Notes: generated by a model not told the origin, from the sequence alone. A DNA stretch of 41,300 bases from Candidatus Saccharimonadales bacterium (GCA_040900055.1 JBBDZU010000002.1:84425-125724); one strand, 5' to 3'. Shown: positions 1 to 41,300, counted from the stretch's first letter. Translations and numbers: made by a program.

Positions 1-2
1 AA

Positions 3-854
3 ATAAAGCCTAAAAAAATATTAGTCCCCTGCGGTTATTCCTCGCTGGATCATCCAGACTTTAAGAATTATTACTCTAAATTACCGACATTTTTAAAAAA
101 ATACGATGCCAGTATTTATAACTCTCCTACCTACCAGGACATTAAGTTTGCCAAAAAAAACAACCTCAAAAATCTGTACGTCATTCCAAACGGCGCTGAT
201 GAGCGGGAATTTACGAATTTATCAGGACGGCGAAAATTCCGTAAAAGATTTGGTATTAAGCACTTTTTTATTCTGACAGTTGGTAGTCACACCGGCTCCA
301 AGGGCCACGATGAAGCATTGGATGTGTTTGAACACTTTCCTTTCCCTTGTACTTTTGTAATTGTTGGTAACAAAATAGAGGGCGGTTGCTATGAAAAGTG
401 TTTGCAACGAGCTGAGGAGTTAAATTTCTTAAAGCGACGGCGCCTTAAGAAAGTGGTTTTGTTGAATCTTAACCGGGAAGATACCGTCGCCGCCCTTAAA
501 AGCGCCGACTTGTTCCTCTTTTTATCTAACCGAGAAGCCAGCCCAGTGGTCTTGTTTGAAGCCGCCGCAGCAGGCTTGCCCTTTATCTCCTCTGCGGCTG
601 GGAACTCTACCGAAATTGCCGAGTGGACTGGAGCGGGTATTGTTACTAAAACCATCCCTCATCATGGGCGTATAGGCTCAGATGACGTATCGGTAGATAT
701 ACAAGAAACAGTCAACCTACTCAAGAGGCTATGGTTGAATCCCTTGCGACGACATAAGATGGGCAAGTGGGGGCGCAAAAACTGGCGCAAGAAATACACC
801 TGGGATCACATCACTGAACAATACCTGCAACTCTATGAAGAGGTGCTAAGATGA
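3..854 (+). CDS. Glycosyltransferase family 4 (GT-B), 5'-truncated by window edge
   Basis: The frame of ORF 318..854 is open back to position 3 (IKPKKILVPCGYS...VIPNGADERE...LTVGSHTGSKGH); C-terminal GT4 motif ADLFLFLSNREASPVVLFEAAAAGLPFISS. Confidence 0.9.
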   Translation: MKPKKILVPCGYSSLDHPDFKNYYSKLPTFLKKYDASIYNSPTYQDIKFAKKNNLKNLYVIPNGADEREFTNLSGRRKFRKRFGIKHFFILTVGSHTGSKGHDEALDVFEHFPFPCTFVIVGNKIEGGCYEKCLQRAEELNFLKRRRLKKVVLLNLNREDTVAALKSADLFLFLSNREASPVVLFEAAAAGLPFISSAAGNSTEIAEWTGAGIVTKTIPHHGRIGSDDVSVDIQETVNLLKRLWLNPLRRHKMGKWGRKNWRKKYTWDHITEQYLQLYEEVLR

Positions 855-1726
855 TAGTCACCCTGCTAAAAGGCGGGTTGGGTAATCAGATGTTCCAATA
901 TGCTGCCGGTCGTCGCCTAGCCCTGAAGCATGGTACCAAGTTATTTATGGACCTATCCTGGTTTAAGAACGTCGCCCAAGTTGATACAAAGCGAGTGTAT
1001 GAACTGAATTGTTTTAATATCGAAGAGAATTTTATTGACCGTTCTTCAATCGTGATCGCCGAAGCTGAACAATCATTGAAGGTCAAAGTGTACCGCCTTA
1101 CTAAGGGTCTATTAAAACCACGGCTTAGGACCTTCATCGAGAAGGCCCATCACTATGACAAACAGGTTTTGTCACTGCCGGACAATACATATTTGGATGG
1201 TTTTTGGCAAAACGAAAAATACTTTACTGACATCCGGAGGACCCTGTTTGATGACTTTACATTCAAATCTAAACCAGACAGTAAGAACAAACAACTGTTG
1301 GAAGCCATAACTAATTCAAACGCCGTATCCTTACATATACGGCGGGGTGACTATGCCAGAAATCAAGCGACAAAAGATTTTCATGGGTTGATGGGGTCCG
1401 ATTACTACAACAAGGCGGTTGAAATAATGGCGAAAAAAACCAAGAACCCACGTTTTTTCATTTTTTCTGACGAGCCGGATTGGACGAAGAAGAACATCAA
1501 AATAAAATACCCAGCAACCTATGTCTCCGGTAATAAAGCCGGCTTTGAAGACATGCGCCTGATGGTGAACTGCCGTCACCACATAACCGCCAACAGCTCC
1601 TTTAGTTGGTGGGGAGCTTGGCTCAATCCTAGCAAGGATAAAATAGTAATAGCCCCAAGACGGTGGTTTTTGGATCCATCAATGAGTAAAGCCGAGATTA
1701 TCCCTGAAAAGTGGATCAAGTTATGA
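851..1726 (+). CDS. Alpha-1,2-fucosyltransferase (GT11)
   Basis: GT11 motifs GGLGNQMFQYA, YLDGFWQNEKYF, HIRRGDY, NSSFSWWGAWL. Confidence 0.93.
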   Translation: MIVTLLKGGLGNQMFQYAAGRRLALKHGTKLFMDLSWFKNVAQVDTKRVYELNCFNIEENFIDRSSIVIAEAEQSLKVKVYRLTKGLLKPRLRTFIEKAHHYDKQVLSLPDNTYLDGFWQNEKYFTDIRRTLFDDFTFKSKPDSKNKQLLEAITNSNAVSLHIRRGDYARNQATKDFHGLMGSDYYNKAVEIMAKKTKNPRFFIFSDEPDWTKKNIKIKYPATYVSGNKAGFEDMRLMVNCRHHITANSSFSWWGAWLNPSKDKIVIAPRRWFLDPSMSKAEIIPEKWIKL

Positions 1727-2670
1727 ATAGCCCCAAAGTAACTGTTTTGATGCCTGTTTATAATGGCCAAAGATATCTGAAACAGGCAATCGAAGGTATT
1801 CTTAATCAAACCTATAAAGATTTTGAGTTTCTGATTATTGACGACGGCTCAACAGACAAAAGTAAATCAATAATCAGGCGTTATGCCAAAAAGGACCCGC
1901 GCATACGGTTAATCAGCCGACCAAATAAAGGATTGGTTGCAACTCTCAACGAAGGCCTCGATAAAGCTAGCGGAGAATATATCGCCCGCATGGACTGCGA
2001 CGACATTTCTCTAAAAAAACGCCTAAAAATTGAGGTGGAATATTTAGACGCTAATCCGGACGTTGCCTTAGTTGGAAGCAATTACACAATCGTTGACGAA
2101 CATGGAAAGCGGTTAGTCGATACTAATGTTTTTACGCACCCTGATGACCTCAAGCTTTGTTTAGTAACATGCAACCAATACGGCCACGGCTCAGTCATGA
2201 TTAGGAAAAGCGCTCTAAATAAAGTTGGAAACTATGATAAAGGCGTTGGCCATCTTGAAGATTATGACCTATGGATTCGCATAAGCCATGTGGCCAAAGT
2301 CGCGAACATCGAAGAGCCGCTATATCAATGGCGTAAAACAGCCGACAGCATCACGGGGGCTAACCTAGAGCTACAAATACAACAAACCTTTGCGCGGCGC
2401 GACCGAGAGTTTGAATATTTCTTAAAGAATAAAAAAGATTACCGTATTTTTTCCATCCACCCTAGCGGCTATGATTACGGACGGCGTAAATCGGTACTTT
2501 ATCGTGACTTAGCATACCTTTATCAGCAAAAGGGGATGCGCTGGGGCGCGGTCAAAATGTTGTTACTTGCGATAATTTTTAAACCGAGGGTTAAACGCAA
2601 TTATTACTATCTAATCGCTCTTTTATTGCGTAAATCCTGGCTAAGTAAATGGCAGTTCGAGTTTCAATGA
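1723..2670 (+). CDS. Glycosyltransferase family 2
   Basis: VTVLMPVYN, IIDDGSTD, ARMDCDD, EDYDLW; ATG at 1723 overlaps the upstream stop (ATGA). Confidence 0.92.
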   Translation: MNSPKVTVLMPVYNGQRYLKQAIEGILNQTYKDFEFLIIDDGSTDKSKSIIRRYAKKDPRIRLISRPNKGLVATLNEGLDKASGEYIARMDCDDISLKKRLKIEVEYLDANPDVALVGSNYTIVDEHGKRLVDTNVFTHPDDLKLCLVTCNQYGHGSVMIRKSALNKVGNYDKGVGHLEDYDLWIRISHVAKVANIEEPLYQWRKTADSITGANLELQIQQTFARRDREFEYFLKNKKDYRIFSIHPSGYDYGRRKSVLYRDLAYLYQQKGMRWGAVKMLLLAIIFKPRVKRNYYYLIALLLRKSWLSKWQFEFQ

Positions 2671-3650
2671 AAAAACAGCCGACAGTCGACGTTATAATCC
2701 CCGCTTACAACGGCTTGCCCTATTTGAAGGCGGCTGTGGATAGTGTATTGGCTCAAAGTTACGACAACTTCAACATCTATGTAATCGATGACGGCTCAAC
2801 AGACAAAGGCGCGACCGAAAAATACGTTAAAGGCATTAAAGATAAGCGGGTTAAGTACTTCCGAAAAGCAAACGGTGGCCAGGCCACGGCTCGTAACTAC
2901 GGCATCGAAGTTTCTAGTGCGCCGTTTGTTACATTCCTTGATTCGGACGACGTTTGGAATGAAGATAAACTCCAAAAACAAGTTGATTATATACGCCGCA
3001 ACCCGCAGTTCGGCATGGTTTACGGCTATCACACGCTTGTTAATGAGAAGGGCCAGACTGTCGGCAGGGTGAATTACAATCGTGAAGGCCACCTGTTTAA
3101 CTATCTGCTGAGTGGTAACAAAATTTCCGGAAGCGGCAGTATGGTAATGGTGAAGCGCGCTGTACTACAAGATGTCGGTCTATTCCGCGAAGACTTTTTG
3201 ATTGGCGAAGATTGGGAAATGTGGCTCAGGGTGGCCCAAAAATACGAGATTGGCTGTGTCCATAGGTATTTGGCAGAACTGAGGTTACTACCAGAAGGCA
3301 TGCAAAAGGACTACTTAAAAATGGCCAGAGGGTTGGAATATATGCTGCCAATCATGCTCAGGGAGTTTAAACTTGGCCCTCGGGGTAAGGCCCGGCTACG
3401 CGGTGCCTGTCTCTACGACGCATCGGTTTATTATTTTTTAGGCGGCGACCGTGCTAGAGCCCGCTCCACTTTCTTGAAAGTGATGGCCTATAACCCTCGA
3501 CGTATAAAAATCCGACGTGATTTATTGTTTATTTATGCAAGGGCTTTGTTTGGCAATGAAACCTTGAGAAAATTCAGGCGAGCTGTCTCACCAGCCTACC
3601 GCCGTCGCGAGCGCGAGTACAGGCTAGAGCAGCAAAAGAAGGGACATTAA
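2667..3650 (+). CDS. Glycosyltransferase family 2
   Basis: VIIPAYN, VIDDGSTD, FLDSDD, GEDWEMW; ATGA overlap at 2667. Confidence 0.92.
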   Translation: MKKQPTVDVIIPAYNGLPYLKAAVDSVLAQSYDNFNIYVIDDGSTDKGATEKYVKGIKDKRVKYFRKANGGQATARNYGIEVSSAPFVTFLDSDDVWNEDKLQKQVDYIRRNPQFGMVYGYHTLVNEKGQTVGRVNYNREGHLFNYLLSGNKISGSGSMVMVKRAVLQDVGLFREDFLIGEDWEMWLRVAQKYEIGCVHRYLAELRLLPEGMQKDYLKMARGLEYMLPIMLREFKLGPRGKARLRGACLYDASVYYFLGGDRARARSTFLKVMAYNPRRIKIRRDLLFIYARALFGNETLRKFRRAVSPAYRRREREYRLEQQKKGH

Positions 3651-3658
3651 TAAATATC

Positions 3659-4570
3659 ATGCCAAGCGCCAAAAAACCCTTTGTCAGCGTTGGGATACCA
3701 ACTCTAGGCCGTGGGCAGATACTGCTTAATACCATTCATATGGTTCTTGCTCAAGGCTATGAGCTTTTTGAAGTTATTGTCGCTGATCAATCTTTGGAAC
3801 ATAATAAAAAATTTCTCGCTAAGCTTAAGGGGCTCAAAACAGACCGGCGATTACGGTATTTTTTTGTTGCACCGAAAAGTTTGCCGGCTGCCCGGAACTT
3901 CATATTAAAGAAAGCCAAGGGCGAGTTAATTATCTTTATTGATGATGACGTGCAATTGAAAAAGGACTTTATCAGTACCCATGTACACGAACATCTCAGA
4001 CACCCAGAGGTCTCAGTTATTGCCGGACGGGTTGAACAAAAAGGCCTGCCATTATCTGACTCCCCGCTTTATTTTAATAAGTACGGCCTACCGCAAGGTA
4101 CTTTTAACTGTCCTAATAGCGGGCCGTGCGAAGACTTCCCTGGCGGCAACCATAGTGTGAGAACGTCCGTGCTCAAAAAAATTGGCGGTTACCATACGGC
4201 TTATAAAAAGGATGCTGTCCGCGAAGAAAGCGATACCAGCCACCGCCTGCATGAAGCCGGATTCAATATGTTTTATTCGGCCGAGGCAAGCGCGGTACAT
4301 CTGTCAGTCGGTCACGGCGGTTCCCGTATATATAAGGTACAGTTTGATAGCCTCCGTTTTTATATAAATGACCTTCTGTTTATGCTACGCACCGTTAGGC
4401 TCCGCTACTTGCCGATTTCTATTTTTAAGCGTGCCCGTATTTATACTGGCGGACCATTCGGTCGCCGCTTTAAACGGGCGGGGATATTTTTAGCCGGTTT
4501 TATTACCGCCCTATGGCTTCTAATATTTGAGCGGAAAAGCTACCCGGCGCGAGAAGTAAGGGGAAGGTAG
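3659..4570 (+). CDS. Glycosyltransferase family 2
   Basis: VSVGIPTLGR, AARN, IIFIDDDV, GGN, EESD motifs. Confidence 0.88.
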   Translation: MPSAKKPFVSVGIPTLGRGQILLNTIHMVLAQGYELFEVIVADQSLEHNKKFLAKLKGLKTDRRLRYFFVAPKSLPAARNFILKKAKGELIIFIDDDVQLKKDFISTHVHEHLRHPEVSVIAGRVEQKGLPLSDSPLYFNKYGLPQGTFNCPNSGPCEDFPGGNHSVRTSVLKKIGGYHTAYKKDAVREESDTSHRLHEAGFNMFYSAEASAVHLSVGHGGSRIYKVQFDSLRFYINDLLFMLRTVRLRYLPISIFKRARIYTGGPFGRRFKRAGIFLAGFITALWLLIFERKSYPAREVRGR

Positions 4571-4571
4571 C

Positions 4572-5717
4572 ATGAAGCGGATAGGTATTGAGGGGAGCCC
4601 TTTCTTTGGCAGCCCGACCGGTATCGGGCAGTACGCCAGGCGTCTAATAACTGCTGCCTCAAAGCTGGGCTCCGATACCCATTTCGAGATTATCCGCCAC
4701 TGGCTTCCGTTTAAGGAATTAAGGCCACCAATCGCACCGAACCAGCGGCTGTCGTATCGGTTGGTCAAGTGGTTCCCGCCAGCCGTCTACTTCCAAACCT
4801 TCAAACGCCTGGGTTGGTTCCTGCCATACGACGCTATAGCGTTAAGACGTTACGACGCTATGCTCTTTTTCAACTTCGTGGTTTTTCCGGTCCGTAAGAA
4901 AGTAAAGACGATAGCCTTCATACACGACCTGTCCTTCATCCATTTTAGTGAGTATACCCAAGTTAAGAACCTGACTTACATGCAAAAATTCGTCCCGTAC
5001 TCTATTGACCGTGCCTCACACATTATCACGATCTCTCAAAGCACTAAAAACCAGATTGTCGAGCACTATAAGGTCAGCCCTGGCAAGATCAGCATCATCA
5101 CTCCAGCTATAAACCATTCCCAGTTCTACCAGCGTCCCATGCATGAGATCTCTGAAATCCGAAAAAAATACAAACTGCCGACCAAATATATACTTTATGC
5201 AAGCACGTTAGAGCCGCGCAAGAACATAGAGGGAATACTGCGCTCCTATTCAGCACTCGGCGACGATCTAAAAATGGAATACGGCTTGGTGCTGGCCGGC
5301 GGTAAAGGCTGGAAGGATGAATCTATTTTCAAGACAATAGATGAATTGCGAAGCGCTGGCGAAAATATTATCACCACCGGTTATGTACCCGACGAGGACC
5401 TGCCGGCCATCTACAGTGGGGCGACCCTATTCGTTTACCCGTCCTTCTACGAAGGTTTCGGCATCCCGCTGCTTGAAGCCATGGCCTGTGGCGTCCCAGT
5501 AATTACATCTAACAACACCTCCCTCCCTGAAGTAGTCGGGAGTGCCGCGATATTGGTTGAGGCTGGGGATACGACCGCCCTATCCAAAGCTATCAACAAG
5601 GTTTTGAATAACCCCGAGCGGGCTAATCTATTAAGAGAAAAGGGTCTAGCTCAGGCCAAAAAATTCAGCTGGGAGAAATCAGCAAAGAAGTTGATGGCAG
5701 TACTGGAAAAACTCTAG
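4572..5717 (+). CDS. Glycosyltransferase family 4 (mannosyltransferase-like)
   Basis: [37 protein letters not shown]. Confidence 0.92.
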
Positions 5718-6736
5718 ACTACCTCTTGAGCTTGGTCGAACTCACCCTTGAGCTTGCGGTTGAGTTCTTCAACGTCGGCGTCGACCATTATTTTGACCAG
5801 TTCCTTAAACGAAGTCTTTGGTCTCCAGCCAAGTTTTTTCTTAGCTTTAGATGCGTCACCAATTAATAAGTCCACTTCAGCTGGGCGCAGGTACCTAGGA
5901 TCAAACTCGACATATTTTTTGTAATCAAGCCCGATGTACTTGAAAGCTTCTTCTAAGAATTCGCGCACTGAGTGTGTTTCACCTGTGGCAATAACATAGT
6001 CGTCCGGCTTATCCTGCTGCAGCATTAACCACATTGCTTCAACGTATTCTTTTGCATAGCCCCAGTCGCGCTTGGCGTCCAGATTACCCATATAGAGCTT
6101 CTTCTGCAAACCGGCTTGAATGTGTGCCACAGCCCGTGTAATTTTGCGGGTAACAAACGTCTCGCCCCGCCGGGGACTTTCGTGATTGAACAAGATTCCG
6201 TTGCACGCGTACATACCGTAGCTTTCACGATAATTCACAGTCATCCAATGGGCATAGACCTTGGCGACAGAGTAAGGAGAGCGAGGGTAAAAAGGGGTGG
6301 TCTCCTTTTGCGGCGTCTCTTGAACTTTGCCGAACATTTCGCTGGAACCAGCCTGGTAATATTTAGTTTTTAGGCCTAGCCGGTGGATAGCTTCTAACAC
6401 ACGAACAACACCAAGCCCCACCGAGTCACCCGTGTACTCTGGTAAATCAAAAGACACCTTCACATGACTTTGAGCGCCTAGATTGTAAACCTCATCCGGC
6501 TGAACTTGCGTAAGGACGTTGTAGACGGTGCTCGTGTCTGTAAGATCCCCAAATATCAGTTTTAGTTTAGCTCCTTTTTCATGAGGATCTTGGTAAACAT
6601 GGTCAAGGCGCTGGGTATTAAACGTGCTGGCCCGGCGAATAATCCCATAGACCTCATAACCTTTGCTCAATAATAGTTCCGTAAGGTAACTACCGTCTTG
6701 ACCGGTTATACCGGTAACTAACGCCCTTTTAGCCAT
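5714..6736 (-). CDS. gmd: GDP-mannose 4,6-dehydratase
   Basis: [52 protein letters not shown]; GGAG RBS. Confidence 0.97.
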
Positions 6737-6785
6737 GGCTCCTATCTGTTAAACCTTTGATAATATCTCTATAGTATATAGGAAG

Positions 6786-7880
6786 ATGTTTAGAGTTGTT
6801 ATTGACGGGCGGGAGTCGGGTACAAGTACTGGCAGATATATTGATAAGTTGATTGAGTACTTGCACAAGCTGCAGCCGGAATTTGAGATCATAGTTTTAA
6901 CAAAAAAAGACCGGATCGAGTATCTAAGAACTGTAGCGCCGTCATTTAGGATAATTGGCTCAAGATACAAGGCCTTTAGCTCTGGCGAGCAGTTTGGCCT
7001 ACGTAGGCAGATCCGGCGGCTTAAGCCGGACTTAGTTCATTTTGGCATGACTCAGCAGCCAGTTCTATATTTTGGTAAAACTATAACCACGGTTCACGAT
7101 CTAACTACTGCCCGCTTTTACAACCCGGCTAAAAACCGTCTGGTTTTTAAGTCTAAGCAATGGGTTTACCGTGTCGTAATCTTTATAGCAGCCCATAAAT
7201 CCAAAATGGTGATAACAGCCAGCCAATATGTAAAAGATGATTTAGTGAATTTCGCCCGCATTAAGCCGCAAAAAATAACTGTTACCTACGAGGCAGCCGA
7301 TAAAATTACCGAAGCGGCCAAACCGGTACCTGGCTTACAGCCCAAATCATTCTTAATGTATGTTGGGCGGCCGCTGCCGCATAAAAATCTTAAAAGGCTG
7401 ATGGAAGCTTATTCCATAGTCCATCACGCCAAACCGACGCTTAAGCTGGCCTTAGTTGGCAAAAGCGACAAGCTGTACGATCGCCACCAGCAATGGGCAA
7501 AAAAGCAAGGAATCGAGGGGGTAGTCTTTACCGGTTTTGTAACTGAAGGTCAGTTGCGCTGGCTATACGAAAATGCCGCAGCCTACGTGTTCCCTTCGCT
7601 TTCTGAGGGTTTTGGGCTCCCGGGGCTTGAGGCTATGGTCCACGGCTGCCCGGTGATTGCAAGCAAAGCTACCTGCCTTCCGGAAGTATATGGCCAGGCT
7701 GCCGAATATTTTGATCCGTTAGATATACACGATATGGTCGAGGCTATCCGAAGAGTGGTTGATAATCCAACTCGAGTCCAAGAATTGATACGCAAAGGCG
7801 ATCGTCAGGTAGAAAAATATTCTTGGGCAAAGATGGCTAAAGAAACCCTCGAAGTTTACAAACAAGTTTTGAAATCTTAG
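6786..7880 (+). CDS. Glycosyltransferase family 4
   Basis: STGRY, TVHDL, HKN, PSLSEGFGLPGLEAMVHGCPV. Confidence 0.92.
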   Translation: MFRVVIDGRESGTSTGRYIDKLIEYLHKLQPEFEIIVLTKKDRIEYLRTVAPSFRIIGSRYKAFSSGEQFGLRRQIRRLKPDLVHFGMTQQPVLYFGKTITTVHDLTTARFYNPAKNRLVFKSKQWVYRVVIFIAAHKSKMVITASQYVKDDLVNFARIKPQKITVTYEAADKITEAAKPVPGLQPKSFLMYVGRPLPHKNLKRLMEAYSIVHHAKPTLKLALVGKSDKLYDRHQQWAKKQGIEGVVFTGFVTEGQLRWLYENAAAYVFPSLSEGFGLPGLEAMVHGCPVIASKATCLPEVYGQAAEYFDPLDIHDMVEAIRRVVDNPTRVQELIRKGDRQVEKYSWAKMAKETLEVYKQVLKS

Positions 7881-7903
7881 TTTCTTTTCCAAAAAACAAT
7901 TCT

Positions 7904-8096
7904 CACACTTTGGACGGCAAAGTGTGGCAAACCGCCGGGCTACGTTCAAAAACAGATTGAATCTAAACTCCTAAGAAGCTGCGCCAAAACAGTGACAAGC
8001 ATCCCCTCGCTTTATCTTTAAGGAGGCTCGGGGCAACGTTTCGCTTTACTCAGCTCTTAGTTTGTTCATCTTCATCTGTCTTGAGCCGATGCCCGG
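7904..8096 (+). repeat. Structured ~190-nt repeat element, copy A (divergent)
   Basis: Hairpin CACACTTTG-gacgg-CAAAGTGTG, linker GCAAACC, long rod closed by CCGGGC/GCCCGG, with TCAAAAACAGAT/ATCTGTCTTGA and CTAAGAAGCTG/CAGCTCTTAG, and a GACAAGC core. Confidence 0.65.
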
Positions 8097-8106
8097 ACCC
8101 GTTAAG

Positions 8107-8310
8107 TGGGCATGTAGGCGAGCCTGAGCCATGCACGTCAAAAGCATCAACAGATTCGAGCCGAGGACCAGTCTGAAGGAATGAAGGCCGCCTGCCTGCC
8201 GGCAGGCAGGCTTGCGTTCCGCAGGCTTGTTTGTGCGCTTTTACAAGTGCTAGCATCAGCCGAGCCTACGCCCAGAGCTTTTGGGCTACTTTTGTCGGCA
8301 CAAAAGTAGC
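8107..8310 (-). repeat. Structured ~200-nt repeat element, copy B, carrying a nested 22-bp palindrome
   Basis: Minus strand: GCTACTTTTG-tgccga-CAAAAGTAGC, CCAAAAG linker, TGGGC-GTAGGC...GCCTAC-GCCCA rod; core CTGCGGAACG-CAAGC...GTCCTCG shared with copies C and D. Confidence 0.75.
8190..8211. repeat. Perfect palindrome GCCTGCCTGCCGGCAGGCAGGC (short REP-like element)
   Basis: Self-complementary 22-mer; related copies at 19236-19256 and 22226-22252. Confidence 0.85.
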
Positions 8311-8347
8311 AAAACATTTGCTTCTTGGAAAAAGAAGTCGGTTTAGT

Positions 8348-8367
8348 TACTTTGGCTGTCCAAAGTA
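8348..8367 (-). repeat. Isolated 5' hairpin of the structured repeat (fragment E); may double as the jag terminator
   Basis: Minus strand TACTTTGG-acag-CCAAAGTA-ACTAAACCG resembles the start of copy A (CACTTTGGACGGCAAAGTGTGGCAAACCG); 6 bp downstream of the jag stop. Confidence 0.55.
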
Positions 8368-8373
8368 GAAGAA

Positions 8374-8847
8374 TTATTCTTCTGCACTGGGTTTTAGGAC
8401 GACGTGCCTGTCTCTACCTTCGCCAATTGATTCGGTTTCGACGCCGTACTCTGAGGCCGTTTTGTGGACCACGCGGCGGTCGGCAGCGCTCATTGGTGGC
8501 AGGTCTTTTGGTTTTTTAGTATCTTTAACTTCCTTAAACCACTCCTTGGCTTGATTAGCTAAACGGTCGGCCCGCTGTTTTTTGTAGCCGGCTACGTCTA
8601 TATTGACCCGTGTATGGCTAAACTCTTTATTCTTAAGCGCAGAGCTAACCGTGTACTGCAGCGCCCGCATGGTATCGCCGCGCTGGCCAATTAAAAAACC
8701 ATTTAAATGGGTCGATGGGATGTCTAGCTCTATAACCTCGTCGTCTTCGGTAGTAGCGTAAACATCGGTGTTAAGGCCAAAAAAAGACAGCAGGTCTTCT
8801 AGGTATTTTTTGGCAAATAATATAGCCTCGTCACGCGATTTGTTCAT
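8374..8847 (-). CDS. jag: RNA-binding protein Jag/KhpB/EloR, short KH + R3H form
   Basis: LIGQRGDTMRALQY (KH), MSAADRRVVH (R3H), SIGEGRDRHVV; lies downstream of yidC. Confidence 0.93.
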   Translation of the reverse strand: MNKSRDEAILFAKKYLEDLLSFFGLNTDVYATTEDDEVIELDIPSTHLNGFLIGQRGDTMRALQYTVSSALKNKEFSHTRVNIDVAGYKKQRADRLANQAKEWFKEVKDTKKPKDLPPMSAADRRVVHKTASEYGVETESIGEGRDRHVVLKPSAEE

Positions 8848-9761
8848 CGCCTCTTCCTTTTACGGGAACGGTTGCGCGAGGATTTGGACTTGCCGGACTT
8901 GCCCTTTTTTGGCTTGGTGGCTTTTTCTTCTTCCGGAGTAGCTACAATCGCTACAGCCTCCTCGGCGTCGGCTCGTAAAATTTTAGTCTGCTGGACAAAG
9001 GCCACAAAGCTGCTGGTTAACCAGTAAAGTGGCAGGGCGGCTGGAAAGTTTAGGCCAAAAATAAACACTAAAAGCGGTATTAGAATCAGCATGCTCCTGC
9101 CGACCGCGGCGTTGACTTCTTCCTGGTCAGCGGCCTTGCCCTGGCTGGCAGAACTTAAAATTGAGCGCAGACTGCGGGCCTCTTTGGGGGCCGGCATAAG
9201 TTGTTTACTTTGGTAATACTGCACAATGGCGCTTAAAGCCACTAAAATCAAGGCCGGCACATAAACCCCCTCAACACCTATAGCCTTGCGGCCCAAATCG
9301 ACTATGCCAAATAAACTGCTGTCAAATTGCAGGATGTTGGTTTCTAGCGATTTTAGCCAAGACAGGTCATGAAGTAAGGGGTAGGAAAAGTCGATTATTT
9401 CTTGGGGCTTGTCGATTAGGCGCTTAACGGCAAAGTAAAGGCCAATAAAAATCGGTAACTGAATTAAAACTACACCCAGTGAAGCGAAAGGGTTAATCTC
9501 TCGAGCTTTATAAAGTTCCATGGTCAGCTTGGACTGTTTTTGTCTGTCGCCGGCGGCAGAGGCCTTTATCTTTTTGAGCTCGGGGGCTAGTGACCGCATA
9601 GCTTTGGCGTGGTGGAGCTGTTTTTTTACCAGCGGCCACATTAGTAGCCTGATAACTACCGTAAATAAAATTATGGCCAGACCAAAGTTATGGCCAGGTA
9701 TTAAGCTGTAAATTAAGACCAGCAAATTAAAAATTGGCTGAACGATCAGGGTCGTAAACAT
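8844..9761 (-). CDS. yidC: Membrane protein insertase YidC/Oxa1
   Basis: NFGLAIILFTVVIRLLMWPL, LIQLPIFIGLY, PAALPLYW; canonical synteny. Confidence 0.95.
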   Translation of the reverse strand: MFTTLIVQPIFNLLVLIYSLIPGHNFGLAIILFTVVIRLLMWPLVKKQLHHAKAMRSLAPELKKIKASAAGDRQKQSKLTMELYKAREINPFASLGVVLIQLPIFIGLYFAVKRLIDKPQEIIDFSYPLLHDLSWLKSLETNILQFDSSLFGIVDLGRKAIGVEGVYVPALILVALSAIVQYYQSKQLMPAPKEARSLRSILSSASQGKAADQEEVNAAVGRSMLILIPLLVFIFGLNFPAALPLYWLTSSFVAFVQQTKILRADAEEAVAIVATPEEEKATKPKKGKSGKSKSSRNRSRKRKRR

Positions 9762-9803
9762 CTAAAAATCGGCCCTTCCTTTGCTTTTTACTATAACACG
9801 GGG

Positions 9804-10163
9804 TTAGCGGTCGGGCTTGTCAAAGATGCCGGCTTGTTTGAACAACCTTTTTAACTCAGTCACCAGGCTTTGGCCCGACTCATCCTTACCTTGCCCCGGG
9901 AAAACCGTTGCTACAATGTCGAAAGGGCTGGCAATATCATCTTCAAATTGACGGACGGCTTCATAGAACCGCCTTCTGATGCGGTTTCGGGCTACTGCCG
10001 ACTTGTCGACTTTCCGGCTAACCACTACAGCTAAGCGGTAGCTAGAGCGCTTGGGGTTAGACATACTTTTAACCGAAAAAAACGGCCCCCGGACAGTTTG
10101 GCCGTGACGATAAACTGGCCTTAGCGAGTTTATGCCGCGAAAACGATGAGAGCGCGAAATCAT
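9804..10163 (-). CDS. rnpA: Ribonuclease P protein component
   Basis: RLAVVVSRKVDKSAVARNRIRRR (RNR motif). Confidence 0.95.
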   Translation of the reverse strand: MISRSHRFRGINSLRPVYRHGQTVRGPFFSVKSMSNPKRSSYRLAVVVSRKVDKSAVARNRIRRRFYEAVRQFEDDIASPFDIVATVFPGQGKDESGQSLVTELKRLFKQAGIFDKPDR

Positions 10164-10209
10164 AGAATCAGTTTATAGGTTATGGTTGGTAGTTTATAGT
10201 GTGCTCCCT

Positions 10210-10395
10210 TCGGACTTGAGAAAACAGAGGGAGCGAGTGACGAGAAGTCGGCAGAATCGAGGACTGTCCTCTCCGCCAGCTGGCAGAGAGGACCGCTTGT
10301 CGTTCCGCAGAATTCACCGGCTTTAAGGAGTGAGCAACCATCTTAAGTTTTCGAATGTCCGAGAGTTTGGCGATACCTTTACGGTTAAAGGTATC
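10210..10395 (-). repeat. Structured ~190-nt repeat element, copy C
   Basis: Reverse complement matches 33117-33307 with identical blocks of 30, 24 and 16 nt; hairpin GATACCTTTA/TAAAGGTATC; rod closed by TCGGAC/GTCCGA. Confidence 0.9.
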
Positions 10396-10416
10396 AAAAA
10401 ATGTTAAGGTATAACT

Positions 10417-10554
10417 ATGCCAAAACGGACTTATCAACCTAAAAAACAGCGCCGTGCCCGGCGACATGGCTTTTTATCAAGAATGGCTTCTAAAGACGGC
10501 CGCAATATCCTAAAACGCCGCCGGCAAAAAGCCCGTTCGAAACTAACTGTTTAG
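10417..10554 (+). CDS. rpmH: 50S ribosomal protein L34 (45 aa; absent from the ORF track)
   Basis: Manual translation [45 protein letters not shown]. Confidence 0.97.
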
Positions 10555-10556
10555 TA

Positions 10557-10740
10557 GATTCCACAATATTAACCCCAAAAATCTTGGCTGTTATCCACTT
10601 ATGCTGCGTTTTTGTCCACATTTTCCCAGATGAGACTACGAACTGTGTATAAATCTACACCTTAGCTAACCATAAACCACATTGCTGTAGTGATTTTTGC
10701 TAAGCCTGTGGAAAACCACCAGGACGTCAGCTATAGTGTT
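10557..10740. promoter_or_regulatory. oriC part 1 / dnaA promoter region with DnaA boxes
   Basis: TTATCCACT 10591-10599, TTGTCCACA 10612-10620, TGTGTATAA 10644-10652, TGTGGAAAA 10707-10715 (consensus TTWTNCACA); TATAGT -10 near 10732. Confidence 0.8.
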
Positions 10741-10773
10741 AATACCAAACGGTAAAAAGGGGCGAAAAACCAC

Positions 10774-12162
10774 ATGCAGGACGGCGGTCTTTGGCGGGCA
10801 GTTTTGGGGGAAGTCGAACTAAGCATCTCCCGAGGCAACTTCGTGACGTGGTTTAAAAATACTCAACTAATTAAAAACCAAGACAATGTGATTGTTGTTG
10901 GCGTCCCCAATATTTTTGTTAAAAACCAGCTGGAACGTAAATTTAACGATTTAGTGGTAAAAATCCTTGCCAAAAACGGCGTCTCGCCCGCGCGTGTAGA
11001 ATATAAGATCCATACCCTAACAGCCGCACCGGTTGAAGGTGCTGACACCGAAGTCTTACAAAATCCAAAAGACCCCCAAGTTAACGCCGTCACGGACAGC
11101 TTAAAACCTAAAGCTTCTATAGCTAATATTACCCACTCTTATCGCCAAGGCTTAAATGAGCGCTATAGTTTTGAAAATTTCGTGGTCGGCTCTAGTAACG
11201 AAATGGCCTATGCCGCCTGCCAAGCTATTGCCTCAGAGCCCGGCACCAAATATAACCCGCTATTTTTATATGGTGGTGTGGGCATAGGCAAAACCCACCT
11301 AATCCAGGCTGTGGGTAGCGCCATTTTAGCGACCAGGCCGTCGGCCAGAATTGTCTATGCCTCCACAGAGCAATTTGTCCAAGAGTTTGTTGATGCCATC
11401 CGCTTTAAGAAAAATACTTCCAGTTTTGCCGGTTTTTACCGCGGCGCCGACGTTTTAATAGTTGATGACGTTCAGTTTTTAGCCGGCAAAGAGAAAATCC
11501 AGGAAGAGTTTTTCCATACGTTTAATGCCCTTTACCAAGCCAACAAGCAAATTATTATCAGTAGCGATAAGTCTCCCAAAGACATCCCCACCTTAGAAGA
11601 GCGGCTTAAGTCGCGGTTTGCCTGGGGTATGACTATCGACATGCAAACGCCCGATTTTGAAACCCGCTGCGCCATCATCCAAAGCAAAGCTGGCTTAAAA
11701 AACGTGGAACTACCCCAAACAGTAGTAGAGTTTTTAGCTACCCGCATCCAAAATAATGTTCGCGAGCTAGAGGGCGCCTTAAACCAAGTGATGGCTCTTT
11801 GCGAGATGAAAAATGTCGAACCCACACTCGATTTAGTATCGACTATGTTCGAAAACGCTGCCGGCCGGGCCAAGCACGTTAGCCCTCGCCACATCATCGA
11901 GCGGACCGCTAAGCACTTTCATATTTCCATGGACGATATCTTGGGTCCTAAACGCGACAAAGACATAGTGGTGCCACGGCAAATCGCCATGTATATGCTA
12001 AGGAGTGAGTTACACCTTAGCTTCCCTAAAATAGCCCGTGAATTAGGCCGCAAAGACCACACCACCGCCATCCATTCCATAAGCAAAATCCAAAAAGAAG
12101 TTAACTACGATGGCCCAATTAAACAATACGTTGCAGACCTGAAAGAAAAACTGTATGCCTAG
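10774..12162 (+). CDS. dnaA: Chromosomal replication initiator DnaA
   Basis: YNPLFLYGGVGIGKTHL (Walker A), IVDDVQFL, QEEFFHTFN, NVRELEGAL, domain IV KDHTT. Confidence 0.99.
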   Translation: MQDGGLWRAVLGEVELSISRGNFVTWFKNTQLIKNQDNVIVVGVPNIFVKNQLERKFNDLVVKILAKNGVSPARVEYKIHTLTAAPVEGADTEVLQNPKDPQVNAVTDSLKPKASIANITHSYRQGLNERYSFENFVVGSSNEMAYAACQAIASEPGTKYNPLFLYGGVGIGKTHLIQAVGSAILATRPSARIVYASTEQFVQEFVDAIRFKKNTSSFAGFYRGADVLIVDDVQFLAGKEKIQEEFFHTFNALYQANKQIIISSDKSPKDIPTLEERLKSRFAWGMTIDMQTPDFETRCAIIQSKAGLKNVELPQTVVEFLATRIQNNVRELEGALNQVMALCEMKNVEPTLDLVSTMFENAAGRAKHVSPRHIIERTAKHFHISMDDILGPKRDKDIVVPRQIAMYMLRSELHLSFPKIARELGRKDHTTAIHSISKIQKEVNYDGPIKQYVADLKEKLYA

Positions 12163-12482
12163 ACCCAGCCAAAGCGTTGGGTGGGGTGTGAAGAAACCTA
12201 CAGAAACTGTTCGAAAAATCTCACAGTTATACTCGCTTTACACAAGCACACCTAAAAACGCCGTGTTTTTAACAGAGCTTGCTCACACTTTAAACACAAA
12301 CCAGCCACAACCAGCCTTTATTTCTGCCCAACCACAAACCGCCAGCGCCCCAAAGGTAGACCGTACTTATCCCCCAAAACCCACAGCCTCTACTATTACT
12401 ACAAAACTAAAACCATTTATTTTTTACTACTTTAAGACCAGCCCGTTTGATATATATTTTAAACAAAGGAAAAATTAGAAAG
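12163..12482. other. oriC part 2: DNA-unwinding region with degenerate DnaA boxes and DnaA-trios
   Basis: TTATCCCCC-AAAACCCACA-GCCT-CTACTATTACTAC (12367-12402) followed by an AT-rich tract, matching the Bacillus-type basal unwinding architecture. Confidence 0.75.
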
Positions 12483-13574
12483 ATGAAACTCCAGGTTACC
12501 CAAGAGAACTTAGCCAGAGCGTTAGGCACTGTTGCTCGAGTGGCCAACACCAGAAACACCCTCCCTATCTTAGCCAACGTGCTACTACGGGCCGACAAAA
12601 ATACTTTAAGCGTCTCTGCCACCAACCTGGATATTGGCATAACCCACCACATTGGTTCCAAGATCGAACAAAATGGCGCCATCACTGTACCAGCCCGGCT
12701 TATGCAGGATTTTGTGACCAGCCTACCCCAAGGTGTATTAAATCTAGAGCAAACAGACAATAAACTTCACATTACTACCGACAAATATCAGTCAGTCGTC
12801 AACGGCATCTTAGCTGAAGACTTCCCGGTCATGCCGGCTATAAAAAAAGGTGTTGTTTGGGAGGTGCCGGCAGCCGATTTTAAAAGAGTTTTATCTCAAG
12901 TGGTTTTCGCCGCCAGCGGCGATGATGCCAGACCCGTACTAACCGGCGTCTATTTCCATACTAAAAATGGCCAAGCCATGCTGGCCGCCACCGACAGCTA
13001 CCGGTTGGCCGAAAGCCGGTTAGCCAAAACTAGCCAAGCTGTTAATTTTCTAGTGCCGGCCAGCGCCGCCGCCGACTTACTGCGTATAATCACAGACAGC
13101 GATACCGAGGTCGCCATCACTCACGACGACCAGCAAGTTTTATTCGAGGTGGGCGACATTACTCTACTAGCCCGCCTTATCGGGGGCGAGTACCCCGACT
13201 ACTCCAAACTTATACCAGCCAAATTTGCTACCGTTGCCCGCCTTGCTCGGGCCGACTTTAGCAATATTACTAAAGTCTCAAGCTTATTCGCCCGTGAAAG
13301 CGCCGGCAGCATTGCAATTAAAGTCGAGGAGGCAGCTGGCCAAGTTAGTATTAACGCCATAGCCTCCCAGCTAGGCGAAAACACCGCTGCTGCCGAAGCC
13401 CAAGTTACTGGTGACGGCGAGGTTACCCTAAATTCGCGCTACTTAATAGAGGCCCTGGGGGCATTTAGCGGCGATGAAGTGGAATTTTGTTTTAACGGCA
13501 AGCTAGAACCTTGCGTGCTACGAAGCCCCAAAGACCAAACCTACCTACACCTTATAATGCCGCTTCGAAGCTAG
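12483..13574 (+). CDS. dnaN: DNA polymerase III beta sliding clamp
   Basis: MKLQVTQENL, LPILANVLL, ATNLD, RPVLTGV, ATDSYRL, YPDY, LIMPLR; start placed at ATG 12483. Confidence 0.98.
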   Translation: MKLQVTQENLARALGTVARVANTRNTLPILANVLLRADKNTLSVSATNLDIGITHHIGSKIEQNGAITVPARLMQDFVTSLPQGVLNLEQTDNKLHITTDKYQSVVNGILAEDFPVMPAIKKGVVWEVPAADFKRVLSQVVFAASGDDARPVLTGVYFHTKNGQAMLAATDSYRLAESRLAKTSQAVNFLVPASAAADLLRIITDSDTEVAITHDDQQVLFEVGDITLLARLIGGEYPDYSKLIPAKFATVARLARADFSNITKVSSLFARESAGSIAIKVEEAAGQVSINAIASQLGENTAAAEAQVTGDGEVTLNSRYLIEALGAFSGDEVEFCFNGKLEPCVLRSPKDQTYLHLIMPLRS

Positions 13575-14332
13575 GGTCGTCTCGGCTTTCCTATGTGTGG
13601 GTTAAATCGAGCTGGTATTTCTCTTAAGCCTGAGTAATCAAGCTGCGCTTCAAGAGCCTGTTGGGTCTCGAACCTAGTCATCAACTGCAGTATCGGTGGG
13701 ACAACGTGCGGATGGATGTTGTCTACAGGCTGTACAAGCCTCAAATCATACTCTGGGTCGGCATAGACTGGCACTAACTTGGGCTTAGCGAAGGCTCGAG
13801 GATTTTTTAAGTCCGGATACCCCAAAGCATCGTAGCGGGCGGTTTTTAGGTTAATCCAGCGCATGGCACCTACTCTAATCGCGCTTGCCGGAGCTTTGGC
13901 AGGAGGGCTTCGGAAGCCGATAGCCCACTGGGTATTATCGTAATAAACCAACCGTGGGAACTGGATAAGATAGGATTCGCCAGCTTTTACCCGACCAGTA
14001 CCGGCCAGGGGCTTTTTTAAATGCTCAGCGGCAGCTACAGGACCGCTATTTAAGAAAGTCCCGCTTTTAAGTACCAAGGCACCGGTGTAAACAACGTTGG
14101 GGTGTAGGCTTTCAGGATTGTAATTAATGTCCTCTAGCAGCCGACGGGCTATCTCCTTGGGATTCGGTACTTGTTCGACTGCCGCAGGAGCTTCAAGGTC
14201 CAGCCTCGGTTGAGCAGCCGATCCTGCGGATTCTCCGGATACGGCTAGCGCGAGCGCCGAAAAGCCGAGAGCAGCCGTATTCCTAAACCGGTTGTGTGAG
14301 TTTTTATTTCTTTCGCTATTAACCAGGCTCAT
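13571..14332 (-). CDS. Hypothetical exported protein (signal-peptide-like N-terminus)
   Basis: 253-aa ORF; basic then hydrophobic N-terminus (RFRNTAALGFSALALAVSG); own promoter directly upstream. Confidence 0.7.
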   Translation of the reverse strand: MSLVNSERNKNSHNRFRNTAALGFSALALAVSGESAGSAAQPRLDLEAPAAVEQVPNPKEIARRLLEDINYNPESLHPNVVYTGALVLKSGTFLNSGPVAAAEHLKKPLAGTGRVKAGESYLIQFPRLVYYDNTQWAIGFRSPPAKAPASAIRVGAMRWINLKTARYDALGYPDLKNPRAFAKPKLVPVYADPEYDLRLVQPVDNIHPHVVPPILQLMTRFETQQALEAQLDYSGLREIPARFNPHIGKPRRP

Positions 14333-14338
14333 AAATCT

Positions 14339-14367
14339 ATAGTATCATACTTTATGGATTTTGTCAA
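14339..14367 (-). promoter_or_regulatory. Sigma70-type promoter, leaderless arrangement
   Basis: Minus strand TTGACA-N17-TACTAT-N6-ATG. Confidence 0.7.
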
Positions 14368-14973
14368 TTACTCCCCATAGGCATCTCTGTAGACGAGCTC
14401 TAGCTTGGAGGGGTCGTAGCCCCTGAACTTAATCCATTCTACGGCCTCATTTTTACCTGCCTCCGTGTAATATTTGACGTATATAGCTATCGCATTAGAA
14501 TCTTCAGGGTTTTTTAAAGAGGGACCATAATCAATGCGGAACACACGATCAATAAAAGGCAGATCTTTAATTAGGGGCAGCTGCCTTTCTTTTTCAGAAA
14601 TATCGGCGACAAATTTCCCTCCTCCTAAACCCTCTCTCCGGATAGCCTCTTGGGGATGATCTATTAGCCAATTCACGCCCTCTGTTGAATCGGGCACTAA
14701 AAGGACGAGGACATCGCTGAATTTGCTGCCTTGCACATTAAATTTAATAACTTTCGTAGAAAAGCCTTCCATCGATGCTACAAGTTCATGAGAGCCAGGA
14801 CTTAAGTAGATGCGACCTTCTTTAACATTCATATTGCCATCAATAACAATAGTAGCTTCAGAAGGCGACACAGTTAGCCCGACGTTTGGATCTTTTATGA
14901 GCGTTTGGACTGCTAGAAGAATGGCCGCCGAGGCAGTAATTATACCCACAATAATTAGTCGTCTCTTACTCAT
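14368..14973 (-). CDS. Membrane-anchored protein with PEGA-like beta domain (T4SS-operon associated)
   Basis: N-terminal TM helix, then LTVSPSEATIVIDG...LSPGSHELVASMEGF. Confidence 0.7.
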   Translation of the reverse strand: MSKRRLIIVGIITASAAILLAVQTLIKDPNVGLTVSPSEATIVIDGNMNVKEGRIYLSPGSHELVASMEGFSTKVIKFNVQGSKFSDVLVLLVPDSTEGVNWLIDHPQEAIRREGLGGGKFVADISEKERQLPLIKDLPFIDRVFRIDYGPSLKNPEDSNAIAIYVKYYTEAGKNEAVEWIKFRGYDPSKLELVYRDAYGE

Positions 14974-14975
14974 AC

Positions 14976-16211
14976 TTATTTCAACCTCGCAACCAGGAAA
15001 GGTTCTCCTTCTTGTTCGAAATAGGTTCCTTGCGGCTGGGGTACGCGCTCACCCAATGAAGCGCTCACTGCATTATAGTTGCGACCAGACGGAGAGCCCA
15101 CAAAAAGATAGGTATGCTGAGTGTTAACTAGAATATCCCCTGGCCTCAATTGGTCTACACTTCTAATATTTTCGAAAGTAATATATTTTGGGGAATTCTT
15201 GACATACTGCATTTGAGCTGCGGACAAGCGGACAGGATAGTCTGGGTCTGCTCCACTCGCCCGCATTACGGTTGACACAAAAACACCGCAGTCGCTCCAG
15301 ACGTCGTTGCCCGAGCTGCCATTGTACTGCGGCATAGCTGTCCGGTAACTAGGCTTTGCCTCTTGTTCTTCTTTGCCGTGACCTGCAGTTTCCCAGGCTA
15401 GATTTAGAGCTGTTTGAACTATACTACCGGCTACCACACCACTAGAGCAGCCGCTAGAGAAGTCAACACTTGTGGCAGAGGTGGCCCCTGAAGAGCCAAT
15501 TTTGGGTAGAGGATCCGGATAACCAGGCTTCCCGGACTTTGTGAACCCTGAGCTTAAAAGACTGTGTATATTGCTGACGTACTCGCGTGTTTCCTCATAA
15601 AGGGTTGTTAGAGGGGCGCTGGCTCCCCACTGCTGGACCCGACCCGGCCCGGCGTTATAGGAAGCGGCAATCTGTAAAAGGGTATTAGTCTTTAAAGGTT
15701 GTTGCAAGTCGCCTAGCTGGGAATTTGGGCGAGCATTGTAGCTTGAAACTAGGTTAGCTGCAGAAAATGCAGCATCATAAATATTATTGATATCTTTAGC
15801 GCCGTCGTTATTGCCATCAACTGCGTAGCCCTCCCATGTGCCTGGCATGAACTGAAAAGGACCAGAGGCGCCTTTTGGCGACGAGGCCCAAACCGTATTG
15901 AACGGCTTCCAAACATTTCCATTCTCGCTTAGATATATAGCTGCTAAAAATTGGCCGTGAGTATTATAGGCAGCCGCTGCTCTAGTAAGTAACTGGTTAT
16001 ACGGTTCGGGCACATTAGACGGCAGGCTCGATGATACCGACCCTGTAAAATCGGAGCAAAACGGGGTTGCCTCAAAATCAAAATAGTATATACCGGAGTC
16101 AAGAATCCGTTTTTGGTCAGGGCTTAACGCCTGTGTATGTGAAACCGGGTGTATCAGAATCAAAATAAAGCCAAGTGCGATGCTTGATATCTTTTGAAAG
16201 CGATTTCTCAT
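14976..16211 (-). CDS. Bifunctional peptidoglycan hydrolase: lytic transglycosylase + NlpC/P60-like domain (VirB1-like)
   Basis: Signal peptide; LAAIYLSEN, SPKGASGPFQFMPGTW, SYNAGPG, ETREYV (SLT); SDCGVFVSTVMRASG...PGDIL...HTYL (Cys/His); start by TAATG coupling at 16211. Confidence 0.85.
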   Translation of the reverse strand: MRNRFQKISSIALGFILILIHPVSHTQALSPDQKRILDSGIYYFDFEATPFCSDFTGSVSSSLPSNVPEPYNQLLTRAAAAYNTHGQFLAAIYLSENGNVWKPFNTVWASSPKGASGPFQFMPGTWEGYAVDGNNDGAKDINNIYDAAFSAANLVSSYNARPNSQLGDLQQPLKTNTLLQIAASYNAGPGRVQQWGASAPLTTLYEETREYVSNIHSLLSSGFTKSGKPGYPDPLPKIGSSGATSATSVDFSSGCSSGVVAGSIVQTALNLAWETAGHGKEEQEAKPSYRTAMPQYNGSSGNDVWSDCGVFVSTVMRASGADPDYPVRLSAAQMQYVKNSPKYITFENIRSVDQLRPGDILVNTQHTYLFVGSPSGRNYNAVSASLGERVPQPQGTYFEQEGEPFLVARLK

Positions 16212-19141
16212 TAATGTCCTGTAGGCGACCAATGCCATGCCTCTGCTTGGTAATTTTTATATCCATAAGCACCGGCGTTTTTACTTAGCCATTCCCAAAT
16301 AGGGTTCCCAGGTAGGGGCCCAGCCGAAGAAGGTAGCCCCCCAAAATCGATAGCTAGCCCCATTTGATGATTCGAGTAGCCAGGTCGAGCGACCCTAACA
16401 CCATCGCACGGACACAAGTTCTGCTGGTGCTCTATAGTTCGGAAAGAGCTGCCAGCTGAAAGGCTAACACCATCAGCCCTAGCCGCTTGGACCATTGCAT
16501 AGAGCGCTCCCGAAACTCTGGAGTTCACGACTGCCTGACTCCTGGCATCTTTAATTCCGTAGCCATTGTTGCATTCAGCACTATGCGGACAAGGTAGGTT
16601 AGGCAGCGCACATAACCGGATTTTTACTGGCTGACCACCCGAATAACCGGTATGAATCCCCAAATTACGAGTACCATCTGCGCAGGCAATTGAGCTGGAG
16701 TCTTCGGTCAGAGCTCCCGTATCAAAACTTGTACCAGCGGCGGAGGTTGTAGTCGACGAATCAGTACTATAGCTACCGCCAAAACCCAGCTGTGAGCAGG
16801 AATCTTCATCGCCTTCATAACAGGCTAGGCTGTGGGCGGTTATTACGTCGGCCAGGTAAAAGCGGTAGCGTAAAAGTTCTTCGGTTTGGTGCTTACCATC
16901 TAAAACGCCGCGGCAATTTTCCTTCTCTAGGTCCTTATAGTTGACAGAGCCACCTGTTTCTAGGCTTACCCCTCCCCCATTTGGCACAACTTTTGTAGAA
17001 AAGCAGTTCCCATATTTTTCGTTGAGCTCATTTAGCCGAGGCTCTACAAAGGCTTCGTTTTCATAAGGATTTTCAAAACGGGGGTCGGCTTGTTCGTCAG
17101 CACTAAAGCCAAATTCGGGGAAACCGTAGTTATAATTTTGGGCGGCTTGGGCTGTGCCGCCACCCAGATTAACGATACTGGCAAAAGAACCTGTCAAGAT
17201 CTTGGGCAGGTTCATTAAGCTTGACCGGAACTGGGCAAAGCTGCCCGGCATATTATCGAGCAAGCCAGCTACAGCCGAGCGCCTATCATAAGGGTCGAAG
17301 ATCCGCTGGGCGATAGCTCGTTTGCTAAAGTTATATTTATCGCTTTCGGCAGCTTGAGAGTCAAGCACCGCCAACTCGGCATCATTCAAGGATCTGCCGC
17401 CCATAGCTAAGGCCTGGTCATTAGCCATCAATCGTGCGCCATAATTGGCTAAGTTGCCGAGCTCGGCGCCCTTGGCGTATGGGTCCACGCCCCGACCAGC
17501 CGCTACCTTAAGAGCGCCTGTCATAACGTCCTCAACTGAGTAGCCAAGCGGCCCAATAACTGCATCAATGCCAGCGATAAAGGTGGCTGAAGTCCATTCT
17601 CCCACTTGCTTTACTATGGGTATACTGGCTAGCTTACCAGCAACGCCGCATGTTGCGCCTAAGCCCTTAATGTTGTCGAGAATTTGGAAGATCTTGGGTT
17701 TGTCTTTGTCCACCTTGGCCTCTGGAGGGATGTCCGGTCCGGTTTGCGGTTGACCAAGCTCGGCCTGGATGCTGCGGGCCTGGTTCCAGGAAGTTTTAGT
17801 TTCCTCATCGTAAAAATCTTCGGCTATGGCACCAAGCTCGTCTAAGCTAACATTTTGTCCGCTCATTACCTGGTTGCCAGTTGTAATAATTAAGCCTCCC
17901 ATTCTCATCATGGGCAGGAGGGTTGAGGTATACTGGTATTCCTCCACATTTTCACCAAAAGACTTTACGGCGCATAAAGTGCCGATGATTATGGCCGGGC
18001 CCGATGCCGTCCTCAGGGCGGTGCCCAGGCTTTTTAAGGTCGCACTGCCTTCTGGACCAGCATCGCCGGCCTGCTTGGCTTGCTCGATAGTATCGTTGCC
18101 TTGTCGCTCTGCTTCTTTGTCAGCGGGGTCTGTTTGCGGGTTGCCCTCGCTGTCTTCTGTTTGATTAGCTTGGACATTGGCTGGGACTACGTCTACACCG
18201 TTTTTAACTCTATCAGCTCGAGATTTCTTGATACTGGCTTTATATGTTGCCAAAGTTGCGCCTACCGCCCGAACAGGGCTTCTTAGAGGATGAAAATCTA
18301 TTCCACCTCTTTTATTCAATAGTCTTGCACTACCGAAACTCGCTACTTTGCTTGAAGAGGTCCCTTTACTAACCGTGCGGACTGCGGATCTGTTGTAACC
18401 ATCCCGTTTATTTCTAAAATCGGCAATTTGGGCTGACGATGGAGGGCTTTTGCCCTTACTATCCACGGTGCCGCTTGGCGACGCCCTAGTATTAATGTCG
18501 TCTTTTTCAAACTCGGCCAAATATGGCCGGGCCTTGTTACGGTCTACAACCTCAAAGCCAGCGAAACGCTGGAAAATGCCGAACTTGGCCTTGGTGTATA
18601 AAGGCCTTAAACCTGTTTCACGAACCATCCGAGCCTCCCATTTGTCAGCGTATTTATTAGTTATGAAACCCAGACGACTTTTGTTTGGCTGCCCAAGGGC
18701 GGCGTACATGATAGTTCGGGAAGCTCGGCCGTCGCCAAAGTTTTCATTATTGGATAGATGGAATCGCTGTAGTAGCTGGGCAAAATGGATAAATTGCAAT
18801 GGGCCAGAAAAAAATATTAAAAGGGCGGCAATGCCGCCGCCGACTCCCAAGGCAGCACCACCAATGACTACATTTCGGCGTCGCCTTAAGCTAAAACGGC
18901 CACGTCCAGGCTTGTCTTTGCCAGCCCGTCGAAAGCCCTGACCGATTTGATTCTCGTGACGGGTTAAATCCTCGGCGCTGGTAGTCTCTTGGGTGCTTTC
19001 GCTGGCCTGTTTTTCGGGGCTGGATTCAGCTTTGGCTAAGTCCTGGCGGTGAGATCCGGGATCTTTTTTATACCAGTCGGGGCGCCGTGGCGCCGGCTCT
19101 GAAGGCTCGTTGCCCGGCTCTTTGTATACCGGATCAGCCAT
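16211..19141 (-). CDS. Large membrane-anchored protein with C-terminal M15B (VanY-like) Zn peptidase domain
   Basis: TM segment near aa 90-115; C-terminal SSFRT...ARPGYSNHQMGLAIDF...EAWHW. Confidence 0.8.
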   Translation of the reverse strand: MADPVYKEPGNEPSEPAPRRPDWYKKDPGSHRQDLAKAESSPEKQASESTQETTSAEDLTRHENQIGQGFRRAGKDKPGRGRFSLRRRRNVVIGGAALGVGGGIAALLIFFSGPLQFIHFAQLLQRFHLSNNENFGDGRASRTIMYAALGQPNKSRLGFITNKYADKWEARMVRETGLRPLYTKAKFGIFQRFAGFEVVDRNKARPYLAEFEKDDINTRASPSGTVDSKGKSPPSSAQIADFRNKRDGYNRSAVRTVSKGTSSSKVASFGSARLLNKRGGIDFHPLRSPVRAVGATLATYKASIKKSRADRVKNGVDVVPANVQANQTEDSEGNPQTDPADKEAERQGNDTIEQAKQAGDAGPEGSATLKSLGTALRTASGPAIIIGTLCAVKSFGENVEEYQYTSTLLPMMRMGGLIITTGNQVMSGQNVSLDELGAIAEDFYDEETKTSWNQARSIQAELGQPQTGPDIPPEAKVDKDKPKIFQILDNIKGLGATCGVAGKLASIPIVKQVGEWTSATFIAGIDAVIGPLGYSVEDVMTGALKVAAGRGVDPYAKGAELGNLANYGARLMANDQALAMGGRSLNDAELAVLDSQAAESDKYNFSKRAIAQRIFDPYDRRSAVAGLLDNMPGSFAQFRSSLMNLPKILTGSFASIVNLGGGTAQAAQNYNYGFPEFGFSADEQADPRFENPYENEAFVEPRLNELNEKYGNCFSTKVVPNGGGVSLETGGSVNYKDLEKENCRGVLDGKHQTEELLRYRFYLADVITAHSLACYEGDEDSCSQLGFGGSYSTDSSTTTSAAGTSFDTGALTEDSSSIACADGTRNLGIHTGYSGGQPVKIRLCALPNLPCPHSAECNNGYGIKDARSQAVVNSRVSGALYAMVQAARADGVSLSAGSSFRTIEHQQNLCPCDGVRVARPGYSNHQMGLAIDFGGLPSSAGPLPGNPIWEWLSKNAGAYGYKNYQAEAWHWSPTGH

Positions 19142-19147
19142 CTTAGC

Positions 19148-21085
19148 CTAAGCTTCCCTAGATTGCGGGTTGGTTGTTGGTGCCTGCGTGGGCTGCAAAT
19201 CGGCGGCTACTTCTGGCTGATCTACTGGCGTGGCGCCTGCCTGTCCGGTAGGCAGGGGGGCCAAACCTGGCGCCGAGGCAATCAAATCGGCTTCGGTGGG
19301 GCTGGCAATTACTTGCAAATGGACATGGTTTTGGCCGGCAAAAAACAGCCCCTGCCCAACCGGGAACTGGCTGAGGCGTTTTTTCTCTTCGGAAGTTAAC
19401 TTAAAGACATCGGCTAAAACATCAACAGCGGTTGGCGACTGCTTCATTAAAAACTGCATACTGGCATTGGCTACAATTGCCCGGCCCATGCGCGAGGCCA
19501 TAAAATCCTCCACGTCCTGGGTAATAGTAGTAATGCCCAAATTATATTTGCGGGCTCGCTTTGCCAAGCTGAACAGAAAGTTGGCGCTGTCTTCGTAGCG
19601 CATTAGCTGCCAGGCCTCGTCTACCACCAAAATGCGCCTCTTTCTGTCGGCTTTGGTGCGGTTCCAAATGTAATTTAAGACAATGTACATGGCCACTGGC
19701 CGAAGCTCGTCCTCTAAGTCGCGAATGTTAAAGACCACCATGGCGTTATTAACATTGACGTTGCTGGCTTGGCTAAAAATCCCGGCAAAAGTCCCGGAAG
19801 TATATTTTCGCAGGCGCTGAGCCAGTTGCGGACCGCTACCACCCATATGCAATAGTGTGTCGTAAAGGTCGTTAATGGTTGGCGGTGTCGAACCATGAGT
19901 GAGTGGATCGTTAGTGATGCCGGCTTTGGCGTAAGTTTCGATTAAGGCGGCGTCAAGGTCGGCCTCCTCGGCCGGCGACAGGGCCGGCATGGTGGCGGCT
20001 ACCCCACTGGCCAGCATTTGGGCTTGGGCGCCACCCATCATCAAGCGCAGTAAGCCATGCAGGGTTATTAAATTAGAGCGCAGGGCATTGTCCGATTCGT
20101 CACTGTCAACAACTTGGGGCAAGTCAAACGGATTAATGCGGGTGACGGAGTTTAAGCTTAAACGGATGTAGGCGCCGCCCACGGCGTCGCACATTTTTTG
20201 GTACTCGTTTTCGGGGTCGATAATAAAAATTTCGGTGCCCAGCATCATAGCGCGAAGAGCCTCCAGCTTAACGGCAAAGCTTTTACCAGCACCCGATTTG
20301 GCAAAGACCACACTGTTGCCGTTTTCTAATGAAAATCGGTCAAAAATCACCAAGCCGGAATTATGCATGTTAATGCCGTATAAAATGCCGTTATCTTGGG
20401 TCAAATCGGCCGAGGTAAAGGGGAAGCTGGTCGAAATGGCGCCGGTATTCATGTTGCGGTAAATTTGCAGCTGGTCGTTAAACTGAGGCAGGGTAGAATT
20501 TAGGCCCTGCTCCTGCTGGGTGGAAGCCGGTTTGGAATATATTAGCTGTTGGCCCAGCAAGGACTCAACTTTATGGCTAACAAATTCCAGCTCCTCTAAC
20601 GAACTGCCGTAAATAGTAAAATAAAAGCCAAAGCGGAAAAAGCGTTCCTCGCCGACCTGCAATTTGTCGCGCATTTCTTCGGCGTCTTGGACGGCGGCCT
20701 GTTTGCCCGGATCACGGACTTTGCCTTTTTCTGTGTCAATTTGGATGCCGGCTTCTAGCTGACTAACTTTTTTTCGTAGATTCTCTAATACCACTTGGCT
20801 TTGAACCGGCTGAATAATCATCGACAGGTCAATAATTTCGTCCAAGTTTATTAAGTCAGACAACCAGCCGGTATAAAGCTGGCGGGGATAGCCGTAAACA
20901 TAATACGTTCGGGCAAAGCGGGTGCCAATGCGAAAGTGGCTGCTGTCAAACTCAATAGAACTTGGGGCAATAAAGTCGCGAAGCGCTGTCACGCCTTTAG
21001 TAAGCGCAACGTTAACTTCTTGAGCCTCGGCCATTTGAGCAGCTAGGACAGGATCTGAGTCTTTTTTCTTACCAAACCCCAGCAT
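19148..21085 (-). CDS. virB4: VirB4-like T4SS ATPase (monoderm/TraE-TrsE type)
   Basis: Walker A AKSGAGKS, IIDPENEY, INPFD, Walker B ILVVDEAW, KRARKY, ITQDVEDF, GQGLF. Confidence 0.93.
   Translation of the reverse strand: MLGFGKKKDSDPVLAAQMAEAQEVNVALTKGVTALRDFIAPSSIEFDSSHFRIGTRFARTYYVYGYPRQLYTGWLSDLINLDEIIDLSMIIQPVQSQVVLENLRKKVSQLEAGIQIDTEKGKVRDPGKQAAVQDAEEMRDKLQVGEERFFRFGFYFTIYGSSLEELEFVSHKVESLLGQQLIYSKPASTQQEQGLNSTLPQFNDQLQIYRNMNTGAISTSFPFTSADLTQDNGILYGINMHNSGLVIFDRFSLENGNSVVFAKSGAGKSFAVKLEALRAMMLGTEIFIIDPENEYQKMCDAVGGAYIRLSLNSVTRINPFDLPQVVDSDESDNALRSNLITLHGLLRLMMGGAQAQMLASGVAATMPALSPAEEADLDAALIETYAKAGITNDPLTHGSTPPTINDLYDTLLHMGGSGPQLAQRLRKYTSGTFAGIFSQASNVNVNNAMVVFNIRDLEDELRPVAMYIVLNYIWNRTKADRKRRILVVDEAWQLMRYEDSANFLFSLAKRARKYNLGITTITQDVEDFMASRMGRAIVANASMQFLMKQSPTAVDVLADVFKLTSEEKKRLSQFPVGQGLFFAGQNHVHLQVIASPTEADLIASAPGLAPLPTGQAGATPVDQPEVAADLQPTQAPTTNPQSREA
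19236..19256. repeat. Short palindrome CCTGCCTGTCCGGTAGGCAGG within the virB4 3' end
   Basis: 21-nt variant of the 8190-8211 palindrome; encodes LPTGQAG in the low-complexity tail. Confidence 0.7.
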
Positions 21086-21906
21086 TAGACCGCGCCTCCT
21101 GCCGGTGCTTCGCCGGGGGCCTTGCCAATTACCGGCGCGGCTAAATCTTCAAAGTTTTTTAACTGCTGGCGGGTAGCGGTGTCGGGGTTATAAGCATCAT
21201 AGTAAAGCTCGATTAAATCTTGAGTGTCTAGCGGCAAGCTTTGCACGCCGCACTGGTTTAAGCCCTGCATTACTGCCTGGACGCGGTTGCGTAGCTCGGT
21301 CTTGGCATTTTCTAAGACATTTTCGTCAATGGTCACTTTCGGTAGGCCTCCGCCAAATAAGCTCGCCAAGCCGGTAAAAAAGCCGGTGCTTTGTTTTAAG
21401 GCACTTTTGATATTTTCGTCTGGCTCGGGGTATTGGATAACTATATAAAACTTCTTGTCCATAATGTTGGTTTGGGCGGCAATATCACTAAGGAAAGCAA
21501 TGTAATCTTCCATCAGCAAGGCCAGTAACATGTTGTCTTGGCGGGTCCGGACTTGATCTAGCTTTTCCAGGTACGGTCTAAGATCGACCTTTTGGCTGCG
21601 AATAAAAATTTGGATCGGGAAGTAGAGCGAGTTTAAAAAGCCCTGGAAGCTAAACTCTACAGCTTCGCGTTCCTGGGGGCTCATTAGGTCAAAGTTAATA
21701 GACTTGCACATCACCACCGCCCGGAATGTACCATCATTCATAATTACAATGCCGTCTCGGATTTCGCTGATTTGCAGAGTGTTCTGGGTGGTTTCGGTTT
21801 TGGCCGACGGCTTAGGAGCTGGAGCCGTAGTTGGGGCAATAACAGTCGCGCCCATAGCTGGCTCACTACTTGGCGTAATTTGGGAATTTTGATTATTCGG
21901 ATTCAT
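21085..21906 (-). CDS. Conserved T4SS accessory protein upstream of virB4
   Basis: TQNTLQISEIRDGIVIM, SINFDLMSPQEREAV, FLNSLYFPIQI; TAATG-coupled to virB4. Confidence 0.75.
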   Translation of the reverse strand: MNPNNQNSQITPSSEPAMGATVIAPTTAPAPKPSAKTETTQNTLQISEIRDGIVIMNDGTFRAVVMCKSINFDLMSPQEREAVEFSFQGFLNSLYFPIQIFIRSQKVDLRPYLEKLDQVRTRQDNMLLALLMEDYIAFLSDIAAQTNIMDKKFYIVIQYPEPDENIKSALKQSTGFFTGLASLFGGGLPKVTIDENVLENAKTELRNRVQAVMQGLNQCGVQSLPLDTQDLIELYYDAYNPDTATRQQLKNFEDLAAPVIGKAPGEAPAGGAV

Positions 21907-21967
21907 TGTTTCTCCACCCGCTACACCCGTAATTGTTCAAATTACGGTTGGGATTTTGGTTTTTGGC

Positions 21968-22882
21968 CTAGTTTTTGCGATTAGCTAGATGAGCGATAGA
22001 TGCCACGCTTAAAGCATTACCGGCATTCGCTAGCTCAAGTTTAACAGCTTGGTCAGAGCTTGTCACGGTGTTGGCTACGCCCGCGTCAGCATGTAATTTT
22101 TTGATAACCGGATGCTGGGTTTGCAGGCTTTGGTCCTCGGCGTGCAGCCTATCAAGTAACTGTTTTTCTTCTGGCGTTAAGCCATCGGTTTCTTTTGCAG
22201 TCGACACATTAACGCTAGCTGGCTGGCCTGCCTCTCCGGCAGAAAGACGGGCGGCTTGCAGACGGATTTTTGAGGTTTTTTTCCGCACGGCGGCGGCTTG
22301 ATCCATCAAGGTTTGAAAGTTTTGGGCTACAGGGCTGGCTTTTTCGTCCAAAATATCGTCGGCTGCTGAAAGGCCAGGTTCCAGATTTTGGGCTTTTACC
22401 AAGCTATCTTTAGTCTCTACCTTACTTAAATTAACAGAGGAGTTTTTAATGGCCCAACCCCGACTGTCCAGCGTGGTGGCCAGGGCCTGCAGGCGACTGT
22501 TAATTTCCGGTTGGCTAATGTCTTTGACAAGCTGTTTCTCGTCTTTTTTTGGTGCGGTTATGGCTACAGTTTGAGTGGGGGTGTCTTGGCTCCAAATTCG
22601 CCGCCTGGCTTTAAACAAAAACTTAATATGGCTAAGCAGCCAAACCTCGGTAGGCTGTTCTCGCCCCAAAGGCGAGGCCAGCACCGCAAAAAGTATCATC
22701 GGCAGAACAAAGGTTAATATCAAAAGCCAGCGCAACGGTCCCAGCCCTGTAGCTATAAATAATCTAAAGCAAATAAAGCCCAAAAAAACTACCAAAGCCG
22801 CATAAATCAGCTTTTTTAGGGTCAAAGGCCCTAGCAACTTATCTTCTGCCTCTATGTCTTGGATAACCTTATAAACTGCCAT
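21968..22882 (-). CDS. PrgI-family (VirB3-like) membrane protein
   Basis: YKVIQDIEAEDKLLGPLTLKKLIY followed by two TM helices; position upstream of virB4. Confidence 0.85.
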   Translation of the reverse strand: MAVYKVIQDIEAEDKLLGPLTLKKLIYAALVVFLGFICFRLFIATGLGPLRWLLILTFVLPMILFAVLASPLGREQPTEVWLLSHIKFLFKARRRIWSQDTPTQTVAITAPKKDEKQLVKDISQPEINSRLQALATTLDSRGWAIKNSSVNLSKVETKDSLVKAQNLEPGLSAADDILDEKASPVAQNFQTLMDQAAAVRKKTSKIRLQAARLSAGEAGQPASVNVSTAKETDGLTPEEKQLLDRLHAEDQSLQTQHPVIKKLHADAGVANTVTSSDQAVKLELANAGNALSVASIAHLANRKN

Positions 22883-22997
22883 AGCTTAAGTATCTGATAG
22901 ATAAACGCTTATGGCAATATGCCTATCGCGGCAAATCCCCGGAAGTGGGCGGGCTGAAACCTGGGCCGCCAGGAGTTATTATAGTCGGCGGACTTTG

Positions 22998-25900
22998 CTA
23001 ATCTTCATGACTAATCCTAAGCTCTGCAGTTGGATCATCTTCGGGTAGAAGTAGTTTTAAATCTTGGAGCATTTTAATTTTTTGGCGGGCATCGTTAGTC
23101 GCCTGTTCTTCGATTCTTCTAATTTCATCTGGCGGTGGGTTTCTAGCAATAGCTTGCCTAATGACTCGTTGCGCGCGGTCTTGGGCGTTTTTGACTGCTT
23201 GATCCATAAGAGCGTTAAGGTTGTTAATAGCCTGTTGATTGCGGCTTGTTCTGGTAGCCTCTCTAGCCTCACGGACAATCTCGAAAATTCTATCTTGAGT
23301 AATGCCCTGGGCTTCTAGGGCGTACATCGGGTCCTCACTTATAGCTTGAGCAATTTCAAAGGCTAGGCCAGGACGCCTCGGATCTCCTAGATTATCTAGG
23401 ATAGCCGACCTAACTCTAGCTTGGACGTCTTCGGCCCTAAGTTCCTGCTCGCTAGGAAGCGCTGTTATTCTACCTACGCCTTCGCTAGTGGTAACCGGTA
23501 CATTTAAAGCATCTTCAAGCCATTTATCATCTTCCATAATAAGGTTGACGGCTTGTCGGGCGCTCTTCTTACCACCCATTAGGCGTTGGAGTGTAGATGT
23601 TGCTTCAGGTGTGCGTGAAACTTTTAGTTCATTAAGTATTTGTTTTAGCTCGGCTTCAGCTTGGCTAGTTTCAATGCCGGCAGACTTCATTTTTTGAATA
23701 TTGTTGGCCATCATCTGCAGCTGGCCCGGCCTCCAAGTAGCAATGTCTGAAGTATGTTCAAGATTCTGGAATATTTTGGCATAACGGGCATCGTCAGCTA
23801 ACAGTTCTGCAAGCTCTAAAGCCTGAGGTCCCCCAGCCTGTAATCTAGCGGCCACAGCAGGATCTCTCTGTCTAACTTCAGCAAGTCGTTTCCCACCCAC
23901 TAAAAAGTCTTCAGATTTAGGGCCCCCACCCAATGCTTGATTAAAAGGCTGAAGCTCCGGCAGCCATCCAGCAACCTTTTTATAGCGTTCTGAATCGCCA
24001 TTCATCATGCCGATGAACCCATAAGTTTTAGCTAAATCAGGACGGCTGCCGCCGGCTGTTCGCCATTCGGTATCTTCAAGCTCCATACCTGAGTTTGTAT
24101 CTACCAACCAGTTATTAAAGGCTCTGTCAGTAAATTCATCAGTTGACCAACCATATTTGTCTCGGATATATTTTTTTGCATCACCAACGCTGGCGCCGCT
24201 GTTCAATTGCTCAACAAAGTCAGTGTGTACTAAGGCTTTCTTCTGATCGACTAACTCTTGTTGATATTGAGCGCCCTTAGCAATTGTTTCTAACTGCTGA
24301 CGACGAGTTGGAAGTGGTTTACCGGCGCCAATCCTTAGGCCAGCACGCTTTAATTTGCCCTCTTGTTTTTGGGCAGCTAAAGCTTCTGCGACCTGCTGCC
24401 GGTGCCTATCTTGAAGCTTGCTTTGGGCTGCTTCAAAAAGACCAGCGCCCCTGCCTTCTGCCCGCCGCTTATTAATAGCTTCTTGGAGCCTTTGAATTCT
24501 GCTTTCAGTTTGAGCCGCAGCAGCGTATCTTTGCCGGGACTCTTTGGTTGCTATGCCGTATCGCTTTGCTAGGTTACCCTGAGCTCTTTCACCGAGTGTC
24601 CTAAGCCACGGTGCATTAGCGTTTGTTATACCTCTACGTGCGTTCGCGATAGCCATGCCTCCTCCCGATAATAGTGACCCGCCCCATTTGTAGGCCTTGA
24701 AGATTATAAAGTAGGGGCCAAAATAAGCAACTAAAATTATCATGTAGTCAATAGGACCAGCAGTTTGATTATTACCTGCCGCTTCGGCAGTTATTCCAGC
24801 AAAAATTCGACCGGTATAAATAATGGCCATTATCAGCGGGAAAAGCATCAGCAATTTTAGGAAATTATCTTTCCAGAGTTTCCAGTAGTTTTGAGTGCCG
24901 GATAACACCCAGGCGATGATAGCCAGGGGAGCAAATAAAGTTAGTGCCATAATAAGTACGTTTCTAAACAGCAAAACGGCTAAAGCCGCAAAAACCCCAA
25001 TAAACAGGCTAAAGGCTAAAACAAATGCTCCTGGCAGAGCCACAAAACTGACTATCACCCCGCCTACTAAAAGTGCCGGGATAATCAATTGAGAACCGAG
25101 CTCCCATGTTTTGCTGTCAAGCTTATGGAGAATGTTATTAAGATCCATATTCTCCGCTCCCCCAAACGGTGCGGTCAATAACTGCCTAACTCCATTACCG
25201 AGGTCATTAGCCACAGCTATAAACCACTGGCAGATTTCCCACGAAAGCTGTAGGGCGACCACGGCGATAACAATCCGCGGCAGCATTTTTCTAACGGTGT
25301 AGGCTTCAAATGGGCCTCCACCCATAGCTTGGGAGAAAACCATGACGAGCATTAGGATTACCAGCAGAGCCGAAACGATATTGCGAATAAGTGCCCAGGC
25401 TCTATGGACCCCACCCTCATCTGACAAGTTCTTATCGACATCAAATTCTAGCTGGCTAGTAATCAGGCTCTCCATTTTGTCTACTCCCTCGCTAATGGCG
25501 AGAGTGACAGGGCAAAAGAACCATTCGAAGCCTGTATTATCGTTGACGCAGTCTGAAGTGTTATCACCATCAAGCTGCTCATCAAGTGGCGCCTGTTTAT
25601 CTCTTACGCCAAAGATGCTAATAGGAAATGATGAAACTATGTAGCACTGCTTATCGTCGGTAAAATAAGTCCTCAGCCGAGAGTTAGCACTAGCGTCTGG
25701 ATAACCTGCCAGGAATTTATTAGTAATCCTGTATTTAGTACCTTGGTTATTGTTGTCAAGGAGAACAATATCGCCGCCATAGCATCTATCGGTCTTATCG
25801 CGGACTAGCAAGGATTCTGCGGGCGGATTCTCTCCTAGGGGGACGAGTGATAATTCATTTGATACACCCGGCAAGCTAACTAGACTTGAGCCTTCCCAGG

Positions 25901-26360
25901 CCATACCGATGAAAGCTTTGTTTTCTGTTCGAACGCCCCCGGGGAGCTTATTTGGTGAGGTGTCATTACAACCGTTTTGGCTACTTACCCCAAGTGTAAA
26001 GTCAAGATCTATTTCAGCAGGGGCACTTGAGGCTACATTCCCAAATTTATCTAAAGAGATAGCATTATTTTTAATAGTAATGCCGTTAACTGTATCCCCA
26101 CTGCTGCAAAAGAATTCACTGGAAGGCTTGTAGTTATATGTAGTGTCAAAAGGATTGTCATCAATAAACTGGATTGTCTGGCCAGCGAACTCACCTTCAA
26201 TGGTGGCTCGGTTAACAAAACGCAGGCTTGAGCGGCCGTCTTCGATTTGTTTTTGTTCGGATATAACTGCGGCGAAGGCCTTGCCCCCAAACATAAACAA
26301 AAAGCTTATGCAAAGCGCCAAAAAAGAAATTCCAAGTGTTAGCTTTTTGTATGTTTTCAT
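22998..26360 (-). CDS. Extended VirB6/TrbL-like polytopic membrane protein
   Basis: Signal peptide, soluble N-domain, central hydrophobic core (WALIRN, RKMLPRIVIAVV, LFRNVLIMALTLFAPLAIIAWVL, WKLW), long hydrophilic C-tail. Confidence 0.8.
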   Translation of the reverse strand: MKTYKKLTLGISFLALCISFLFMFGGKAFAAVISEQKQIEDGRSSLRFVNRATIEGEFAGQTIQFIDDNPFDTTYNYKPSSEFFCSSGDTVNGITIKNNAISLDKFGNVASSAPAEIDLDFTLGVSSQNGCNDTSPNKLPGGVRTENKAFIGMAWEGSSLVSLPGVSNELSLVPLGENPPAESLLVRDKTDRCYGGDIVLLDNNNQGTKYRITNKFLAGYPDASANSRLRTYFTDDKQCYIVSSFPISIFGVRDKQAPLDEQLDGDNTSDCVNDNTGFEWFFCPVTLAISEGVDKMESLITSQLEFDVDKNLSDEGGVHRAWALIRNIVSALLVILMLVMVFSQAMGGGPFEAYTVRKMLPRIVIAVVALQLSWEICQWFIAVANDLGNGVRQLLTAPFGGAENMDLNNILHKLDSKTWELGSQLIIPALLVGGVIVSFVALPGAFVLAFSLFIGVFAALAVLLFRNVLIMALTLFAPLAIIAWVLSGTQNYWKLWKDNFLKLLMLFPLIMAIIYTGRIFAGITAEAAGNNQTAGPIDYMIILVAYFGPYFIIFKAYKWGGSLLSGGGMAIANARRGITNANAPWLRTLGERAQGNLAKRYGIATKESRQRYAAAAQTESRIQRLQEAINKRRAEGRGAGLFEAAQSKLQDRHRQQVAEALAAQKQEGKLKRAGLRIGAGKPLPTRRQQLETIAKGAQYQQELVDQKKALVHTDFVEQLNSGASVGDAKKYIRDKYGWSTDEFTDRAFNNWLVDTNSGMELEDTEWRTAGGSRPDLAKTYGFIGMMNGDSERYKKVAGWLPELQPFNQALGGGPKSEDFLVGGKRLAEVRQRDPAVAARLQAGGPQALELAELLADDARYAKIFQNLEHTSDIATWRPGQLQMMANNIQKMKSAGIETSQAEAELKQILNELKVSRTPEATSTLQRLMGGKKSARQAVNLIMEDDKWLEDALNVPVTTSEGVGRITALPSEQELRAEDVQARVRSAILDNLGDPRRPGLAFEIAQAISEDPMYALEAQGITQDRIFEIVREAREATRTSRNQQAINNLNALMDQAVKNAQDRAQRVIRQAIARNPPPDEIRRIEEQATNDARQKIKMLQDLKLLLPEDDPTAELRISHED

Positions 26361-26379
26361 GCCACTTCCAGCTGGTTTG

Positions 26380-26425
26380 ACTATAGCATAAGAGGTATGT
26401 TACTTTAAGCGGTTTGTGCTATAGT
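26380..26425. promoter_or_regulatory. Back-to-back extended -10 promoters (TGCTATAGT on each strand) for the T4SS operon and the pilin array
   Basis: ACTATAGCA 26380-26388 (TGCTATAGT on the minus strand) and TGCTATAGT 26417-26425. Confidence 0.6.
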
Positions 26426-26448
26426 GCTAGCAAAGAGCAGAAGCTGAA

Positions 26449-26931
26449 ATGCAGCCAAAAATACAAACTATTTTCAATAGAATAACCCTGTCTTTTGCAG
26501 CCTTTGCGGCAAACCTTTTTTTATTGTTGCCGGCTGTGGCTCTAGCTGCGCCCGCCCCTAATACGGATGCCACCACTAATCCTGAAGCCCCAAACCAGCC
26601 AAAAACAAATACAAGCCAATCTCAACAATCTGATCCGGATATTTGTAATAAAGATAACCCCACGAACGCCAGCCTCAGCAAGTGCTTAGAAAATAACCCG
26701 ATTGTTAAGCGCATAAACCAAGTAGTAGCTTTTCTTAGCGCCGGGGTAGGCATCATTGTAATAGGGGTAATTATTTTAGGAGGTATCCAATATGCCATTG
26801 CAGGCGATAATCCCACGGCTGTGGCTGCCGCCAGACAACGGATCCTTAACGGCTTAATTGCCCTACTGATCTTTATATTGACCTTTAGCTTTTTGCAGTG
26901 GCTGATACCAGGGGGTATATTTGATGTTTAA
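26449..26931 (+). CDS. VirB2/TrbC-like pilin 1
   Basis: Signal peptide, Cys pair, two TM helices around GGIQYAIAGDNPTAVAAARQRILNGLIAL. Confidence 0.8.
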   Translation: MQPKIQTIFNRITLSFAAFAANLFLLLPAVALAAPAPNTDATTNPEAPNQPKTNTSQSQQSDPDICNKDNPTNASLSKCLENNPIVKRINQVVAFLSAGVGIIVIGVIILGGIQYAIAGDNPTAVAAARQRILNGLIALLIFILTFSFLQWLIPGGIFDV

Positions 26932-27286
26932 CCTCTACCCTATTTTTGCTGCGGCTTGTGACACTAAGGCTTTCTTAGGCTTTCTACCCCATTGGTGGGA
27001 GTACCTAAAAACAGAAGAAACTAAACTGGGCTGCCAAATAAACTTTACGCCTCCTGGCGACCTTTGGCTGGTTGGACTAGCTATTTTAGACATGCTGCTT
27101 AGACTTGCCGGGTTGGCGGCGGTTATTTCTATTATGGTAGCGGGCGCCCAATACATTTTTGCCGGCGGCAATCCGGAAAAAGCAGCATCGGCTCGCAAAC
27201 GAATTTATAATTCGCTTATTGGGCTGGCTATAGCCTTAATTGCGACAGTCGTGGTTGTTTATATCGGTAGGAGGTTTGCCACTTAA
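26924..27286 (+). CDS. VirB2/TrbC-like pilin 2
   Basis: AGAQYIFAGGNPEKAASARKRIYNSLIGL. Confidence 0.8.
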   Translation: MFNLYPIFAAACDTKAFLGFLPHWWEYLKTEETKLGCQINFTPPGDLWLVGLAILDMLLRLAGLAAVISIMVAGAQYIFAGGNPEKAASARKRIYNSLIGLAIALIATVVVVYIGRRFAT

Positions 27287-27555
27287 TGATTAGAATTTTC
27301 AGCATAATTGACCCTACCCCTCTGCCAAAAGCTAAGGGCGATACACTGGCTATGCTACTGGGTGACTTCTTCATTATTCTTGGAGCTATAGCGGTTTTTA
27401 TGGTAGTTCTAGGCGGTACCCGCTATATATTTGCTCGTGGCAATCCTGAGAAAGTCTCCCAGGCTCGCAACATGATTATTTACTCTTTAGTCGGTTTAGT
27501 TATAGCGTCACTAGCGGCGGCCTTTGTTAATCTTGTTTTGGAGCAGGCAGGGTAA
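27286..27555 (+). CDS. VirB2/TrbC-like pilin 3 (minimal form)
   Basis: GGTRYIFARGNPEKVSQARNMIIYSLVGL; TAATG coupling on both sides. Confidence 0.8.
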   Translation: MIRIFSIIDPTPLPKAKGDTLAMLLGDFFIILGAIAVFMVVLGGTRYIFARGNPEKVSQARNMIIYSLVGLVIASLAAAFVNLVLEQAG

Positions 27556-27947
27556 TGAGACTTAAAGCACTAATACTTGGGCTACTAACTCTGCCGATTC
27601 TTATGACATCAGCTGGCGGCCTGGCCCTTAACCCTCTGGAAGATGTTTGCAGGGGCGAGGCGAGAACTAGTCCAGCCTGTAGGGAGGCTGAAACTCAAAG
27701 CGGTGACCCATCAACTAACCCAGTCGTTGACACCATCGCAACGGCTGCAAATATAGTAGCTATAATTGCTGGCATTGGGGCCGTCATTATTATTATTTGG
27801 AGCGGTTTTAAATTCGTGACAGCCGGAGGCAATCCGGAAAAGGCCAGAGAAGCCCGCTCAACGCTGACTGGAGCTGTTGTTGGGTTGGTGATTGTAGCCC
27901 TGGCGTGGGTTATAGTATCAATTGTGACAACCCGGATAATACAGTGA
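27555..27947 (+). CDS. VirB2/TrbC-like pilin 4
   Basis: SGFKFVTAGGNPEKAREARSTLTGAVVGL. Confidence 0.82.
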   Translation: MRLKALILGLLTLPILMTSAGGLALNPLEDVCRGEARTSPACREAETQSGDPSTNPVVDTIATAANIVAIIAGIGAVIIIIWSGFKFVTAGGNPEKAREARSTLTGAVVGLVIVALAWVIVSIVTTRIIQ

Positions 27948-28417
27948 AGCTAGCGGTTAAATCTATTTTGCTTTTTGCAACCGCAGCGATTCTTATTTTA
28001 TTAGCGCCAGCTTTAGTTGCAGCAGTAGATTGCAATGCCACCAACTTAACCACTCAACAAGCCATCCAGTGCGGCACTCAAGGCGCCGGTGGCGGAGATC
28101 CTTCCGAAGCTACCACAAGCGTGAATAGTACTATTGCAGGCATAGTTAATATCCTTACTGTAATTGTTGGAATTGTAGCCGTAGTCATGATAATTGTGGC
28201 CGGATTTCGCTATATTACCAGTGGAGGAGCCAGCGATAAGGTAAAATCTGCCAAAGATACTTTAATTTACGCAATTATTGGCCTAATAGTGGTTGTATTG
28301 GCGCAAGTTATCGCCAGGTTTGTCTTGACCGAGACTACTTCGACAACTTCTACATCTGATAGCGCGCCAACTAATAACACCCCCACACGCGGCAGCCGCG
28401 AACACCAACCCCAATAG
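27944..28417 (+). CDS. VirB2/TrbC-like pilin 5 (Thr/Ser-rich tail)
   Basis: GTG start at 27944 overlapping the upstream TGA; AGFRYITSGGASDKVKSAKDTLIYAIIGL. Confidence 0.82.
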   Translation: MKLAVKSILLFATAAILILLAPALVAAVDCNATNLTTQQAIQCGTQGAGGGDPSEATTSVNSTIAGIVNILTVIVGIVAVVMIIVAGFRYITSGGASDKVKSAKDTLIYAIIGLIVVVLAQVIARFVLTETTSTTSTSDSAPTNNTPTRGSREHQPQ

Positions 28418-28424
28418 GCATAAG

Positions 28425-28498
28425 CCCAGTAGTGAGCTTTCGCGACTATCCGCCTACGACGGATGTATTGCGAAACAACGTGAAAGTCTACTGCTGGG
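28425..28498 (+). repeat. Long imperfect hairpin between pilins 5 and 6
   Basis: CCCAGTAGT..GCTTTCGCG pairs with CGTGAAAGT..ACTGCTGGG (G-U on the + strand); inner ATCCG-cctacga-CGGAT. Confidence 0.65.
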
Positions 28499-28507
28499 TA
28501 AGCGTAT

Positions 28508-28536
28508 TGACACTATTTATAGTTATGTATACTGTA
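28508..28536 (+). promoter_or_regulatory. Internal sigma70 promoter for pilin 6
   Basis: TTGACA-N17-TACTGT (overlapping TATACT), then AAGGA RBS. Confidence 0.6.
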
Positions 28537-28553
28537 GTTAATAAGGAATACTA

Positions 28554-28982
28554 ATGATCCAAAAAATCAAAACCATAATCCTCTCTGCCAGCTTACTTTT
28601 CGCCTTTACGGCTCCTGTCGCTATATCATCAACTGTGTTTGCGATCCATGGCGGCGGTCACATTGTCGGCGGTGTCTGTAAAGGTGCTGATAAACTGAAA
28701 TTTGAACCCACCAACACCGATACTTGTACTGTCGACGATAGTTCAGCGGCAGATCCCAATAGGCTCATAAGACAAATCATTAACATTATTTCGGTCATCG
28801 TCGGTATTGTGGCAGTGGTGATGATAATTTGGGGTGGCTTTAAGTACATAACTAGTGGTGGTGCGGCCGACAAAGTAACATCCGCAAAGAACACCCTACT
28901 CTATGCCATCATCGGTCTGATAATCGTCGCCTTAGCCCAAGTTATCGTTAGATTCGTACTTAGGACTACTACACAAGGCTAA
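28554..28982 (+). CDS. VirB2/TrbC-like pilin 6
   Basis: GGFKYITSGGAADKVTSAKNTLLYAIIGL. Confidence 0.85.
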   Translation: MIQKIKTIILSASLLFAFTAPVAISSTVFAIHGGGHIVGGVCKGADKLKFEPTNTDTCTVDDSSAADPNRLIRQIINIISVIVGIVAVVMIIWGGFKYITSGGAADKVTSAKNTLLYAIIGLIIVALAQVIVRFVLRTTTQG

Positions 28983-29020
28983 CTACCGCTAGCAAGTAAC
29001 TCTGTTACAATATCTTTTAT

Positions 29021-29428
29021 ATGAATAGGCTGCGCATAGCCATAGTTGGGTTATTTACTGCTTTTGCATTAACAATTGCTTTTGCTGCGCCAGCCCTTGC
29101 TCAAACAGACCAGATAAGTAGAGGACTTTGTACCGGCGCTAATTTAGAATTTAGCACTAACCCCACAGATTCTTGTGACGATAGAAGCTCTGCCGAAAAA
29201 ATTAATGCGATTGTCCATTCTATTATCAACTTAATATCGGCCATTGTCGGTATTGTGGCAGTGGTGATGATAATTTGGGGCGGATTACGTTACGTGACGA
29301 GCGGTGGCAATGAAGCCGGCGTTACTAGTGCTAAGAACACTATCCTTTACGCTATTATTGGCTTAATAATTGTTGCTTTGGCCCAGCTAATGGTGCGCTT
29401 TACCCTTAGTAAAATAGTAAACTCCTAG
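29021..29428 (+). CDS. VirB2/TrbC-like pilin 7
   Basis: GGLRYVTSGGNEAGVTSAKNTILYAIIGL; TGTTACAAT extended -10 just upstream. Confidence 0.85.
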   Translation: MNRLRIAIVGLFTAFALTIAFAAPALAQTDQISRGLCTGANLEFSTNPTDSCDDRSSAEKINAIVHSIINLISAIVGIVAVVMIIWGGLRYVTSGGNEAGVTSAKNTILYAIIGLIIVALAQLMVRFTLSKIVNS

Positions 29429-29447
29429 CGATACGCTAGGAGTTTAC
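29417..29447. terminator. Bidirectional terminator-like hairpin between pilin 7 and hsp20
   Basis: Perfect 14-bp stem GTAAACTCCTAGCG-ata-CGCTAGGAGTTTAC between convergent genes. Confidence 0.7.
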
Positions 29448-29462
29448 AAATCTTGTCTTACC

Positions 29463-29930
29463 TTAGAGGACTTGGATTTTTTTAACGGTGTCTTGTTTTT
29501 GCTTAGCAAAGCTAATGGTTAGGACGCCGTCTTTTAGTACGGCTTCGATCTCATCTTCTTTAACTGGTACTGGCAAAACAATGCTGCGGCTAAACTCGCC
29601 CCAGTAGCATTCCTGCAGGAAGTAGTTCTCTACGCCATCTTCGTTGCCGGCGCTTAAAGTTCCCTTAATAGTCAAAGTGTTATCGGAAATGCTAACGTCT
29701 AGCTCGTTTTTATTAACACCAGCTACACGGCCTTTAACTACTAGTTTTTCCTTAGTTTCATAAACATCGACTGCCAATTGACCGGCAACCGGCTCTTCCT
29801 CGTCCCATTGGTCGTCTGCGGGCGATTGAGCGCTAGGCTGGCTGTCGCTAGCCTGCTCGTCGTCTAAAAAAGCGGCGGTTATATCGTCGCCCATTAATAA
29901 ATCTTCCTGCTGTTGGCTGCCTCGAGCCAT
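29463..29930 (-). CDS. Hsp20/alpha-crystallin small heat-shock protein
   Basis: GQLAVDVYET, ECYWGEFSRSIVLP, AVLKDGVLTI; ATG 29930 with GAGGGAG RBS. Confidence 0.93.
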   Translation of the reverse strand: MARGSQQQEDLLMGDDITAAFLDDEQASDSQPSAQSPADDQWDEEEPVAGQLAVDVYETKEKLVVKGRVAGVNKNELDVSISDNTLTIKGTLSAGNEDGVENYFLQECYWGEFSRSIVLPVPVKEDEIEAVLKDGVLTISFAKQKQDTVKKIQVL

Positions 29931-30100
29931 TATTAGTACTCCCTCTTTTATGTGTGCCAATCTGCCAGTTAGCCAGACTAGATCAACTTAGGTTATTTAG
30001 ATTTGACTCTTTGTGTTAGGGCTAGTATAGCTGAGCGTAACTGTTCAGCGCAACATGTTATACTGAACATTTACAACAGTGTAACTTACAACACGTCTAA

Positions 30101-30796
30101 ATGAGCCTGTTTGAGCTCGCTATAGGGTGGTTGGCGCCTTCGCGCTGCATAACCTGCGAAGCCGAAGGCTCTATTTTGTGCGAAATTTGTTCAGCAACCG
30201 AAATAATACCGTTTGGCGAGCGCTGCTGGCGCTGTGGCTCGATAAGTCCGAGGGCCAAAACTTGCGATAAATGCCGCCGCTTGGGCCCCTTAAATCATGT
30301 GTGGGCTAGCACAGATTATGAAGGCACCGCCCAAGAACTAGTCAAAGACTTTAAGTTTGGTCAGCAGCGAGAAGCCGCCAATCCAATAGCCCGATTAATG
30401 TGCGAAACTTTTCTTAATTTTAATTCCGACGAAGATATATTGAAGATGAATTATCTAGTGATTCCTATACCTACGGCTACAAAAAGGGCTCGTCAACGCG
30501 GCTTTGACCACGCCAAACTTTTAGCTAGGCAGATAGCCACTCAACTTAAACTGGAAAGCTACTATGGACTGCTCCGCCATGGCCAAAGTCGGCAAGTGGG
30601 TTCTCGTAGGGCCGATAGATTAGTCCAAGCCATTGGAAATTACCGCGTCATCGGCCGATCGCATGTAACTGGCCGCAATATTTTGTTGGTAGACGATGTT
30701 ATCACAACTGGCGGAACTTTAAATGCTGCTGCCAAAGCTTTGCGGCAAGCCGGCGCCAAACAAGTAGATGGTTTAGTCTTTGCCAAACGTCTGTAA
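30101..30796 (+). CDS. comF: ComF family protein (double zinc ribbon + phosphoribosyltransferase)
   Basis: Four CxxC motifs, RQRGFDH, LLVDDVITTGGTL. Confidence 0.92.
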   Translation: MSLFELAIGWLAPSRCITCEAEGSILCEICSATEIIPFGERCWRCGSISPRAKTCDKCRRLGPLNHVWASTDYEGTAQELVKDFKFGQQREAANPIARLMCETFLNFNSDEDILKMNYLVIPIPTATKRARQRGFDHAKLLARQIATQLKLESYYGLLRHGQSRQVGSRRADRLVQAIGNYRVIGRSHVTGRNILLVDDVITTGGTLNAAAKALRQAGAKQVDGLVFAKRL

Positions 30797-30808
30797 GGGA
30801 ATTACTTC

Positions 30809-30901
30809 TGGCGGAGAGGGTGGGATTTGAACCCACGCGGGAGCTTGCGCCCCCCTAACGATTTAGCAAACCGTCCCCTTCAGCCACTTGGGTACCTCTC
30901 C
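30809..30901 (-). tRNA. tRNA-Ser(GCT)
   Basis: Acceptor GGAGAGG/CCTCTCC-GCCA, anticodon arm ACGGT-TTGCTAA-ATCGT, long variable arm, GGTTCAAATCC. Confidence 0.96.
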
Positions 30902-31037
30902 GTCGTCGGAGTCGAGGTGCTGGCTTCCGTAAGCGCGTTATACACTTGCTTACTTTCAGCCTCAGCTCGCTCCCTCCTCTCAATTTTGCAAAGCTCTGCC
31001 TTGCACGATTTTGCAAAATTGGGTTGGCTGCATATTT

Positions 31038-31127
31038 TGGCGGAAGGGGTGGGATTCGAACCCACGGTACCGTTTCCGGCACACTTGTTTTCAAGACAAG
31101 CACCTTCAACCGCTCGGTCACCCTTCC
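31038..31127 (-). tRNA. tRNA-Ser(TGA)
   Basis: Acceptor GGAAGGG/CCCTTCC-GCCA, anticodon arm CTTGT-CTTGAAA-ACAAG, long variable arm. Confidence 0.96.
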
Positions 31128-31236
31128 TTAATGATTTTATAATTTTGGGACGGCTAAGTATAGCAAGAAACACCTTATATCTCTAGATTTTAGTTAGTGC
31201 TGAAGTCCTAAATTCGTTACAATAAACATAAAGATT

Positions 31237-31731
31237 ATGAAACCTGAAAACGAACCAAAAACAAATCAGCCTGAAAGGTCAATTGCTTGGACGGCTTCGG
31301 AATATATTGACCACACCCGCGGCGCAAGCTGGTATAGTTTGCTGGTTTTGGCAACGGTTGTTTTAACGGCAGGCGTTTGGCTAATGACCAAAGATTATTT
31401 TGCGACGGCGGTAGTAGCCATCGTAGGTATAATCGTGGGTATTTTTGCGTCAAAGAAGCCGCGCCAAATAAGTTATGAGTTAACTAGTTCGGGCCTTAAG
31501 GCTGGGGAGAAATTCTATGCCTACAATCTCTTCAAATCTTTCGCAGTGATTCGAGACGGCGCCTTAAATTCTGTTAACCTATTCCCTGCCAAGCGCTTTA
31601 TGCCGCCAATCTCGGCCTATTACGAACCTCAAGACGAGGAAGCAATTATTGACGCCATTGGCCAGCACTTGCCTTACGAGGAACGAAGCTTAGACGGTAT
31701 AGACAAGCTTAGCCGCCGCCTCCGATTCTAG
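31237..31731 (+). CDS. Hypothetical membrane protein (2 TM plus beta-rich soluble domain)
   Basis: IAWTASEYIDHTRGASWY, two TM helices, 164 aa; TACAAT upstream. Confidence 0.8.
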   Translation: MKPENEPKTNQPERSIAWTASEYIDHTRGASWYSLLVLATVVLTAGVWLMTKDYFATAVVAIVGIIVGIFASKKPRQISYELTSSGLKAGEKFYAYNLFKSFAVIRDGALNSVNLFPAKRFMPPISAYYEPQDEEAIIDAIGQHLPYEERSLDGIDKLSRRLRF

Positions 31732-31777
31732 TTTTCCATCTGTCAAACTGCTAAAATAGCTTGTTGCAGCGCAATGC

Positions 31778-31852
31778 GCTCCCATAGTTCAATGGATAGA
31801 ATACTGGCTTGCGGAGCCGGCGATAGAGGTTCGAATCCTCTTGGGGGCACCA
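31778..31852 (+). tRNA. tRNA-Arg(GCG)
   Basis: Acceptor GCTCCCA/TGGGGGC-ACCA, anticodon arm CTGGC-TTGCGGA-GCCGG, GGTTCGAATCC. Confidence 0.95.
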
Positions 31853-31870
31853 CGTCCTAGCTAATTCCAG

Positions 31871-31964
31871 CCCCGCCTTAATTTTGGCAATCAAGTGGCC
31901 AAAATTAAGGCGGGGTCTTGCATTGCTACTCCTCTTCCGTTTTGCTTATCCTCAAGCAAAACGG
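31871..31964. terminator. Two tandem hairpins between tRNA-Arg and the convergent TauE-like gene
   Basis: 18-bp perfect stem CCCCGCCTTAATTTTGGC/GCCAAAATTAAGGCGGGG (31871-31915) and 11-bp stem CCGTTTTGCTT/AAGCAAAACGG (31937-31964). Confidence 0.55.
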
Positions 31965-31978
31965 GTAAAACCGTTGGT

Positions 31979-32338
31979 CTATTTGAAGAAGAGCATTTTT
32001 ATGCCGACGATTATTAAAAATGCGCCGAAGACTTTAGTGAGTTGCTTATCAGGCACTTGGGTCGCAAACTTGGCGCCTAAATAACTGCCCAGTATAAAAC
32101 CAATAATTATAAAAGCTGCCGCTTTTACGTTCACATGGCCAGCTTTGTAATAGGCCCAAGCCGCAAAAAAACCAATCGGCGGAATAAGCAGCGCCAAAGT
32201 TGTTCCTTGGGCCAATTTTTGAGAAAAACCGAACAGCAACACCAAGGCTGGCACAATAATTATGCCGCCGCCTAGCCCGACGACTCCCGCCAAAAGGCCA
32301 GATACTAGACCTAAAATTATCAGCAAAGGTTCGGTCAT
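31979..32338 (-). CDS. TauE/SafE (TSUP) family permease, half-length
   Basis: GLLAGVVGLGGGIIIVPAL, AQGTTLA; 119 aa from ATG 32338. Confidence 0.88.
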   Translation of the reverse strand: MTEPLLIILGLVSGLLAGVVGLGGGIIIVPALVLLFGFSQKLAQGTTLALLIPPIGFFAAWAYYKAGHVNVKAAAFIIIGFILGSYLGAKFATQVPDKQLTKVFGAFLIIVGIKMLFFK

Positions 32339-32414
32339 AGTTATTTGCAATTATAGTTCACCAAACTTAAAACACCCAGAAATGGGTGCTTTTAAGAGTC
32401 GAGATTTAATCTTT

Positions 32415-32555
32415 TTACTTTTTTATCAGTGACAGCGCGGCTTGGGCGGCGTCAAATTCGTTTCTGTGATAACCATCTAGCATTATCTCGCGGTCGCCAT
32501 CCTCTATATAGACCCGCCAACCGTATGGATCTCTTCGAACGTGCAGTTGTGCCAT
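32415..32555 (-). CDS. Small hypothetical protein (46 aa)
   Basis: GGGAGG RBS before ATG 32555; MAQLHVRRDPYGWRVYIEDGDREIMLDGYHRNEFDAAQAALSLIKK. Confidence 0.55.
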   Translation of the reverse strand: MAQLHVRRDPYGWRVYIEDGDREIMLDGYHRNEFDAAQAALSLIKK

Positions 32556-32636
32556 GTATGCCTCCCAAACTTTATTACCAAGCAGACATAATTTCATAGG
32601 TAAGCACTTGGCGCAGTAATAAATCTATCAAAAAGC

Positions 32637-33050
32637 CTAAGTTTTTTTAGAAATCTTGGAAGTGCAGTGCATGCAGCGAGTAGCCTTTGTAGGAATTTTA
32701 CCCAGGCAATAAGGGCATTTGCGAGTAGTGGCCTCGCCAGTATCCTTACTGCTGGCAAAACGCTCACTTATCCGGTTAATGGGCTGGACTACCAGGAAAA
32801 ATATCACGGCGGCTACAATCAAAAAGCTTAATAAGTTGTTAAGCAGGTCCCCATAATTGAATGTGCTGCCACCAATAGAAAAAGCCAGTTTTGAGAATTT
32901 TTCGCCGTGATAGAAAAGCTCCATTAAGGGGTTAACAACATCTCTAACAAAAGCATTTACCACACTGGTAAAGGCAGCGCCAATCACAATACCAACGGCT
33001 AAATCAACGACATTGCCGCGCAGGATAAATTTTCTAAACTCGTTAAACAT
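32637..33050 (-). CDS. mscL: Large-conductance mechanosensitive channel with C-terminal zinc ribbon
   Basis: EFRKFILRGNVVDLAVGIVIGAAF, YGDLL; tail CPYC...CMHC. Confidence 0.95.
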   Translation of the reverse strand: MFNEFRKFILRGNVVDLAVGIVIGAAFTSVVNAFVRDVVNPLMELFYHGEKFSKLAFSIGGSTFNYGDLLNNLLSFLIVAAVIFFLVVQPINRISERFASSKDTGEATTRKCPYCLGKIPTKATRCMHCTSKISKKT

Positions 33051-33116
33051 AACTAAAGCTTCGCTTAAATTAAATCAGCAATTACGCCCATCAGCAACAA
33101 TCAGTAGAAAAATTTT

Positions 33117-33307
33117 GATACCTTTAGCTGTAAAGGTATCGCCAAACTCTCGGACATTCAAAAAGCTAGATGGTCGCTCAGCACTCGTCATAAGTGAATC
33201 TGCGGAACGACAAGCGGTCCTCCTCCGCTGGACAGCGGACTTCGGACAGTCCTCGATTCAGAAAACTGATGGCTCGTTCTTCGCTCACTCTGTTTTTTCA
33301 AGTCCGA
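33117..33307 (+). repeat. Structured ~190-nt repeat element, copy D
   Basis: Inverted homolog of 10210-10395 with the same hairpin-linker-rod architecture. Confidence 0.9.
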
Positions 33308-33404
33308 ACCTTTATTAATGATTCGGTAGCCTGTGTTAGATATATTACTGCTGAAAGCCATACACAAAATGTACGGTGTATTTAAGATTTAAGGAGGAGA
33401 TACG

Positions 33405-33758
33405 ATGGCCGAAGTAACACGTACGCGCGAAACTGTGACAGAAGACCGTCCAGTAGTAGCAAACGATCACGGGCGGAATGTAGCCGATAGGATTATTTGG
33501 TTTATTGCGGGCATTATTTTGATTCTGCTGGCGCTACGGTTTTTGCTATCGCTTTTGGGCGCCAACCGAGAAAACGCTTTTGCCGACTTTATTTACGATG
33601 CTTCCCAGCCATTTGTGTCGCCATTTTTTGGCTTGTTTAACTACAACGTAGTGGACTACGGAGTGTCACGGCTGGAGTTTTACACCTTATTTGCCATGTT
33701 AATGTACGCCGTTATAGCCTGGGGGCTATCGTCGCTGATTAACCTTAACCGGCGCTAA
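33405..33758 (+). CDS. YggT-like membrane protein
   Basis: AAGGAGGAG RBS; LALRFLLSLLGAN...FADFIYDASQPFVSPFFGLF. Confidence 0.8.
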   Translation: MAEVTRTRETVTEDRPVVANDHGRNVADRIIWFIAGIILILLALRFLLSLLGANRENAFADFIYDASQPFVSPFFGLFNYNVVDYGVSRLEFYTLFAMLMYAVIAWGLSSLINLNRR

Positions 33759-33759
33759 T

Positions 33760-34896
33760 TTATTGAACTAAAATCGGACGTTTCTTAGGCTTGGGTCTAA
33801 CTGGCGGCGGCCCGGCGCTTGTTTTTGGTGGTTCTGCTGGTGGTTGCGATGGTGGTTCTGGTGCCGACGGGGGCGCTGGTGGCTCAGCGGAAGGGGCTGG
33901 CTCGGCAGGTTTACCCCGTCTTTTAATAAATCTGGCAGCTATGATTAACAAAATACCTAAACCTAGGTACGCTCCGCCGATAATCCAATAATTTTTGTCG
34001 ATTGATCTTGTTAGCTCGCTAATAACTGCCTTAGCTTCTCCTTGAGTGGCTGAATCCATTTGTAACTCGGGTAAGCCGTGTGAGTGGACGCTATAGTTTA
34101 GCGCCCAAGCCAGAGCCAATATTAAGACGCCAGAAATTACCAAAATTACCCCTACCCTGCGCCAACCTTTACGGCGGCTGGAGGAAAGTAAAATTACACC
34201 CAGTGCAGTGAGTAAGGCAAAACCAGCCAAAACAAAGGGCGCAATTTTGGCTTTTTGGTAATATTTAGGGACGTCTTTAAGCTGGTTGGCGAAGATATTT
34301 TGGTCCTCACCGGCACCTTTTAAGTTATCGGCTGTGACAACCGGGTTCTCTAAGAATCCCTCGGCATTTAAAACAGCCGTTTGGGCTTGCACACCGGCTT
34401 GGGCCGGGGTGATTCCTGGTGGCAGGCATTCGGCCTCAAAGACGTCAAAAGAGGCCGAAACAGCGCCATCATCCGCACAAAGCGGCAAACTATCGGCGTG
34501 GCGTTCGGCCGCCACTGCCACTCGAGCCGCCAATGCGGCTCTCTCCTGACTTAAATCAATCTTAAAGGTCGGCTCAGCGGCCTGACCACTAAGCCAAGGG
34601 TAAATACCGTCAATTAATGAGTCTACGGCCAGTTTCACCACATCTTGTGAAAAGGTTTTTTCGACAGCGGCCTTAACTTCCGGCTCGGACAGCGAAATAC
34701 CCTCGTCATCAGCCTCGTCGGCTTGGGTCTGGACCAATAAATTGGGCACCAGCGAGTCATAAACGCCGCTTTTTTGGATCACCTGCTTAAGCTGGTCGGG
34801 CTGGCCTAGCACTAACGTTGCCCCAGCCGTAACAGCTAGCAACAACAGAAAAATCGGTAATAAAAACGATGATAAAAAAAGTCCCGCCCTACGCAT
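33760..34896 (-). CDS. Hypothetical membrane protein with extracellular domain and Pro-rich tail
   Basis: N-terminal TM, soluble domain with a Cys pair, three C-terminal TM, PAEPAPSAEPPAPP tail. Confidence 0.8.
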   Translation of the reverse strand: MRRAGLFLSSFLLPIFLLLLAVTAGATLVLGQPDQLKQVIQKSGVYDSLVPNLLVQTQADEADDEGISLSEPEVKAAVEKTFSQDVVKLAVDSLIDGIYPWLSGQAAEPTFKIDLSQERAALAARVAVAAERHADSLPLCADDGAVSASFDVFEAECLPPGITPAQAGVQAQTAVLNAEGFLENPVVTADNLKGAGEDQNIFANQLKDVPKYYQKAKIAPFVLAGFALLTALGVILLSSSRRKGWRRVGVILVISGVLILALAWALNYSVHSHGLPELQMDSATQGEAKAVISELTRSIDKNYWIIGGAYLGLGILLIIAARFIKRRGKPAEPAPSAEPPAPPSAPEPPSQPPAEPPKTSAGPPPVRPKPKKRPILVQ

Positions 34897-34939
34897 AAAC
34901 CTTATTTTATGTTAAATCTGCCCAAGCAGCCAGTATTTG

Positions 34940-35029
34940 TGGCGGAGGGGGTGGGATTTGAACCCACGGTACCGTTGCCGGTACACCGCTTTTCGAGAGC
35001 GGCACCTTAAGCCACTCGGCCACCCCTCC
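34940..35029 (-). tRNA. tRNA-Ser(CGA)
   Basis: Acceptor GGAGGGG/CCCCTCC-GCCA, anticodon arm CCGCT-CTCGAAA-AGCGG, long variable arm. Confidence 0.96.
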
Positions 35030-35090
35030 AGTAAAGGAGAATTATATCTTAGAATAATACTCTCAAGAAAACCAATGCTAATATATGGTT

Positions 35091-35261
35091 ATGGGAGCGG
35101 GATTAACCAGTTTTTTGCTTACAGTAGGTGCCTCGACCTGGCTTTATACCAAGCTGCAAAATAGAAGCGGCAATAACACCCGCCAATCGCTGGTAGCCAC
35201 CGCTGTTGTGGGCGTGTTACTATTTATCATTAGTTTTTCTATTCTTAGCTTAATATTTTAA
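35091..35261 (+). CDS. Small 2-TM membrane protein (56 aa; absent from the ORF track)
   Basis: MGAGLTSFLLTVGASTWLYTKLQNRSGNNTRQSLVATAVVGVLLFIISFSILSLIF; TGCTAATAT-N6-ATG; stop 2 bp before the HIT start. Confidence 0.7.
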   Translation: MGAGLTSFLLTVGASTWLYTKLQNRSGNNTRQSLVATAVVGVLLFIISFSILSLIF

Positions 35262-35263
35262 AA

Positions 35264-35647
35264 ATGGCCGACAGTCTTTTTACCAGAATAATTCGCGGCG
35301 AGATCTCCTGCTACAAAATATACGAAGACGAATTAACCTTTGCTTTTTTAGACATAAACCCAAAAACGCCGGGCCATACCTTAATTGTCTCTAAAAAACA
35401 GGTGGACGAATTCCAAGATTTACCTCATGAAGACTATATTGCTCTGATGCAGGCCGTCAAAAAAATTGCTCTTCGGCAAAAAGAGGTGCTGGGAGCGAAG
35501 AGAATTGGGTTGCAAGTGATAGGGGTCGATGTACCCCATGCTCACGTACACGTCTTTCCTTTTAGCAGCGCGGAAGAATATCGGCAACCGCCCAAAGCGG
35601 CGCCGGACGAAGAGTTAGCAGCCCTGGCAAAAAAACTAGCCTTTTAG
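35264..35647 (+). CDS. HIT family nucleotide hydrolase
   Basis: AFLDINPKTPGHTLIV, VPHAHVHVFP histidine triad. Confidence 0.95.
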   Translation: MADSLFTRIIRGEISCYKIYEDELTFAFLDINPKTPGHTLIVSKKQVDEFQDLPHEDYIALMQAVKKIALRQKEVLGAKRIGLQVIGVDVPHAHVHVFPFSSAEEYRQPPKAAPDEELAALAKKLAF

Positions 35648-35728
35648 GGCGAGTTTATCCCCAGCTTTTCCACTAATTTGCAGAGTTACAGATAAAAAAC
35701 TGGTATTATATGGCTAGAGGAGTGGGGA

Positions 35729-36598
35729 TTGAGCGGAATTTCCGTTGACGAAAAAGCATTGGGCAAGCGCTTGCAGCTGGCCCGCCGACGGGCTGGGCTG
35801 ACACAACAAGAGTTGTGTCAAAAGGCGGGCCTTTCTTATTCCACACTAGCTAAAATCGAGCGCGGCGCCATTCGCTCCCCTTCGGTTTTCACAGTAGCGG
35901 CAGTGGCAGCGGCTACCGCTACACCTATTGAAGACTTATTAGACATGGCCTCTAAGACCTTAAAGTCCCCTGCCCCAGCCGACAGCAAAAAACGTTCTAA
36001 AACTGGGGTACGGTTTGTTTATTTTGACGTAAACGGCACGTTGGTGCGCTTTTTTGAGAGGGCTTTTAGGCAGATAGCCGAGGAAACGGGTCATCCACTT
36101 GAGCAAGTAGAAATGCTTTATTGGCGCCATGATGTGGGAGCGTGTGTTGGCTCTGAAAGCACCGAAAAAATTAACAAAATTTTCGCCTCTGAGCTAGATA
36201 TAAAAGATTTTGATTGGCAAAAGTACTATTTAGACAATATTGAAGCTACGCCCAATGTTGATGAGCTAGTACGATGGGCAGCCAAAAACTACGAGGTAGG
36301 CCTGCTGACAAATAATTGGTTAGGATTAACCGATGCGTTGCTACACAAAAAACTAATTCCAGATGTAAACTGGACCGTAATTTTAGAATCAGCGAAATAC
36401 CATGCAGTTAAGCCCGACCCCAAAATTTACGAAGTAGCCCAAGGACTAGCCAATGCCGAACCCAGCGAAATTATGCTGGTAGATGATAATCCACCCTATC
36501 TAGTAGGAGCCGATCAGGCCGGCTGGCACACCGTTCGTTTTGACGGCTTCCACCCTGACGAGAGCATTACCCGTGTCAAATCCGCCCTCGAGTTTTAG
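35729..36598 (+). CDS. XRE-family HTH fused to HAD-IA hydrolase domain
   Basis: LTQQELCQKAGLSYSTLAKIERG; FDVNGTL, LLTN, KPDPKIY, LVDD; TTG start with GAGGAG RBS. Confidence 0.88.
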   Translation: MSGISVDEKALGKRLQLARRRAGLTQQELCQKAGLSYSTLAKIERGAIRSPSVFTVAAVAAATATPIEDLLDMASKTLKSPAPADSKKRSKTGVRFVYFDVNGTLVRFFERAFRQIAEETGHPLEQVEMLYWRHDVGACVGSESTEKINKIFASELDIKDFDWQKYYLDNIEATPNVDELVRWAAKNYEVGLLTNNWLGLTDALLHKKLIPDVNWTVILESAKYHAVKPDPKIYEVAQGLANAEPSEIMLVDDNPPYLVGADQAGWHTVRFDGFHPDESITRVKSALEF

Positions 36599-39141
36599 GA
36601 ATTTACTTTCAGAACCTCCTCGATTTTAACAAGCTGAGCCCTTTCCTTTTTAAGTTGTGATTTTGTTTGTTCGATAACAGAGGCAGGCGCTTTTGCGACA
36701 TAATCGCGATTCTTTAGACGATTTTCTAATGTCTTTACTGTCTTCAAGGTTGTTCGTTGATTTTTTTCCACCCTTGAAAGGTGGTCTTTAATCTCGCCGT
36801 CACTAATAGCCAGCCAAGCTGTGATTCGGGTGGGGCTAGTTAGCCTTAATCCAGAGCCTTTATTAACTTTTCTTATAGCGTTAACTTTGGCAAGATGCTT
36901 GACAAGCTCACGATTCTCATCAAGTATTCGTGGATCTTCAAAGAGTAAGTCCTGGCCGCTCCGGCCTAAATCGCTTTGAATACCCCTAACTTCTCTAACA
37001 AGTTTAATAACTCCTTCCCTAAAGTCTCTTCCTCTGTCCTCCTCATGTGTAGGTTTGCGCGGCCATGATTCTCCTGCAAGGAGGCTCCCTTGGCCAAATT
37101 TAAGCGATTGCCAAATTGCTTCTGTCACAAAAGGCGCAAAAGGGTGCGCCAATTTTAAGGTAGTTTCCAGTAGCTCCCTAAGTACTTCGGGGTTGGGGTT
37201 AACTTTGCTAGCTTCGATATACCAGTCGGCAAAGTCGTTCCAAACAAAATGGTACAGAAGTTCATAAGACTCACTTAGCTCATACTTTTTTAAATTGTCA
37301 TCGAGTTGCTCAACCTTCCTATGTAATCGCCAGAGAATCCAATCATCTGCGATGGTTTTTTGGATTTTGATATCAGTAGCTAATACTTCTTCGCTGAACC
37401 TCGCAATGTTCCAAAGCTTATTGCAGAAATTGCGGCCATCCTCTATTTTGCGCTCATCATAACCGCGGTTGATGGCTGGCAATCGTCCGGCAATGATACC
37501 CATGCGTAGGGCGTCTGAGCCATAACGGTCAATTACCTCTGTTAAATCAACTACATTACCAAGCGATTTGCTCATTTTAGAGCCATCGGGTGCCAGTACA
37601 TAGCCATGGATGTAAACGTCTTTAAAGGGTACCTTGCCAGTTTCATAAAGCCCCAACATAATCATCCGGGACACCCAGGGGTAGAGGATTTCGCCGCCGG
37701 TTTCCATCAAAGATAAGGGGTAAAAACCTTGATATTCGGCGCCGTCTGGATAGTTAAGGGTGACATAGGGCCAGGAGCTAGAAGAAAACCAGGTGTCAAA
37801 TACGTCCGGGTCGCGGTGGTAGGTTTTGCCGTCAACAGTCACAGTTTCCTGATCAACCCTCTCATCAAATATCCAATCACTAGGATCGTCTTGGTTTTGA
37901 AAGGCTGGGATGGGAATGCCCCAAGCAATTTGGCGGCTAATATTCCAATCTCGCAACCCCTCAAAATAAGCTATTAGCTGGTCTTTTTTGCTGGCCGGGT
38001 AGAAGTTAATTTGAGCCTGCCTTAAAGCCGAAATGGCTTTAGCTGCCAAGGGTTTGGTATCTACGAACCACTGCTCTTTCAGCAGCGGCTGAATAATGGT
38101 GCCGCACTTATAACAGTGGCCAACGCTATGCCGATACGGCTCAACTTTAACAAGGCTCCCCTGCTCTTTTAGATCATTAAGGACTTTTTGGCGAGCCTGG
38201 GCTACGTTCAAGCCACGGTAATCACCGGCCTCGTTAGTCATGGTGCCGTCTGTAGCAATAACCGATACCTTCGGCAGATCGTGCCGGTCAGCAATATCAA
38301 AATCGGCCATATCATGAGCAGGAGTAACCTTAACTACCCCTGATCCAAACTGCATATCAACGCTTTCATCAGCTATGACCGGTAAGTCGCGCTCGGTTAG
38401 AGGTAAACGCACGGTTTTGCCGATAAACTTCTTATAACGACTGTCTTTAGGGTGAACGGCCAGCGCTACATCGCCTAACATAGTTTCGGGGCGGGTAGTA
38501 GCTATAACAAGGCTGCCCTCGTCATCTGTTAAGGGGTAGCTAATGTGCCAAAGATGGCCATTTAATGGGCGAAATTCAACTTCTACATCGGCAAAACTAG
38601 TACCGTGAAAAGTGCAGAAATTTACTAACCTTTCACCTCTGTAGATTAAGCCTTCTTGCCACATTTTTTTAAAGGTAGCGTAGGCTTGTTTAACTACTTT
38701 GTCGTCAAGCGTAAAGGTAAAGTGCGGCCAGCTGACGCTAGCACCTAGCTGACGGAACTGTTTTTCGAAGTTAGCCCTGTTAGCCGCCACAAAATCCCAA
38801 ACCTGCTTATATAACTCCTCCCGGGAGAAATCAAATCGGCTTTTACCCTGTTCGTTTAACTTTTTTTCATAAACTACCCATGTCTCGAAGCCGGCGTGGT
38901 CGGCACCGGGTACGAAAAGGACATCCCTGCCCTTTAACCGGGCATAGCGGGCGGCGATATCCTCGATGGCGGCAGTTAAGCCATAACCAATGTGTAAATC
39001 AGCATTAGCATTAGGGGGCGGAGCTACCAAGCTAAAGTGCTCTTCCCCCTTATTCTTAGGTGTAAAAACACCGGCCGCTTCCCACTTAGCGTAAATTTCA
39101 GCCTCGTATTTGGCCGGCTGGTAAGCACTCGGCAATCTCAT
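36595..39141 (-). CDS. valS: Valine--tRNA ligase
   Basis: PPPNANADLHIGY, ATTRPETMLGD, VKVTPAHD, DWNISRQ, KMSKS, C-terminal coiled coil. Confidence 0.97.
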   Translation of the reverse strand: MRLPSAYQPAKYEAEIYAKWEAAGVFTPKNKGEEHFSLVAPPPNANADLHIGYGLTAAIEDIAARYARLKGRDVLFVPGADHAGFETWVVYEKKLNEQGKSRFDFSREELYKQVWDFVAANRANFEKQFRQLGASVSWPHFTFTLDDKVVKQAYATFKKMWQEGLIYRGERLVNFCTFHGTSFADVEVEFRPLNGHLWHISYPLTDDEGSLVIATTRPETMLGDVALAVHPKDSRYKKFIGKTVRLPLTERDLPVIADESVDMQFGSGVVKVTPAHDMADFDIADRHDLPKVSVIATDGTMTNEAGDYRGLNVAQARQKVLNDLKEQGSLVKVEPYRHSVGHCYKCGTIIQPLLKEQWFVDTKPLAAKAISALRQAQINFYPASKKDQLIAYFEGLRDWNISRQIAWGIPIPAFQNQDDPSDWIFDERVDQETVTVDGKTYHRDPDVFDTWFSSSSWPYVTLNYPDGAEYQGFYPLSLMETGGEILYPWVSRMIMLGLYETGKVPFKDVYIHGYVLAPDGSKMSKSLGNVVDLTEVIDRYGSDALRMGIIAGRLPAINRGYDERKIEDGRNFCNKLWNIARFSEEVLATDIKIQKTIADDWILWRLHRKVEQLDDNLKKYELSESYELLYHFVWNDFADWYIEASKVNPNPEVLRELLETTLKLAHPFAPFVTEAIWQSLKFGQGSLLAGESWPRKPTHEEDRGRDFREGVIKLVREVRGIQSDLGRSGQDLLFEDPRILDENRELVKHLAKVNAIRKVNKGSGLRLTSPTRITAWLAISDGEIKDHLSRVEKNQRTTLKTVKTLENRLKNRDYVAKAPASVIEQTKSQLKKERAQLVKIEEVLKVNS

Positions 39142-39201
39142 CTTGTTCCCAGTATATCAGAGGCCAACCGGCAAAAAGGCAGCGCTTAAACTTTCATATG
39201 A

Positions 39202-39260
39202 AAACAGGCACAAATCAACCCGCCTTTCGTAGTGAAAAGGCCGATTTTTAGTGCCTGTTT
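39202..39260. repeat. Long imperfect hairpin between tsaD and valS
   Basis: AAACAGGCAC/GTGCCTGTTT, AAATC/GATTT, GCCTTT/AAAGGC. Confidence 0.6.
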
Positions 39261-39326
39261 CCCAATTTTTGTTTTCAGATTTAGCATAACAACTCGGCAA
39301 TTGGGCGGCAATGAAAGGAGACAAAA

Positions 39327-40391
39327 TTACATTGATAAGTTGGGGATAACGTCTAGAGAAGGGGGATCTACGCCGGTTAAGCCAGATTTAATCTGAAAAT
39401 AACCCTCTTGGGCGACCATTGCTGCGTTATCGGTGCAGAGTTTTACGTCTGGAAAAAAGACGGGCAAAGGTATTTGGCTATCTATAACTTGACGCAGCTT
39501 TAGATTAGCAGCTACACCCCCAGCTACCACCACAGATGACGGCTGGTATTCTTCAACGGCCGCTTTTAAGGAATCAGCTAGTATAATGACGGCTTTTTGC
39601 TGAAAGCTAGCGGCGATATTGGCCTTTTGAGCCCCATTTAAGGCCTTTGGCAGCTTGGTGGAGGGGAATGTGTAATCTTGCCCCACCATTTTTTGGGAGG
39701 CCCTTAAAACGGCTGTTTTTAAGCCGGAAAAAGAAAAACTGTATTTTCCCACCTTGACGGTCGGCAATTTAACAGATTGAGGATCGCCTTTTAAGGCTAA
39801 GGCAGCCAAACTTGGCCCACCGGGGTAGGGCAGGCCTAACATTTTGGCGACCTTATCAAAGGCTTCGCCGACAGCATCATCGGTGGTTTGACCTAAAACT
39901 TTATAATTTTGATGGTCGCTAAATTGCGCTAATAGAGTGTGTCCCCCGGAGACTATTAGGGCTAGAAGCGGGAAGTGCGGCTGTTTCTTGGACAAGCTAT
40001 AGCCGGGCAGGGCAGTTTTGGTTAAAAAGGCTGCTTCGACATGGGCTTTAACGTGGTTAACAGCGTAGAGAGGCTTATTTTTAGCCAGAGCCAAACTTTT
40101 GGCGGTCATTACTCCTACTAACAAGCTGCCGGCTAGGCCTGGACCGTGGGTTACAGCAATAGCATCAATTTTCTGCCAGGGATCAGAGGTGTAAGCCTCA
40201 CCTACGGCTTTATCAATTACCGGCAAGATTGTTTCAACGTGGGACCGGGCGGCTATTTCCGGCACTACTCCGCCATAGGCTGCGTGCAGATCCGCCGAGC
40301 TGGCCACTACATTGGAAAGTAGCTCGCTGCCATCTTTGATAACAGCAGCTGCCGTCTCGTCACAGGATGTCTCGATTCCCAAAATGACCAT
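39327..40391 (-). CDS. tsaD: tRNA N6-adenosine threonylcarbamoyltransferase
   Basis: LGIETSCDET, GGVVPEIAARSH, VSGGHT, DDAVGEAFDKVA, FSFSGLKT, CTDNAAM. Confidence 0.98.
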   Translation of the reverse strand: MVILGIETSCDETAAAVIKDGSELLSNVVASSADLHAAYGGVVPEIAARSHVETILPVIDKAVGEAYTSDPWQKIDAIAVTHGPGLAGSLLVGVMTAKSLALAKNKPLYAVNHVKAHVEAAFLTKTALPGYSLSKKQPHFPLLALIVSGGHTLLAQFSDHQNYKVLGQTTDDAVGEAFDKVAKMLGLPYPGGPSLAALALKGDPQSVKLPTVKVGKYSFSFSGLKTAVLRASQKMVGQDYTFPSTKLPKALNGAQKANIAASFQQKAVIILADSLKAAVEEYQPSSVVVAGGVAANLKLRQVIDSQIPLPVFFPDVKLCTDNAAMVAQEGYFQIKSGLTGVDPPSLDVIPNLSM

Positions 40392-40415
40392 CTGTTATAC
40401 AGTATACTTAAACCC

Positions 40416-41300
40416 ATGAACGTCCGCCGCCTGGTGAAAGTTATTATACCGGCAAAACTCTTTCGCCGGGTTGAACCTTACGGGCACTTAGTAGAGGCAG
40501 TTTTATTTAATCTAATCTACGGTTTTCCGGCTCGTAACCTAAAGGTTATAGGAGTTACCGGCACTAACGGTAAGACCTCCACCTGTTTTTTAATCCATAA
40601 AATGCTAACCGAGGCCGGCATGCGAGCTGGCCTAATGAGCACAGTAGGCTATGGGGTAGGTCATAAGATTGAGCCTCAAGTACAGCACATGACTAATGTG
40701 GCGGTGCCCCAGCTAATGAGGCGGCTAAAACAAATGAAAGCCCAAGGCGCCGATTGGCTGGTACTAGAAGCTACCAGTCATGGCCTGGCTCAAAATCGGC
40801 TGTGGGGGATTCCGTTTTCGGTGGCCGTTATGACCAACGTTACGCACGAGCACTTGGATTATCACGGTAATTTCGAGCGCTATCGAGACTCTAAACGGAA
40901 GCTATTTAAGCTCTGCAATCGCAACCAAAAAGGCTTAAAAACAGGGGTGATTAACGCCGAAGATGAATCTGCTAAGCTGTTTATCGCCGATATATCTCAC
41001 CCAGTAACTTACGGCTTAGAAGCTGGTGATTTGCGGACTCAAAATTTAAAAATGACGCCGGCCGGCAGTAACTACGAGACCGTAATTTCCGGCGATAAAT
41101 ACAAGATTAAATGCAATCTGCCAGGAAAATTCAATGTTTATAACAGCCTAGCTGCCCAGGCGGTTGGCCGAGCTGTGGGATTAAGCGTTAAGCAGGTAGA
41201 GCAGGGAATTGCTGCTTTAGAATCGGTCGAAGGACGGATGACTTCTATTGACGAAGGCCAAGATTTTGAAGTTATTGTCGACTTTGCCCATACGCCAGAC
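40416..41300 (+). CDS. murE: MurE-type Mur ligase, 3'-truncated by window edge (absent from the ORF track)
   Basis: Manual translation from ATG 40416: KVIGVTGTNGKTST, LEATSHGLAQNR, TNVTHEHLDYHG, FNVYN, GRM, DFAHTPD. Confidence 0.92.
   Translation, partial: MNVRRLVKVIIPAKLFRRVEPYGHLVEAVLFNLIYGFPARNLKVIGVTGTNGKTSTCFLIHKMLTEAGMRAGLMSTVGYGVGHKIEPQVQHMTNVAVPQLMRRLKQMKAQGADWLVLEATSHGLAQNRLWGIPFSVAVMTNVTHEHLDYHGNFERYRDSKRKLFKLCNRNQKGLKTGVINAEDESAKLFIADISHPVTYGLEAGDLRTQNLKMTPAGSNYETVISGDKYKIKCNLPGKFNVYNSLAAQAVGRAVGLSVKQVEQGIAALESVEGRMTSIDEGQDFEVIVDFAHTPD

Follow-up and report, generated by a model that had tools for sequence, protein, structure and literature searches.

The hairpin-plus-rod elements found in a 41,300-nt stretch of Candidatus Saccharimonadales bacterium DNA (the whole of which is referred to here as the window) are best explained as members of one family of interspersed, non-coding, modular repeats, the fold of which is clearly kept by selection through compensating changes. 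Searches of the genome that holds the window (585,679 bp in 7 contigs, 95% complete) using blastn, nhmmer and a covariance model, designated here as R1, revealed 16 rod copies at 12 loci, which take up about 0.5% of the genome; 12 copies were returned by nhmmer at E<=1e-18, and this recurrence is far above chance. The original prediction had counted four copies in 41 kb, a number that is correct for the window and is exceeded by the genome-wide total. The DnaA protein of this genome clusters with those of Candidatus Saccharimonadota. The R1 model, which was used for all model searches, is based on six type-1 copies from the same genome. The 16 rods were assigned to seven copies of type 1 (closing stem CTCGGAC/GTCCGAG), four of type 2 (GGGCGTAGGC.../...GCCTACATGCCC) and five of type 3 (CCGGGC/GCCCGG).

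All four window copies, designated here as A to D, are located between ORFs. Copy A (type 1; 10207..10395, minus strand; 196.1 bits with R1) consists of a 5' hairpin at 10372-10395, the linker GCCAAAC and a rod closed by CTCGGAC/GTCCGAG, and is flanked by the divergent genes rnpA (-) and rpmH (+), with dnaA adjoining (gene assignments here and below by Pfam). Copy B (type 1; 33117..33310, plus strand; 205.3 bits) comprises a 5' hairpin at 33117-33140 and the core segments CTGCGGAACGACAAGC (33200-33215) and GGACAGTCCTCGATTC (33244-33259), and lies between the divergent mscL (-) and a YGGT-family gene (+). The folding of both copies was shown to be much stronger than that of shuffled sequence (z -5.26 for copy A, which has an MFE of -73.7 kcal/mol, and z -2.95 for copy B). 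Copy C (type 3; 7904..8099, plus strand; closing stem CCGGGC/GCCCGG; 26.2 bits) aligns with four other type-3 copies and is positioned 23 nt 3' of the stop codon of a GT4 glycosyltransferase gene in the same orientation, with an imperfect T/A mini-hairpin (7881-7897) between gene and copy. Copy D (type 2; 8104..8310, minus strand; 41.4 bits) has the long closing stem GGGCGTAGGC.../...GCCTACATGCCC, is arranged tail to tail with copy C and shares the orientation of jag/khpB, so that copies C and D together sit between the convergent GT4 glycosyltransferase and jag/khpB genes.

The 30-, 24-, 16- and 11-nt blocks which had been described as shared between copies A and B were indeed found to be identical and in their expected places, and the three claimed 5' hairpins, the CAAA-type linkers and the closing stems TCGGAC/GTCCGA, TGGGC/GCCCA and CCGGGC/GCCCGG are all present. 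The junction CTGCGGAACG(A)CAAGC...GTCCTCG, which had been put forward as conserved throughout, is retained in copies A, B and D, whereas copy C has only part of it. As a separate observation on the surroundings of copy A, this genome (window 9804-10551) and 3 of 29 relatives (L053, L054 and L056) have rpmH in inverted orientation with respect to rnpA-yidC-jag, the usual rpmH-rnpA order being observed in the other 26.

The repeat unit is composed of zero or one mini-hairpin (CTTCTTTT..AAAGAAG followed by CAAA..TTTT), one to three head hairpins and an irregular rod of ~150 nt. Each head hairpin has a 10-bp stem (NNNACYTTT-GCCG-AAARGTNNN) followed by GCCAAA or GCAAAA, while in the rod the 5' arm bears an A-tract, the 3' arm bears a T-tract and a 9x2 internal loop (CUGCGGAAC..CAAGC / AGUCCUCG) is conserved. 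Consensus sequences drawn from 41 and 56 full copies begin with a T-run, the head hairpin gccACyTTnn-gCCG-nnAArGTngc, the linker gcaAAaCT and the closing stem (P1), and continue with the A-tract helix gAAAAc/GTTTTc and variable helices. These lead to the conserved core, in which a variable tip hairpin is enclosed by GtGaanCTGCGGaACgnCnagC and aGTCCTCGnttc, with ~9 unpaired bases on the 5' strand vs 2 on the 3' strand.

The modular nature of the 5' part is exemplified by the region upstream of copy D, where a mini-hairpin module (CTTCTT-loop-AAGAAG, then CAAATGTTTT; 8321..8337, minus strand), also found upstream of many copies in other genomes, is accompanied by a solo head-hairpin module (TCTACTTTGG-acag-CCAAAGTAAC followed by TAAACC; 8346..8369, minus strand) that begins 4 nt past the jag stop codon (8374-8376). 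Mini-hairpins in the style of the head hairpin precede many copies (e.g. gttcttttccaaagaac + CAAA + N2-4 + TTTT), and some copies possess one or two additional head hairpins. Because 24 of the 27 pattern matches to hairpin-CAAA modules in the genome adjoin elements, these modules are regarded as element parts rather than as general terminators. Heads were also shown to be exchanged between body types, as a copy on contig C1 combines the head of copy D with a type-1 body, and insertions are tolerated at the tip of the rod, where copy D and three other copies contain a 22-nt GC palindrome (GCCTGCCTGCCGGCAGGCAGGC; 8190..8211 in copy D, no strand assigned). This palindrome is itself a separate tiny repeat with exact 21-22-nt matches on contigs C2, C3 and C6; in its 20-22-nt form it is dispersed over window 8190-8211, C2:135530, C2:178384, C2:128099, C3:4313, C3:40331 and C6:6172, and it occupies the tip loops of several rod copies.

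Several further features were noted during the inspection of individual copies. Short A/T-rich word repeats (TTTATAG / CTATAAAC; tandem CCAAACT) lie beside several copies (window 10166-10205, C1:6590-6616, C3:3943-3990 and C6:3158-3214), and are also present upstream of rnpA in relatives that do not carry the element. Among the sequencing runs listed, the window was matched by one DNA sample, the probable source, and by no RNA run; contigs derived from this sample displayed breaks at repeats and cross-matches between copies, with no joined (empty-site) form seen. A K-turn reading of the 9x2 loop was rejected, as inspection by eye revealed no tandem G.A pairs, and the element was not retained as an RNase P minihelix mimic (U-run, G1 hairpin, GCCA tail), the CCA being unconserved and replaced by GCAAAA, GTAAAA or ACAAAA in many copies. 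A GC-rich in-frame insert in the uracil-DNA glycosylase gene (C2:158470-158680) folds strongly and possesses neither head hairpin nor core, and represents a different sequence.

A structural variant, designated here as the S-type, is represented by nine copies from four or five genera (at L021, L025, L093, L098, L100, L102, L108, L112 and L119). It lacks the side hairpin and, compared with the 6-9-bp closing stem of the common form, possesses a 12-21-bp basal or terminal stem of related sequence (GCCACC-GAAAAT...ATTTTG-GTGGC, i.e. GCCACC/GGTGGC plus an A/T helix). Its outer bases are conserved (..GCGCTC / TCGCTTAGTC), with TC...TC flanks in 8 of the 9 copies. The S-type fits selection on overall shape. 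A simple circular permutation of the hairpin type was rejected as its origin, since the strand polarity of the head hairpin mismatches a plain joining of the S-type ends, and the two forms are reported here as topological variants only.

The proposal that a single-stranded fold is under selection was borne out by covariation in two separate sets of copies, with both alignments fitted to the R1 structure and the copies related to each other. In the first set (45 copies), 92.7% of cells formed standard pairs, compared with 67.6% after column shuffling, and double changes were observed at 47 of 48 pairs. The second set, which consists of 59 further copies from other loci, yielded 90.3% vs 59.5%, with double changes at all 48 pairs. 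None of 500 shuffles matched the observed values in either set, and pairing fell to 38-51% in both when partner columns were slid by 1-3 positions. The closing stem P1 covaries in both sets even though it lies outside the internal U-tract.

Evidence as to which strand is functional was found to be weak and mixed, and both RNA and ssDNA are possible, as the first reading of this region had stated. Over all model pairs, 172 G.U and 123 A.C were counted, a ratio of 1.4:1 on alignments fitted to the modelled strand; in typical RNA families this ratio is far higher. The antisense strand was predicted to fold more stably in 77 of 95 copies (mean -68.0 vs -62.9 kcal/mol), and the modelled strand is C-rich and G-poor, which by itself biases in silico folding towards the opposite strand. 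The tract helix, whose A residues stand in the 5' arm and whose U residues stand in the 3' arm, has an identical polarity when read on either strand.

In agreement with the earlier failure to match the element to a named family, a scan of the window against Rfam 15 at gathering thresholds returned four tRNAs only, and scans of 7800-10500 and 33000-33450 at E<=10 yielded chance-level matches of 10-23 bits, compared with gathering scores of 40-80. A ribozyme-like motif, which had been suggested as one option, found no counterpart among Rfam ribozymes at E<=10, and identities as riboswitch, 6S, SRP, Y RNA, HEARO or tracrRNA were likewise discarded for want of Rfam support. No published description of a hairpin-plus-rod family was found in a full-text search of the main text of articles, and blastn detected no similar DNA in phage and plasmid collections. 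Exact matches to the 16-mer CTGCGGAACGACAAGC in genome and viral contigs from unrelated phyla were dismissed as chance, the pattern being too short; R1 detected the element at none of 38 viral loci bearing this 16-mer.

The repeat is widespread and restricted to the class. As R1 is a narrow model, the following counts represent lower bounds: matches were obtained in at least 34 of 60 relatives, including at least 25 of 36 genomes of the same family, in at least 15 of 150 other genomes of the class, and in at least 1 of 150 genomes of a phylum sample, where the match was weak. Among 80 yidC loci retrieved from metagenomes, the best of which showed 74% identity and none of which represents a strain-level relative, one (L129) carries the element, behind jag. 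In another spacer of the window (39142-39326, 185 nt), a different hairpin (GAAACAGGCAC...GTGCCTGTTTYC) is present; the orthologous spacer bears a hairpin-plus-rod copy in two relatives (L012 and L039).

Genomic positions were analysed for 104 copies on the basis of crude ORF calls, which assigned 40 copies to convergent, 9 to divergent, 35 to tandem co-oriented and 15 to tandem anti-oriented settings, 5 being unassignable. The excess of convergent over divergent positions has a binomial p of 9e-6, and that of co-oriented over anti-oriented copies in tandem regions a p of 0.007. None of 58 copies in one subset lies within a longer ORF, and in a second subset only short ORFs overlap part of a copy. 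A co-oriented ORF ends within -30..+150 nt of the head hairpin in 77 of the 104 copies, with a median stop-to-head distance of 28 nt, 26 copies within 10 nt and a second cluster at 22-29 nt, corresponding to the length of one extra module. In this genome, arrays including their extra modules start no more than 8 nt past the neighbour's stop codon at 8 of 12 loci. The element is intergenic, prefers the 3' ends of genes and lands or survives directly behind stop codons, a proximity that could merely reflect where insertions are tolerated.

The genes upstream of these 77 copies were shown to represent 55 singleton families and 10 small clusters of unrelated housekeeping genes, the latter including rpsJ, L25, gyrA, ribonucleotide reductase, htpX, RNase H, an ABC-2 permease, jag and khpA; groEL is also among the housekeeping genes with an element behind them. 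Downstream genes displayed no orientation preference. Since about 12 of roughly 600 gene ends in the genome carry an array, the repeat does not constitute a general punctuation system. Moreover, some copies are so close to the following gene that no promoter would fit in between, and two copies are situated behind rpsJ; the elements consequently cannot be strong terminators. Tail-to-tail pairs are common, being observed at window 7904-8310, C2:178313-178753 and C3:3999-4405, and at L081, L088, L092, L104, L105 and L117.

The explanation that is tentatively favoured, with a probability that falls somewhat short of even, is that of a structured interspersed repeat of the bcr1/ERIC/BOX kind that acts as a folded mRNA 3' barrier in the tail of the upstream transcript. 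On this view, most copies would be part of the upstream mRNA, either as its 3' tail or as an intercistronic spacer, and the hairpin array and rod may there slow 3' exonucleases and dampen read-through, by analogy with the role proposed for REP, ERIC and bcr-type repeats. Such a benefit would explain the retention of the repeat in a deletion-prone 586-kb genome. Against a 3'-tail role stand the 15 anti-oriented copies out of 50 in tandem regions, the small share of gene ends with an array (about 12 of roughly 600), the lack of promoter room and the rpsJ positions noted above, the covariation of P1 outside the internal U-tract, the greater stability of the antisense strand (77 of 95 copies), the low G.U/A.C ratio of 1.4:1 and the position of copies A and B, which are located between divergent genes and are thus part of no 3' UTR; because of this placement, these two copies are atypical for the 3'-tail reading.

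The suggestion that the element is a repeat or a non-autonomous element is supported by the gain and loss of sites and by lineage-specific amplification. At the rnpA-rpmH site a copy is present in this genome and in 0 of 29 relatives, and some sites filled in relatives are empty here (L013 and L014). Other sites are shared, namely htpX with L027, nrd with L021, L025, L092 and L109, jag with L073 and khpA with L080, and occupation recurs across genera at htpX, nrd, jag, khpA, rpsJ, gyrA and L25. The most similar pairs within a genome share 95% and 94% (linked copies) or 88% and 85% (unlinked copies) identity, while the top pair between genomes shares 84%. Two composite type-3/type-2 loci on different contigs (C2:178340-178590 and C3:~4010-4260) share a tract of ~250 nt at 100% identity, bordered by diverged element sequence and then by unrelated flanks, which is a gene-conversion pattern; gene conversion explains both the likeness of copies within genomes and the swapped heads. 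The family is thus shown to multiply within lineages, to be gained and lost at sites between genera and to exchange sequence by gene conversion.

These dynamics are also what would be expected if the repeat were a purely selfish ssDNA element, the main rival reading and a possible though on balance unlikely alternative in which hairpin and rod would form the substrate of an HUH/Y1-like or similar enzyme (cf. REPIN-RAYT and IS200/IS605), the fold would be kept only in the active source lineage and the gene-end position would mark where insertions survive. Site turnover between genera, the closer likeness within than between genomes, the frequent tail-to-tail pairs, reminiscent of REPIN doublets, and the weak G.U/A.C asymmetry with good folding on both strands all agree with this alternative. 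Target-site duplications, which ssDNA transposition would not produce, were not found, as the longest word shared by the two flanks averaged 4.62 nt, compared with 4.53 nt in mismatched flanks (93 copies, 30-nt windows; a 2-nt duplication is below the resolution of this comparison). Conversely, no identical dispersed copies exist, the best unlinked pair sharing 88% identity apart from the ~250-nt conversion tract, the same gene ends are occupied repeatedly across genera in deletion-prone genomes, and the S-type keeps the shape and not the ends.

The selfish alternative would further call for an enzyme, and the earlier observation that no transposase or reverse transcriptase is nearby holds for the families searched (Y1_Tnp, TnpB, IS110 and RVT_1). 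Despite its 16 copies, the 95%-complete genome yielded no match to Y1_Tnp (PF01797), TnpB (Cas12f1-like_TNB, PF07282) or IS110 (PF01548). Y1_Tnp-like genes are present in 17 of 60 relatives, which would favour the alternative, but their presence does not track that of the element (both, 12; Y1 only, 6; element only, 22; neither, 20), and the Y1 genes examined bear their own, different flanking hairpins, which are unrelated to the head hairpin. Each of these ~205-aa Y1_Tnp-like genes lies between perfect hairpins of identical sequence (e.g. CAGGGACAATCCCTG-caa-CAGGGATTGTCCCTG; L202 1224-1983, L204 1280-1967 and L203 1931-1963) in a RAYT/IS200-like arrangement, with up to seven per genome.

The single RVT_1 match of the genome is located on another contig (C7) as part of a diversity-generating retroelement with its own TR/VR and bAvd, and 1 of the 16 copies lies within about 2 kb of this gene; the element accordingly differs from a retron msr-msd or a DGR template, as the sole RVT_1 gene serves the retroelement. 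The retroelement is complete (L070, i.e. C7:5500-13500, positions 2427-5172), and its GC-rich target gene of 290 aa carries the variable repeat 3'-terminally (about 3170-3296). The template repeat is found at about 3620-3740, while bAvd, encoded on the minus strand, occupies 3780-4109 and the reverse transcriptase 4123-5169. A hairpin-plus-rod copy is present at 2069-2234 of the same locus, just upstream of the retroelement.

It is rather unlikely that the family is more than a tolerated repeat and represents a true functional RNA class, a portable 3'-end RNA module of Saccharibacteria that has spread without a transposase and whose internal loop has KhpA/KhpB as candidate readers. The first hairpin would here lie within the footprint of the terminating ribosome, such that the end of translation may be coupled to the way in which the transcript folds, is protected or is processed. 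The conserved internal loop would be read by a conserved factor, the KH-domain pair KhpA/KhpB being a candidate, in keeping with the repeated presence of the element at the khpA and khpB genes themselves. Spread would proceed through recombination and gene conversion in naturally competent cells.

Independent multi-copy small-RNA genes with their own promoters, acting in trans or as a protein sponge (e.g. for KhpA/KhpB), are a quite unlikely explanation. Strong covariation and the sequence-conserved asymmetric internal loop would suit such genes, copies A and B, being situated between divergent genes, would need a promoter of their own, and copies are found behind khpA and jag/khpB both here and in distant genomes (L073, L080 and L129). 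However, only some 4 of the 104 copies show the khp association, and recurrence is just as frequent at other housekeeping genes. The upstream regions contain only the T-run and optional hairpin modules, with no conserved -35/-10 at a fixed distance, no terminator-like T-run follows the 3' end, and the heads directly adjoin the stop codons of upstream genes; the window contains no excess of promoter-like sites (23 vs 23.9 in shuffles).

A function as two-way transcription terminator or insulator is very unlikely. Read on either strand, the rod core has an A-tract on its 5' side and a U-tract on its 3' side, such that polymerases arriving from both sides would meet a hairpin followed by a U-run. 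This arrangement is conserved without swapping in 33-36 of ~40 and 42-43 of ~55 copies, and both the preference for convergent over divergent settings (40 vs 9) and the lack of enrichment of canonical terminator-like sites in 20 kb of the window (24 vs 25.2 in shuffles) are in line with such a role. Nevertheless, the U-run is short (4-6 U) and the AGA/UCU stem base that precedes it is weak, and the covariation of P1, which lies beyond the tract, implies selection on full-length molecules. Copies also occur inside likely operons, e.g. behind rpsJ, and tail-to-tail pairs would be redundant if a single copy worked in both directions. Set beside a canonical intrinsic terminator, the element displays a conserved internal A-tract/U-tract pair, a weak stem base and a covarying closing stem beyond the U-tract, with no T-run past its end. 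A gene-specific cis-regulator (riboswitch or leader) of the downstream rnpA and yggT genes, for which the location of copies A and B 43 and 94 nt upstream of these genes in the same orientation would speak, is close to refuted by the empty rnpA site in all 29 relatives, the 55 singleton families among the upstream genes of 77 copies and the missing orientation preference of downstream genes.

Comparison with known systems places the family among structured intergenic repeats. REP, BIME and REPIN sequences are extragenic hairpin repeats found preferentially at gene 3' ends and between convergent genes, where they make up inverted doublets and mosaic arrays of modules, and REP has been proposed to stabilise mRNA 3' ends. 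Inverted, tail-to-tail doublets are met in the present family too; its unit of ~190 nt with a conserved asymmetric loop, however, contrasts with the 20-40 nt of REP, and it differs from REPIN-RAYT systems in that no Y1 (RAYT) gene is present in this genome and the Y1 genes of relatives are flanked by unrelated hairpins. ERIC/IRU, Correia (NEMIS/CREE) and RUP elements are imperfect palindromes of 100-160 bp with rod folds, situated in transcribed intergenic DNA and MITE-like in character, with clear terminal inverted repeats and TA-type duplications in Correia and RUP. The common form described here instead combines its short closing stem of 6-9 bp with a side hairpin and has no detected duplication, only the S-type possessing a long terminal stem (12-21 bp).

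The BOX elements of Streptococcus pneumoniae are likewise modular, with a variable number of the middle module among boxA, boxB and boxC and a stable predicted fold; they share no sequence or module homology with the present family, which consists of a hairpin array and a rod. Rickettsia palindromic elements (RPE) form rods in a reduced genome and are inserted in frame inside protein genes, which was observed for none of the 58 copies assessed here. Multiple copies and presence/absence differences are shared with classical MITEs, the target-site duplication not having been found; among about 200 model hits, no ORF-bearing long-insert version was detected. The omega RNA of IS200/IS605 and the bridge RNA of IS110 differ in that this genome has no TnpB or IS110 gene and the element has no HEARO match in Rfam.

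A close likeness exists to bcr1, a repeat of ~155 bp in the Bacillus cereus group for which compensatory changes at the RNA level have been described (Delihas 2011, PMC3184786), and to bcr repeats more generally, which a second report places inside UTRs and operon spacers (PMC3446304). bcr1 (and bcr2/3) and the present family have in common a length of about 155-190 bp, multiple intergenic copies, a strain-variable distribution and a compensated fold (PMC3184786, PMC3446304). In contrast, bcr1 possesses 5-bp flanking direct repeats, whereas no target duplication was found here; there is no sequence likeness, and transcription, which has been demonstrated for bcr repeats, would be in line with the position and orientation of the present copies. 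Modular head hairpins in variable number and the abutting of stop codons are traits of the present family when compared with bcr1. The hairpin-plus-rod family itself is therefore classified as new, while its kind, the structured intergenic repeat, is already known from bcr1-type repeats; what is unusual is that hairpins form a modular array set directly against stop codons, the topological variant, and the fact that target duplications and the tested transposases were not found.

According to a transcriptome paper on a cultured Saccharibacteria strain, none of the small RNAs reported there was validated. The genomes of Saccharibacteria are tiny and gene-dense, yet an element of ~190 nt is kept in up to 16 copies, with all its helices covarying. 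The element would thereby offer a handle on how transcripts are finished and stabilised in these bacteria, or represent a mobile element that moves without the usual enzymes. Furthermore, assembly breaks at element hairpins and recombination tracts between distant loci matter for the reconstruction of genomes of uncultured bacteria from metagenomes.
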